Shown: positions 1 to 64,000, counted from the first letter of the stretch. The stretch: 64,000 nt of DNA from an uncultured Chloroflexia bacterium (GCA_963712475.1 CAVQIA010000011.1:57321-121320); one strand, 5' to 3'. Numbers and translations: made by a program. Notes: generated by a model not told the origin, from the letters alone.

Positions 1-223
1 TCTGCCATTGAGCTACCTCGCCGGGCGAGCGAGATTCTACCTTGATTGGCCTGTGCCCGTCAACTTACGTCGCGACTTGATGTCGGCCCACTCACTCGAG
101 GGCGGGCAGGCTTCTGCCGAGTCGGCGCTCGCGCCGCACAGCAAGTCGCCGCAGTCGAGCAGACCTGCGGCGACGGACACTCAATTGACCCCAAGCGTTA
201 GCTTGGAAGCGGTGGGAAATCGA

Positions 224-838
224 TCATGTCCTGAAGAGCTGCCGGTGTAGATCTTCCGCCTCCTCCACGGCGACGGCGACGCCGACATCCGGACCGTTAG
301 CCAACGTGCTCACGCCCACAAGCCTGCCGCGCGCGTCCACCAAGGGCCCGCCCGAGTGGCCCGGCCGCAGGTGCAAGTCCGCAACAATGACCGCCGGCAG
401 GCGCCGCCCGCCCTCCTCCCGGCGAGGTTCGACTGCGATCACGATGCCGGCCGTCGCAGATCCTGGCACGCCCCACGGATGCCCCAGCGCCACGACCCAG
501 TCGCCTGGGCGTAGCCTGCTCGAGAGCCCGCGTTCGATCGGCGTGACCTCTGCAAGGGGGGCTCTTACCAGTGCCAGGTCTGCTTCCTCATTGGAGCCGA
601 CGAAAGTCGCGGAGGCGGAGCTGCCTGAAAGCGAGGTCAAGGTCAACGGTCCCCGCTGGGCCACATGCGCGCTGGTGAGGACGAGCCCGCTTTCGTCCCA
701 CGCCAACCCGGCACCCTTCCCCTTGCGGCTGTGCACGTGCACGAGGCTCGCACGCACCTTTTGCGAAAGGTCGGCCAGCTCCGCGTTGAGATTCTCGAAG
801 AGCGCTTCTTCTTGATCGGCCATCTGTTGATCCGTCAT
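224..838 (-). CDS. Trypsin-like S1C (HtrA-like) serine protease, no PDZ domain
   Basis: Catalytic triad contexts LTSAHV, ADLAL, PGHSGGP; VVALGHPWG motif; no signal peptide. Confidence 0.9.
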   Translation of the reverse strand: MTDQQMADQEEALFENLNAELADLSQKVRASLVHVHSRKGKGAGLAWDESGLVLTSAHVAQRGPLTLTSLSGSSASATFVGSNEEADLALVRAPLAEVTPIERGLSSRLRPGDWVVALGHPWGVPGSATAGIVIAVEPRREEGGRRLPAVIVADLHLRPGHSGGPLVDARGRLVGVSTLANGPDVGVAVAVEEAEDLHRQLFRT

Positions 839-1725
839 CGTCGGCCCACCGTCACGCGAATGGTGCGCGTCTCTCCGCTTCGCAGCACGGAGATCGAAAC
901 CTCCTGGTCGATGCGGTCGCCGCCGAGCTCCGCCACCAAGTCATCGACGTGGCGCAGGGGATGGTCGCCCATGGCGAGCAATGTATCGCCCAGCATGAGG
1001 CCCGCGCTCTCCGCTGGGCTCTTGGATTCGACCGATACGATGAGCAGGCCAGTCGGTTGGCCAAGACGGTCGGCGACTTGCCCGGGCAAACGAACCGTTT
1101 GGGTGGTGATGCCCAGATACCCACGGCGGACCTGGCCGTGGGCCAGCAGTTCCTTGGCCACACGCTGGATCGTGGCCGCAGGGATCGTCAGGCTCGCGCC
1201 CGGGAACAGGGCGGAGGTGTTCAACCCGATGAAGCGGCCATCGGCCGACACCAGCGGCCCGCCCGAAAACCCGGGGTACATGACCACGTCGCTTTGCAGA
1301 TAGCGGTCGATAAATCCGCCCATGGACGTGCGCCAGCTCTCGCCGACGGCGCTCACGATACCTAACGTGGCGCGGATGGTGGCGCCTGGGCGCCCTAGGG
1401 CGAGCACCAAATGCCCGACCCTTGGCGCTGTGGAGTTCGCCCATGAGACGGCGGGGAGTTTGCCCTCCGTCTTCAGCAGGGCAAGGTCGGTTGCGGGGTC
1501 GCGCCCGACCAGCTTGGCGGCGATCTTCTCGCCCTTGTCGACGCCTACGAGGATCCCCTCATCCTGCTCCAACACGTGATGGGCGGTCAGAATAGCGCCG
1601 TCGCTTGAGAACGCGATGCCGCTCGCCGCAAGCCTGGCCCGGCCCTCGACCCGCAAGACCGACTTGGCCGCAGCCGCCACGGTCTCCGCGAGCGCATCCG
1701 AGAATTGTTCGAGTCGTTCCGCCAT
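835..1725 (-). CDS. S1C (HtrA/DegP-like) serine protease with C-terminal PDZ domain
   Basis: LTAHHV, TDLAL, PGFSGGP; GYLGI...SPAESAGL PDZ. ATG at 1725 preceded by GGAGGAGG. Confidence 0.9.
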   Translation of the reverse strand: MAERLEQFSDALAETVAAAAKSVLRVEGRARLAASGIAFSSDGAILTAHHVLEQDEGILVGVDKGEKIAAKLVGRDPATDLALLKTEGKLPAVSWANSTAPRVGHLVLALGRPGATIRATLGIVSAVGESWRTSMGGFIDRYLQSDVVMYPGFSGGPLVSADGRFIGLNTSALFPGASLTIPAATIQRVAKELLAHGQVRRGYLGITTQTVRLPGQVADRLGQPTGLLIVSVESKSPAESAGLMLGDTLLAMGDHPLRHVDDLVAELGGDRIDQEVSISVLRSGETRTIRVTVGRR

Positions 1726-1835
1726 GCCGTCCTCCTCCTGAATCGAAGCCCAACCTGCACCAATGCGCCCATTGTGCGTCCGCGAGGCTCGGGCGGCTAC
1801 TGCCAAACCGGTTGGGGACTGGAAGAAAGGCTAGG

Positions 1836-2461
1836 TCAGAGCCGGACGAGCCCTGCCCGAGTGGCCAGGACCAGGGCCTCGGTCCGGCTTTCGGCACCGA
1901 GCTTGGTGAGGATGGAGTTGACGTGGAACTTCACGGTGTGTTCGCTGATGCGTAAGCGCTGCGCAATGGACTTGTTCGGGAGGCCCTGTGCCAGAAGCCC
2001 GAGCACCTCATTCTCGCGCTCGGTGAGAGGGGAGGGGAATCTCCGGATGTGGGCGCGCCAGGCCGGAGGAGAGAACGCCCCAAGGTTGGACTGAGGACGA
2101 TCAACCCGGAGGCCGCGGCGGCGATCGCGCTGCCCATATCGGCGGCTGAGGCATCGCGCGCGAGTATCCCGCGTGCTCCGCTCGCCGCGTAAAGCGCGGC
2201 TTGGTGTTCTCCATCGGCGAGGGCCACGACCGGGACGTGCAGATCCCTCAAGGACTGCGTGAGCGCCACGACCGCTTCGGTCCATTGCACGGCAGCCAGC
2301 AGCACAAGTTCCGGGCGGAAGAGGTCGACCAACTCCTCAGCCTCCTCGACGATCTCGGCTTGGCCGATGATCTGCACCTGCGGCTGATCGGCAAGGAGTG
2401 CAGCCATGCCGCCCCGCGTGAGTGGATCGTCCGAGATGATGAGCACGTGAACTGGCGCCAT
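1836..2461 (-). CDS. NarL/LuxR-family response regulator (frameshift near 2035)
   Basis: Receiver-like N-terminus (VLIISDDPLTRGG) in ORF 1931..2461; LuxR HTH (LTERENEVL...NKSIAQRLRISEHTVKFHV) in ORF 1836..2285. Confidence 0.85.
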
Positions 2462-2485
2462 CCTGGTCTGGCCTACAATTCTTCA

Positions 2486-2766
2486 GTCTCGCGGATTGGG
2501 GGCTCTAGGGCCCCGCGCCCGCGAGGCATCGCTTTGCGAGAACCGCGGGCCCCTTCGAGCGTGCGGCCGGGTGAGGTGGATCCTTCGAAGAGTGACGTCG
2601 AAGTAGAACGCCCGGCAGCCCCATGCAGAAAGCGTAACACAGGCCGGCGCCCCGAGGTAGGGAGGCTTCCTTCGGTCAGGGCGGCCGGTTATAGAGGCAC
2701 TAAAGGTGGAGAGGGGCGTACTAGTCGTGAGGGTGCGGGGCGGTTCGATGCGCGGCGATCCGCATC
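2486..2766 (+). ncRNA. Candidate structured non-coding RNA of unrecognised family
   Basis: Intergenic; TACAAT (-10-like) at 2474-2479; nested stems including GAACCGC(2540)/GCGGTTC(2740). Strand and ends are inferred. Confidence 0.4.
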
Positions 2767-2907
2767 AGCGACTGCAATTCCTGCGCGATGGCGGCGCACA
2801 CGCGCGATGCAACGCGTGCCGGCATGTGGCGGGTCGGATCGGACCGCTTCAGCCGGAGGTGGGCACGCCTCTTCCCGTTTGAAGGAACAGCACGTAAGTC
2901 GCGCGAG

Positions 2908-3741
2908 CTACAAGTACCGCGACATCCACGCGTCCATATCGCGCACGACGCGTGGGAATTCAAGATCGTTGTGCGGTTCGTGATAGCCGCCGGAGTAGAG
3001 GCGCATCTCCTTTTCGGGGAATGGCACCAAGTCGTAGAAGACCTGGGCGCCGTGCTGCGAATTGATTCGATCGGCATCGCCGTGCAGGATGAGCACCGGC
3101 ACTTTCCACTCGGGCGAATGGGCCCTGACCCACTCGATGGATTTGAGCGACTTGGTGCCAAAGCGCGGCGTGGCTTTGTGATGGACGAGCGGGTCGCGTT
3201 CGTAAGCCGTGACAACCTCTTTGTTGCGCGAGAGGGCTGCAGTGTCGAGGCGCAGGTCCATGGGCATGGTCGGGATGATGTTCGAGAGGAGTTTCGCAGC
3301 GGCAACCAGCGCCGGTTTGGCCGCCCCAACCGGTTCGAATAAGATGCCGCTCAGGATGCAACCGCGCAGGCCCTCGGGATAGTGCAGGACGAAATCCTGC
3401 GCGATGAGCGATCCGAGGCTGTGGCCGAGGAGAAAGCGGGTTTGGTTCTTCTCGTGCGCCGAGACATAGCGCATGAAGCTGGCCAGGTCCTCGCGGTATT
3501 CGCGCCAGGCGCCGATGTGCCCGCGCTGCCCCGCCGATTGCCCATGGCCGCGCTGATCGAAGCCCCACACGGCATACCCGCGCGGGACAAGCCCCTGGAC
3601 GACGTTGGCGTAGCGACCGATGTGCTCGCCGAACCCATGCACGATGACCAATACCGCGCGCACGGCAGCCTCGGGCCTCCACACTTGGAAGGCGAGGTCG
3701 ATGCCGCCGAATCCTTTGATGCTGCCCGCTTCGTGGTTCAT
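2908..3741 (-). CDS. Alpha/beta hydrolase (monoacylglycerol lipase/lysophospholipase family)
   Basis: IVHGFGEH, FDQRGHG, GHSLG nucleophile elbow, HGDAD, GYHEPHND. Confidence 0.92.
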   Translation of the reverse strand: MNHEAGSIKGFGGIDLAFQVWRPEAAVRAVLVIVHGFGEHIGRYANVVQGLVPRGYAVWGFDQRGHGQSAGQRGHIGAWREYREDLASFMRYVSAHEKNQTRFLLGHSLGSLIAQDFVLHYPEGLRGCILSGILFEPVGAAKPALVAAAKLLSNIIPTMPMDLRLDTAALSRNKEVVTAYERDPLVHHKATPRFGTKSLKSIEWVRAHSPEWKVPVLILHGDADRINSQHGAQVFYDLVPFPEKEMRLYSGGYHEPHNDLEFPRVVRDMDAWMSRYL

Positions 3742-3803
3742 GTCTGCTCCCCGTAGGAATTGCGGATCGTGGTCCCCCTTGCGACGTACATGCTGCGCAG
3801 ACG

Positions 3804-4196
3804 CTACGGATCGCCCGGGTCCGGTGGCCGACCACGAACGGGCTGCCAGTTTGCCAGCCAGCCGCCGGCGCCCCCCATGATCGCCGAGAGGGGTATGGCG
3901 AGTGCGAGCCACCACGTGGGGCCGATGATGTAGCCGAAACCGACCCCGCCCACAACGCCGCCCAATGCAAAACCGTACATGACGCGCTCGCGGCCTGCGA
4001 GCGTGGCGCTGAGATAGCCGCCGGCAATGAGCGACAAGCCGGTGACGATGATGAGTGTGGCCAATCGGTAAATGCGATTCTCGCTGAGGGGCAATAACCA
4101 AGCGAGGGCCAGAAGCAACCCGAATGCCACCAGCGCCGAGAGGGCGCCGAGCACTACCGCCAGTGCCGAACGGCCGCCGCCGCGTAGAGTCTTCAT
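3804..4196 (-). CDS. Small integral membrane protein, about 4 TM segments
   Basis: 130-aa hydrophobic, Gly-rich ORF co-oriented with neighbours. Confidence 0.65.
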   Translation of the reverse strand: MKTLRGGGRSALAVVLGALSALVAFGLLLALAWLLPLSENRIYRLATLIIVTGLSLIAGGYLSATLAGRERVMYGFALGGVVGGVGFGYIIGPTWWLALAIPLSAIMGGAGGWLANWQPVRGRPPDPGDP

Positions 4197-4230
4197 CCTC
4201 TGCCTCCGCCCGAAAGGTCCCGAGAATTGA

Positions 4231-4816
4231 TCATGATGGCGTGCGAGAAGATAGGCGGGATCGGAGAGCAGATTGCGCTACTGCGAGCAGGCGTGCCAGA
4301 ATGAGGATCAGCCCCCAGTATATGACATATTCGAAGAATGCGAAAACAAGCACCGGTTCGGGAGTCACCCCGGCAAGCATCGGCACCTTTTCGAACAGGC
4401 CCGCGCCCCAAATGGCAAGCGAGTGCTCGATGAGAGACTCCACGCCACCCAAAAACAGAAAGGCCAGCGCCGGCGGTCCGGGAAGCCGGCGTGCGAGCCG
4501 CCACAGGAGAAGGGCGATGCCTGCGTAGAGAATAGCGGATAGCGGGGCGAGGGGACGTTGCCAATCGGGTGCAAAGAACGTGTGATAGGTGTCCCACATC
4601 GTGAGAACGAGCGAGGTCGCCAGAACTCCCCAGAACAGCGCCGCAGCCAGCACGACCTCCGGGCCCAGGCGGCGAAATCGGTCGCGTGGGAGAAGGCGAG
4701 CGACGAGCAACTGTGAGCGGGGCGGCGAGCGCGGCGGCGCCCTCCGCGCTGAGCCAAAAACCGGAGGAGGAAAGAGCGGTGGGCAAGGAGGAGTCGGCGA
4801 GGGTTTCATGCTCATG
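4231..4816 (-). CDS. Hypothetical integral membrane protein
   Basis: Several hydrophobic helices (AAALFWGVLA..., LAFLFLGGVESLIEH, FAFFEYVIYWG); start uncertain. Confidence 0.6.
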
Positions 4817-4845
4817 ATAGCCGCGGTTTCGCCGCTCGGCAAGCG

Positions 4846-4871
4846 AAGGGCCGCCCTGCGATGGGCGGCCC
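4846..4871 (-). terminator. Hairpin ending the sulfur/cytochrome operon
   Basis: GGGCCGCCC-TGCGAT-GGGCGGCCC perfect 9-bp stem about 30 nt after the stop at 4901; weak U-tract. Confidence 0.55.
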
Positions 4872-4900
4872 GATGTGACTTCGAGAGGAGGTCCGGCGAG

Positions 4901-6143
4901 CTATCCGCAGCCGCCGCCGCTCGGGCTGCGCTTGCGCTGCAGCTTCACCTTTGGTTCGTAGTCCAGCTGCCACTCGATCGCGTTCGGATTCGCCGCCTCG
5001 TAGCGCGAGCCCAGCGCCGCCGGGAAGAGATAGGCCAGTTGGTCGGAGCCTGCGGGCGTCGCCGCCGGGGTCACCTCGCTCTCACCTGCACCGAAGACCT
5101 TGATCCAGTTGTTGATCCCGCCCTCGAGAATATACACGTTGGAGACGCTTTCGGCTTGCAGCAGCTTCCACGCCTCGGTGGCTGCGGCCTCGTCGTTGCT
5201 CATGAGCACAGTGACCGTATTCTCGGCCGGCTGCTGGAGCAGGTCGGGGACGATTCCTCGCTAGCTGGTCGAGAGGGACGTGACGCGCACCATCCAAATG
5301 GAAGAGGTTGTAGTCGGCCTCGGAGCGCACATCCAGCATGAGCACGACCAGCTTGTCATCGGCGCGGCTCGTAAGAAGCTCACCCGGGTGGATCTGTACT
5401 TCGCGCGCGGCGAGTGCGGCTTCCTTCTGCGGGGCGACCCGCGCCCAACGCTGTGCGGCGCCCGGTTGGCCGATGACGAGCACGATCAGGGCCACCACGA
5501 TCAGCGCGCCCGCACCGGCATAGCGCAGCCGCGGTTCTCGTTTGAGGTCGCGCTTGCCGATGAGGCGTTCGAGTTGCTCGGCTCCCCAGAACATGAAGAG
5601 CGCCATGAGCACGACTAGTAGGACCACCACACCCGTGGGCAGGTGGAACACATCCATCAATGTCAGGCGGCCGAAGTAGCTCGAGTGCCAAAACGCGTCG
5701 AAGTACTGCTCGGTTTCGCCGAAGGCGAAGACGCCGAACAGCGCGCCCAGAAGAAACAGGATCCCGTCGATCTTGAAGGTGGCAGCTGAGACCACCGAAG
5801 TCCCGGGGCAGAACCCGCCGATGATGAAGCCGAAACCCATGATCACGCCACCCAGCAACCCCGGCCAGAGATACGTTTCAGGAACATAAACCAGATTGAA
5901 ATCGAGAATGCCGATGGCCGACGACAAGAAGATCAGGACCATAGCGGTGACGATGGCCCCGAACATCACCTTGAGCACGGTCAGGTCCTTGAAGTAGAAC
6001 TGGGCGGCCAGCTTCTTGGAGTTGCCGAACCCCGAGAGTTCGAGCACGTAGCCAAAGCCAAACCCGATGACTCCGAAGACCAGGTAAGTCCACGGGTTTT
6101 CACTTAGCGGCAGCAGGAAGGCTTGCAGTGGGAATATGGGCAT
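4901..6143 (-). CDS. YeeE/YedE thiosulfate-transporter-family protein fused to a rhodanese-like domain (frameshift near 5258)
   Basis: GFGNSKKL and GGFCPGTS YeeE motifs; LDVRSEADYNLFHLDGA and VYILEGGINNW rhodanese motifs; ends SGGGCG. Confidence 0.85.
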
Positions 6144-6152
6144 GGCGGCCTC

Positions 6153-6726
6153 CTAGTTCCAAACCTTGCGCAGGAAGTACGCCAGCGCATAGGCTCCGCC
6201 GAAGATGCACATCATGAGCGCCCACGAACCGGCGGAGAGGGTGGCGCCTCCAGAGAGCGCCTGCCCCGAGGTGCAGCCGCGGGCCATGCGCGCGCCGTAG
6301 GCCATGATCGTCCCCCCGGCAAACGCCAGGATCAGGCGCGTGCGGTTGCTGATGCGCGGTCCCTTGTTGATCTCAGGCTTGAGCCTGCCGTTGAAGAAGC
6401 CCGAGACCAAACCACCCAGGAGCGCCCCCGTGATGACCGGGACACTCCAGTCGTCGAGCGGGTTTCGGGCGCCACCTGCGAGCTTCAGCAGGTAGGGCGT
6501 GCGGTCGATGTGGCCGGGCGAGAGGGCGTCTTCGACAAGAGCCACGTAGCGGTTCATGCCGCCCGACGCGCCCAGGCCATTGCGCGTGAGCAGGAACGCC
6601 AGGAAGAGGACGATCCCAAGCAGTGCCCCGCCAAGGTAAGGATGGATGTAGGCCTTCTCGGGGCGCGAGAAGAACCTTCGCAACCCCGCCCGCGGTTTGA
6701 GTTCGAGCAGGCGCAATGGTCGTCAT
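6153..6726 (-). CDS. YeeE/YedE thiosulfate-transporter-family protein
   Basis: PYLGGALLG, GLGASGG, GARMARGCTSGQALSGG. Start is either TTG 6716 or ATG 6726 with an early frameshift. Confidence 0.88.
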
Positions 6727-9405
6727 GGAGTCTCCTTGTCGGCGGGATGGCTCTCGGCCGCGCCGGCTGTAGCGTGAGCTTCGACTTCTTCCCATCCATT
6801 CATCATGGCACCGATCGACGTCAGCGGCCGGTGCCCGGTCGTGGTGAGGTACACATGGCCGACGATGAACGCGGCAAAGGTCCAGGCCACCAGACTATGG
6901 AAGGGGGCGAGGAGCGGTAAGCCTCCGAACCAGGCGGCCACCTGCGGGAATTCCTGGACGCCCATCATCAACGCTCCCGAGACGATTTGCAGCGGCAGGA
7001 GCACGTTGAGAATGCCGAGGTAGGTCACCTGCTGCAATGGGTTCAGTTTTGTTTCGGGCCGCTTCTCGAAGGGGTGTGCCTGGCCGCGGAAGATGCCGCT
7101 CAGGTAGTACCTGGCCTGCACGATTGCATCGTCGAAGAACCCGTACGGGTGAGGCAGGTACTGCCGGATCCCGCCGCTGACCAGATGATAGAACAGTGAC
7201 AGCCCGGCGTTGACGACGAGCAGGATTGCGAGAACGTTGTGGATGGTGACCACATACGGGAAGCTGAACACGCCAAACACGTCCGGGCGGTGAATGATCA
7301 GGCCGGTGAAGAGCAGGATGAGGATGGCGAAGGTCTGCAGCCAGTGCCAGAAGCGCTCGTAGACCGCGTACATGTAGACGCGCTTGAGCTGCGTCGTGGG
7401 CCGGGGTGCCTTGAGCGCGACGAAGAAGCGCACGCCGCCGTGAACGGCCACGGCGCCCAGGACGCCCAGGAAGAATAGCCCGCCGGCCCAGTCCACCCAT
7501 GGCACACGATTGTGGCCGAGGACATACAAGTGCTGATCGCGCGTGGCCGGTGTGTAGGTGAGGCCCACCGCCGGCCGAGCCCAACGTGCCGGAGGTGGTG
7601 GTGTTCGAATCCTTGACGAACTCGGGCAGCACGCCGCCCGGGAGATTGGGGGCGAGCGTCACCGGTTGCGTGAGACGCGAATCGTCGCTGTGGCAGGTCT
7701 GGCACTCGCGGATAGCCCATTCGCCGCCGACCACATTGTGGTTGATGCTGTATGGTTGGATTTCGCCCTCGATGCGCGGGTTGGCCAGGCCGATCCCTTC
7801 GAGGAGCGAGGCGATGAAGGCGGTCTTGGCGGGTGTGTCCAGCCGCAGTTCTGAGTCGCTCAAGCTTCCATCACCATCGGAGTCCAGCGTCTTCACGACA
7901 TCGGGCCGGTACGTGCCGCCATCGAGATAAGCGGCCTCAAGGTCTTGCAGGCGGACGGGGCGCGGGCCGTTTGCATCGTCGTAGACCCAGTACCAGGCCG
8001 TGACCAGGTTATAGGGTGCGAGTTGATTGGCGCCATCGGTCGTTGTGCGGGAGAGGAGCACAGGGGTGAAGGCGGTCACCAGGTCTGAAAGGGAACCGCT
8101 CGTGCCTGCCACGCCGCGGCAAGTGCGGATTGCCTCGCCGCTTGGGCGCAGCACTGTCCAATCGTAAGATTGGACGGCGGGCGCGTAGAGCTCGGGTGTG
8201 TGGCAACTCTCGCAGGCAAGCTCCTGCATATGCCGGTCGGCATACGGCAGCCAGGTGTGCGAGCCGGTTGAGTCGTGACAGCCCTCGCAGCGGCGCATCG
8301 TGCCACGGAGTTCGGGCGCCAGGGTGGTCTGCGCACTCTCGCCGCGGGCCAAGTTGTGATCGGGCCGCTCGAGATACTCGCCAATCTCCAACCGCCGGGG
8401 ATCGAACTCGAGGTGCGTGGGTAATTGCTCTTTCACGGCGTAGGCCGGGTTGTTAAGCGAGTAGTGGCAGTCGGTGCACTCAACCCCGCGCTCGGCGTGG
8501 ACATCCCATGCGCGCGTGAGGCTGTCCTTGTTGGCCAGGTTCATGCCCGAAAGCGAAATGTCATCGCCAGAAATGACCTGGCCGGAGGTAGCAGTCTGCC
8601 AGTTGGTCAGATCGCAACCGGTCAGCGTGAGCGGAGTGTCGCTGGTGTGTACGAGGCCGTGGCACTGTGCACAATTCTCGTTGGTCGGATCCTGGATCGT
8701 GACCGTTGCCAGCAGACCGGCCTCGGTGAAGGCCGAGCGGTTCCAAGTGAAGCTGCCACCACTGGATACGACTATCCCAGTGCCGGCCAGAGATGCGGTG
8801 GCGGCCCCGCGAAAATCCCCAGACTGAATGGCGTTGACGCGAGCCCCGTTGTTCGGGTTGGGCAAGTGGCACAGGAAGCAATCGACCTCGAGCACTCCTG
8901 ACTTTGTCCAATCCCATTTCTCCGGGTTGGGGTTCCCCTCCGGGAGCGCGGCCCCGCTCGAGGCCAGCATGCCTGGCCCCCCGCCGACAAAGCGTGCGGC
9001 GTTTGCGCGGATCCAATCCGAGGTACCCAGGTCGAGCCGGCTGTCTCCCGTTGAGGAGAGGCTGCGGTAGGTGAGGGGGTTCCACTCGCCAAATGGGCCG
9101 TTGCTCAGATCCCACGCGCGCGCCACGTCGGACCCACCATAGGCGCTCAGCCCCATGTCGCTGTGGAAACTGTGGCTGGTGATGAACTCGGTGTCGTGAC
9201 ACTGCCCGCAGGTGCGCTGCGGCGAGACGGGCGCCCCGCTCTCGAGAACGTTCACGCCCTGTTCATCGAGGAAAGCAAACTGCGGGTGGATCGGCGAGGG
9301 TTGGGAGGCGGGCAGGGCGGTACCGTGCGCAAAAGCAATGCCCACGAGGCCGGCGCCGGCCAGCACGGCGAACGAGCTGAATGCGATCAGGCTCTTGCGT
9401 TTCAT
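6723..9405 (-). CDS. Heptaheme cytochrome c (OTR-like) fused to a C-terminal cytochrome b (HyaC/FdnI type); frameshift near 7570
   Basis: Signal peptide; 7 CxxCH (CGQCH, CFLCH, CAQCH, CTDCH, CEGCH, CESCH, CQTCH); frame 6723..7568 has YERFWHWLQ, IHNVLA, KLNPLQQVTY, PFHSLVA, GHVYL. Confidence 0.8.
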
Positions 9406-10844
9406 TGAGGGTCAAACCTCCCGCCCCATTCCATGGGATCGCCAGGGTAGCCCAGCGCCTCCCAATCCAGGCGGCCGTTGGAAGAGTGGCAGTCGTCGCA
9501 CTGCAGCGCGTTCTCCTTGGGTTGGACCATGTGAGTCGTGGGCCAGTACATGTAAGTCTCGGTGAAGCCGTAGCTGCCCGAATACTTGAGTCCCATGATG
9601 GTCTCGGCCAGGCGGAAGGAGTTGTCCCAATCGAAGTTGGTCCAATAGCCGTTGTCACCGGCTGTGATCGGTTGAAGCAAGTAGTTGTAGATACGGTCGT
9701 AGGGTTGATTCGCGACGTGAAGCTTGAACGGAAATATGCGTGAGGTCGGGTCGTCGCGGCTGCCCGCGGGCTGGTCGATCACTGTCGGGCGGATGGGGTC
9801 GACCTTATCGCCCAACAAGTAGCGGTAGGAGAGGTTCCCATCGAACCACATGTAGGTGGGCTTGAAGTCCTTCTGATAGACGAAGGTGCCTTTGATCTTG
9901 AGGTAGGTGTAGTGGTCCTCGGGTCGGTCCTGCCCGGCGGTCGACCAATCCCAGTAGGTCTTGGTTGGGTCCTTGACAGCCATGGCCGGGATGTGACAGG
10001 TCTGGCAGGCCACGCTCGTGACGTGCGAATTCAGCCGCTCGTCCTCGTGCGGTGCCGCGGCATGGCACTGCGTGCACGATACTTGTTCGGACGGCTCGAT
10101 GGTGTAGTTATCGGGGACCAGGCGGCCGAGGATCTGATGATCGCGGGTTGTGTGGCACGCGGTGCACTGCATGTCGAACTTCCCCATGTGCACGTCGAGT
10201 TCATCGCTGGGGAAGATCAGGCTCTGATCGAGGTCGCCATGCTTGACCCCGTTGCCGCCTCCACCATCGAAGTGGCACTTGCCGCACATCTCGCGCGTGG
10301 GAGCCTTAACACTCTGCGCGGCTGCGAGCAGGTCGATCCCTTCAACGGGGTTGCCGTAGTCGCCCTTGGCGTAGCTCGAGGGATCTGCATGACAGGCCAG
10401 GCAATCCACGTTCTCCTGGACTTTGAAGTCGTACGGGGCATCTTCTTGCCAACCGTAGCCGGTGTGGCACGACATGCACTGCTTCTGATTGCCTTGAGTT
10501 CCGATGCAGAAGTTGTTGATCTGATTGGCTTTGCCGATCGTCACCGGCTCGTCGCGCCAGGGAACGTCGAAGGGCTCCGATTCCCAAGTCCAGTGAGTGG
10601 TCTGCATCACCTGCCCCGCGGCATCCGGATGGCACGTCAGGCAATTGCGAGTGACCTCTTGGGGGGAGGTGAAGGGCCCCTGGATGATATCGGCGTGGGA
10701 GGTATGGATGGGAGTTGGCTGGATCGCCGCCTGCGGATCATCTGCCGGCGGCGAGGTCTTGGGCCAGAACAGCGCGACCGGGATGAGGATGACGGCCAGG
10801 GTAACGATCAGGCCGATCAACCAGATTGGGATTCTCTTTCGCAT
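9402..10844 (-). CDS. otr: Octaheme tetrathionate reductase (OTR)-family cytochrome c
   Basis: N-terminal TM anchor; 8 CxxCH (CLTCH, CMSCH, CLACH, CGKCH, CTACH, CTQCH, CQTCH, CDDCH); THWTW, GKANQINNFC, VKHGDLD, TKTYWDWSTAG motifs typical of OTR. Confidence 0.88.
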   Translation of the reverse strand: MRKRIPIWLIGLIVTLAVILIPVALFWPKTSPPADDPQAAIQPTPIHTSHADIIQGPFTSPQEVTRNCLTCHPDAAGQVMQTTHWTWESEPFDVPWRDEPVTIGKANQINNFCIGTQGNQKQCMSCHTGYGWQEDAPYDFKVQENVDCLACHADPSSYAKGDYGNPVEGIDLLAAAQSVKAPTREMCGKCHFDGGGGNGVKHGDLDQSLIFPSDELDVHMGKFDMQCTACHTTRDHQILGRLVPDNYTIEPSEQVSCTQCHAAAPHEDERLNSHVTSVACQTCHIPAMAVKDPTKTYWDWSTAGQDRPEDHYTYLKIKGTFVYQKDFKPTYMWFDGNLSYRYLLGDKVDPIRPTVIDQPAGSRDDPTSRIFPFKLHVANQPYDRIYNYLLQPITAGDNGYWTNFDWDNSFRLAETIMGLKYSGSYGFTETYMYWPTTHMVQPKENALQCDDCHSSNGRLDWEALGYPGDPMEWGGRFDPQ

Positions 10845-10868
10845 AGAGGCTCCTACGTTTCGGCTAGG

Positions 10869-11198
10869 CTACTCCGGGATGAGGCTGGCGCGGTGAGCGA
10901 GGCTGTCGCGCAAGACGGCGCGCAGCAGGTCGAGGGCATCGACGATGCGGTGATCGCACAGGGTGTATTCGATGTTCTGGCCTTGGCGCTCCGCGCGCAC
11001 CAGCCCATGCTCGCGCAGCACGCGCAGGTGGCGGGACGTGGTGGACTGGCTGATGTTCACATCGGCGGTGAGTTCGGTAACCGTGCGCGGCCTGTCCGCC
11101 AGGGCATAGATCAGGAGCAGGCGGCTGGGGTCGGCAAGGGCCGAGCACATGTCAGCGTGGAGATGAATCACTTCCTGGGAAAGCTGGGCTTTGTCCAT
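10869..11198 (-). CDS. ArsR/SmtB-family transcriptional regulator
   Basis: ALADPSRLLLIYAL...TVTELT...SQSTTSRHLRVLREHGLVRAERQG winged HTH; first gene of the operon. Confidence 0.92.
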   Translation of the reverse strand: MDKAQLSQEVIHLHADMCSALADPSRLLLIYALADRPRTVTELTADVNISQSTTSRHLRVLREHGLVRAERQGQNIEYTLCDHRIVDALDLLRAVLRDSLAHRASLIPE

Positions 11199-11210
11199 TG
11201 TGTGACCCAT

Positions 11211-11291
11211 TGCGGATATGCGGTAATCCGCATACTCGCGATGACATATGAATACAACCCGGGAAGTAGCTGGCAAAGTGACGGCTGTCAC
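11211..11291. promoter_or_regulatory. Palindromic candidate operator sites upstream of the ArsR/OTR operon
   Basis: TGCGGAT-N8-ATCCGCA (11211-11232) and GTGAC-N4-GTCAC (11278-11291) in a relatively AT-rich leader. Confidence 0.45.
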
Positions 11292-11911
11292 ATGCAGCTG
11301 CGAGAAATGTAACGTGAAATATGACGCTATGGAGGAATGACTGTCAAGTGGGTACGTGCGTCAAGTGACAGCGCCCGATTCGCGGCTGGATGTTACTTTC
11401 GGTGCACGGGGCATCCTACGGGTCGGCCCAAGTTTCATCTTTGCTTCTCGTCAGGGGCGAGCGTGATGCTGGCGATCGGCCTGAGCGACGGGTTGCCTGG
11501 CGCATGTTGACAATCTGCCTTGATCACGCAGCCTCTGTCCGCGAACGCGCCACGGAGCGATGCGTCCGGGAATGCGCTTTCCTCCAACGTCGGATCTATC
11601 CCGCGGAGATCAATTGGCGAGACGGGCGATCCCGCTTTGCCTGATCAGGATCTCGCAGCGCGATTTGCAGCGCCAGCACCCTTGGCTCCCCGGTTGATGT
11701 TGGGGGAGTTGGCAATCCGCGGCTGAGATTGGTGATGATCATGCGAGCCTGTTGCGGCGTGGAGGGGTTGGCCGTCGACACTCGGGTTGGCGTTTGGTCG
11801 TCGCCCTAGCTTGGAGATCAAGGGCCATGCGCGCGGCTTCGCTTGACTCCTCCGCCATTCGACGTATCATTGCATTCGCAGCACCCCGCAGACATCGGAG
11901 GCCAGTTGGCC

Positions 11912-12217
11912 ATGGACCTAACCAAAGTCGAGCACCTGGACGGACTAGGACAGATCTTCCTCGAGGGCAAAGCGATATGCCCCGTGCGCTACGACCTCGA
12001 CCGTCAAGGATTGGATTCTTCGGGTCGCCCAATCCTCGAGGGCATGGCGGTCGTCCCATCGAAGGAGCGTTTCAACCAACAGGTGCTGGCGGTTCTTGGG
12101 AGCGGCGTCGAGTTCGTGTTGCGCCTGTCAACCGGCGACGAGGTTAAGGTCAAGCTGACCGAGAATCTTCCACCGCCTCCGACAGGCCGCTACAAGATCA
12201 CCGTTTCGCCGCAGTAG
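11912..12217 (+). CDS. Hypothetical protein, about 101 aa
   Basis: GGAGG upstream of ATG 11912; protein-like composition; followed by a hairpin. Confidence 0.6.
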   Translation: MDLTKVEHLDGLGQIFLEGKAICPVRYDLDRQGLDSSGRPILEGMAVVPSKERFNQQVLAVLGSGVEFVLRLSTGDEVKVKLTENLPPPPTGRYKITVSPQ

Positions 12218-12292
12218 CGATTTGTCGGCTGGCTTCACGACAAATCAGCAGTCGCATCTCTCGCCGAACGCATTCCGCCTATACCCGATAAT

Positions 12293-12325
12293 CAAGAAGA
12301 CCCGCTCGCTGGCGGGTCTTCTTAT
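12293..12325. terminator. Bidirectional terminator-like hairpin
   Basis: AAGAAGACCCGC-TCGCTG-GCGGGTCTTCTT between convergent genes. Confidence 0.65.
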
Positions 12326-12434
12326 TGTTGTGGTCCACGGGCCGCTCCAACCTCCATACCGCCCGCTTCACTTGAGCCCAACGCCAATTCAACCGGCCGA
12401 TTGTGCCAAGTGAACCTCCTCAAGTCGTCGATCG

Positions 12435-13169
12435 TTACTGGCAACTGATCCTCAGCTTGGCGAATGCCGTGGCCAGCGTCCGTTGCGTCTTGTCGAAGTA
12501 GCCATCGGTCATCTTGTCAACCAGGCCGTTCTTCCGATACACCCCATCCGCATGGTGGTAGTTCATCCTGTCGAGCAACACATGATCGACCTTCCCCGCG
12601 AGCATGTCCGGGAGAGTTTCCGCGCCCGGAAGGATGGGTGCGATCATGGCAAAGGTGCTGATCCCGGCCTGGTGCAGGACCTCAAGCGCCCGGATCCTCT
12701 CCTCGATCGGAGGGGCCTTTGGCTCGAAGAGTTTGCGGATACCGTCATCGGCCGTGGTCACGCTCAACCCGACCTCGAAATCGCTGCCTCTTTCCAGAAC
12801 GTCGATATCTCGCAGGACTCGAGGCGATCGGGTTTGAACCGTGACGGGCCAGTTGTTACGCGCGAGGATTTCCAGGCAACGGCGGGTAAGCCTGTACTTC
12901 GCTTCCAGCGGTTGATACGGGTCGCATACTCCGCTGATCCAGACTCTTCCCTTCTTCTTCCTGGCGACCTCGCGTTCGAGAAGCTCAGGCGCATTCACCT
13001 TGACATCCACGAATTGACCCCAGGGTTCCTGGTGTCCGGTGAACCGCTTCATGAATCGAGCGTAGCAATAAGAGCAGGCATGCGCACAACCCGTGTACGG
13101 ATTGATGACGTAGGGGAAGACCTTCGACACGGACAAAATCGTCTTGGGCTGAGTTTCCTTGATGACCAT
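12435..13169 (-). CDS. Radical SAM protein, spore-photoproduct-lyase-like family
   Basis: INPYTGCAHACSYCYA (CxxxCxxC), SGVCDPYQPLE, QTRSP, FEPKAPP...R. Confidence 0.88.
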   Translation of the reverse strand: MVIKETQPKTILSVSKVFPYVINPYTGCAHACSYCYARFMKRFTGHQEPWGQFVDVKVNAPELLEREVARKKKGRVWISGVCDPYQPLEAKYRLTRRCLEILARNNWPVTVQTRSPRVLRDIDVLERGSDFEVGLSVTTADDGIRKLFEPKAPPIEERIRALEVLHQAGISTFAMIAPILPGAETLPDMLAGKVDHVLLDRMNYHHADGVYRKNGLVDKMTDGYFDKTQRTLATAFAKLRISCQ

Positions 13170-13288
13170 GCTCCTATTATAGGCGCGTCGGATCGAGATA
13201 GCCTGAGCCCCAGAGCATGGGCAGTCACGCGATAAGGTGATGCCTGTTCCTGCACAAGGGAATGTGAACCCGCACATGTGCGGGCTTG

Positions 13289-13315
13289 CGAGGTGAGCCG
13301 CGGGCAACTCGGACG
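13289..13315 (-). repeat. Degenerate copy of the tRNA-Lys 3' end (att-like site), with adjacent hairpin at 13267-13287
   Basis: CGAGGTGAGCCGCGGGCAACTCGGACG matches 16998-17024 with 2 mismatches in 27 nt. Confidence 0.85.
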
Positions 13316-13436
13316 AACAACAGCGCTATTCGCACAAACCACTGGCGCCTCGGCCGCGGTGTGGCCCTTTGGACGAGCGTGACGCCGAGGAGTGGGAACC
13401 GCGCTGGGGGTCGCCAGTTGCGGCGAGCGATTCCGA

Positions 13437-14387
13437 TCAGGCCTGGCGGCCCGCGATCAGGTCGTTGAGCCCGTCGCCGAGGAGATTCCAACTGATGCCG
13501 AAGAGCAGCAGTGCGGCAGTGACCGGGCCGTAAACCCACCAGTAGGCGAGCAGGCTGCCGCCCGGGCCGATGATCCAATCGCGGCCGATTGCAAGGAGCT
13601 CGCCCCAGGGCAGATCGCCGCCAATTCCGATGAAGGAGAATGCGGCCGCCAGCATCACCGTCCCACCCACGTCGCGCGCGGCAAGGACGATGACCGGTGC
13701 GACCCCGTTCGGGATGATGTGCCGAAGCAGGATGCGGGACCTGCCGGCGCCGAGGGCCCTTGCGGCCTGGACATACTCGATCTCCCGCAGGTGCATGGTG
13801 ATGCTGTTGGTGATCCTGGCGTAGGGCATCCACGAGAAGAGGATCAAAGTGATCATGAGGGGGTCGAGCCCAAGCCGGTCGACGACGCGCTGGGCGACGG
13901 AGGCCACCGCGTACGGATTCGCCAACCAGGGACGCAGGAAGTCGTATCCCCCGAACGGGAACAGGGCATAGCGCACAACCCAGTAGCCGGCAATGGTTGG
14001 AACGGCCAGGAAGGCGTCAGTGAAGGGAATGGCGATCCGCTGCAGCCACCCCCCGGCGTAGCCGCTGGAGGTGCCGATCAGGACCCCGATCGCGGCGGAC
14101 ACTGCGGCGACGATGAGGCCGAAGCGCAGTGCACTGCGCGTGCCCCAGATGAGGGTGTAATAGACGCTGTACTGGCCGCCGAGCGTACCGAGTGGAGCCT
14201 CGGCACTTGGCGGATGCGGCACTTTGTCGATGTAGTGACCGACCCGCGAGAAGTACGGCGGGAGGAGTGGATCATCGTCGAAGGGCGCCAGGGCGGGAGC
14301 CGCGAGGGCAACGGCGAGGAAGGCCAGCACGATGAGCAGGCCGACAAAGTTCTGGGGCACGAGGACGAAACGCAGCAGGGGCTTCAT
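13437..14387 (-). CDS. Peptide/nickel ABC transporter permease (OppC/DppC family)
   Basis: APLGTLGG, LIWGTRSAL, WMPYARI, EYVQAARALGAG...ILLRHIIPN EAA motif. Confidence 0.9.
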   Translation of the reverse strand: MKPLLRFVLVPQNFVGLLIVLAFLAVALAAPALAPFDDDPLLPPYFSRVGHYIDKVPHPPSAEAPLGTLGGQYSVYYTLIWGTRSALRFGLIVAAVSAAIGVLIGTSSGYAGGWLQRIAIPFTDAFLAVPTIAGYWVVRYALFPFGGYDFLRPWLANPYAVASVAQRVVDRLGLDPLMITLILFSWMPYARITNSITMHLREIEYVQAARALGAGRSRILLRHIIPNGVAPVIVLAARDVGGTVMLAAAFSFIGIGGDLPWGELLAIGRDWIIGPGGSLLAYWWVYGPVTAALLLFGISWNLLGDGLNDLIAGRQA

Positions 14388-15458
14388 TCGCCGACAATGC
14401 CTTCGCGGATGCGCGGATCGAGGATGGCCTGAGCCACATCCAGAATGAACATGATTGGCAGCACGAGCAAGATGCTGAAGACGGCGAAACCGACAGCCAT
14501 GAACAGATCCGGCGTGTAGGTCAGCGAAATGGTGATGAGCTCCGACATCCCGTGCAGACCGAAGATCGAATTCGACGACGAAGACACCCGTGAGCATACT
14601 GGCCGTTGACAAGGCCGTGCTGTTGAGGGCCGGGACGACGGCGTTGCGCAGGGCATGTTTCCAAACCACCCGGTTCTGGGAGAGACCGCGGGCCCGGGCG
14701 GCGGTGACGTACACCCGGTCCAACTGATCGAGCACACTGGCGCGTGTCAAGCGGCCCAGCGTGGCCCAATGCGAGAGGCTGAGCGTGACGACAGGCAAGG
14801 CGAGATGGCGCAATGCGTCGAGAGTGATGTCGGGCCGGCGGTTGAGCAACCCATCGATGGTGTACATACCGGTCACCGTGTGATACTTCGACGAGTTGAC
14901 GAACGCAGAGCTGTCGACCCCGAGGCGCATGGGCCCAAACCAACCCAGGCCCACGTAGAAGACCGCCAGGAGCAGCAGCCCAAGAACAAACGGCGGGAGC
15001 GACGTGGCCACGAACGCCGCCGCGCGAAATGCATGGTCGGCCGGGAGGCGGGAGCGGCGGGCCGCGTGGACGCCGGACAACACGCCAAGCGGGATAAACG
15101 TGAGGACCGAATAGAGGGCCAATTCGGCCGTGACTGGAACGCGGGCCACCAGCACAACCAGGACGGGCCGCTCCGTGATCGGGCTGTATCCCCAATCCCC
15201 GCGAACCAAGCTGCCAAGCCAGCTTGCGTACTGGATTGGGAAAGGATCGTCCAGATGGCGGGTGCGGATGATCCGCTGGATCATGCGTTCGATGTCTTCT
15301 TCGGTCACGCTTGGAGCGAAGTTTTGTGGCATGTAGAGCATGGCCCGCTCTTCGGCCGGAGCGAGCATGAGCACGGCATAGAGTGAGCCCGTGACGATCA
15401 AGAATGTAATTGGGACCATCAGGAGTCGGTGGAACAGGTACTTGAGGATGGCCGGCAT
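14384..15458 (-). CDS. Peptide/nickel ABC transporter permease (OppB/DppB family); frameshift near 14570
   Basis: LDDPFPIQYASWL...GDWGYS, YVTAARARGL...KHALRNA; C-terminus in frame 14384..14737. Confidence 0.88.
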
Positions 15459-16031
15459 AGTCGGGGCTCCCAATCGAGGCCGAGCGCACTCGCTCAATGG
15501 TCGATGTGTCCCTGTGCCTGCACGGGTTCATGGAGAGCACAGAGACGTTGGATTGTCTGCCGTCGGCAGAGGTTAGCGCGAGTGCATGGCGGCGGACTCG
15601 GCGGGAGAGTTGCGCGATTGTAGCACGGTGAAGTAGTCAGGATTTGGGGGCGAGCCGCTTGACGTTGTTGCGCCTCCGGCAGCGGGGTTAGCGTTGATGA
15701 TCGCGGACCCACATTCGGGCGTGGAAAGGTGCGCGCACGCATGATTGGCAGGTCGAGCCCGCACGCTTACGTCGTGGCACCGATGCTCAATGGGGGATGG
15801 CCACGCTGACGGAGATGCTGGTGACCAGTCACATCCTGGTCACATAGGAGTCAAATCCAGTCATAGGGGGTGAGGAGTTCAGGGCCTGGCATGAGTAGTT
15901 CGGCCCGGTGGCTCCATTGAACGGGGGTGGTTCGATCAATGGGCGCGCGTGATCAACTTACGATTCCGCACATCGTCATGCCTACGAAACAACGAAGCCC
16001 GCACATATGCGGGCTTTCGAAGGTACGCCAA

Positions 16032-16087
16032 GGTGAGCCGCAGGCAACTCGAACGCCCGACCAAGTGCCCAAACGGCACTTGGTCGG
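16032..16087 (-). repeat. Displaced tRNA-Lys 3' half (attR-like) with a 13-bp inverted repeat around the anticodon-loop position
   Basis: 16032-16068 matches 17001-17037 with 2 mismatches; CCGACCAAGTGCC (16057-16069) / GGCACTTGGTCGG (16075-16087). Confidence 0.9.
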
Positions 16088-16114
16088 CCTCGATGCACGG
16101 CTTGCGAGATTGGC

Positions 16115-16780
16115 TCAAGACCTCCAGTGGGCCCGGATTTGCTCGAGGCCGACGGCGTTTCCGTCTTGAGTCAATTCGTACGTGTCACCCGCGCCGTACA
16201 AAGGTCCCACCTGATAATCCATGTAGAGCTCATCACCCTCGGGTGAGAGCGCAAACTCAGCCTGTCCGAACTCGTAAAACCTGTTATTCCCCAGGGGATC
16301 ACTGCGCATTGAGGCTTCTACGGCTTCGACCTTCTCTTGGATTTGGCTGAGTACGTCATCCGTGCAGAGTGCAACGTGGTCAGCTGTTACGATCCAACGC
16401 CCAACAAGCTCGCCGGATGTCAATCTCGGGAAAGGATGCTTGGTTCGTCTCCTAAGCCTGGTCGTATTTCTGCCCTCATAGCGGTCAAGAAGGGAATGGT
16501 ATGTCTCCCACTTGCCGTCCGGAGAGACCTCTCCGGGGGCGTCCAGATAACTGGTGAGCGCATCTGCGGGGGCGATGTGCAAGGTGTGTTCTGCAGGAGG
16601 GCTCTCCTCCGCGGGGTTGAACGAATACCTGCTGAGAACGATGGCTCTCAGAATGACTTTGAGGGGATGCGAACTGCCATCCTGAGATGACCCGGTGATG
16701 ATCTTCTGCAAGCGTTCGGAGACGACACGAAGCACCGGGTCCGTGTCGGTCGGGGTGGGTGAGGTGTCCTTGTTCTCCAT
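16115..16780 (-). CDS. Hypothetical protein (island cargo)
   Basis: 221-aa ORF, visibly less GC-rich than flanks; fills the interval between two att-like copies. Confidence 0.7.
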   Translation of the reverse strand: MENKDTSPTPTDTDPVLRVVSERLQKIITGSSQDGSSHPLKVILRAIVLSRYSFNPAEESPPAEHTLHIAPADALTSYLDAPGEVSPDGKWETYHSLLDRYEGRNTTRLRRRTKHPFPRLTSGELVGRWIVTADHVALCTDDVLSQIQEKVEAVEASMRSDPLGNNRFYEFGQAEFALSPEGDELYMDYQVGPLYGAGDTYELTQDGNAVGLEQIRAHWRS

Positions 16781-17002
16781 CTTGTTGAGCGATCAAATGC
16801 CATGGGCACTGGCCATTATGCAACTCAAGGGAGTAGAAGTTGCGAACCCTTGCCCACGTCGCAATGATGTGTGAACGAGACGAAATCGCGTAAGGGATGT
16901 GCCCTGGGACAGATGGAGAAAAGGGGTGTGTGCCTGAACCATGGGCAGTCAACAAAACCAACAAAGCCTGCAGGTAAGCGGGCCTTCATGGCACTTTCGA
17001 GG

Positions 17003-17075
17003 TGAGCCGCAGGCAACTCGAACGCCTAACCAAGTGCTTAAAAGGCACCTGCTCTGCCAGTTGAGCTAGCGGCCC
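17003..17075 (-). tRNA. tRNA-Lys (UUU), CCA not encoded
   Basis: GGGCCGCTAGCTCAACTGGCAGAGCAGGTGC-CTTTTAA-GCACTTGGTTAGGCG-TTCGAGT-TGCCTGCGGCTCA forms a full cloverleaf with TTT anticodon. Confidence 0.95.
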
Positions 17076-17084
17076 ACGCCCGGG

Positions 17085-17114
17085 ATTCTAGCACGCGCGG
17101 ACACCCGCCGTCAA
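17085..17114 (-). promoter_or_regulatory. Sigma70-type promoter of tRNA-Lys
   Basis: TTGACG-N18-TAGAAT with extended TG. Confidence 0.75.
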
Positions 17115-17214
17115 CGAATCCTGATGCGACGCGACCCGCCCGCAATTGCTTGTCCACGCCCCGCGCCTGGCTTATACTTGCCGCAACTCGCGCCCCTCAC
17201 CCGGAGCCCCAGCA

Positions 17215-18183
17215 ATGGCCTCGCCAACCTTCTCGATCGTCGTCCCGGTCTTCAACGAAGCCGAGAGCCTGCCCGAACTCCATCGCCGCCTCACACAGGT
17301 GATGGATGCGCTGGGCGAGGCGTGGGAGCTTCTGCTCGTCAACGACGGATCCACCGATGCTTCGGCCTCCGTGATGCGCGACCTCGCCGCGCGCGATTCA
17401 CGCGTGCGCGTTTTGCGTTTCGCGCGCAACTTCGGACACCAGATCGCCGTCACCGCGGGGCTCGACGCCTCGAAGGGACGCGCGGTGGTGGTGATCGACG
17501 CCGACCTGCAGGACCCACCCGAAGTCATTCCCGACCTTGTGGCCAAGTGGAAGGAAGGCCACGAGCTGGTCTACGGCGTTCGCCGCGGCCGCGAGGGCGA
17601 GACGTGGTTCAAGAAGGCCAGCGCATCGCTCTTCTACCGCGTGATCTTCCGCATCACCGACGTGCGCATCCCACTCGACACCGGCGACTTCCGCCTCCTG
17701 GATCGAAAAGTCGTCGACGTGCTCGGGCACATGCGCGAGCGGCACCGCTTCTTGCGCGGCATGGGTGCCTGGGTCGGCTTCCGCCAGGTGGGCGTGCCCT
17801 ACGACCGCCAGGCGCGCTTTGCCGGCGAAACGAAGTACCCCTTCCGCAAGATGCTGCGCCTCGCGCTGAATGCCATCACCGGTTTTTCGTACCTGCCCCT
17901 GCAGTTGGCCACATACTTCGGGTTCGTCAGCGCGGGGCTCGCGGCGCTGGCCATCCCGGTGGTGATCGTTCTGCGCATCGTGGGTGTGCATGGTTTCGAA
18001 GGCCAGGCAACGACGCTGGTTGCGGTGCTGTTCCTGGGCGGCGTGCAGCTCATCAGCCTGGGCATCCTGGGTGAATACGTGGGCCGCATCTACGACGAAG
18101 TCAAAGGGCGGCCGCTCTACATTCTGGACGAGCCCGCGCCGGCGAACGATCCCGGCCCGGGAGCGCCAACTCGCTTTGAATAA
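17215..18183 (+). CDS. GT2 polyprenol-phosphate glycosyltransferase (GtrB/ArnC-like)
   Basis: [40 protein letters not shown]; two C-terminal TM helices. Confidence 0.93.
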
Positions 18184-18195
18184 CGGAGGCATTGC

Positions 18196-19583
18196 GTGAG
18201 CAAGCTCGTCATCGGCCCGACCTTCGAGGAAATGCTTCACCCCGATCGCGTGGATGCGGCCACCCGCAAGCGCGCACTGGCGATGCGCAAGAAGGACCCG
18301 CTCGACCCGGTCAACCTCTACAACATCACCTGGCGCGATCCCGAGAACAAGATCATGTTCGAGGTCATCCCGCCTGAGCTGACCGGGGTCGAGGCCCCGA
18401 TCGTCGTCTTGTACGGGCGCGACTTCCCGACCGGCTCGCACAAGGTCGGCGCGGCCTACTCGTGCCTGATCGAGAAGGAGATCTTCGGCGAGGTCGACCC
18501 GGCCGTGCACACGCTGGTGTGGCCCTCCACCGGCAACTACGGCATCGGCGGCGCGTGGGTGGGCTGCCGCATGGGCTTCAACAGCATTGTCGTGCTGCCG
18601 GAGCTCATGAGCAAGGAGCGCTTCGAGCAGATCGAATCCTACGGCGCGCGGGTCATCAAGACTCCCGGCTCGGAATCGAACGTCAAGGAGATCTACGACA
18701 AGACCTGGGAGCTGCGCCGCGACCCGAAGATGCGCGTCCTCAATCAGTTCGAGGAGATGGGCAACTACCGCTTCCACTATTACGTCACCGGCAACACGAT
18801 CGTCGAGCTGGCGGCCGTGCTCAAGAAGCAGCGCATCGGCGTGGGACGCATCGCGGCCTATTGCTCGGCCATGGGCTCGGCCGGCACCATCGCCGCGGGC
18901 GACCGCCTCAAGCAGGTCTGGCCGGAGGCGCACGATCGTCGGGCTCGAGCCGATCCAGTGCCCAACGCTTTACAACAACGGCTACGGCGCGCACGACATC
19001 CAGGGTATCGGCGACAAGCACGTCACCTGGATCCATCACGTGACCGAAATGGATGCCATCGTGTGCCTGGACGACATCGAGTGCAAGAAGGGCCTGCAGA
19101 TGCTCACCGAAGAGGCCGGCTGGAAGGTCATGGCCCGCACGCTGAAGATCCCCTCGGCCAAGATCAAGTCGCTGGCTTCGATCTTCGGCATCTCGGGCGT
19201 GTGCAATGTGCTGGGGGCGATCAAGACGCGCGAAGCACTTCAACTTCGGCGCCGACGACGTCATCGTCACCATTTGCACCGACACCATCGACCGCTATCA
19301 CTCGACGATGAAGGACATGACCCGCACCTACGGGCGGATGGACGAGCGCGAGGCCTATGCCCGACTAGTTTCGATCTTCCACGGCCAGAGCACCGATTGG
19401 ATGAAGGACGGTACGCCCGATATGCGCCGCCAGTGGCACAACCTGAAGTATTACACCTGGGTCGAGCAGCAGGGCAAGACCGTGAAGGAGCTCGACGCAC
19501 AACTCAGCCCTGAATGGTGGACCATGCACCAGTCGCGGGTCAGCGACATCGACAAGCGCATCAAGGAGACGCGTGGAAGCTAG
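18196..19583 (+). CDS. Fold-type II PLP-dependent enzyme (cysteine synthase/threonine dehydratase superfamily); frameshifts near 18930 and 19230
   Basis: TGSHKVG Schiff-base Lys, PSTGNYG, GSAGT, GISGVCN, ICTD; spread over three frames. Confidence 0.85.
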
Positions 19584-19587
19584 CGCC

Positions 19588-20181
19588 ATGTCGCCGGATG
19601 CTCTGGCCGCGGCCAAGAAGGGGCTGCGCGCGCGAGCGCAGACCCGGCGGGATGGGCTCGATGAAGCCCAACGCCTGGCCGCAAGCCAAGCGATCGCGAC
19701 CGCGCTCGAGGCGTTTCCCGCTTTCCGCGCGGCGAAGGTCGTGCTGGGATTCATGGCCATGCGCGGCGAAGTAGACCTGCGCCCGCTCATCGAACGCCAC
19801 CCGGACAAGATGTGGGGCATCCCGCGCATTGTGCGGCTGCCGGGGCCGCACATCGTATTCCGCGCCTATGACTCGCGGCAGCTCGAGGTGCACCCATACG
19901 GAATGCTCGAGCCGCGAGAGAGCCAGCCGCGCATCGAACCCGAGTCCGTGGACCTGGTGCTCGTCCCGGGAATGGCTTTTTCGATCGAGGGCCACCGGCT
20001 TGGGTACGGTGGCGGGTACTACGATCGCTTCTTGCCGCTGGCCGAGCGGGCGACCCGCGTGGGTGTCGCCTATCGTGCGCAGCTCGTCGACTCCATCCCG
20101 CATCACGCGGCCGACCAGAAGGTCCAGTACCTGGCGACAGAAGTCGGTATCTGGACGTGTGCGTTGGCCCTCAAGGAATAG
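19588..20181 (+). CDS. 5-formyltetrahydrofolate cyclo-ligase
   Basis: GMLEP, DLVLVPG, GHRLGYGGGYYDRFL. Confidence 0.95.
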   Translation: MSPDALAAAKKGLRARAQTRRDGLDEAQRLAASQAIATALEAFPAFRAAKVVLGFMAMRGEVDLRPLIERHPDKMWGIPRIVRLPGPHIVFRAYDSRQLEVHPYGMLEPRESQPRIEPESVDLVLVPGMAFSIEGHRLGYGGGYYDRFLPLAERATRVGVAYRAQLVDSIPHHAADQKVQYLATEVGIWTCALALKE

Positions 20182-20370
20182 CGGCCATCTCGTTGGCCCG
20201 AGGGGTCTCACTGCGCAAAGCGATGGAACGATGGGTGACACGGGCTGTCGCCTTGCCGCGCAGACGGATCAGGGGAGGGGGATGCCGGAGGAGCAACACC
20301 GGAGCACAATGATCATGCCCTCGTGATGAGGGCAAGTACTTGAGGCCGCGCACAGCAAAGGGGGACTGCG

Positions 20371-21075
20371 ATGGTCGAGGATACGGATATCGTTCTGGTT
20401 GCCGTGATGAACAACCCACGCGACCTGGAGGTCGCGCGGGTGTTGGGCTGGTATCGGATCCCGCTGCGTCATGCGCCCAAGATGCCCGACGTCGACTGTC
20501 TGGCCTTCTATCAGACAGGACGATTCGGGGCTGAGCGTTGGGCCATCCACCGCGCGGCCCGCGTGCGCGGACATGAACTCGTGACGCGGGCGGAGCTCTT
20601 GGGCGAGGAGCAGGACCATCCACGGGCGAACGAGGAGTACTACAAGATGCTCCTCGGCCCGCTCGAGGCTCTACCGCGACCGATCCCCTCGCGCCGCTGG
20701 CGCCGACTCACCTTCCTCTACACCACCGGCGAGCGGTTGCTCGCAGCGCAGGAGATCAACGAGCTGGTCATCCAGACGCGCGAGCGCGAGCTTCTGTGGC
20801 GTGCCCTGCGCGAGCGAGGGCTGCACGCGGAGCGCGAGTACCATGCGCCGCGCGGGGCGGAGATCGATCTCGCGTTCTTGTGCACAAGGGGTAACCTGGG
20901 CGTCCTGGTCGACGGCCTGCGCGGTCGACGGATGCCGGGCAAGGCCTGGCAGCAACTGCATCTGACGAGCGCAGAGATCGATCGCGACCTGCCGGGTTGC
21001 GTGGAGAAGGTCGAGAATGAGGTGAACAGCCTGGGCGGGGTGATGCCACCGGCCGGGGCGGGGTCTCCCGGGTAG
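20371..21075 (+). CDS. Hypothetical protein: WYRIP N-terminal domain plus a C-terminal DUF559/endonuclease-like domain
   Basis: GWYRIP...AFYQT; ERELLWRAL...REY...IDLAF...GVLVDG. Confidence 0.7.
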   Translation: MVEDTDIVLVAVMNNPRDLEVARVLGWYRIPLRHAPKMPDVDCLAFYQTGRFGAERWAIHRAARVRGHELVTRAELLGEEQDHPRANEEYYKMLLGPLEALPRPIPSRRWRRLTFLYTTGERLLAAQEINELVIQTRERELLWRALRERGLHAEREYHAPRGAEIDLAFLCTRGNLGVLVDGLRGRRMPGKAWQQLHLTSAEIDRDLPGCVEKVENEVNSLGGVMPPAGAGSPG

Positions 21076-21104
21076 AATGTGACTTCGCACGACATGAGGG
21101 CGAA

Positions 21105-22523
21105 ATGGGACGCCTGATCATTCGCAACGGAACGGTGCTCACTGCCAGCGACACGATGGCAGCCGATCTGCTCATCGATGGCGAGCGCATCGCGGCCATC
21201 GGCCAGGGGCTGCCGGCCGCAGATGCGCGCGAGATCGATGCCACGGGGATGTTGCTCATGCCCGGAGGGATCGACCCGCACACTCATTTCGACCTGCCGA
21301 TGTTCGGCACGGTCTCCTCGGATGATCACTACACCGGGCACAAAGCCGCGGCCTTCGGTGGAACGACGACTGTCATGGATTTCGTCCCACAGGACCCCGG
21401 CCAATCGCTGCTGGCGGCGCTCGAGGGTTGGCAGCGAAAGGCAGCCAAGGCGGCGATCGATTTCTCGTTTCATTCGAACGTGAGCTGGGTGGGCGATGAG
21501 ACGCTCGCGGAACTGCCCAAGCTGGCGAGCGCCGGGGTCACAAGCATCAAGATGTTCACCGCCTACAACAAGCGCATGCGGCTGCAGGACGGGCAGATCT
21601 TCGTGGTCATGCGAGCCTGTGCCGAACACGGGCTGCTGCCCATGCTGCATGCCGAGAACGGCGACGTGATCGACATCATGGTGGGCGAAGCGCTCGCGGC
21701 CGGCCGGCTCTCTCCCGAGTGGCACGCCTTCACGCGCCCCGCTTGGGGCGAGGCCGAGGCCACCTACCGCGGCATCGCGCTGGCGGCCACGGCCGGCGCG
21801 CCGTTGTACGTGGTCCACATGACCTGCCTCGGCGCGTTGGAAGCGGTGTGCCGCGCGCGCGAGCAGGAACTGCCGGTGATGGGTGAGACCTGCCCGCAAT
21901 ACCTGTTCTTCACGACGGACGATTTGCGCAAACCCGACGGCGCCAAATGGGTCTGCTCGCCGCCGGTGCGCACGCCCGAGGACAACGCGGCACTCTGGCG
22001 CGGCCTCGAACTGGGTTGGCTGCAGGTCGTCGGCACCGATCACTGCGCCTTCTTCTTCGACGGGTCGCGTCCCATCCAGTACGAGGGCACGCCGATTGCG
22101 ATCCCCGGCAAAGAACTTGGCCGAGGCGATTTCACCAAGATACCCAACGGGCTGCCAGGCGTCGAGGACCGCATGCAGATCCTGTGGACCTACGGCGTGG
22201 GTCAGGGCCGCATCACACCTCATCAGTTTGTGGCGCTCACCTCCACCAACGCGGCCAAGGCCTTCGGGCTGTATCCACAAAAGGGAACCCTCGCTCCGGG
22301 CGCGGATGCCGACATCGTCATCTGGAACCCGACGCTGCGCCGCACGGTGAGTGCGGCACGCTGGCACCAACGAACCGACTACAACTTGTACGAAGGTTGG
22401 CAACTCACCGGCGCGCCCGAAAAGGTCTTCCTGCGCGGGCGCCTGATCGTCGACGGCGACACGTGGTTGGGCGCCTCCGGTCAGGGGCGGTTCTTGCCTC
22501 GGCGCAGCGGCACCCTCGTCTAA
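21105..22523 (+). CDS. hydA: Dihydropyrimidinase / D-hydantoinase
   Basis: PGGIDPHTH, GGTTTVMDF, LHAENGD, ETCPQYL, CSPP, GTDHC, IPNGLPGVE. Confidence 0.95.
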   Translation: MGRLIIRNGTVLTASDTMAADLLIDGERIAAIGQGLPAADAREIDATGMLLMPGGIDPHTHFDLPMFGTVSSDDHYTGHKAAAFGGTTTVMDFVPQDPGQSLLAALEGWQRKAAKAAIDFSFHSNVSWVGDETLAELPKLASAGVTSIKMFTAYNKRMRLQDGQIFVVMRACAEHGLLPMLHAENGDVIDIMVGEALAAGRLSPEWHAFTRPAWGEAEATYRGIALAATAGAPLYVVHMTCLGALEAVCRAREQELPVMGETCPQYLFFTTDDLRKPDGAKWVCSPPVRTPEDNAALWRGLELGWLQVVGTDHCAFFFDGSRPIQYEGTPIAIPGKELGRGDFTKIPNGLPGVEDRMQILWTYGVGQGRITPHQFVALTSTNAAKAFGLYPQKGTLAPGADADIVIWNPTLRRTVSAARWHQRTDYNLYEGWQLTGAPEKVFLRGRLIVDGDTWLGASGQGRFLPRRSGTLV

Positions 22524-22882
22524 GTCGCGAGGCTGCCCTTCGCAGTTCGTTCCCCCATTCTTCTTTGGAATCCACGCCTTACGGTGCCGGCCCGGCGCCG
22601 CGTGCCCGACTGCGTTGGGACCAATCCACTCACGGAAAACGTTGCGCGCATGCGCCGAGTGTAGGCGTGAGCGGATCATCGAGGATCGCCTGCGACCTAA
22701 TTGCCCCGCGATTCCCTTGAAAACCAGGTTTCTTGCGAGGCTGCGTGCCGGTAGGGGATGCCCCGCGGACCAAAGGTGAAACGACCATTGCAAAGTGGAC
22801 AAAAATGGTATACTTTCGTCTCCAGGGGGACGGAAGAGGCACGACCACCTGCCAGTGACATTCAAGAGCTAATGGAGGACGC

Positions 22883-24096
22883 ATGCGGCACACAACCAAC
22901 AAGGCAGTTTTGGTCTTTTCGCTCATTGTTATGCTCAGCATGGCGTGCAGTCTGGGATCGGGTCTCACCTCGGGGGCAATTCGATAATAAATGCGACGGA
23001 AGCGCCCGCGGATGTGGCGCCGGCAGCCTCGAACACGCCGCCGCCGACCGAGCCGCCGACCGCGGTGCCCCCGACTCCCACGATCGAGGTGGTGCACGTG
23101 GCTACGCCGGGTACACCCGGCGGCGCAGATCGCTACATGGAAGACTACGATTCGTCGCCGACGGCGGCCGAGCATCGCACCGGCGGCGGGGATGACTATC
23201 CGGTCAACAAATTCGAGCGCCCGTTCACGACCCAACAGATGGACTACCTGGCGGCGATCGACCTCAAGCGCGGCGAAGTGGATGCCGACCCGACCTGGTA
23301 CTACTTCACCTTGTTCCTCAAGGGCGAGGCCAACACAGCGAGCGCCGACACGCGCTACGCAGTAGAGATCGATACCGATTTGGACGGGCGGGGGGACGTG
23401 CTTATTCAGGCGCTGGCCCCGCTCGGCGCCGACTGGACCTCACAGGGTGTGCGCGTCTACGACGACAGCGACAACACGGTGGGCGGCGTAACCCCGGTGC
23501 TGGCGGATGAGGCCAAGGTCACAACGACCGGCTACGAGGAGGTCCTCTACGACCAGGGGATCGGCGACGATCCAGACACGGGCTTCGCGCGCGTCTCGCC
23601 TAAGGCGGCGACCGAAGTCGAGTTCGCCCTCAAGCGTAGCTGGCTGAACGACCAGGGCGGCTTCTTGTGGTCGGTCTGGGCGGCGCAAGACCAGCTCGGC
23701 CCGGCCTACTACGACTACAACGACAACTTCAGCCTGACCGAGGCCGGCTCACCCTTGAGCGGTGCCGATTACCCGCTGAAGGCGGTGGCCGCGGTCGACA
23801 GCACATGCCGCATGTCGTTCGGGTTCTCGCCCACCGGCAGCGAGAAGGGCCTGTGCATCATCCCTGGGCGCGTGCGCAACTGCACCCCGCACCCGATCCT
23901 GATGAAGCCCGGCGATAAGGAACTGGCGCCGTACTTCGAGGCCTCGGGTTCGATCTTGAACAACGTGACGCCGGGTGTGTACAAGTTCTACGACATGAGC
24001 GTGCAGTACACGCTGGTGCTCACTGCCACCCTGCGGCCGGGGGGCCAGATCGACATCACCAAGACCGGGCTGGGGAATTCGTACCCCTGCAAGTAG
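22883..24096 (+). CDS. Lipoprotein with Pro/Thr linker and an acidic beta-rich domain (frameshift near 22972)
   Basis: GGAGG then MRHTTNKAVLVFSLIVMLSMAC lipobox-like leader; continues in ORF 22945..24096 (DTDLDGRGD). Confidence 0.75.
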
Positions 24097-24130
24097 CCTG
24101 GTCCTAATCGTGGGGGAATCAGATGCCGCA

Positions 24131-24163
24131 CGCCGCCGCCCCCGATGTTTGGGGGCGGTGGCG
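24131..24163 (+). terminator. GC hairpin downstream of the lipoprotein gene
   Basis: CGCCGCCGCCCCC-GATGTTT-GGGGGCGGTGGCG. Confidence 0.5.
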
Positions 24164-24383
24164 ACCGTGTATCGCTGTCCGATTCGATTTGCATTTCGAA
24201 TTGGTTGAGGTGGATGGAAGCTCAAGGCAGGCCTTGTCGCTGCCAGCCAAGAGGACTGAGTAACTCGCACCTTAAGCAGGATGTCAACCTTGGGCTGGAG
24301 GCTGTTTGTCGTTCAAGAAGCGTACATGGTCTTGCGATCTCTTCCTGCGAGGAAGATATGGGTGACAGATCGGGAGGTTCTCA

Positions 24384-25680
24384 ATGGAATACCGTGAGTT
24401 CGGCAGAACCGGGTGGAAGGTGTCGGGGATTGGAACCGGCACCTGGGCGATGGGGGAAGCGCATGGGGTCCAGTCTGATGGATCATCAATCCCTTGCGGC
24501 GCTGAACGGGCAGTGGATCTCGGGGTGACTTCTTCGACACGGCGGACGCGATAGCCGCGGCAGCGAGCCTCGTCGTGGGGCAGCTGACGCCGGGACAGCT
24601 GCGCCATGGGTCGTCAACATTGGGCAGGCAGGCTTCCGGGATGGGATGAACGCCGACCCTCGGTGATCGGCTGAACCGATTCGCGGCAGTAAAGCATCAC
24701 GAGGGCATGTTGAGGGCAAGTCTCAGTGCGTCGAACCTCGGCGTCGGATGTGATCGAGCTTGCTTCAAGTGCGCCAATACTCTGCCCTCGCTATTGCCAG
24801 GGTGCTGCAACCACGAGGTGGCCGGAATCCTCGATGATCTCGTCAAAGAGGGTAAGAATGGATTCGGCATGGCGCCAGCGTTGAGCGGCTCAAGGAAGAC
24901 GCCTTGGATTTGCGCGTCGCATGATGGCGTGGAAGGCTGCCGCAGAAGATCTACGTGAGAATATTGGAGGAACGATGTACATGCTGAGAATCGAACACCC
25001 GGTCGCCGATTTCGCCGGCTGGAAGAAGCTCTTCGACGGTGATCCGGTCGGGCGCAAGAAGTCCGGCGAGCGCAGTTCCCAGAACCTGCGCGGAGACGCA
25101 TCCAAATTGTCTATCAACATCGGTTCACGGCAAGCCAATCGAGGACTTGCTGGCCGCGATGCGCGAGGCGTGGGGCGTGTTCAAGGGACGGTCATGTCGG
25201 ACCCCAAGGTGCGCATCGTGGAGGCCGTGGAGACGACCGCGCTCTGAGGTGCCCCGTCCTCGACGGCCATGCGGCGGCTTGGCGTCTCGCCAGGCTGCGG
25301 GGATGGCGTCGGCCGGGCAACAGGCGAGTGGCGGGCCAAACGAAATTCGCCAGAGATGTGCCCCACCGCAGTTTCAATCGTGATGGAACCGCGTTCGACC
25401 GCGGAGAGACTTTCGGGGGAGTGGACTTCGAAGTGGGGTTAGCCGCGGTGGATGAGCTGCGGCCCCTCGTCCCGCAGGGTTGGAGCATGGCGCAGATGGC
25501 CTTGCGCTGGATTTCATGTTCGACGCCGTAGGGTGCACCATCCCCGGAGCCAAGGGCCCTGCGCAAGTGGAGGACAACGTCCGAGCTGCGAGCTTGCCGC
25601 CCCTCACTGACAACACAATGGCCGCAGTCCGCACAATTTACGACCGCCGCTTGCGCAAGGAGGTCCATCCCATGTGGTAG
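24384..25680 (+). pseudogene. Aldo/keto reductase, fragmented and interrupted by a duplicate of the downstream gene
   Basis: MEYREFGRTGWKVSGIGTGTWAMG at 24384; FDRGETFGGVDF, MAQMALRWI, TIPGAK...QVEDN C-terminal motifs at 25340-25680. Confidence 0.75.
24966..25320 (+). repeat. Degenerate direct copy of 25712-26082 (small gene plus flank)
   Basis: MYMLRIEHPVADFAGWKKLFDGDPVGRKKSG versus MYILRIEHPVADFDGWKKLFDGDPVGRKKSG; 3' ends also near-identical. Confidence 0.85.
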
Positions 25681-25720
25681 CCCGCGGCAGGCGGGCTTTA
25701 CGAATTCGACTGGAGGGAAA

Positions 25721-26005
25721 GTGTACATTCTGAGAATCGAACACCCGGTCGCCGATTTCGACGGCTGGAAGAAGCTATTCGACGGTGATCCGGTCGGACG
25801 CAAGAAGTCCGGCGTGCGCCGCTACCAGATCATGCGCCCGGTTGACGACCCCAAGTACGTCCTCATCGATCTCGAGTTCGACACGGCCAAGCAGGTGGAG
25901 AGCCTGCTGGCCGCGATGCGCGAGGTGTGGGGGCGTGTTCAAGGGACGGTCATGTCGGACCCCAAGGCGCGCATCGTTGAGGCGGTGGAGACGGTCGCGC
26001 TCTGA
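25721..26005 (+). CDS. Small hypothetical protein, probably dimeric alpha-beta barrel
   Basis: HPVADFDGWKKLFD...DDPKYVLIDLEFD; GGAGG RBS. Confidence 0.75.
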   Translation: MYILRIEHPVADFDGWKKLFDGDPVGRKKSGVRRYQIMRPVDDPKYVLIDLEFDTAKQVESLLAAMREVWGRVQGTVMSDPKARIVEAVETVAL

Positions 26006-26082
26006 GACGCCCCGTCCCCGACCGCCTAGCGGCGGCTGAGGCAATCTGGCCCTGCTGCGTGGGTGCCGTCCGCTGTGGGCAA

Positions 26083-26541
26083 TCAGCGCGCGTAGCGGCC
26101 CATGAGCTGCGTCTGCCCCAGGATGTGCCCTTGCAGCGCCTTCTCGAGATCTGCCGCCGTCGGACCACCGGCGGGCGCGAGTTGGGCGTCGAGCGCGTAA
26201 AGCTTGAAGAAGTAGCGGTGAGTGCCACCCGGAGGGCACGGCCCCGTGTAGCCCGTCTGGCGAGCGCCGTTGACACCTTGCTCTCCCAGGCCTTGCACTT
26301 GCCGCGTGCGCGCCACGGCTTCGGGGAGCGTACGCACTTCGCCTGGGATGTTGAAGAGCACCCAATGGACAAAGGTGCCCATGGGCGCATCCGGGTCGTC
26401 CATGATCAGGGCGAAGCTCTTCACGCTGGCCGGCGGCGCCTGCCACTCCAAAGCCGGCGAGAAGTTATCCCCGTCGCAGGTGAACTTCTTCGGGACGTTG
26501 GTGCCTTCGCTAAAGGCCGGACTGGTTAGTTGGAATGGCAT
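26083..26541 (-). CDS. YbhB/YbcL (PEBP/Raf-kinase-inhibitor-like) protein; a frameshifted lipoprotein leader may extend to about 26750
   Basis: LTSPAF, FTCDG.N.SPAL, DDPDAP..TFVHW, GYTGPCPP.GTHRY.F.LYALD; upstream frame has LAVAAC lipobox. Confidence 0.92.
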   Translation of the reverse strand: MPFQLTSPAFSEGTNVPKKFTCDGDNFSPALEWQAPPASVKSFALIMDDPDAPMGTFVHWVLFNIPGEVRTLPEAVARTRQVQGLGEQGVNGARQTGYTGPCPPGGTHRYFFKLYALDAQLAPAGGPTAADLEKALQGHILGQTQLMGRYAR

Positions 26542-26810
26542 GGCGATGCCTCCTTCTTGCGCGAGACTCAGAGTTCGCGGCATCTTGGATGCCGCTCGCA
26601 GCGAGTGTGGAGACTGCCTTCGCCGCCGGTGCGGGGGCGCCGCACGCCGCTACGGCGAGCGCGATCAGCACAATTGTGACCACGTGCAAATCACTCGCGG
26701 CGCGCGAGTGCGTTCTCACAAGACCCAATAAGGTTGCCGATCGACCCATCGTCTTCCTAATTCCGTCGCGGGTGGGGACTCCCCTGGGGCTTAGGCCATT
26801 CTGAACTTGG

Positions 26811-27311
26811 CTAACCCTCGCTCTTGCGTGTAATACCCTGGACGAGGCGCGCATGGGTGAGCGCCAGGAGATCCTTCGGCGCCAGGCCGACGCTCGCGCC
26901 GCGCTCGCCCGCGCTCACGTAGACCTGCGTCTGCTCGTTCGCCTGAGAGGCGACGACCATATCATAGCCGCGGTTGACCAACGCGAGTGGCGAAATCGCA
27001 CCCACTTTGAAGTTCGTTGCCTGTTCGGCTTCGGCCTGCGTGGCCATCCGCAAACTCGAATCCTCCAGCGCGCCGCGGAGCGCCTTGAGATCGAGCTCGC
27101 AGTCACCGGGAATGACCGCCAGCACGGGACGGCCCTTGCCGAGGCGCAACAGGACCAGGGTCTTGTAAACCTGATGCGGCGGCAGCCCGGCGCGCTGCGC
27201 CAACTCGACCGCGCCCATCTTTTCTTCGGTTGGGATGTGGACGAGCTGATAGCGAACATGCCGGGCGTCGAGCAGGCGAAGGACGTTATTGCGGAGTGGC
27301 GTGGCGGGCAT
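26811..27311 (-). CDS. ybaK: YbaK/EbsC-family aminoacyl-tRNA deacylase
   Basis: NNVLRLLD, QVYKTLV, ELDLKAL, VGAISPL, VSAGERG. Confidence 0.88.
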   Translation of the reverse strand: MPATPLRNNVLRLLDARHVRYQLVHIPTEEKMGAVELAQRAGLPPHQVYKTLVLLRLGKGRPVLAVIPGDCELDLKALRGALEDSSLRMATQAEAEQATNFKVGAISPLALVNRGYDMVVASQANEQTQVYVSAGERGASVGLAPKDLLALTHARLVQGITRKSEG

Positions 27312-27370
27312 GTGGGTTGGGGCGCCGGGCATGGCCTCCCGGCGCGGTGTACGGAGGAAGCGGCGCGCGC

Positions 27371-27769
27371 CTAGTAGTACAGACCCCAATCGGCGGCGGC
27401 CTCTTCGTCCATCATCGAGGGGTTCCACACCTCTGCGCCCAGTTCGACGTGCACCGGCAGACTCAGCGCCTCTTCGGCCTTGCGGCGCGTGGCGTCGATC
27501 ATGGCCGGGGCATACGGGCAGAAGGGGGTGGTGAGGATCATGCGCACCTGCGCGCGATCCGATTGGACTTCCACCTCGCGGATCAACCCGAGCTGAATGA
27601 TATTGAGCCCGATCTCAGGATCAACGACTTCCGCCCACATCTCGCGCAGCTTGGCCGCCTGATCTGGATGCGTGCCGTCGGCGGACCAAGTGATCTTGGG
27701 CGGCTTCGCACTCGCGGCAGAATCCGGGGCCGGGGCGGTCGGTGGAGGGGAAACAGGTCGGTCAGACAT
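27371..27769 (-). CDS. sufT: DUF59 Fe-S assembly factor (SufT)
   Basis: VVDPEIGLNIIQLGLI...LTTPFCP...WNPSMM. Confidence 0.9.
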   Translation of the reverse strand: MSDRPVSPPPTAPAPDSAASAKPPKITWSADGTHPDQAAKLREMWAEVVDPEIGLNIIQLGLIREVEVQSDRAQVRMILTTPFCPYAPAMIDATRRKAEEALSLPVHVELGAEVWNPSMMDEEAAADWGLYY

Positions 27770-27782
27770 AGGCACCTTGTGG

Positions 27783-28442
27783 TCAGGCCAAGCTCGCCGG
27801 GGCGGGGGCCGGGGTGGGCATATGCACACTGAACGTGCAGTTGCGGTCGCCAGACAGAATGCACGACTGGCGGTGGACACTTGCGTCCAGCGCCTGCGAA
27901 ATGATCTCCGCGTCGATGGTGCAGACCTCGGGATGGCGCAGGCTGATGCGATAGTACGGGCAATTCAGTTCGGTCACGCGATAGTCGCCCTGCTTATCGA
28001 CCTCGGCCCGCGCTTCGAAACCTTGGTCCGAAAGCAGCTGCAGCAGCCGGTCGACGCGCTGCGCCATGGGCAGCCCCTCGATCTGGGCCGACATCTCCGA
28101 GGCCATGTTGGCGGCCATGTCGCGGAAAAGCTGCTCGACGACCTCCTGAGGCAGCCGTCCCTTGATTTCGGAGAGCAGGCGGTTGGTGAGCGCCAGGTAT
28201 TTGGTGGGGAAGCGCTCAAGACCGGCCTCGGTCAGGCTGTAAAGTAAGCGGGGGCGACCCACCCCACGGCGTTCCGGAATCGCCGTGACAAAGCCCTCCG
28301 CCTGCAGTACCGCCAAGTGGTGGCGGACGGAGATCGGCGAGATCTCGGTGAGGTCGGCCAATTCCGAGACCGAACACTGACCTTTTCGGCGCAGGTTCGC
28401 CAGGATCAGGTCTCGAGTGCTGGTTTCCTTCACGGTTTCCAT
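27783..28442 (-). CDS. sufR: SufR-like Fe-S-binding HTH regulator
   Basis: HTH (VRHHLAVLQAEG...GRPR) and C-terminal NCPY...EVC...SC...NC; divergent from sufC. Confidence 0.85.
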   Translation of the reverse strand: METVKETSTRDLILANLRRKGQCSVSELADLTEISPISVRHHLAVLQAEGFVTAIPERRGVGRPRLLYSLTEAGLERFPTKYLALTNRLLSEIKGRLPQEVVEQLFRDMAANMASEMSAQIEGLPMAQRVDRLLQLLSDQGFEARAEVDKQGDYRVTELNCPYYRISLRHPEVCTIDAEIISQALDASVHRQSCILSGDRNCTFSVHMPTPAPAPASLA

Positions 28443-28451
28443 TTGGCGCGT

Positions 28452-28533
28452 ATTCTAGCACGCAATCCGCATACAGTCAATATTCTTTATATTTATCACA
28501 ATTATTGACGAATCTGGCCTAGCGTGCTATAAT
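28452..28533. promoter_or_regulatory. Back-to-back sigma70 promoters for sufR (-) and sufC (+)
   Basis: + strand TTGACG(28505)-N17-TATAAT(28528); - strand TTGACT(28480)-N17-TAGAAT(28457); AT-rich spacer between them. Confidence 0.85.
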
Positions 28534-28604
28534 GCCCGACAAGTTCCGGCTGGAGAGCCCACATTCCCGGAGGTCAAGCCAGCCGGCGGGAGAATGAGAG
28601 CAGG

Positions 28605-29387
28605 ATGGCATCCGTCCTCGAAATCAAGAACCTGCATGTCAGCATCGGTGAGCGCTCGATCCTGAAGGGCGTTAACCTGGTCGTGTCTCAGGGCGAGACG
28701 CACGCGCTGATGGGGCCGAACGGCACAGGCAAGTCGACGTTGGCCTACACCTTGATGGGTCACCCCAGCTACACCGTTACGGCGGGTGAGGCTCTTTTCA
28801 AGGGTGTGAACATCCTGGAGCTGGCCCCGGACGAGCGGGCGCGCTTGGGGCTGTTCCTGGCGTTCCAGTATCCGGTGGCCATCCCCGGCGTTTCGGTGGC
28901 CAACTTCCTGCGCGCAGCGATCAACGCCCGGCGTCGCGCGGCGAACCCGCAGGACAAGGGCATTACGGTTCCCGAGTTCCGCAAGCAGCTCAAGTCGAAG
29001 ATGGAACTGCTCGAGGTGCCGCCGGATTTTGCCGCGCGCTACCTCAACGATGGGTTCTCCGGCGGCGAGAAGAAGCGCGCCGAGATTCTGCAAATGGCCG
29101 TGCTCGAACCGGAGATCGCCATCCTCGACGAAACCGACTCAGGGTTGGATATCGACGCGCTGCGTGTTGTGGCCACGGGTGTCAACACGCTGAGCGGGCC
29201 GACCATGGGCGTTCTGGTCATCACACACTATCAACGCATACTCAACTACATCAAGCCCGACGTGGTGCACGTGATGTACGGCGGGCGCATCGTGGAATCC
29301 GGCGGCGCAGACTTGGCCCTGCGCCTGGAAGAGCACGGGTACGACTGGATCAAGGAGCGTCACGCGGAACTGGCCAAGGAGGGATAG
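28605..29387 (+). CDS. sufC: Fe-S cluster assembly ATPase SufC
   Basis: [37 protein letters not shown]. Confidence 0.97.
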
Positions 29388-30797
29388 ATGGCTGGCAGCG
29401 ACTCTCGCCTGCTCGAAAAGCTAGGCGAATATCGGTATGGGTTCAACGACCCCGAGCAGTACGTCTACAAGTCGGGCAAGGGCCTCAGCCGGGAGGTGGT
29501 GCAGGAGATCTCCTCCCAGAAGGGTGAGCCGGAATGGATGCTCGCCTATCGCCTGAAGGCACTTGAGCACTTCCTGCAGCGGCCCACGCCCACTTGGGGC
29601 GGCAACCTGGCGGGGTTGAATTTCGACGAGATCTACTACTACGTTCGGCCGTCGGAGGCCTCCAGCGGCACTTGGGAAGATGTGCCCGATACCATCAAGA
29701 AGACATTCGACCGGCTAGGCATCCCGGAGGCTGAGCGCAAGTTCCTGGCGGGCGTCGGCGCCCAGTACGAATCCGAGATGGTCTACCACAGTATCCAGGA
29801 GCACCTCGAGAAGCAGGGGGTCTTGTTCCTCTCGAGCGATGACGGGTTGAAGAAGCACCCCGAGATCTTCAAGCAGTACTTTGGCACGGTGGTGCCTTAC
29901 AGCGACAACAAGTTCGCGGCGGTCAACAGCGCCTGCTGGTCGGGCGGTTCGTTCGTCTATATCCCGGCCGGGGTGCACGTGGACCTGCCTTTGCAGGCTT
30001 ACTTCCGCCTCAACAGCCAGAGCATGGGCCAGTTCGAGCGGACGCTGATCATCGCCGAGGAAGGCTCGTACGTCCACTACGTGGAGGGCTGCACCGCGCC
30101 GATCTACTCCAAGGACTCCTTCCACAGCGGGGTGATCGAGATCATCGTTAAGAAAGGCGCGCGTGTACGTTACACGACCATTCAGAACTGGTCGACGAAC
30201 GTTTACAACCTGGTGACCCAGCGGGCCGTGGTTCACGAGAACGCGACCATGGAGTGGGTGGATGCCAACCTGGGCAGCAAGCTGACAATGAAGTATCCCT
30301 CCTGCTATCTGGTTGGGGAGGGGGCTCACGGCGAGATCCTCTCAATGGCGTTTGCGGGCGACGGCCAGCATCAAGATGCGGGCGGCAAGGTGATCCATGC
30401 CGCGCCTCACACGACAAGCAAGGTCACTTCGAAATCGATCAGCAAGGGCGGCGGGCGGGCGAGTTATCGCGGGCTGCTCAAGGTCTACAAGGGTGCGGTG
30501 GGCTCTAAGTCGAACGTGGTCTGCGATGCGCTGCTGCTCAGCCCGGAGGCCCGCACCGACACCTATCCGACGATCGAGATTGATGAGGACGATGTTTCGA
30601 TCGGGCACGAGGCGACCGTGAGCAAGGTGGGTGAAGAGCAGCTGTTCTACCTCACCAGCCGCGGGCTTTCGAAGGAAGAAGCGACGACCATGGTGGTCTC
30701 GGGCTTCATCGAACCGCTGGTCAAAGAACTCCCGATGGAGTATGCCATCGAGATGAACCGGCTGATCCAGCTCCAGATGGAAGGATCGGTCGGCTAG
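29388..30797 (+). CDS. sufB: Fe-S cluster assembly protein SufB
   Basis: [50 protein letters not shown] end. Confidence 0.97.
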
Positions 30798-30830
30798 TTC
30801 ACGTCGGCTCGAGGCCCGAGAGGACGACGA

Positions 30831-32204
30831 ATGCAGGAACGGGTTGTCATCCGCACCGACCGCGCGGGGCCTCGCACGCCCGCCGCGGCCAAAGATGCCG
30901 CCTATTCAGTGGCGCAGGTCGAATCGATCGCGCGCGGGCAGGGCGAGCCTGGTTGGTTGGCGGATCGCCGGCGTGAGGCGCTGCGTCAGTATCGCGAGCT
31001 GCCCTTGCCCTCCGCAACCGATGAGGCTTGGCGGCGCACCGATCTGGCCGGGCTGCGGCTGGATGAGCTCGAGCTGAACGCGCTCGGCGTTCCGGGGCGC
31101 ACGAAACGCGCCCCCGCCGACTTGCTGAAACCGCTGCTGGGCAAAGCCCACGGCGGGCAAATCGTCTTCGGGGATCTCGAGCCGGCGATGACCCCCCTGG
31201 CTCCCGAGCTCATTGCGCAGGGTGTGATCTTCCTGCCCATGGCCGAGGCGGCACGGACGCACGGCGAGCTGGTACAGAAATACTTGGGCCAGGTGGTCAA
31301 GCCGGGTGAGGGCAAATTCGCCGCACTGGTTGCGGCGCTGGGCGATGTCGGCGCGTTTGCCTATGTCCCCAAGGGCGTTCAAGCGGAGCTGCCTCTGCAT
31401 TCCGTGTGCTGGACCACTCCCAACGGGTTGCGCGGGTGGCGGCTGTTGGTGGTGGTGGATGAGGGCGCTGCCCTGACCTACGTGCATGAGAACGCCTCGC
31501 CGGATGGGCGCGACGCGAGCCTGCGCGCCGGAACGGTGGAGCTCGTCGTGCACAAGGATTCCACATTGCGCTTCGTCGAGTTCCAATCGTGGGGCAGCAA
31601 CGTCTGGAACATCACGCACGAGCGTGGCCAGGTGCACGACGGTGCGACGCTGGAATGGATCTTCGGCGGCACAGGCAGCCGCCTGACGAAGACCTTCACC
31701 ACGCTGGACCTGCTGGGCACGGGCGCCACCGGGCGCATGTCCGGCTTCTACTTCGCCGACGGCGTGCAACACCTGGATCATGACACGCAGCAGAACCATT
31801 ACGCCCCGCACACCACGAGCGACCTCTTGTTCAAAGGCGCCCTCAAGGGGCACAGCCGCTCGGTGTGGCAGGGGATGATCTTCGTGGCGCATGGCGCAGA
31901 GAAAGCGGATGGGTACCAGGCCAATCGCAACCTGATCCTCTCCAAGAACTCCCGCGCCGATTCGATCCCGGGCCTGGAGATCCTGGCGGACGACGTGCGC
32001 TGTACGCACGGAGCCACAGTCGGTCAGTTGGATGAGGAGGAAGTGTTCTATTTGATGACGCGTGGGGTGCCGCGACCGGAGGCCGAACGCGTCGTCGTGG
32101 ATGGTTTCTTCGACACGATCATGCAGCGTATTCCCTTCGAGGGCGTCCGACGCCGACTGCGCTCCGCTATCGATGCTAAAATGGGCGCTTCGGTTCGGGG
32201 CTAG
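30831..32204 (+). CDS. sufD: Fe-S cluster assembly protein SufD
   Basis: EAWRRTD, PGLEILADDVRCTHGATVG, FYLMTRG. Confidence 0.95.
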   Translation: MQERVVIRTDRAGPRTPAAAKDAAYSVAQVESIARGQGEPGWLADRRREALRQYRELPLPSATDEAWRRTDLAGLRLDELELNALGVPGRTKRAPADLLKPLLGKAHGGQIVFGDLEPAMTPLAPELIAQGVIFLPMAEAARTHGELVQKYLGQVVKPGEGKFAALVAALGDVGAFAYVPKGVQAELPLHSVCWTTPNGLRGWRLLVVVDEGAALTYVHENASPDGRDASLRAGTVELVVHKDSTLRFVEFQSWGSNVWNITHERGQVHDGATLEWIFGGTGSRLTKTFTTLDLLGTGATGRMSGFYFADGVQHLDHDTQQNHYAPHTTSDLLFKGALKGHSRSVWQGMIFVAHGAEKADGYQANRNLILSKNSRADSIPGLEILADDVRCTHGATVGQLDEEEVFYLMTRGVPRPEAERVVVDGFFDTIMQRIPFEGVRRRLRSAIDAKMGASVRG

Positions 32205-32215
32205 AAGGGGGGAGA

Positions 32216-32536
32216 ATGAATTCTCGTCGCGAACCTCATGGCAAGCCGGAAGCCCCGGCCAAGACGATCGTATCGACCTTCGCCATCGGTGAGACGGTGG
32301 AGGTCATGTGCGATCACAAACGCAGCGGGCGGCGCGTGCGCGATTGGGTGGAGGGTGTGATCGTCCACGCCGATGGCCGCATGACCGCCGTCCAGTTCCG
32401 CAGCGACGTATACCTGACGGACGGCTGGATGGTCCCCGACCGCATCCTGTGGTTCACGCGCGGCTCAGAGAAGATCCGCTCGGTGAGGCGCCGCGCGCGT
32501 GCGCGATTGGTGCGCACCAGCAGGCGCCGCAACTGA
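32216..32536 (+). CDS. Small basic hypothetical protein inside the suf operon
   Basis: GGGGGAG RBS; fills the sufD-sufS gap; FAIGETVEVMCDH...WVEGVI...AVQF...YLTDGW pattern. Confidence 0.75.
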   Translation: MNSRREPHGKPEAPAKTIVSTFAIGETVEVMCDHKRSGRRVRDWVEGVIVHADGRMTAVQFRSDVYLTDGWMVPDRILWFTRGSEKIRSVRRRARARLVRTSRRRN

Positions 32537-32564
32537 GCGGCGCCTTGGCCCGCTCAAGGACATC

Positions 32565-33812
32565 ATGACCCAGGCCACTCGATCCCCCGCGCTGGATGTG
32601 CTCCGCCTGCGTGAGCAATTCCCAGTTCTCGCGCGCGAGATGAAACCCGGCGTACCGCTGGTGTATCTCAATTCGACGGCCACCTCGCAGAAGCCGCTGG
32701 CCGTGATCGAGGCCATGCAGGATTTCTACCGGAACCGCAATTCCAACATCCACCGCGGAGTGTATCAATTGGCCGAGGAAGCCACGGCCATGTATGAGGC
32801 TGCCCGCGCGCGCGTGGCCGCCTTCATCGGCGCCGCGGAACCCGCCGAGATCATATTCACCCGCAATACGACAGAGTTGATCAACCTGGTGATGCGCACC
32901 TGGGCCCAATCCACCCTGGCCGCAGGCGATACGATCGTCCTCACCGAAATGGAGCATCACTCGAACATCGTGCCGTGGCAGATGCTGGCGGCGGAGAAAG
33001 ACCTGGTGCTGGAATTCGTGCCGGTCAGCGACGAGGGGCTCCTGGTGCAGCCGATGTATCAGAAGTTGCTCGAGCGCCGCCCCAAGCTGGTGGCTCTGGG
33101 GCACATGTCGAACGTGCTGGGCACGATCAACCCGGTGGCTGAGATGGCCCGCCAGGCCCACGCGGTTGGGGCGGTGGTACTGGTCGATGGCGCGCAGTCG
33201 GTGCCTCACATGAAAGTGAATGTGCGCGAATTGGGGGCCGATTTTCTTGCGTTCTCCTCGCACAAGATGTGCGGCCCGACCGGTGTGGGCATCCTGTACG
33301 GCCGGCGCGAACTGCTCGAGAAGATGCCGCCTTTCCTGGGCGGGGGCGACATGATCCGCAGAGTGCGGCTGCACGAGTTCAGCACCAATGAGATCCCACA
33401 TAAGTTCGAGGCCGGCACGCCGGCGATTGCGGAGGCCATCGGGCTGGGCGCGGCGATCGAGTTCCTGGAAGCGGCCGGTATGGATGCGATCCATGCCCAC
33501 GAGCAAGACCTGATCGCCTACGCCCTGGACCGGCTGAGCGAGGTGCCAGGCCTGCGCGTGTACGGTCCCGCGCCGGCGCTGCGCGGTGGGGTGGCCTCCT
33601 TTGTGATGCAGGCGGCCCACCCGCACGACATCGCCCAGATCCTGGATGCCGACGGGGTGGCGGTGCGCGCCGGGCATCATTGTGCCATGCCGCTGCACGA
33701 GCGATACGGAATCATGGCCACCACCCGCGCCTCCTTCTATCTTTACAACACGCGCGAGGATGTCGACCGGCTTGTGACCGCGGTCCAGAAAGTCAACGAT
33801 ATCTTCGCCTGA
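32565..33812 (+). CDS. sufS: Cysteine desulfurase SufS
   Basis: YLNSTATSQKP, MEHHSN, SSHKMCGPTG, FEAGTP, RAGHHCA. Confidence 0.96.
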   Translation: MTQATRSPALDVLRLREQFPVLAREMKPGVPLVYLNSTATSQKPLAVIEAMQDFYRNRNSNIHRGVYQLAEEATAMYEAARARVAAFIGAAEPAEIIFTRNTTELINLVMRTWAQSTLAAGDTIVLTEMEHHSNIVPWQMLAAEKDLVLEFVPVSDEGLLVQPMYQKLLERRPKLVALGHMSNVLGTINPVAEMARQAHAVGAVVLVDGAQSVPHMKVNVRELGADFLAFSSHKMCGPTGVGILYGRRELLEKMPPFLGGGDMIRRVRLHEFSTNEIPHKFEAGTPAIAEAIGLGAAIEFLEAAGMDAIHAHEQDLIAYALDRLSEVPGLRVYGPAPALRGGVASFVMQAAHPHDIAQILDADGVAVRAGHHCAMPLHERYGIMATTRASFYLYNTREDVDRLVTAVQKVNDIFA

Positions 33813-33832
33813 AGCGAGAGTACGCCAACCCC

Positions 33833-34222
33833 ATGGACGACCTGTATCGAGAGCAGATCATCGATCACTACAAGAATCCCCGCATGAAGGGGACCCTCGA
33901 CCCGCACGACATCTCGTACGAGGACGACAACCCGCTGTGCGGCGATCGTCTGCGAATCGATGTGCGGATCGGGGCCGACGGCCGTGTGTCGGAGGCGGCC
34001 TTCTCCGGGCAGGGCTGTGCGATCTCGCAGGCCTCGGCGGACCTGCTCACGGAATCCATCATCGGCAAGTCGCTCGACGAGATCCGAGCGATCGGCAAGG
34101 ACGACATCCTGGAGATGCTTGGTATCGAACTCTCGCCCGTTCGCCTGAAGTGCGCGCTACTTTCGCTCAAGGTGCTCAAAGCGGGAGCGTACGGACTGGC
34201 CGAAGTGCGCGACCTCGAGTAG
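33833..34222 (+). CDS. sufU: SufU/IscU-type scaffold or sulfur acceptor
   Basis: LYREQIIDHYKNPR, NPLCGD, GCAISQAS, RLKCALL. Confidence 0.93.
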   Translation: MDDLYREQIIDHYKNPRMKGTLDPHDISYEDDNPLCGDRLRIDVRIGADGRVSEAAFSGQGCAISQASADLLTESIIGKSLDEIRAIGKDDILEMLGIELSPVRLKCALLSLKVLKAGAYGLAEVRDLE

Positions 34223-34262
34223 CCCATCCTCCCACCCCGCCATTCATCGAAGGCTACGCATC

Positions 34263-34610
34263 ATGTTCAACTACCTCACATTGAAACACGATCAAGTGCA
34301 GTACGTCTCGATCGGCCCGCTCGCCGATTTCACCGAGGGCGCGCGGTGGCTGTTCGAGATCGACGGACAACCGATTGCGCTGCTGCGTATCGCCGGCGAG
34401 TACTACGCCATCGCCGACGTGTGCACGCACGATCAGGGCCCCGTGGGAGAGGGCGATGTGGAGGGATTCGAGATCGAGTGCCCGCGCCACGGCGCGCGCT
34501 TCGACGTCCGCACGGGCAAGGCCCTCTTGCTGCCCGCAGTGGTCGACATCCCGGCCTACCCCGTGCGCGTGCATGAGGGCCAATTGCAGATCGGGCTGCC
34601 CACGGGCTGA
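34263..34610 (+). CDS. Rieske-type [2Fe-2S] ferredoxin
   Basis: CTH...ECPRHGARFD. Confidence 0.93.
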   Translation: MFNYLTLKHDQVQYVSIGPLADFTEGARWLFEIDGQPIALLRIAGEYYAIADVCTHDQGPVGEGDVEGFEIECPRHGARFDVRTGKALLLPAVVDIPAYPVRVHEGQLQIGLPTG

Positions 34611-34832
34611 CGCCCGGTGGCGCTTTCCTTCCGCTGGTGAATTCATGCCGCGTGGCTGAGCTACGCGGCATGTCATTTAAGTTCACGCTGGGAGGAAAGC
34701 CTGGCGAGGGGTTACATCACGCGTGATGCGGGAGTGACGCGTGTCATCATGTCTCAAGAGGGTATCATGGTAAAATCTCGCGATTCGCTCCGGGACGCAA
34801 GCCATCATAGATCTCAGAGAAGGAGCACAGGC

Positions 34833-37584
<2,752 letters not shown>

Positions 37585-37600
37585 ACTCTGGCTGGGACGC

Positions 37601-37630
37601 AAAGGCCCCGACCGTCGGTCGGGGCCTTTT
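37601..37630. terminator. Bidirectional intrinsic terminator
   Basis: AAAGGCCCCGACC-GTC-GGTCGGGGCCTTTT between convergent ppdK and HNH genes. Confidence 0.85.
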
Positions 37631-37658
37631 GATTCCCAGTCGGCGCGAGTTCGCGCCG

Positions 37659-38162
37659 TTACCAGCCGTTCAGGTAGTCGGTCCACTCCTGGTTATGGTC
37701 GAGGTGGCGGCCAAACAGGTAGCGTGCCGTGGCCGGGGGTTCACGCGGAGCGCGCTGCAGGCGCATGTGAGCCTCGTCGATCGTGCGGCCGCCCTTGCGC
37801 CGGTTGCACGGAGGGCAGGCCGCCACCAGGTTGGCCCAGGAGTGGTTGCCCCCCTTGTGGCGCGGAATCACATGGTCGATCGTGAGATGCACGGTTTGCC
37901 GCCCGCAGTACTGGCAGGTGAACTCATCCCGGCGGAAGACCTCGCGCTTGGAGAGGCGCACGCGCGGGTGGGGGCGGCGGATCATCTTTTGAAGTTGAAT
38001 GACAGAGGGGCGCGGGTATGAGAGACGAACCGTATGCACGTAGCCGCGGCCGTTGGCCACCAAGCGCGCCTTGCCGCCGACGATCAGGTTAAGCGCACGC
38101 CGCGTTTCACACACATGCAGGGGCTCGAAATTCGCATTGAGCACTAACACCAACCCGTTCAC
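37659..38162 (-). CDS. HNH endonuclease (solitary McrA-like)
   Basis: VLVLNANFEPL, RDEFTCQYCG, TIDHVIPR, WANLVAACPPCNRRKG. Confidence 0.92.
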   Translation of the reverse strand: MNGLVLVLNANFEPLHVCETRRALNLIVGGKARLVANGRGYVHTVRLSYPRPSVIQLQKMIRRPHPRVRLSKREVFRRDEFTCQYCGRQTVHLTIDHVIPRHKGGNHSWANLVAACPPCNRRKGGRTIDEAHMRLQRAPREPPATARYLFGRHLDHNQEWTDYLNGW

Positions 38163-38310
38163 GCCCGCCTCCGGTATTTCGCGGGAGTATAGCACTCTCG
38201 GCAACTGGCCGACAAGAGCCTCCCCCCTGCGCGGCGCGCGGCGGCCCTCGACCAGCCTCCCAGGTGATCACGATCGTGGCAGAGTGGTTCGCGGGATGAG
38301 CCGCATGCGG

Positions 38311-39479
38311 CTAGGTGTAACGCTTGCGCACCTCGGCGCTCAGGAAATCCAGCGCCCACACGACGATGACGATGGCCCAGATGGCTGTGCCTGCCTTTTG
38401 ATACTCGAGAACGTTGATGCGCTGGCTGAGGTAGTAGCCGATGCCGCCGCCGCCGACGAAACCGATGATCGTGGAGATGCGCACGTTGATGTCCCAGTGG
38501 TAGATGATGAAGGAGAGGAAATCCGGGATGATCTGCGGCACGACGCCGTAGACGCACCACCTGGGCGGGGTGGCGCCGGTGGCCGGCGATGGCCTCGATC
38601 GGGACCCGGGTCGATGCTCTCCACGGCCTCGGAGAACATCTTGCCCAGCGAGGCGATGGTGACGATCGTCAGCGCCAGCACTCCGGCAAAGGGCACCGAA
38701 GCCGACGATCAGGGCGAAGATCGTGGCCATCACCAGCGGCTCGTAGGAGCGGATGATGTTGAGGAAGGAGCGCGTGAGGTAGTAGATCGCCGTCCCGTAG
38801 CAGGCTGCGGCCCGGTGATGTTGCTGGCGGCCAGGAAGCTGAGCGGCGCGGCCACGATCGTGCCGATCGTGGTCGCCAGCAGGGCCATGAAGATCGTGAC
38901 CAACATGGCGTTGATCACGTCGCTGCAGGGCCTGGCTGGGCGTGGAGCGGCCGACGGGAGCGAGCGTCTCGACCTGCAGGCGGCCGGCATCGCCATCCTT
39001 GGTGGCGGCGATCGGGCGAGCCTGGATTTCGCCGGGAACGAGCCCTGGGCATCGGTCTGGGTATGCGCTCGATCGGTCAGCGTGTCCCGTCGGCAGGCGC
39101 CAGCGCATGCGCGACGTTGCTGCTTGGCCGCCAGGTCGATGCCCCTCGACGCTGAAGGTCTCACGTGGCTTCGCACGCACGGCCTGGTGCAGCTGACAGA
39201 CGGACCGCTGGTGGCCGGGTACGCTTCCGGCTCGGCGACTGCCGCACGGGATGGGGAAGGCGCGATCTCGATGCAGCGTGATCTGCGTCTCGCGTTCGAC
39301 CAGATCGGGCCGCAGAAAGTCGCGGAGGATCTGCTCGCCTTGGGCGCGGCGACGATCAGCTTGAGGAAATCGGGCTGGGTCACCCGCCAGCTCAGACCGT
39401 AGGCGGCCGCCAGGGCCACGAGCACGAAGATCCATCTCAACGCGTGCCAGCAACGAGGCGAGGAGCTTCGCGGCTTCAT
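38311..39479 (-). CDS. phnE: PhnE-type ABC permease 2, multiple frameshifts
   Basis: PLSFLAASN, RSYEPLV, LGKMFSEAVE, YHWDINVRISTIIGFVGGGGIG across frames. Confidence 0.8.
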
Positions 39480-39480
39480 G

Positions 39481-40900
39481 CTAGACCAGCCTTTCGCGCA
39501 CGCGTGGCGCTGAGGAAATCCAGAGGATCATGACGACGACGGCGATGGCAATGAAGCCGCGCTGACCGCCCGGTAATCGCCTGAGCACGATCCACTGCCA
39601 CAGGTAGAAGCCGATCCCGCCGCCGCCGACGAAGCCGATGATCGTCGAGGAGCGCACGTTGATGTCCCAGCGGTAGATGGTGAAGGCGGTGAAGGGCGGG
39701 ACGATCTGCGGGATGACGCGCGTAGCGCACAACCTGCGACCAGTTGGCGCCCGTGGCGCGGATCGGCCTCGATCGGGCCCGGGTCGATCCCTTCGATCAC
39801 TTCGGAATACAGCTTGGCCAGCGCGGCGACCGTGTGCACGGTCAGCGCCAGCATGCCCGGCGAACGGGCCCAGGCCGACGATGACCACGAAGACAATGGC
39901 GATGATCAGGGCTTCGATCGAGCGGACGATGTTGAGGATCGTCCGCACGATGACGTAAATGGCACATGGTGACCGGGTTGCCGCCCATCAGGTTGCGGGC
40001 CGCCAGGAAGCTGATCGGCAGGGCCAGCAGCGGCGCCCAGGGTGGTGGCCATCAGCGCCATGGCCAGGGTCTCGTAGATCCCCTGGACGACGTAGCGGCC
40101 GTTACGCGAGATCTCGATGCCGCCGATCTGGCCGCGCTGGTCGAAGTAGATGCGGTGGCTTGAGCGGCATGGTCGGATCGGGCATTGCATCAGGCGCGCT
40201 GGGCACGCGGATGGCGCCGTGATCATGCCCGCCTGCGTCGGTGGTCACGATCAGCATGGCGTTGTTTTCGCCGCCCAGCGAGCTTGATCGTCGCCGATCG
40301 GGGTCTCCCAACAGATCTCGGTGGACGTCGTCGGGCCACAGCCCGTCGACGGAGACGATCAGCGTCTCGCTCACGCCGGCGCAGTCCGGGGTAGCGAATG
40401 CAGGGTGACGCCGTCCTGACCGTGTGCTCGGCCGCGGGCGGAGCCTGAGTCGAGCAGGGGACCGGTGATCGCGCACCCAGCCCTGGCGGCTCATTCGGTG
40501 CGGGCGGTCAACGAAGTCGGGATGCAGCATCGGGCGGAGCACTGAGCGTGGCCCGCTCGGAGTTCTCGATGAAGGCGCTGAAGTCGATCTCGACCACCTG
40601 CCAGCCGATGCCGTAGGCCGTCGCCAGCCCGACAGCAAGGCGGCCACCAGAACGGACGCCGCCGCGCGGCCAGTGCGCGGCATCCCAGATGTTCCAGAGC
40701 CATAGATCGCAGCCGGCGCGAGACCAGCCGGATTGCCGTACCAGAGCCACCATCCGGTCGTCACCAGCAGTGGCCGATCAGGATGACGCCCGCGCGATAG
40801 CCATTGCCGGGCGCAGACCTGCCCCAGGCCGGGGATCAGCGCAGACAGAACCAACGGCCAGCGAGGCGCGAGCGTCCTGGCGGACGTTGCTCGGCGTCAT
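39481..40900 (-). CDS. phnE: PhnE-type ABC permease 1 with N-terminal extension, multiple frameshifts
   Basis: ETLAMALMAT, RSIEAL, LAKLYSEVIE, YRWDINVRSSTIIGFVGGGGIG. Confidence 0.78.
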
Positions 40901-41675
40901 GCCGCCTCCAACGAGGTGGCACGCACTTCCTGAGCCTCCTCGCCGTAGATCTCTTTGAATTGCGCGCGGTCGATCTCCTGCGGCAGGCCTTCGAAGACCT
41001 TGACGCCGTCCTTGAGGGCGATGACGCGCGTGGCGTAGCGATGGACGAGGTCCAGGAAGTGCAGGCTGCAGATGACCGTCATGCCGTCTTCTTGTTCAGC
41101 TGTTCGAGATACTGCAGGATGGAATGCGACAGGACCGGGTCGAGGCTGGCGACCGGCTCGTCGGCCAGGATGCATGCGCGGCTCCTGCATCAGGGCGCGC
41201 GCAATGCCCACACGCTGCTGCTGGCCGCCGGAGAGCGCATCGGCGCGGCTGTCCGCCTTGTCGGCGATGCCCACTCGCTCGAGGGCACTGCATGGCGCGC
41301 TGCTTCTCGCTCGGCGGCCAGATGCCCGAGCATGGAGAGCCAGGGGTTGGCGTATCCCAGCCGCCCGCTGAGCACGTTGGTCATCACGCTCGAGCGCTTG
41401 ACCAGGTTGAACTGCTGGAAGACCATGCCGATGCTCGCGGCGGATGTGGCGCAGTTCGGCCTGGAGACGCCGCGGTGACGTCGACATCGTCCCAGAGGAT
41501 CTTCCCGGAGGTCGGATCGATCAGCCGGTTGATGCAGCGCAGGAGGGTGGACTTGCCCGATCCGGACAGGCCGATCACGACCAGGAACTCGCCGTCGGTC
41601 ACCTCGAAGCTGACATCCTTCAGCGCCACGGTCCCGCTCGGATAGATCTTGGTCAGAGTTCTGGACTCGGAGCAC
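40897..41675 (-). CDS. phnC: PhnC-type ABC ATPase, frameshifted
   Basis: [49 protein letters not shown]. Confidence 0.88.
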
Positions 41676-41747
41676 GGGGCACTCTCCCGGGGCGAGGGCG
41701 GGATGAGAAGAGAGGGAGGAACTCCCTCTCTCCTCGGTGGAACGGAT

Positions 41748-42756
41748 CTACTTGAAGAGCGTCGCGACGTCGACGCCGGAGGCTTCGAGGTAGACACGGA
41801 ACTCATCGTAGAAGGTGTCGTCATGCGCGACGAGCCCGTCGATCTGGTACACGGTCTTCAAGGCCGCCTTGCCCTCTTCGGTCCCGGCGATGCTTCAGCA
41901 GCGCCGCGACGATCTTGGCGCGCATGTCGTCTGGGACATCGGGGGCGAAGGAGACGGTGTCGTTCGGGATGAACGGCTCGCTCTTGTAGATCACGACCAC
42001 CTTGTCCATGACATCCGGCAGGTCCTTCTGGATGGCGGACGAGGTGCGGGCGTCGATGAAGACGGCGCCGAAGTCGCAGATGCCCTTGGCGTAGACGGCG
42101 CGCACGACAGCCGGGTGGCCGCCAGACGAAAGCCGCCGCACTACCGGACTTGATCGGCACTCCGTACTTCGCGAAGAACCCGACCGGGAGCACATAGCCG
42201 GAGGACGAAAGCGGGTCGGTCCAGCACGGCTTCTTGTCCTTGAATTGCGGCCAGGGCCGTGGCCGCATCGTCACGTTGGCGTGAAGTGCGCTGTCGACAT
42301 GCGAGCATGATCTCGAAGCCGTAGTGATCGGAGCCGTTGCGGATGGTCACCAGGCTGACGTCGGCATAGCCCTTCTGCGAGGCCACGACGTACGAGAAGG
42401 TGGCCAGCCAGCCGATCTGCGCATTGCCCGAGCCCATGGCCTCGATCAAGGCACTGTAGGAGGTCGGCCTGGAAGAGCTTGATGGTGTAGCCGGTCAGCT
42501 CGGTGAAGCTGCTTGGCGATGGCCTCGCCGCCGGTCAGGATCTCCTGGGATGTGCCGGAGGGCACAAAGCCCATGATGATCGGGTTCTCGGCGGTGCCGA
42601 GCATTGGCGGCGGAACGGGGGTGGCCGTCGGAACTGGCGGTGTCGTCGGCTCAGGGGCCATTGTGGCGACAGGAGCGGGGGTGGGGGTCGCGCATCCGGC
42701 GAGCAGCGTCGCGACCACGGTGAAGGTTACCAGCGGAAGATAAGTCTTTTGCCCAT
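41748..42756 (-). CDS. phnD: PhnD/PtxB-family substrate-binding lipoprotein, frameshifted
   Basis: LLAGC lipobox, Pro/Thr linker, [29 protein letters not shown]. Confidence 0.83.
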
Positions 42757-42999
42757 GCGTGTCTCCTATTCTTCTCCTCTGCGGTCTCTTGCGGATCGTT
42801 CCCGGACAAGACAAAGACAGGGCAATGCTCAGGGGTCGGACCCTTTGGCTTGACCTCCTCTCGAGATTCGTTCGGTTGGTTCCGTCTTATGATTCTCCAC
42901 AACCGGCTGTCGTTCGACTCGAGCGGGCCGGATACCGTGCCGGTGGACGAGGGAGCACACAATCGATACGGCCGCCGTCCTCGGAGTCCCCAGGTCCAC

Positions 43000-45291
43000 C
43001 TCTCGCTCGATGCCCTCCAGTGGCCGCTGGAGCATGGCCTTCGCCACGCACCCGCCCCCTTGGTCGATGGCGCGTGGCGCTATTGACAGCGCCGAGTCGG
43101 ACGTTCTATCGGCACGGCGGGCTGCTCTCGGCTCGTGTCGCCCCTGTTTGGGTGCGCGGTCCAGCTGGAGGCGGACCTTGATGCGCTGCGTGTGAAGCCC
43201 CGCTTGCCGAGGAGTTGTGTTGCGCGGCGACTGGCTGCCACGCTGCACATCCGGCGATTCATCCGGCTGACGTTAGTCGACGACTCCGAACGCCACGATC
43301 CAATGCGAACGGTTGGTCGTTGGACGATACCAGCCGGCCGCCCTGGACTGCGGCAAAGCACTGCCCTCGACGTGTCGTTCGCCGGTCGATGCGGTCGCTC
43401 CAGGCGCGTGCGTCTCGACCCGACCCACGCCATACGCTGCTACGTAAATGGATGGCGAGGTTCGAGCTTCGCCGCGCTCTCGGCGAGCAGGACCGAAGCA
43501 ACCCGGTCCACGCCTCGACAGTCACGGTTCCGATGCACGCCGGGGCAGACCTTTCCCTGGCAAAAGGACCGAGGTCACTTCCGCTCGACATGTTCGCGCT
43601 GCTTTCGGGCCGGGTCCGCAGCACACTGGCTCTCGGCTTCCTTTCCCAGCGCGGCAATTTGGTGCGGTCGAGGCGTCGCTCGATCGTCTACTCGCGAGCT
43701 TCATGATGAGCGCCGCAACGACGAAGTCGATCTGATCCAGGCGCTTAGATCGCAGCGATTCGGCGTACATCGGGTTGCAGCACCGGCGGCGGGGACGACG
43801 CAATTGACGAGTACATCGGCTCGTGGCCGCGGAACCACGCGCGTAGGCAGCGCGAGCCTCCTGGCTGGTGTTCGTGGTACCACTACTTCACGCGTCACCG
43901 ACGACGATCTTCGAAGACGTCGACGCAGCTTCCATCTGCGCGATCAGCTGCCGGGTGAAGAACTGATGGCTCGATGATGGGTTCCAGGCCGACGTCGAGA
44001 TCACGAGCGCAACGCCAGTCCGCGCGACATGCGCGCGATTGCGATGGCATTCGCGCGCAAGATTCGTTCCAGGGCTGTGGTTGGTGCCGCTGATTGCCTC
44101 GCGCGCGCATCGTCGCAGCAGACCGCGAGAGGTCGCTGCGAGGTCCGCGGGAGGGGCCGGCCGCGCGGCTCGTGTGGTTCAAGTGGGGCCGGGGGCTCGA
44201 CCCCACCCGGCCTGAGGCAATCGAGCACGCCGCCAACCTCGTTCACACGGCGGCACATGAATGGGGTTTCCCTATGTTAAGCTCGACTCCTGTGCGCGTC
44301 GGCGCTCGATGCACGCAGGCGGATCGATCGGTGAGTCGGCCCGGCGCCTGCACCCGTGCTCGAAGCCATGCGCGCCGCGGCAGGCGACCTTTTTGCTCGC
44401 TGCGGCTGCCCGCTGGGTCCGGCGTGGGCATCTTCGACGCCATGCGCGTGGCGGACGTCGACTTCCGCTGGCGTCCGACCTTTCGCCCGATCTTCGCGCT
44501 GGATCCGCAACGATCCCACCTTGCCCTCGGCGCGCAACTGAGTCGCAGCACGCTCGCTCGGCGATGCTGCACCGACGCTGGTCGTTCAACGATCCAAACT
44601 GTCTGCTGACCCGCGACCACAGACGCAGCTCGCCTGGATCGAGGCCACAGCCTGGCCAGCCATCGGGCTCTCGGGACGCGCTGCTCGATCTCGGACGATC
44701 TGACTCGACTCTCGCCGAAGAGCCTGCGCCTGGTTCAGGCCTCGTTCCGGCCAATGGCGATGCGGCCGTTGGATCGGGATACGCGCGATCCGGAGACGGC
44801 CGTCCTCCCTTGCCGAGGGGCTTTGGGTGAGTGGTTCGTCGTTGCGCGTTTCAACCTGAGCGATACGGCCGTGGATGCGGCGCTTGACCTGCACGCGCTC
44901 GGGCTGCCGGACCACGTTGAAGCGTTTTCGTTTTCGGGATCAACGCCACATATCCGGCGTCACCCGAACGCTTCCGCTTGGAGGGATTCCGGCACACGGC
45001 GTGTGCCTTGTCGCCGTGCGCGCCGTGCGCGATGGACCCACCTTCGTGGGGAGCTCGCTGCACTTTACGCAGGGCCGCGAGGTCGCCGCGTTCGATGTCT
45101 CATCGCAGCACCTGGCGCTCGAAATCGGGCTTGCGCGAAAAGCGTCGGGCCAGCTCTATCTGCGATTGCCAGAATCGCCACGCTCGGCGACCCTCGACGG
45201 GTTGCCAGTCGTGTGGCAGGCATATGGCTATGGCCTTCATCGCTTCGATGTGACCCTGACCGGTCCTGCTCATCTCGAGGTGACATGGTGA
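43000..45291 (+). pseudogene. GH36 alpha-galactosidase-like gene, heavily frameshifted; start approximate
   Basis: Motifs read from DNA: VNGW (43444), GWCSWYHYF (43863), LDDGFQ (43970), KLD (44279), GCPLG...GIFDAMR (44404), NDP.C (44588). Confidence 0.72.
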
Positions 45292-45333
45292 GTGCGGCCT
45301 GCATCACCTCTTCCGGAGAGCCGGGGATGAAAC

Positions 45334-47478
45334 ATGAATCAGCCTGGGTCCACTCCCGCCGGACCCCTGCGGGACTTCTTTGCCCCGCGCGGCATCGTCG
45401 TCATCGGCGTCTCGCGCGATCCAACTCCACTCGGTACGGCCTGGCACGCAACGTCGTACGCACCTCGCCGGTGCCTGTGCACCTCGTCCATCCGGAGGGC
45501 GGGGAGTGGGAAGGGCGCACGCTGCATCGGGAGGTGCGCGATGTGCCGCTCCCGGTGGATCTTGCCCTGATCCTGCTGCCCGCCGCCAAAGTGAGCGATG
45601 CGTTGCGCCAATGCGCGCAGGCGGGAGTACGCGCCGCCATCGTCGAATCCGGTGGCTTTCGCGAGAGCGGCGCTGAAGGCGGACGGCTCGAAGAAGAACT
45701 CAAGGTGGTGGCACGCGAGTGCGGAGTCCGCATGATCGGCCCCAACTGCATCGGCGTCGTCGACACGCACGTGCCACTCGACACGACCTTCTTGCCCGCG
45801 CGTGCCGACCGCTCAGGAACGATCGCGTTCGTCTCGCATTCGGGCGCCACGTGCTCCGCGATGCTCGACCTGGCGCTGGTCGAAGGCTGGGGCTTCTCGC
45901 GGGTGATCAGCCTGGGCAACCAGGCCGACGTCAGCGAGGCGGACGCGCTGCTCTGCCTCGCCCATGACCCGCATACGCAGGCGATCGCCCTCTACCTGGA
46001 AGGCATTCGAAGACGGCGCGCGCCTCCTCTCGGCCGCGCGCACCGTCGCCCGGCTCAAACCCATCGTCGCGCTCAAGGTGGGGCAATCGGCCCGAGGGCA
46101 GCGCGCGGCGCGCTCGCACACCGGCGCGCTCGCGACAAGCGGACGCGTGGTGGAGGCGGCCTTTGCGAGTTGCGGGATCTTGCGAGCGCATACGCTAGAA
46201 GAGACGTTCGCTCTCGCGCTCGGGTTGGCGCAGCTCAAGCCCTGCGCCGGGCCGCGCGTCGCGATCTTGACCAATGCGGGAGGTCCGAGCGTCATGGCTG
46301 CGGACCTTCTGGTCGAGCATGGCCTGGAGTTGGCGAACCTCTCCGCCGCCACACGCGAGAAGTTGGCTGAGAGGCTTCCACCCGCGGCTGCGCTCGGCAA
46401 CCCGGTGGATATGCTGGCTTCAGCCGGCGCGGATGAACATGCGGAGTGTGCAGGCGTGCTACTCGAGGACAGTGGTGTGGACGCGTCGATCGTGACGATC
46501 GTCCCGCCGCCGATGCACGATGTCGTCGCCGTCGCCGCGGCGCTGGCGCCCGCGTTGCGTGCGGCGGCCAAACCCGTGGCGGTCTGCATCATGGGCGGGA
46601 CCTCGGCCGCGAAAGCCCGAGAACGCCTGCGTCGAGCAAGGGGTGATGGAGTGCACATACCCGTCGCGGGCAGTGCTGGCCATCTCCGCCGCGTGGCGGC
46701 GGTCATCTATCCACCCGTCGGGCGGGGAACTGCTCGCGGCGCGGATGGGATTGGCGGGGTCTTCCTCACGCGATACTCACCCGCCGGCTGGCGATGGCGC
46801 GGAGCCTGGCGCGGGGTTCGAACTGGCGCAAGCGATCGGTCTGCACTGTCCGACATGGCAATTCGCCGCCGATGAAGCGCAGGCCGTCACCGCTGCGAAT
46901 GCCGTCGGTTACCCTGTTGCCCTCAAGGCCGTCGCCCGAAAGCTGATACACAAATCCGAGGGCAGGCGGTGTTGCACTCGGCTTGGTCAGTGATGACGAG
47001 GTGCGAGAAGCCCATCGCAGGATGAGGGTCGCCGTTGAGGCGTTCGCCGGGAAGGACGCGTGGCAGGGGGCGCTCGTACAGGCGATGGCGCCTGGTGGCC
47101 AAGAAGTGATCGTGGGCGCCGTCCGCGATCCGCAATTCGGACCGCTGATCGCGTTCGGGAGCGGCGGCAAGGAGGTTGAGGGCATGGGCGATGCTATCCT
47201 TCGCCCTCGCCCCATTGAGCACGCATGCCGCCGAGGCGCTGCTCGACCGAACCTGGGCTGGCCGCCGCCTGAGCCGCGCACCGGCAGCCCATCGCGACGC
47301 TGTTCTGCACGCGCTGACCGTTGTGGAGCAGATCTGATGCTCAGCCCATCCGGAGCTAGTTGAGTTCGAGGTGAACCCGTTGATTGTCACCCCCCGCGAG
47401 GCGTGGGCGGTGGACGTCCGCTTCAGCCTGGATCAGGCCTCCTTCATGGAGAGGTCGAGCTCAGCGCCGCCTGCCTAG
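45334..47478 (+). CDS. ADP-forming acetate/acyl-CoA synthetase (fused alpha/beta), frameshifted
   Basis: SGGFRE, IGPNCIG, SLGNQADV, SHTGALA, LTNAGG, GYPVALK, DPQFGPLI, EVNPL. Confidence 0.85.
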
Positions 47479-48502
47479 GCAGCATTGACTCTCGCCTTCA
47501 GCCATTCCAACCTCGCTTCGGCCAATCCCTTCATTCGCGAGAGGGCGAACAGAGCTCCCCGCCCCTCGACGCACAGCGATGACGATACGTTGCCGTAGAG
47601 TGCGGCCTGGAGGGGATTGTACGTGCGATGCCAGCCCGCCCAGATCCGCCTGCGAAAGCGCCCTCGGCACCGACAGGATTGCGCCGCTCAGCGGGATATG
47701 GGGGGATCGACAGGGTACGAATGATCTTCGGTTCGAAATAGGATCTGACCCCGGAGTCTTCGAGCACCACGACCAACGGACACCCATAATCCGCAAGCCG
47801 TTGCGCGATGACCGCCAAGTCGCGCGTTGATTCACGAAAAGACCGCGCGCTATCCGTTCGTTGAGCAGCAAAACACTGATGCCTCGGAGCAGGGGGCAGC
47901 AGGTGGAGGGAGGTGGGCAGGAGATAGCGCGGTGAAGGAGAAAGGGCAATGGTCGTCGTGCCGCTGCTGCGCAGCGGCGCAGGCAAGGTCAGGTGAGTGA
48001 CGACATGCGCCGGCGCCAGGTAGGCCGCGCGCGCCTGGCGGTGGACACTCGGCAGATCCTCCGGCCGAATGGCGAGAGGCGCGAATCGATCGCCCACGTC
48101 CTCGTCTGCGCCCGGGGGCGCGTAGGCAAGAAGCTCCTTAGGCACCTCAATGCCGGCCCGTGCGCAGGCCAGGCGCGGCTCACGCCGTTGATTTCCCCGT
48201 CACCCCGGTACTCGTAGAATGCGCGCGTCGCGGCGGTGCCCTCGACTACGCGCACCGCTTCGCACATGATGTCCACTGATTGAAGGTGCTTCAGCCAGGC
48301 CTGAGGGAAATCTTCGCCGATCCGGCTGACGATGGCCAGCCCGGCTCATCCACCGCACACCCGGGCGCCGACCGCCGCATACATCGCAGCCGCCGCCCGG
48401 TTGTGCGAGGTACATATCCTTGAGGGGCCGATGACGTAATCCTGTTGCAGCGGCCCAATAAAGACCATTTGTGGCGAGTGGTATTTCATCCGAACATCTC
48501 AT
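47461..48502 (-). CDS. PfkB/ribokinase-family kinase-like protein, frameshifted; boundaries uncertain
   Basis: C-terminal NPVGAEGAFAGG resembles the PfkB DxxGAGDAFxGG motif; fragments in 3 frames. Confidence 0.5.
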
Positions 48503-48613
48503 ACGGCCGCGTGACTTGCGGCCCTGCACAAACTCAGTATATAATGCGTCCCACGTGCACGCCTGAGACGCTGCAGTGAACAGGCGTCACCGGCCTCACT
48601 CAAACATGCGACC

Positions 48614-49294
48614 ATGAGCTCCGCCAAGATACTCCTCATCGAGAGCGATCGAACAACTGTGCCTTCGCACGGTTCTGCGCTCTTGAAGAAGGGCTTCGCG
48701 CTCATGGTCGAGAATGCCCCGCGCAAGGCCATCGAACGCGCGCATGCCACCATGCCCGATGTGGTCGTGTTGGATGCGATCTCCCTGCGCACGAGCGGTG
48801 TGCGGCTGACGCGCACGCTTCACACCAAGCTCGATGGCTGCCCCATCGTGCTGATCACCCGTTCAAGAATCGACGATCCTTCCCAAGCCGGTGCGAGCAT
48901 CGTTCTCACGCCGCCCTTCACCCCTCGCAAATTGCTGAACGCCGTCCAGCGGCTGCTCCCCGGTGACGAAAACAGTTGGCAGCAGGTGGGGCCGATCAAA
49001 CTCAACCTGATGCAGCGCAAGGTGGCATGTGCCGGTCGTGAGGCGCGCGTAACGCCCAAACAAGCCCGCCTGTTGGATGTCTTTCTCCATCACTCGGGGC
49101 AGCTTCTCACGCGCAAGTTCTTGCTCAAAGCAGTGTGGGATACGGACTACACGGGCGACACGCGCACGTTGGATGTCCACATTTCGTGGCTGCGCCAAAC
49201 CATCGAGGCCGACCCCGAGCACCCGCGCTACCTCAAGACCATCCGCGGAATGGGGTACCGGCTCGACGTTCCCGAGACCGGCCGCAAAGCCTGA
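48614..49294 (+). CDS. OmpR/PhoB-family response regulator
   Basis: PDVVVLD receiver; VWDTDYTGDTRTLDVHISWLR...YLKTIRGMGY wHTH; TATAAT at 48540. Confidence 0.92.
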   Translation: MSSAKILLIESDRTTVPSHGSALLKKGFALMVENAPRKAIERAHATMPDVVVLDAISLRTSGVRLTRTLHTKLDGCPIVLITRSRIDDPSQAGASIVLTPPFTPRKLLNAVQRLLPGDENSWQQVGPIKLNLMQRKVACAGREARVTPKQARLLDVFLHHSGQLLTRKFLLKAVWDTDYTGDTRTLDVHISWLRQTIEADPEHPRYLKTIRGMGYRLDVPETGRKA

Positions 49295-49301
49295 TCGATT
49301 C

Positions 49302-50624
49302 TCAAACTTCGATCGAGATATCCACCTCTGCGCCCTCGCCCGCGGCAGACACCGCGCGCACTCGCGCATGGTGCATGCCAGGTTGCGAGTAGCGGTGGCT
49401 CAGACTGAGGGGTGCGAGGCCCCGGCGCCATGGGCGCGCCGCCTGGGCCGTGCTGCGGAAGACCGGCGCCTGATGGTCGAAATCGGCCTCCCAGTAGTCG
49501 AGCGAAACGGGAAACCCCTGCGGCTCGCAAACGCTCATAGCTTCGAGCTGCAGGCGGACCTGCGCTCCATCCACATCGCTGCGCACTCGCAGGACCGCAC
49601 CCGCAGGCCCCGCGGCGGCAAGGGTCGCAGAGGGCGTCAGCGGGTTGCACGCCTCCTCCACCGCATACCCGCGGCTGTGCGCCAGGGTCAGCCGTCGCTG
49701 GCAGACCTGCAGCGCCTGAGGCTCGAGGTCGGCGCCGATCCACCGGCGGCCGAGGCTTTGCGCCACCCGCAGCGTCGTTCCTGATCCGCAGTAGAAATCC
49801 CCAACCCAATCGCCGGGTTCGCTGGAGGCGCGCAGAATGCGCTCGAGCAGTGCCTCGGGCTTCTGCGTCGGGTAACCCGTGCGCTCGGTATGCAGCCGTG
49901 CGACGACCGGGAAGTACCACCAGTCTTCCGGCACCTTGCCGCGGTCAAGATCCGGCTGACGCCCAAACCCGGCGCGCGCGGAGGAGGCAAACGTGCGCCG
50001 AGTGGATTCGTCGTAGGGGATGCGCACCTCGTCCGCGTTGAACACGTGGCGGCGCCCTTTGCGGTAGGCCAGCAACGTATCGTGCTTGCGGTTGAAGTAG
50101 GTCCGCACCGGCGAGGGGCCGTGATAGACCCATATGATCTCGTTGAGGATTTGCTGCGCGCCGAAGATCTCATCCAGCAGCAGACGGGCGTAATGCACGG
50201 CGCGCCAATCCAGGTGCAGGTAAAGGCAGCCGTCATCGGCAAGCAGCCGATGCATGAGGACGAGGCGCGGGTAAAGGTGCTCGAGATACTCGTCCGGGCC
50301 TTGCCACGAATCGGAGTAGCCTTGCGCCAGCAGCCACTGCTCCGGTCGGCGTGAGTCTTCGCCAGTTCCAACCCGCCGTGGAAATCCTTTGCCGGTTCCA
50401 AAAGGGGGATCGGCATAGATTAAGCGCAGCCGCCCTTCCCACTGCGGGAGAAGGGCGGCCATGGCCAGCAAATTGTCCCCGAGGATTAGTCTGTTGGGGT
50501 CGGGCTCGAGGACCTCATCCGGATCCCGACGCACTTCCCCGGTTCGCTCGAGGCGGGCCTCCGGCGGCACGGGGGCACGTTTGCCATCCCATTCGAGTCG
50601 CACCGAGCCACTGTTCTGCGTCAC
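49302..50624 (-). CDS. N6/N4 site-specific DNA methyltransferase (beta class), orphan
   Basis: LILGDNL, IYADPPF, NEIIW, GYPTQKPEALLERI, DFYCGSGTT. Confidence 0.92.
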   Translation of the reverse strand: MTQNSGSVRLEWDGKRAPVPPEARLERTGEVRRDPDEVLEPDPNRLILGDNLLAMAALLPQWEGRLRLIYADPPFGTGKGFPRRVGTGEDSRRPEQWLLAQGYSDSWQGPDEYLEHLYPRLVLMHRLLADDGCLYLHLDWRAVHYARLLLDEIFGAQQILNEIIWVYHGPSPVRTYFNRKHDTLLAYRKGRRHVFNADEVRIPYDESTRRTFASSARAGFGRQPDLDRGKVPEDWWYFPVVARLHTERTGYPTQKPEALLERILRASSEPGDWVGDFYCGSGTTLRVAQSLGRRWIGADLEPQALQVCQRRLTLAHSRGYAVEEACNPLTPSATLAAAGPAGAVLRVRSDVDGAQVRLQLEAMSVCEPQGFPVSLDYWEADFDHQAPVFRSTAQAARPWRRGLAPLSLSHRYSQPGMHHARVRAVSAAGEGAEVDISIEV

Positions 50625-50651
50625 GCCAGCTCACGATCCCTAGGCTGTCGA

Positions 50652-51998
50652 TCACTTGGTGGTCTTCGTTGCCCCGCCCTTGCGTCCAAACTTCTCAGTC
50701 AGGATCTCCCGGAGAGTGGGCTGTCCGATCTCCTGCAGCTCGTAACGAACGCGCTGCGTGGGTTTGTTGATCTTGATCAGCCGGCCCAGATCGATGGGCG
50801 TGCCGATGAGCACCAGGTCGGCCGGTGCGTTGTTGATGGTCTGCGCGAGTTCACGGATCTGTTCGGCCGAATAGCCCATGGCAGGCAGCACCGCGCCGGT
50901 CGTGGGGTACTTCTCGTACGTGCGGGCAATGGAGCCCACGGCATACGCGCGCGGATCGATGATCTCGGCCGCCCCAAAGCGGCGCGCGGCCATCCAGCCC
51001 GCGCCGTAAGCCATCTCGCCGTGGGTCAGCGTCGGGCCATCCTCGATGACGAGCACTTTGGCGCCGCGGATCGCGGCCGGGTCGTCGACAAAGAGCGGCG
51101 AGGCCGCTTCCACCAGGATCGCCGCGGGGTTCAGGCGGCGCAGGTTCTCGCGCACGGTCAACGTGCTTTGCGCGTCGGCCGTATCTACTTTGTTGATGAG
51201 CAGCACGTCGGCCGCGCGCACGTTGGCCTCACCGGGGTGGTAGCGGGTTTCGTGCCCCGGGCGGTGCGGGTCGGCCACCACGATCTGAAGGTCGCTGACG
51301 ACGAAGGGCAGGTCGTTGTTGCCGCCATCCCACAGGATGATGTCCGCTTCTTGCTCGGCCTGTCGCAGGATCTTCTCGTAGTCGACGCCCGCGTAAACGA
51401 TCACCCCTTGCGCCAGATGCGGTTCGTATTCCTCACGCTCCTCGATGGTGCAGTTGAACTCATCCAGGTCGTCCAAGTCCGCAAAGCGTTGGACGGCCTG
51501 TGCCACCAGGTTGCCGTAAGGCATCGGGTGGCGGATGGCGGCCACCTTGTAGCCCAGGTCGCGCAGGACGGACGACACGGCACGCGTGGTCTGGCTCTTG
51601 CCCGAACCGGTGCGCACGGCGCAGATCGAAACCACCGGGCGATTGGATTTCAACTGCGTGGCGCGAGCGCCCAACAATCGGAAGTCGGGCCCGGCGGCGA
51701 CCACCGTCGAGGCATGATGCATGACGGTCTCGTGCGAGACATCGCTGTAGGCGAAGACAACCTCGTCGACGGCCAGCGACCGGATCAGCGACACCAGGTC
51801 GCCTTCGGCGTGGATGGGGATTCCCTTCGGGTAGAGCTTACCCGCGAGCTCCGGAGGATAGACACGGCCTTCGATGTTCGGGATCTGGGTCGCGGTGAAC
51901 GCCACGACTTCGATATCCGGGTTGTTGCGATAGGCCAGGTTGAAGTTGTGGAAGTCGCGCCCCGCCGCGCCCATGATAAGAACACGCCTTTTGGCCAT
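50652..51998 (-). CDS. P-loop protein of the cyclic-2,3-diphosphoglycerate-synthetase-like family (possibly arginine synthetase ArcE-like)
   Basis: GAAGRDFHNFN, AVRTGSGKSQT, RHPMPYG, IEEREEYEPH, WDGGNND, EDGPTLTHG, LPAMGY. Confidence 0.85.
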   Translation of the reverse strand: MAKRRVLIMGAAGRDFHNFNLAYRNNPDIEVVAFTATQIPNIEGRVYPPELAGKLYPKGIPIHAEGDLVSLIRSLAVDEVVFAYSDVSHETVMHHASTVVAAGPDFRLLGARATQLKSNRPVVSICAVRTGSGKSQTTRAVSSVLRDLGYKVAAIRHPMPYGNLVAQAVQRFADLDDLDEFNCTIEEREEYEPHLAQGVIVYAGVDYEKILRQAEQEADIILWDGGNNDLPFVVSDLQIVVADPHRPGHETRYHPGEANVRAADVLLINKVDTADAQSTLTVRENLRRLNPAAILVEAASPLFVDDPAAIRGAKVLVIEDGPTLTHGEMAYGAGWMAARRFGAAEIIDPRAYAVGSIARTYEKYPTTGAVLPAMGYSAEQIRELAQTINNAPADLVLIGTPIDLGRLIKINKPTQRVRYELQEIGQPTLREILTEKFGRKGGATKTTK

Positions 51999-52066
51999 CC
52001 TTCTCCTTCTTTGTTCCAGGTGACGAATACGACGCTGCCCCCGCGCGGTAGGCGCTGGGCCACGCC

Positions 52067-53869
52067 CTACATGGTATCGGGTGCCTGCAATCCAAGCAAG
52101 GTCAGGCTGGAGCCGAGGACCTGCTTGGCCGCCGACACGAGCGCCAGCCGCGAGGCTTGGGTCGCCGGTTCCGCTTGCAGCACCGGGCATTGCTGGTAGA
52201 AATCGGTGAACGCCTTGGCAAGAGTGTAGGCGTAATTGGCCATATGCAGCGGCTTGTAGTCCTGAACCGAGCGTTGCACCTCGCCCGGAAAGCGTGCCAC
52301 CGCCTCGATCAGGTTGACCTCGGCCGGGTGCACGTCGTGCTCCACCCACGCCGCCGGAGCCCCGGCAGCCCGCGCCAGGATGCTGGCCGCGCGCACATGG
52401 GCGTACTGGATGTAAGGCGCGGCCTGGCCGTCGAAGCTCAGCGCGCTTTCCCAATCGAAAGTGATCTGCTTGAGGTTGTCGACGCTCAGCATGGCGTAGC
52501 GCAAGGCGCCCAGGCCCACCGCGCGCGCGACCGCCTGGCGCTGCGGTCCGGCCAGGTCCGGGTTCTTCTCGGCAATGATCGCCTCGACGCGGCGCACCGC
52601 CTCGTCGGCGACATCCTGGAAGTAGACGACGCGACCCTTGCGCGCCGACATCGTCCCTTCGGGTAGGGTGACGATCTCGTGGGCCAGGTGGTAGCACTTG
52701 GCGGCCTGCGGGAAGCCCCACAGCTCGAGGATCTTGAAAGCCTGCTGGAAGTGCAAGCTCTGACGCACGTCGACGACGTAGATCGAGCGATCGACGGCAT
52801 ACTGCTCGAACTTCGTTTTGGCGAGCGCCAGATCCTTGGTGAGATAGAGGCTGGTGCTGTCGCTGCGCAGGATCACGGCCGTGCGGTAGGTCTCGTTCTT
52901 CAGTCCGAGCTTTTCGTCCACGCGGACGATGACCGGCCCGCCGCTGAGTCGTTCGTCCTCCGCTATTCCTCGCGCAATGAGCTCCTCCACGATGGCCTTG
53001 CTTGGCTCGTCCACCTCGCTCTCGTAGAAGAAGACGTCGATGTGGATATCGAGCAGCTCAAGGATGGCGGCCAACTCGTCGAGACTCCACTGTCGCGTGC
53101 GCCGCCACAATTCGCGAACGTGCGGGTCGCCGGCATCCCACAGGCGGTACAGCTCTTTGACCTCGGCCTCATAGCGCAGTCTGTGCTCGCGCTCGGCAGG
53201 TGTCTCGCCCGGCTTTTCATCGAGAAGCGCGGTGGCTTCGGTATAGATTTGGGCCAACCACCGCCCGCGCTCCATGACGCCTTCGGGTTCCTCACCGGCG
53301 TGCAGCTTCTGGTAGCCCCACATGCAACGGATGACTCCCAGGCCGATGTCGCCGGGGTAACAGGCGCGAATGGTCTCGAACCCGGCAAACTGCACCAGGC
53401 GGGCCAGCGCTTCGCCCAGGACTGCATTGCGCAAGTGACCGATGTGAAACGAATGGTGGGTGTTGGGTTGCGCGTACTCGACCATCACGCGCTCCCCCTT
53501 CGGGGCGCCCCGCCCGAAGTCCTTGCCATTGCGCAGAACGGTCTCGACCACAGCCTGAGCATAGCGCTGCGTGTCGAAGTGCAGGTTGATGTACCCGCGA
53601 ACGGGGACGGCCCGAATGAAGACCGGGGGCAGCCCCAGCGAGGCGGTGATTTCCTCAGCGATCTTCTGAGCTAGCGCGGGAACCGAGCCGCCGGACTGCT
53701 CGCGGCGAGCGAGAGCCGCGGCCGCCTTCAGGCAGACCGACGTGGCCGCGCCCCACTCGCCGGAGAAGGGCAACGCAGCCCATTCGACAGCCGGCGGCTC
53801 CGCCAGCCCTCGGCCCTGGAGATGGGCGTGCACAACCTGCGCGACTTGGCTCAGTTCCGTCTCGAACAT
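52067..53869 (-). CDS. argS: Arginine--tRNA ligase
   Basis: VEYAQPNTHHSFHIGHLRN, FYES, SLYLTKDL, MSARKG, PYIQYAHVR, C-terminal PDTM. Confidence 0.96.
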   Translation of the reverse strand: MFETELSQVAQVVHAHLQGRGLAEPPAVEWAALPFSGEWGAATSVCLKAAAALARREQSGGSVPALAQKIAEEITASLGLPPVFIRAVPVRGYINLHFDTQRYAQAVVETVLRNGKDFGRGAPKGERVMVEYAQPNTHHSFHIGHLRNAVLGEALARLVQFAGFETIRACYPGDIGLGVIRCMWGYQKLHAGEEPEGVMERGRWLAQIYTEATALLDEKPGETPAEREHRLRYEAEVKELYRLWDAGDPHVRELWRRTRQWSLDELAAILELLDIHIDVFFYESEVDEPSKAIVEELIARGIAEDERLSGGPVIVRVDEKLGLKNETYRTAVILRSDSTSLYLTKDLALAKTKFEQYAVDRSIYVVDVRQSLHFQQAFKILELWGFPQAAKCYHLAHEIVTLPEGTMSARKGRVVYFQDVADEAVRRVEAIIAEKNPDLAGPQRQAVARAVGLGALRYAMLSVDNLKQITFDWESALSFDGQAAPYIQYAHVRAASILARAAGAPAAWVEHDVHPAEVNLIEAVARFPGEVQRSVQDYKPLHMANYAYTLAKAFTDFYQQCPVLQAEPATQASRLALVSAAKQVLGSSLTLLGLQAPDTM

Positions 53870-53923
53870 ATCCTGACCACCGGTCAGATTATAAACAACA
53901 CGCTCCGGATTGCCGTATGCGTC

Positions 53924-53948
53924 AAAAAGCCCCCGTGTGCGGGGGCTT
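53924..53948 (-). terminator. Intrinsic terminator after rpsT
   Basis: Minus strand AAGCCCCCG-CACA-CGGGGGCTTTTT. Confidence 0.8.
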
Positions 53949-53993
53949 GCCATGCCCTGGACTTGCGCATCGTGGGACCCGAGCGGCGGCCGG

Positions 53994-54269
53994 TTACGCC
54001 GGCTTGGCGCCGCCCGCCTTGTGCATCCGCTTCATGAGGCGGCTCTTTCGTCGAGCCGCGTTGTTCTTGTGGATGATGCCCTTCTCAGCCGCGCGGTCGA
54101 GCTGGCGGATGGCCTCGCCCACCTTGGCCTCTGATTCCTTGCCGCCGGCCTCGATCCCCGCACGCGCCGTGGTCACGGCGGTGCGGGCGTGGCTGCGGAT
54201 GGTGCGGTTGCGAACGCGCTTGCGCTCATTGCTGCGAATGCGCTTGATCGCCGAGCGTGTGTTTGCCAA
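53994..54269 (-). CDS. rpsT: 30S ribosomal protein S20
   Basis: TTG start with GGAGG; ANTRSAIKRIR...LDRAAEKGIIHKNNAARRKSRL. Confidence 0.95.
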   Translation of the reverse strand: MANTRSAIKRIRSNERKRVRNRTIRSHARTAVTTARAGIEAGGKESEAKVGEAIRQLDRAAEKGIIHKNNAARRKSRLMKRMHKAGGAKPA

Positions 54270-54364
54270 AGCGGCCTCCGAACGTCGTGTGGTATCTCTC
54301 GATTCTACACGAGGTTGGCGTGTTTGCCTAGGTCGACGCGGGATAACCGCCTTGCCGCATGGAT

Positions 54365-55499
54365 CTAGCGCTTGCCCGTGTCGCTTCTCTCCCCGAGGAA
54401 GAAGGCTTCCACTCTGCGGCGCGAGGCGTCGCAGCACGGAGCGCAGCCAGGCAAATGCGCGGAAGATGAAGACCCCGGAGACCCGCCAGCGTTCCGCAGG
54501 TGCAGGCGCATGGGCCACCCACTGCAAAAGGGCTGCGCCCCAAGTGAGCCCGGCGCCGAAGCCGACCACCACCACGCGGTCGCCGACGTGCAGGCGTCCA
54601 GCCGCGAAGGCTTCGCAGAGCGCGATGGGGATCGAGGCCGTGGAGGTGTTGCCGTAGCGCTCGACGTTGACGAAGAAGCGATCCATCGGCAAGCGCAATT
54701 GCTTGGCGGCAGCTTCGATGATGCGCTGGTTTGCCTGATGCGGAACGATCAGGTCCACTTCGCCCAGAACGTAGCCGGCCTTGGCCAGCACTTCGCGCGT
54801 GGCCGCGGCCATGACGCGAGTGGCGAAGCGATACACCTCGCGCCCGTTCATGGTGACGAAGTGCAGGCCTTGCTCCACCGTCTCGTGGGTCGCGGGCATG
54901 CGGCTGCCGCCGGCGGGCAGCGCGAGCAAATCGCCGCCCGAGCCGTCGGAGTGCATGCTGAAAGCAAGTACACCGCCCGGGCGCGAGTTGGACTGCAGGA
55001 CGAGCGCGCCAGCGCCGTCCCCAAATAGCACGCATGTGGCGCGGTCTTTCCAATTGACGATGCGCGAGAGCGTCTCGGAACCGATGACCAGCGCGTTCTC
55101 GTAGGCACCGGTCTGGATGAGCTGAGAGGCTACGCTGAGCGCATAGACGAAACCGGTGCAGGCGGCCGAGAGGTCGAAGGCGCCGGCCGAGACCGCGCCG
55201 ATACGATCCTGCACCAGGCACGCGGTCGCCGGGAAGATGTGCTCGGGGGAGGAGGTGGCCACGATGATGAGTTGCACCTGGCGCGGCGAGAGGCCGGCGG
55301 TTGCCAGCGCCTTGAGTGCAGCATCGGTGGCCAGCGACGCGGTGGTTTGTTGCGGTGACGCCACACGTCGTTCGCGGATGCCCGTGCGCTCGACAATCCA
55401 CTCATCCGTCGTGTCAACCGTGCGAGCCAACTCGGCGTTGGTGAGCACGCGAGGTGGCAGGCTCATGCCCCAACCGGTGATGTGAGCGTAATGGGCCAT
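54365..55499 (-). CDS. fabH: Beta-ketoacyl-ACP synthase III (3' end probably frameshifted)
   Basis: RTGIRERR, AACTGF, FGDGAGA, PHQAN, YGNTS.ASIP, GFGAGLTWG. Confidence 0.94.
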
Positions 55500-55505
55500 G
55501 ATGGG

Positions 55506-56753
55506 CTAGACCGCCTGCGGTGCGGGGCCGAGGACGAGGCACGCGTTGTGCCCGCCAAACCCGAAGGAGTTCGACATGGCATAGCGCACCTTGGCACGTC
55601 GAGCCTGGTTCGGGACGTAATCCAGATCGCATTCGGGGTCTGGCGTTTCATAGTTGATGGTGGGCGGCAGCACACCGTCACGCAGGGCGAGCAGGGTGAA
55701 GATGACCTCGATCCCCCCGGCTGCGCCCAGCATGTGCCCGGTCATCGATTTCGTCGACGAAATCGGAATGTGCCGCGCGGACTCGCCGAAGGCGCGCTTG
55801 ATGGCGGCCGTCTCACTGCGATCGTTGAGCGGGGTGCTCGTCCCATGCGCGTTGATGTAGCCGATCTCAGATGGCGAAAGCTCGGCATCCTTGAGGGCCA
55901 AGCTCAGGCAGCGCGATGCGCCTGTGCCATCCTCGGAGGGGGCGGAAATGTGGTACGCATCGTTATTGACCCCGTAACCGAGGACCTCGCCGAGGATCCT
56001 GGCGCCACGGGCGCGCGCATGCTCGAGGAACTCGAGGACCAGCACGCCGGCGCCCTCGGCCGCGACAAAACCGTCGCGGTTCAAATCGAACGGCCGCGAG
56101 GCGCGCTGCGGCGCATCGTTACGACGCGAGAGCGCGGTCATGGCGTTGAACCCGGCCATGGCCACCCGCACGACCCCCGCCTCGGCCCCTCCGGCCAGCA
56201 TCACTTGCGCGGCGCCGCGGCGGATGACCTCCACCGCTTCACCAATCGCATTGGCGCCGGTGGCGCAGGCCGATACGACGGCCATATTGGGCCCGCGAAT
56301 GCCAAGATGGATGGCCACCTGCGCTCCGCCGCTGTCGGGCAACATCAAGGGAACGGTGAAAGGGCTCACCCGCCGCGGACCGCCAACGCGCATCGTTTCG
56401 ATGCCCTCGATCAGGGTGGCCACCCCGCCGATGCCGGTCCCAATGTAGGCGCCGACCTCATCGCGATTGGCGTCCGTTATCTCGAGTTGCGCGTCGGCCA
56501 AGGCTTGCAGCGAGCTCACCAGCGCGAATTGCGTGAAGCGATCCATGCGCCGGGCATCCTTGCGCCCGAAGTGAGCCACCGGGTCGAACCCCTTCACCTC
56601 GGCCGCGAACCGGGTTTCCAGGTCCGAGGCGTCGAACAGCGTGATGGGTCCAACACCCGACTGCCCTCTACACACAGCCTCCCAGGTCGAGGCAACGTCG
56701 TTGCCCAGCGGCGAGATGCAACCCATACCCGTAACGACCACTCGTCTGCGCAC
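55506..56753 (-). CDS. fabF: Beta-ketoacyl-ACP synthase II
   Basis: RRVVVTG, SACATG, NAHGTST, KSMTGH, SNSFGFGG.N. Confidence 0.96.
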   Translation of the reverse strand: MRRRVVVTGMGCISPLGNDVASTWEAVCRGQSGVGPITLFDASDLETRFAAEVKGFDPVAHFGRKDARRMDRFTQFALVSSLQALADAQLEITDANRDEVGAYIGTGIGGVATLIEGIETMRVGGPRRVSPFTVPLMLPDSGGAQVAIHLGIRGPNMAVVSACATGANAIGEAVEVIRRGAAQVMLAGGAEAGVVRVAMAGFNAMTALSRRNDAPQRASRPFDLNRDGFVAAEGAGVLVLEFLEHARARGARILGEVLGYGVNNDAYHISAPSEDGTGASRCLSLALKDAELSPSEIGYINAHGTSTPLNDRSETAAIKRAFGESARHIPISSTKSMTGHMLGAAGGIEVIFTLLALRDGVLPPTINYETPDPECDLDYVPNQARRAKVRYAMSNSFGFGGHNACLVLGPAPQAV

Positions 56754-56981
56754 GCGTCCTCTCCTTGGGGCCGCACCGGCGCCAATCGGCCGGGGATTTC
56801 TAGGGGAATTCGGACTGCCCGGATGAGGTTTGAGAGTATAACACTCGCAGTAGACTCGGGGTTCGAACGATGAGTCTGGCAAGCGATGCCTGGGTGAGCC
56901 CGGGTGGTCGAGGTGGCCTTATACTCTCACGGAGAACGAACACATTCCGGGCTGACGCTTTCGGTGGAGGAGTGGCGAACG

Positions 56982-57738
56982 ATGGCAAGACCCATCCGCG
57001 GCGACAAACGTCGACGCGCGCGCCCGGGCACCTTTCCCGCGGGTCGGCTGTCCCGCGTCGTCTCGCTGACACATCCCTTGCACGAGGCCATACCAGTGTG
57101 GCCGGGAGATCCACGCCCGTCCATCGAATCGGCGGCATCTTACGCCGCTAACGGATTCCTCGTGCAGCGAATCGCGCTTGGCGAGCACAGCGGGACTCAT
57201 CTGGTGGCCCCTCGGGCATATGATCCGCGGGGCGCGTCGATGGACCAGTTTGCCGGCAGATATGTTTGTCCTCCCGTCCGTCCTTCTCGACAAGGCGCGC
57301 TCCGCGAACCAGAATGCCGATTATCTTCTCTCCCTTGGCGACGTTCGAAGCTGGGAGCGGCGGCACGGCCGCATCGGCCCCGGCGTGCTCGTCCTCCTGC
57401 GTACCGGGTGGGACGTCCGCTGGCCCGAACCCGAGGGATTCCTCAATCGGGACGGTTCCGGACACATGCATTTCCCCGGGTTCTCGCTCGAAGCGGTCGA
57501 GTTTCTCGTCGGCGCCCGCGCCGTCGCGGGGTTGGGAATCGACACCCATGGGATCGACGGTGGGCTCGACGCGAGCTTCGCAGCGAGCCGCCGGGCTCTC
57601 GATCGCCCGCGGGTCGTGCTGGAGAACCTGGCCAACCTCGGCCGGCTTCCCGCGCGAGGTGCGATGGTGTTCGTGGGCGCGCTGCCGATCGTCGGCGGCG
57701 GAGGATCTCCCGCTGCTGTGCTGGCGCTCATCCCGTGA
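56982..57738 (+). CDS. Cyclase / kynurenine formamidase family metallohydrolase (frameshift near 57230)
   Basis: VWPGDP, GEHSGTH, LLRTGW, FPGFS, LGIDT, LENLANL, GSPA. Confidence 0.85.
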
Positions 57739-57756
57739 GAGTTGACTGTGTCCGCC

Positions 57757-58554
57757 ATGCGTGATCACCCTCGGCGAACACGACTCGATCTGTTGATGGT
57801 CGAGCGCGGGCTCGCCGCGACTCGTTCGCAAGCTCAACAACTCATCCGCGAGGGACACGTGCGCGTGGACGACGAGCGCTGCATGCAACCCGGCGAGCGG
57901 ATCGACGAGGGGAGGCGGATTGACCTCGAGCAGGGCCCGCGGTTTGCCTCGCGCGGCGGCGAGAAGCTGGATGCGGCCTTGACGGCTTTTGGGGTGGAAG
58001 TGCGTGGGCTCGTGTGCGCGGACGTCGGCGCCTCCACCGGCGGATTCACCGACTGCCTCCTGCAGCGCGGGGCGAACAAGGTCTATGCGATCGATGTCGG
58101 GAAGGGGATTCTCGATTGGCGTTTGCGCACCGATGCGCGGGTGGTCGTGATGGAAGAGACAAACGCCCGCTACCTCGAGCGTTTGCCCGAAGCCATCGAC
58201 CTGGTCACCGTGGATGCCTCCTTCATATCGCTGCGCCTGCTTCTGCCTGTTGCGCGTGGGTGGCTGGCGTCTAAGGGGCAGGCGGTCGTCCTCGTCAAAC
58301 CGCAGTTTGAAGCCGGGCGCTCGCAAGTGAAACGCGGCGGAGTGGTCCGCGATGCGGCGGTTCATCAGTCCGTCCTGGTCGAGGTGCTCAGCGCAGCCTC
58401 CCAGGCAGGGCTGTGGCCGCATGGCGTCATGCGCTCCCCGCTGCGCGGCCCGGCCGGCAACGTCGAGTTCTTGACGTGGCTTCGGCAGGAGGCGGGACCG
58501 CGATCGCTCGCAGACATCATCGCCACTCTTGAGCTCAACCCACCTCCGACCTGA
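57757..58554 (+). CDS. tlyA: TlyA-family rRNA 2'-O-methyltransferase
   Basis: RLDLL S4 domain, [30 protein letters not shown]. Confidence 0.95.
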
Positions 58555-58639
58555 GGAGAGAGGACCAAACTCAGGTATACTTGATGCACGTCCTCTTCCT
58601 CCCGCCGCTCGGCGGGAGAATCGTGTGCCGCCGAGGCTC

Positions 58640-60442
<1,803 letters not shown>

Positions 60443-60522
60443 TGCTCCCCAGAGCTCACTCTCGTGAGGTGCGCGAGCGAGGGATGCCGGGGTGAAGGCG
60501 CGGTCGTCACTGGGTCCGTGTT

Positions 60523-61542
60523 GTGCGCTGGGCGCCGGGGCTGCTGCTCAGCCTGCTGGCGGTCACCCTCCTCCTGCGGGTTGTCAGCTGGCAGCATCTG
60601 GCCACGGCTTGGCAGCGGGCGAACGGGTGGTATTTCCTCCCGGGCGCGGGACTCTTGCTGCTGGCGATGGTCGCGCGCGGCTACGCCTGGCGCGTGTTGG
60701 CGCGCGGGCGCATCCGACCGCAGCGGGCTTTCTGGGTGCTCAACGTCGGCTACTTGGTTAACGCTGTTCTGCCGCTCCGCATGGGGGATGTGGCGCGCGC
60801 CGTACTGGCGGGATCACCCCGCAACGACGACACGCCGGCGATGCCTGTCAGCAGCGCACTGTCTTCCGTCGTCCTCGAGAGAGTGCTCGACCTGGTTTGC
60901 ACATTCGGGCTGGTCCTGCTGGCGTTGCCCGTGGTTGCGGGTCAGGTGTGGGGTGGGCGGACGGTGGGATGGACTCTCGCCACCGCGGGCTTAGGTGTGT
61001 GCGGAGTCCTCGCGGCCGGCCTCCTGCGCGGTCCATTGATCCAATGGCTCAACCGGCGTGTCAGCCCTGGCACCCGAGCCGCTCGCTGGGTCGAGGGCCT
61101 GGAAGGGTTCATGCGCGGGCTGGAGGCACTTCGCGATTGGCGTATTGCGCTGCCGGCGATCCTTCTCCTGGCGGCGACATGGTTTGTGTGGTTGCTCGAG
61201 TACACGATCTTGCTGCGCGCCTTCGTGCCCTCCGCGCGCCTGGGGGACGGACTGGTCGCGCTGGTGGGCTCAGCCTTGGGCATGATGATTCCCTCTTCGC
61301 CCGGCGGAATTGGTGTGTACGAGGCGGCCGTGGTCGCGGCCTTGGGCGTGATTCACATCGATACGGAAACAGCCCTAGCCTATGCGGTGTCGGTGCATGT
61401 TTTGAATTCGGTCGGGGTGGTTGTGTTGGGTTTGATGGGCCTCGGGCTCGAGGGACAAACACTCGAGAGATTGATGCAAGAGGTCTGGAAAGTCTCTGCG
61501 GCACGCCGCCCGCATGAGAAGCCGCCAGCTGAGGGCTCGTAA
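60523..61542 (+). CDS. Lysylphosphatidylglycerol-synthase TM (flippase-like) protein
   Basis: [26 protein letters not shown]; many TM helices; start uncertain. Confidence 0.85.
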
Positions 61543-61558
61543 CCGCTGTGCATTGTCG

Positions 61559-62734
61559 ATGCGCATCCTGATTGCCCTCACCTACTACCGCCCACATGTC
61601 TCCGGGCTGACGATCTATGCAGAGCGTCTGGCGCGGGCGTGGGTGGCGCGCGGCCATCGTGTCACCGTTCTCACTTCGCGCTTCGACGCCCGCTTGCCTC
61701 AACACGAGACGCTCAACGGCGTGCAGATCATTCGGCCCTGGGTGATGGCACGCTTGAGCAAGGGCGTTCTCATGCCTACCATTGGCGCGTGGGCCTCGCG
61801 CCTGGCCGCCACCCACGATGCATTGAGCATCCACTTGCCTCAGTTCGATGCCCCGGGTCTCGCGGTGCGCGGCCGCTTTCTGGGCCGCCCGACCGTGCTC
61901 ACCTACCATTGCGATCTCAGCCTGCCGCCGACACCGTTCAATCTCGTCGCTAACCAAGCGGTGCACTTGGCCAACCATCTCGCTGCGCGCGTTGCGGACC
62001 GCATTGTCTCGTACACTCTCGACTATGCGGAACATTCACCCTTCCTCTCGCACTACTTGGGGAAGGTGCATGTCATCCCGCCCCCGGTAGAAGTCGCCAG
62101 CGCGGGGTTGGCCGAGGTGCAGGCCTTCCGCGAGCGTAACAAGCTGACCGGCCGAACGGTGGTGGGGATGGCTTCGCGGCTGGCTACGGAGAAGGGCGTG
62201 GAGTATCTTCTGGCGGCGCTGCCGGCGGTGATGAGCAGGTTTCCCAATCTCAGTGTTTTGTTTGCGGGTCAGTATCAGGATGTTCTGGGTGAGGAAGGCT
62301 ACGCGCGCCGCATGGCACCGTTGATCGACGCGCTCGGGGACCGCTGGCGATTCCTGGGGACGCTCGACCCGCGCGAGATGAGCGCCTTCTTCAAAGCATG
62401 CGCCGCGACCGTGTTGCCGAGCATCAACAGCACCGAGAGCTTCGGCTTGGTGCAAATCGAGTCGATGATGTGCGGGACCCCGGTCGTGGCTTCGGGGCTG
62501 CCCGGCGTTCGCCAACCCGTACTGCTCACCGGGATGGGGCAGGTCGTGCCGGTGGGATCGCCGGGCGAATTGGCCCGGGCCTTGATCGATGTCTTACAAT
62601 CGCCGCAACGCTATGCCCATCCGGCCATTGACCTGGCTGCGACCTTTGCGCCCGCAGCCGTGGCTGCCCAATACGAGGAGCTATTCGCCGAGATCACGGC
62701 TGCACGTGGCGCCGACTCGAAGCGAGGCCGATAG
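61559..62734 (+). CDS. GT4 glycosyltransferase
   Basis: RLATEKGVEYL, ESFGLVQIESMMCGTPVV. Confidence 0.92.
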   Translation: MRILIALTYYRPHVSGLTIYAERLARAWVARGHRVTVLTSRFDARLPQHETLNGVQIIRPWVMARLSKGVLMPTIGAWASRLAATHDALSIHLPQFDAPGLAVRGRFLGRPTVLTYHCDLSLPPTPFNLVANQAVHLANHLAARVADRIVSYTLDYAEHSPFLSHYLGKVHVIPPPVEVASAGLAEVQAFRERNKLTGRTVVGMASRLATEKGVEYLLAALPAVMSRFPNLSVLFAGQYQDVLGEEGYARRMAPLIDALGDRWRFLGTLDPREMSAFFKACAATVLPSINSTESFGLVQIESMMCGTPVVASGLPGVRQPVLLTGMGQVVPVGSPGELARALIDVLQSPQRYAHPAIDLAATFAPAAVAAQYEELFAEITAARGADSKRGR

Positions 62735-62735
62735 G

Positions 62736-63527
62736 ATGGCGGGACCTGCGTCGCGCACTGTTCTTCGCCGCCACCTGCATGCGCTGCCCTACTTCCGAGC
62801 GCTGGTGCGTGCGGTCGAGGATCGGTTCTATCAAGGGCTGCCGATGCCGCGCCCGGTCCTCGACATTGGCTGCGGTGACGGCCATTTTGCATCCGTTGCG
62901 TTCGACCCTCCGTTGGACGTGGGGTTGGATCCCTCGCCAATCGTCCGCGAGGCGGCTGCCCGAGGCGGGTACCGGCAGGTTGTGCAGGCGGACGGCGCGC
63001 GCCTCCCGCTCAAGACGGGGTGCTTCGCCTCTGCCATGAGCAACTCCGTGCTCGAGCACATTCCACAACTCGATGCGGTACTGCGGGAAGCGGCGCGGGT
63101 GCTTCAGTCGGGCTCACCCTTCATCTTTTGTGTACCCAATCCCAACTACCTCGGCTTTCTTTCGATCGCCCGAGGGCTCGAGGCGCTGAGGCTGCGCAGC
63201 GCGGCGCGCACCTACCGCGAGTGGTTCCGCCGCATGACTCGCGTTGAGCACTTGGAATCCGAAAGTGGCTGGCGCGCGCGGCTGGAGGCGGCGGGGTTCA
63301 GGCTCGAGCGCAGCTGGGAGTACTTCTCGATGGGTGCGCTGCAGGCTCTCGAATGGGGTCACCTGGGCGGCCTGCCCTCCCTCGCGACCCACCTGCTCAC
63401 GGGGCGCTGGATCCTGGCTCCTTCGCGAGCCAACCTGGCGATCACCGAGCGCCTCGTCGCGCGGTACTTCGATGAGGGGCCGCCGGAAGCCGGCGCTTTC
63501 ACCTTCTACGTGGCGCGGCGGCAATGA
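62736..63527 (+). CDS. Class I SAM-dependent methyltransferase
   Basis: VLDIGCGDG, SNSVLEHI, RVLQSG. Confidence 0.9.
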   Translation: MAGPASRTVLRRHLHALPYFRALVRAVEDRFYQGLPMPRPVLDIGCGDGHFASVAFDPPLDVGLDPSPIVREAAARGGYRQVVQADGARLPLKTGCFASAMSNSVLEHIPQLDAVLREAARVLQSGSPFIFCVPNPNYLGFLSIARGLEALRLRSAARTYREWFRRMTRVEHLESESGWRARLEAAGFRLERSWEYFSMGALQALEWGHLGGLPSLATHLLTGRWILAPSRANLAITERLVARYFDEGPPEAGAFTFYVARRQ

Positions 63528-64000
63528 GCGCATTCGACGAGAACTACTTCCGCACACACACCTACGCGCGCGTGTCGTTCGCCCGATTCTCACAGTACTG
63601 GTGGTCGAATTGTTTCTACGCGTTGCTAGCGCGGCGCCACGGGCGGCGCGGTGGCAGGCTGCTGGAGGTCGGCTGCGGGCTCGGCCATTTGGTTGGCCAA
63701 CTCGAGGATTCCTTCGAGACCGCGGCGGTCGACCTCAACCCACATGCGCTCCGCCAGGCGCGGACCGTGGCGCAGCGCACTCGGCTTGAGGTGGCATCGG
63801 CCGAACATCTGCCGTTCCCGGGCGGATCGTTCGAGGTGATCCTCATCAAGCACATCATCGAGCATCTGCCGCACCCGGAACTTGCCATCGCCGAGCTTGG
63901 GCGAGTCCTGCGTCCCGGCGGTTTGCTGATCTTTTCGACTCCCAACCTGGATTCGCTGCTGCGTCCGATGAAGGGCGATCGCTGGATCGGCTATCAGGAT
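63524..64000 (+). CDS. Class I SAM-dependent methyltransferase, truncated by window end
   Basis: ATG 63524; LLEVGCGLG, AEHLPF, HIIEHL, RVLRPGG. Confidence 0.88.
   Translation, partial: MSAFDENYFRTHTYARVSFARFSQYWWSNCFYALLARRHGRRGGRLLEVGCGLGHLVGQLEDSFETAAVDLNPHALRQARTVAQRTRLEVASAEHLPFPGGSFEVILIKHIIEHLPHPELAIAELGRVLRPGGLLIFSTPNLDSLLRPMKGDRWIGYQD

Follow-up and report, generated by a model that had tools for sequence, protein, structure and literature searches.

Positions 4901–11198 of the window (the whole 64,000-nucleotide stretch of DNA analysed here) hold, on the minus strand, five co-oriented genes for an ArsR repressor, an OTR-family octahaem cytochrome c, a heptahaem cytochrome c fused to a cytochrome b, the C-half of a YeeE protein, and a YeeE N-half fused to a rhodanese domain. 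We think, with a probability of about 0.6, that this is an ArsR-controlled Anaerolineales operon, intact in nature, which would encode a molybdenum-free, quinol-fed reductase working outside the membrane on a substrate of the thiosulfate, polysulfide or tetrathionate class. The operon points to a sulfur-reducing job for OTR, an enzyme whose natural role is disputed, and we found no published description of it as a whole. The features are listed here in the direction of transcription.

11318–11347, minus strand: promoter-like site 5' of arsR (TTGACA, 18 nt, CATATT), consensus match only
11208–11243, no strand: imperfect inverted repeat just 5' of the arsR ATG, candidate ArsR operator (16-nt arms, 4-nt spacer)
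10869–11198, minus strand: ArsR/SmtB-family repressor, 109 aa (Pfam HTH_5, 63.6 bits)
9402–10844, minus strand: OTR-family octahaem cytochrome c, 480 aa, frame intact, N-terminal hydrophobic anchor
7570–9405, minus strand: heptahaem cytochrome c part of the fusion gene, signal peptide, seven CXXCH
7563–7569, minus strand: frame break between the haem c and cytochrome b parts (tblastn, frame −2 to −3)
6723–7562, minus strand: cytochrome b part of the fusion gene (PF01292), an extra TM helix and then a four-helix b-type core
6153–6726, minus strand: YeeE C-half-like membrane protein (Pfam Sulf_transp, 76.8 bits)
4901–6143, minus strand: YeeE N-half, extra TM helix, rhodanese domain lacking Cys, and C-terminal arm ending ...SGGGCG
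4848–4871, minus strand: G+C hairpin 3' of the final stop, perfect 9-bp stem

Organization and regulation of the operon

Matches to domain and family profiles confirm the gene identities and order given in the original prediction. The genes are closely packed: 24 nt separate arsR from the OTR gene, the OTR stop and the start of the heptahaem gene (ATGA) overlap at 9405, the cytochrome b stop (6723–6725) overlaps the true ATG of the first YeeE gene (6726–6724), and a gap of 9 nt precedes the second YeeE gene, which starts at 6143 and ends at 4901. The block was also expected to be self-contained, and indeed its flanking genes are conserved within the genus only. Of the proposed ending in a hairpin, the stem is there, but it lacks a U-run or U-tail and is not among the calls of the terminator scan; the 70-nt fold around it is no better than those of shuffled sequences (z −1.26).

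At the other end, two promoter-like sites were found where shuffles lead one to expect 1.1. The candidate operator repeat retains 12 of 15 arm positions in the locus of a genus mate (L014). On an informal look, half-sites resembling it stand around −35 to −50 in certain other loci. The ArsR protein scores 81.4 bits with the ArsR/SmtB family model NF033788 (cut-off 55), and its Cys18 is invariant in the 59 module-linked orthologues, of which only two have Cys81. In the persulfide sensors BigR and SqrR, a conserved Cys pair forms a di- or tetrasulfide bridge. With one invariant Cys, no such pair, and a score of 48.2 bits against the cut-off of 155 of the BigR equivalog (NF040642), which was rejected, the suggested role of this ArsR as a persulfide sensor is not borne out.

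Frame breaks and quality of the assembly

Three of the five genes have lost their reading frame in the assembly, each to a single extra base (at about 7567, 6702 and 5258–5260), a fact that the original prediction had missed. The heptahaem and cytochrome b ORFs (6895–9405 and 6723–7568) are in different frames. Alignment with genus mates places an extra A at 6702/6703, eight codons past the true ATG of the first YeeE gene, and the YeeE::rhodanese gene breaks at about 5254–5262, giving ORFs at 5082–6143 and 4901–5209. Because of these breaks, the two fusions claimed originally are unreadable from the window DNA and have to be deduced from intact homologues of 893 and 413 aa.

We think that the three breaks are most likely consensus errors of a long-read MAG and that the operon would be intact in nature, since other genes of the MAG are also broken and the relatives do not have the extra letters. 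The letter at 7567 is absent from related contigs in two studies and that at 6702 from related contigs in three, even if in run X1 the omission at 6702 reaches only 6.07 of 10.8 depth units. The extra letters are missing both from genus mates and from contigs about 95% alike. Moreover, none of 80 other loci has a frame change at the heptahaem/cytochrome b junction, the cytochrome b being in the same frame as the haem part in 80/80 Chloroflexota loci. As regards the rest of the MAG, rpoB, PPDK and three other genes are frame-broken: model positions 600–666 of rpoB are in another frame, and single Pfam domains are split over frames in PPDK, Succ_CoA_lig, ABC_tran and Phosphonate-bd. The MAG (G000) consists of 12 contigs, those of genus mates of 140–520.

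The other explanation is that the operon is truly decaying in this strain, with three real frameshift pseudogenes beside an intact OTR gene. The insertions of 1 nt are indeed uncompensated, lie within 2.4 kb and avoid long homopolymers, and relatives carry the operon patchily, as an accessory trait. Decay is nonetheless quite improbable in our opinion, because the essential rpoB and central-metabolism genes are broken in like manner and because candidate frame switches amount to 12.75–20.25 per 100 kb of this genome against 1.0 in a complete relative, a contrast flattered by the lower G+C of that control (53.8% vs 64%). Furthermore, the coding sequence apart from the extra bases keeps 80–94% protein identity to intact homologues, and the correct frames are free of stops.

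Octahaem cytochrome and its electron donor

The OTR protein scores 555.9 bits with the family model TIGR04315 (tetrathionate reductase family octahaem cytochrome c, cut-off 375) and matches PDB 1SP3 with an E value of 4e-134 over residues 49–472. The CXXCH motifs counted in the translations, eight in OTR and seven in the fusion gene, give the same haem numbers as predicted originally. Alignment pairs the Lys of its GK motif (K105) with the Lys of 1SP3, and this residue is invariant in 45/45 aligned sequences; Mowat and coworkers reportedly found in 2004 that the active-site haem of OTR has Lys56 as a ligand and no CXXCK motif. The genome also carries CcmF- and CcmC-like genes, which indicate a capacity for haem c maturation.

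Concerning the substrate, the assumption that OTR reduces tetrathionate holds in vitro only, where the activity reported is low (PMC12949373). A 2026 knockout study found that Shewanella ANA-3 can respire tetrathionate without OTR, since on this substrate the strain lacking both ttr and otr behaved like the one lacking ttr (PMC12949373). The best in-vitro substrates are nitrite and hydroxylamine (Atkinson 2007, summarised in PMC12949373), and some studies take otr to mark DNRA (PMC11879220). Tetrathionate is reported to have induced otr 36-fold in an acidobacterial MAG in sediment microcosms (PMC8528874), and in lucinid symbionts, which are sulfur oxidisers, otr is adjoined by soxY-S3 and soxZ (PMC11237559).

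The heptahaem part is 80% identical to residues 1–612 of the intact 893-aa homologue P0001, and a PDB sequence search with it gave no match. The cytochrome b part scores 89.6 bits with Pfam Ni_hydr_CYTB (PF01292, cut-off 30.1), and six histidines invariant in 18 aligned sequences (His687, 705, 722, 740, 836 and 850 in P0001 numbering) are candidates for the four haem ligands. Its best-scoring NCBIfam model is the PhsC equivalog NF011582, of which it is not a member (132.5 bits, cut-off 204). The proposed chain from quinol through cytochrome b and seven haems to OTR is plausible and the natural reading of domain order and topology, which suggest that electrons flow in this direction. The claim that OTR is hereby given a dedicated redox partner is less new than it was thought, since a paper on MAGs had earlier remarked on a cluster of Otr and cytochrome b561 with a link to the quinone pool (PMC7509429).

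Split channel and cysteine arm

The YeeE-like channel is divided between two genes. The C-half covers positions 173–309 of the 310 of Sulf_transp (PF04143) with 76.8 bits and the N-half, taken from the intact homologue P0121, positions 4–194 with 44.6 bits (cut-off 27 for both), and the two essential channel cysteines are retained, one in GFCPG of one half and the other in RGCTSG of the other half. Identity with the TsuA equivalog (NF052577) was rejected at 32.6 bits, with a cut-off of 400. YeeE is a proven thiosulfate importer, and the StYeeE protein has 9 TM helices (PMC7449682); as its C-terminus bears the cytoplasmic YeeD (PMC11073785), its N-terminus faces out.

In the window protein, a K/R-rich loop and one further helix are inserted ahead of the rhodanese domain. 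From the positive-inside rule and by analogy, the domain and its flexible GGCG tail should sit outside the membrane. With the Rhodanese model (cut-off 22.2), the unbroken homologue P0121, which is 413 aa long and about 94% identical, reaches 51.7 bits, the window pieces falling to 20.6 and 19.1 bits because of the frame break. Foldseek matches the domain to many rhodanese structures with probability 1.00, and the AF2 model has a pLDDT of 88.7 (61 and 43 for the tail). The active-site loop, however, reads MSNDE and lacks the catalytic Cys. The conserved thiol is found instead at the C-terminal end, which is GGCG in 119/119 close homologues; its Cys is the sole one of the last 185 residues in 105 of these 119, and one of the last three residues is a Cys in 85 of 94 full-length representatives, down to about 30% identity. 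The cytoplasmic sulfur hand-off by rhodanese that had been proposed thus loses its ground, since the predicted topology puts the domain on the other side of the membrane and the catalytic Cys is absent.

The arm motif of SoxY is GGCGG, and the window protein likewise has a Gly-rich C-terminal tail with one Cys. Membership of SoxY was rejected in view of the rhodanese fold and of the absence of any Sox family match in the block, but by analogy the rhodanese arm may work like SoxY.

Conservation and exchange of the reductase

The conservation of the block was followed in 80 species-level Chloroflexota loci, with denominators that vary by gene. OTR (76/76), cytochrome b (76/76), YeeE_C (73/73) and YeeE_N with rhodanese (68/68) are present in all countable loci; ArsR lies upstream in 55/71. 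The distribution is patchy: the operon is carried by 2/5 genus mates, 0/13 other family members and 3/12 genomes in the order, and by 19/400 other genomes of the phylum sample, all of one family. ArsR is rare beside distant versions (1/80 metagenome loci with this query).

A further comparison covered 37 distant metagenome loci with enough room around the channel and arm. These adjoin OTR and a plain cytochrome b in 27 loci, a Psr/Phs-type molybdoenzyme in nine and neither in one. The nine comprise a molybdopterin subunit (best match PhsA, 457–486 bits), a 4Fe-4S subunit and an NrfD subunit, and here the arm takes the form of one rhodanese protein or two, separate from the channel and each anchored at the N-terminus, which end in ...EGGC and adjoin the Tat-exported enzyme. 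This exchange of OTR-cytochrome b for a Psr/Phs-type enzyme beside the same channel and arm argues from gene context for an inorganic sulfur compound as the substrate of OTR in this operon, probably offered to it by the arm, and thus lends support to the sulfur substrate proposed originally.

The exchange also bears on the idea that OTR acts here as a reductase or detoxifier of nitrite and hydroxylamine, with the sulfur genes as incidental neighbours. Its in-vitro preferences (PMC12949373) and its use as a DNRA marker (PMC11879220) would fit. Yet channel and arm stay by OTR in 68/68 and 73/73 Chloroflexota loci and in 27/37 distant ones, sulfur reductases take its place in 9/37, and neither a regulator nor a transporter for nitrogen oxides was found in the block, so that we regard this role as very unlikely.

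There is also little probability that the system works in the oxidative direction, with thiosulfate or sulfide oxidised on the arm, as by SoxAX on SoxY, and electrons passing through OTR and the heptahaem part to quinone. The arm does resemble the swinging arm of SoxY, which takes thiosulfate oxidatively from a c-type cytochrome (PMC11582611), and the soxY-S3 and soxZ neighbours of otr belong to sulfur oxidisers (PMC11237559). The alternative partner of channel and arm is, however, a Psr/Phs-type reductase, and SoxB, SoxZ and SoxAX were not seen in the block. Moreover, Anaerolineales are expected to use low-potential menaquinone, and transfer from thiosulfate to quinone would therefore be uphill.

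Taken literally, the original prediction would have OTR reduce tetrathionate to thiosulfate, the YeeE pair import the product, a cytoplasmic rhodanese relay the sulfur and ArsR sense persulfides. We consider this unlikely, even if OTR belongs to the right family (TIGR04315, 1SP3), YeeE imports thiosulfate (PMC7449682), otr responds 36-fold to tetrathionate (PMC8528874), and the reaction of menaquinol with tetrathionate is thermodynamically downhill (+198 mV quoted in PMC8528874). Each step meets a difficulty: the low in-vitro activity of OTR and its dispensability in strain ANA-3 (PMC12949373), the TsuA score far below cut-off, the Cys-less MSNDE loop in a domain that is predicted outside the membrane and is a separately anchored exported protein in Psr/Phs-linked loci, and the single conserved Cys of ArsR with its BigR score of 48 bits against 155.

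Proposed mechanism

In the sulfur-reducing operon that we favour, the cytochrome b domain would oxidise menaquinol. From its two b haems the electrons would move on to the seven c haems in the same chain and so reach OTR, which is held by a membrane anchor and would reduce the substrate at its Lys-ligated haem. The two half-size YeeE proteins would together form one YeeE-like channel, with the extra helix of the N-half putting the catalytically dead rhodanese domain and its flexible ...GGCG tail on the outer face. The tail cysteine would most likely bind a sulfur species covalently, as persulfide or thiosulfonate, and the arm-bound sulfur could be presented to OTR and/or handed to the channel mouth for import. 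There is a precedent for a polysulfide reductase combining haem with Cys/Sec (PMC13510729).

A bolder, still tentative possibility is that the physiological substrate of OTR is not a free anion but sulfur held covalently on the tethered, outward C-terminal Cys arm, the adduct being a persulfide, a polysulfide or a thiosulfonate. If this is true, OTR-cytochrome b would be the haem-based, molybdenum-free equivalent of the Psr/Phs reductases, and the arm would move back and forth between OTR and the opening of the split YeeE channel, coupling respiration and sulfur import in one machine.

Comparison with known systems

Several known systems share parts of this construction. Like the OTR of Shewanella oneidensis (1SP3), the window OTR has eight CXXCH, matches the family model and shows, at the aligned position, the Lys involved in the unusual haem ligation. 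The Shewanella enzyme, in contrast, is described as soluble and as fed via CymA and periplasmic carriers (PMC12949373), whereas the window OTR carries a hydrophobic anchor at its N-terminus, and the same operon supplies it with a heptahaem::cytochrome b partner of its own together with the split YeeE channel and the Cys arm. MccSep, a Geobacter pentahaem selenoprotein reported in 2026, is likewise a multihaem cytochrome c that reduces polysulfide by Cys/Sec chemistry at haem, but it belongs to another cytochrome family, with five haems, a Cys-ligated haem and Sec in the same chain, and the accessible part of its report describes no channel or tethered arm (PMC13510729).

The electron donor resembles in architecture CbcL of Geobacter sulfurreducens, a single polypeptide whose multihaem c domain faces outward and is fused to a b-type cytochrome in the membrane. 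CbcL has nine haems, the window protein seven, and the partner of the latter would be a dedicated terminal enzyme instead of an extracellular electron conduit. CbcL is listed among inner-membrane quinol oxidoreductases (PMC11492766).

With YeeE-YeeD (TsuA-TsuB), the channel shares the PF04143 fold family, the two essential cysteines and a partner protein that brings a further cysteine to a channel mouth (PMC11073785). It differs in being encoded by two genes, in scoring far under the TsuA cut-off, and in having a partner of rhodanese instead of TusA fold, predicted at the outer mouth and not at the cytoplasmic one. The SoxYZ/SoxT/SoxR systems of Hyphomicrobium and Paracoccus also carry sulfur outside the membrane on a Gly-rich flexible C-terminal Cys arm, and for their YeeE-like SoxT, import of sulfane sulfur and signalling to a co-encoded repressor have been proposed (PMC11582611). 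Unlike in SoxYZ, the window arm extends from a domain of rhodanese fold that is joined to the channel by fusion or a tether, its partner is OTR, and there are no SoxZ, SoxB or SoxAX genes.

Finally, PsrABC and PhsABC face the periplasm, are linked to quinol and reduce sulfur compounds with the help of a carrier that has a rhodanese fold and a Cys, such as Sud of Wolinella, a periplasmic sulfur-binding rhodanese-like protein; the window operon would share these traits. They are also the enzymes whose relatives replace OTR-cytochrome b by the same channel and arm, and the OTR-linked cytochrome b is most PhsC-like. The window operon has no molybdopterin, Fe-S or NrfD subunits, so catalysis would take place at haem, and its carrier, unlike Sud, has the thiol on a C-terminal tail and not in the rhodanese active-site loop.

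Operon architecture and candidate control elements

The five co-oriented genes of the original prediction are present on the minus strand, from 11198 down to 4901, together with two features upstream of arsR and a hairpin after the last stop.

Features of the operon and its flanks (coordinates, strand, description)
11318-11347, minus: promoter-like site upstream of arsR
11208-11243, upstream of arsR: inverted repeat with 16-nt arms, kept in one genus mate
10869-11198, minus: operon gene 1, ArsR/SmtB repressor
9402-10844, minus: operon gene 2, OTR-family octahaem cytochrome c with eight CXXCH motifs
9405 down to 6723, minus: operon gene 3, signal peptide and seven-CXXCH domain, then PF01292 cytochrome b
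6726-6153, minus: half-size YeeE protein, matching the C-terminal half of Pfam Sulf_transp
6143-4901, minus: YeeE N-half (N-terminal half of Sulf_transp matched) running on into a rhodanese domain
4848-4871, minus: perfect 9-bp G+C hairpin, 3' of the last stop of the operon

The tight spacing that had been described was also recovered. The ArsR-OTR gap is 24 nt, ATGA overlaps join OTR to the heptahaem gene and the cytochrome b stop to the first YeeE gene, and a 9-nt gap lies 5' of the second YeeE gene. The hairpin said to end the operon does have its stem, but it has no U-run and folds no better than shuffles (z -1.26); a scan for terminators did not call this hairpin and gave no canonical site 3' of the last gene. 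On the same strand, 1.1 kb upstream of arsR, there is a 290-codon ORF (12435-13307, minus) with a radical SAM label from sequence alone, which was found beside the operon in 0 of 80 genome loci.

The inverted repeat is a candidate ArsR operator. Regarding the repressor itself, from a family said to include persulfide sensors, one cysteine is invariant (59/59), the second cysteine of the window protein is kept in 2/59, and the score with the BigR equivalog model is 48 bits, below the cut-off of 155. As the second cysteine is unconserved and the BigR model failed, a two-Cys switch of the BigR/SqrR type is unsupported; a one-Cys thiol sensor is possible.

Conservation and distribution

Relatives of the fused cytochrome were sought in a scan of one genome per species, which gave at least 559 stretches, and the best 80 of these were examined as loci. 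Nearly all of these 80 are labelled Anaerolineae or Chloroflexota; four have other labels (Vicinamibacterales, Ideonella, Lysobacterales and Thiobacillus). Neighbours were counted among the 80 species-level loci, relative to the loci with room on the contig.

Neighbours of the fused cytochrome (loci with the gene / loci with room)
OTR: 76/76
Cytochrome b: 76/76
YeeE C-half: 73/73
YeeE N-half: 68/68
Rhodanese: 68/68
ArsR upstream: 55/71

The synteny comparison that had been proposed thus gives a conserved cluster, in which OTR, cytochrome b, both YeeE halves and rhodanese are invariant where the contig allows. Judged by these sequence comparisons, conservation of the operon extends to more than 500 genomes at species level. 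The genes flanking it are common to the window and its genus mate only, so the block is self-contained, as originally stated.

The operon is accessory. It is carried by 2/5 genus mates, 0/13 other family members and 3/12 further genomes of the order, and in an even sample of the phylum it occurs in 19 of 400 other genomes, all of them in one family (19/24 there). Two loci have additional genes: in L029, a second ArsR gene and then a second, distant pair of YeeE halves (29-33% identity) lie just downstream of the main operon, and L052 has an extra ArsR downstream.

Frame breaks and assembly quality

The two fusions of the original prediction are each one frame in intact homologues, but they are unreadable as single frames in the window DNA. 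tblastn with P0001, an intact 893-aa homologue of the third gene product, puts the haem c part in frame -2 and the cytochrome b part in frame -3, and at 7563-7569 two residues are spread over 7 nt. With P0121, an intact 413-aa homologue of the last gene product, the YeeE part falls in frame -3 and the rhodanese part in frame -1, and the frame changes at about 5254-5262. A third break is an extra A at 6702/6703 in the first YeeE gene, eight codons past the true ATG. In two genus mates and the species-level loci, one frame is shared by haem c and cytochrome b (80/80, for all 80 loci) and by YeeE and rhodanese (68/68).

Taken at face value, three broken frames in one operon could be its real decay. 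The short-read contigs of related strains come from wetland and peat metagenomes and are mostly 90-99% alike; they have exactly one letter fewer at each of the three sites. The omission is found at 5258/5260 in related contigs of three studies, at 6702 in three studies (in X1, a sequencing run with related contigs, it makes up 6.07 of 10.8 depth units), and at 7567 in two studies, the other two runs having no coverage there.

Breaks of this kind are also found outside the operon. In rpoB of the same MAG (G000:C5:298873-302649, plus, outside the window), model positions 600-666 lie in another frame, flanked by the main frame of 1320 codons, which means that this essential gene has two indels, about 200 nt apart, that compensate each other. 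In the window, pyruvate phosphate dikinase (34860-37575, plus) is broken at 37211/37213, and by Pfam its PEP-utilizers_C domain runs 190|191 of 293 across the frames. A CoA-binding/Succ_CoA_lig protein of the ADP-forming acyl-CoA synthetase type (45435-46629, plus) is broken at about 46000, with the domain split 65|65 of 138. A phosphonate-type ABC transporter operon (39484-42886, minus) consists of many short frames with breaks at 41.4-42.3 kb; Pfam places ABC_tran positions 1-52 and 79-129 of its ATPase, and Phosphonate-bd positions 36-89 and 139-227 of its binding protein, in different frames. The PLP-dependent enzyme at 18196-19571 (plus) matches PALP model positions 33-173 of 295 and appears to run on through two more frames, the later pieces having no Pfam match. 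rpoC and two uvrA genes of the same genome are intact. A candidate break at 51977/52070 was rejected, being an ordinary gene boundary before arginyl-tRNA synthetase.

By our own codon-usage heuristic, the genome has 513 candidate frame switches. Three 400-kb pieces gave 12.75-20.25 per 100 kb, compared with 1.0 per 100 kb in one genome of the same order that is complete in a single contig; its lower G+C somewhat flatters the contrast. The MAG is 87.8% complete in 12 contigs, compared with 140-520 contigs in the genus mates, which suggests a long-read assembly. Breaks of the same kind occur in genes that cannot be dispensable. We think that the three operon breaks are very probably consensus errors of the assembly, and that real decay is unlikely. 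A search of sequencing runs listed no RNA run, and the best DNA run contained 0.24 of the words.

OTR and its cytochrome partner

OTR scores 555.9 bits with TIGR04315 (cut-off 375). Its alignment to Shewanella OTR (1SP3) has an E of 4e-134 and takes in the lysine of the GK motif, which is invariant in 45/45 aligned sequences. Among other MAGs, the OTR match at L042:5372-6847 has one in-frame stop codon inside, and that at L013:1719-3168 (G024) is split over two frames. The cytochrome b is closest to PhsC, the quinol-oxidising subunit of thiosulfate reductase, with 132.5 bits, below the equivalog cut-off of 204. The heptahaem domain has no PDB sequence match at E <= 0.01. Two Cytochrom_C_asm genes lie 6 kb apart outside the window (G000:C4:1531268-1538647, minus), one CcmF-like (692-codon frame) and one CcmC-like (267 codons), and ResB (PF05140) was not found in the 87.8%-complete genome; the organism seems to mature its c-type cytochromes by the Ccm route.

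The split channel and the cysteine arm

Of the two channel cysteines of StYeeE, each YeeE half retains one, and the motifs around them are GFCPG and RGCTSG. The available part of the StYeeE study describes nine transmembrane helices and reports that C91 and C293 are essential (PMC7449682). According to excerpts of a second study, the cytoplasmic YeeD can be fused to the YeeE C-terminus and binds the cytoplasmic face of YeeE (PMC11073785). From this cytoplasmic fusion and binding and the nine helices it follows that the YeeE N-terminus faces outward and that the helix past the first half returns to the cytoplasm. In the window N-half protein this returning helix is followed by a loop in which seven of 17 residues are Lys/Arg, one more helix, and then the rhodanese domain. 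From homology and the positive-inside rule, the arm, that is, the rhodanese domain and its cysteine tail, is predicted to lie outside the membrane. Independent support for this placement comes from distant loci, in which the arm is a separate, N-terminally anchored protein beside a Tat-exported enzyme.

The rhodanese fold is recognized in P0121 with 51.7 bits and a Foldseek probability of 1.00, and near the top of the Foldseek list for the whole P0121 model there are rhodanese folds only, YeeE (6LEO) being absent. The domain has no catalytic cysteine, its loop being MSNDE. The window protein ends in ...SGGGCG, and GGCG is the C-terminal end in 119/119 close homologues, in 105 of which the tail cysteine is the sole cysteine of the last 185 residues. 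Down to about 30% identity, 85 of 94 full-length cluster representatives have a cysteine among their three C-terminal residues, preceded by a Lys/Arg-rich linker. The AlphaFold model (mean pLDDT 88.7) is of low confidence in the tail only (61 and 43), as expected of a flexible arm. A complex prediction of OTR (45-480) with the rhodanese-arm part (228-413), both given as alignments, gave no call either way (score 0.00).

Exchange of the reductase in distant loci

Distant relatives that end in ...GGC were aligned (A4) and used to scan metagenome contigs. In all metagenome loci with room (65/65), the YeeE halves are neighbours. Upstream sequence of 2.4 kb or more is present in 37 loci. In 27 of these, OTR is followed by a plain cytochrome b that lacks a heptahaem domain; in nine a molybdoenzyme trio replaces OTR (L119, L122, L123, L141, L145, L158, L163, L185 and L186), and one has neither. 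In L122, Pfam identifies the trio as a Tat-signal molybdopterin subunit, a 4Fe-4S subunit and an NrfD-type membrane subunit. In the four of nine loci tested, the molybdopterin subunit matches thiosulfate reductase PhsA best among the NCBIfam models, with 457-486 bits; this is short of the 694-bit cut-off and well ahead of all other families. In these Psr/Phs-linked loci the N-half YeeE is unfused, and the next gene or two encode anchored rhodanese proteins about 200-240 residues long that end in ...KKKK..EGGC. The named members of the distant clusters are Bacteroidales and Ignavibacteria MAGs, which fits a cluster of Otr and cytochrome b561 noted in an Ignavibacteria MAG in the consulted part of PMC7509429.

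As OTR or a Psr/Phs-type enzyme stands beside the same channel and arm, these two components pair with reductases of two unrelated kinds, both periplasm-facing and quinol-linked. This exchange is the strongest evidence that OTR here would act on a Psr/Phs-type substrate, namely thiosulfate, polysulfide or tetrathionate.

Proposed function and relation to known systems

We think, with a probability of about 0.6, that the operon uses quinol for the haem-based reduction, outside the membrane, of an inorganic sulfur compound, helped by a split YeeE channel and a tethered arm that bears a cysteine. The substrate, the direction and covalent carriage are what we infer within this reading. The interpretation in the original prediction was partly right; its observation was real but misread at the three frame breaks.

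OTR was reportedly crystallised in 2004; the operon supplies it with a dedicated quinol-oxidising partner, a sulfur channel and an invariant carrier cysteine. Moreover, the exchange of OTR and Psr/Phs beside the same channel and arm provides a concrete, testable hypothesis. Anaerolineales are abundant in wetlands, peat and sludge, and they would gain, if the reading is true, a molybdenum-free respiratory or sulfur-scavenging link to intermediates of the sulfur cycle. No description of the operon was found in the literature searched, a coverage that leaves subscription journals outside.

As far as the available part of one 2026 knockout study goes, tetrathionate respiration in Shewanella ANA-3 requires Ttr and Psr, not OTR, and the in-vitro tetrathionate activity of OTR is low; the study regards the role of OTR as unestablished, with sulfite reduction as a possibility (PMC12949373). 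Excerpts of other reports describe a 36-fold rise of otr of an acidobacterial MAG after tetrathionate addition (PMC8528874), otr genes in Anaerolineae bins (PMC7887784), a polysulfide reductase that is a pentahaem Cys/Sec enzyme (PMC13510729), and, in lucinid symbionts, a divergent soxY with soxZ that adjoins otr (PMC11237559). For the YeeE-like SoxT proteins, the consulted part of PMC11582611 proposes import of SoxY-bound sulfane sulfur and signalling to the SoxR repressor.
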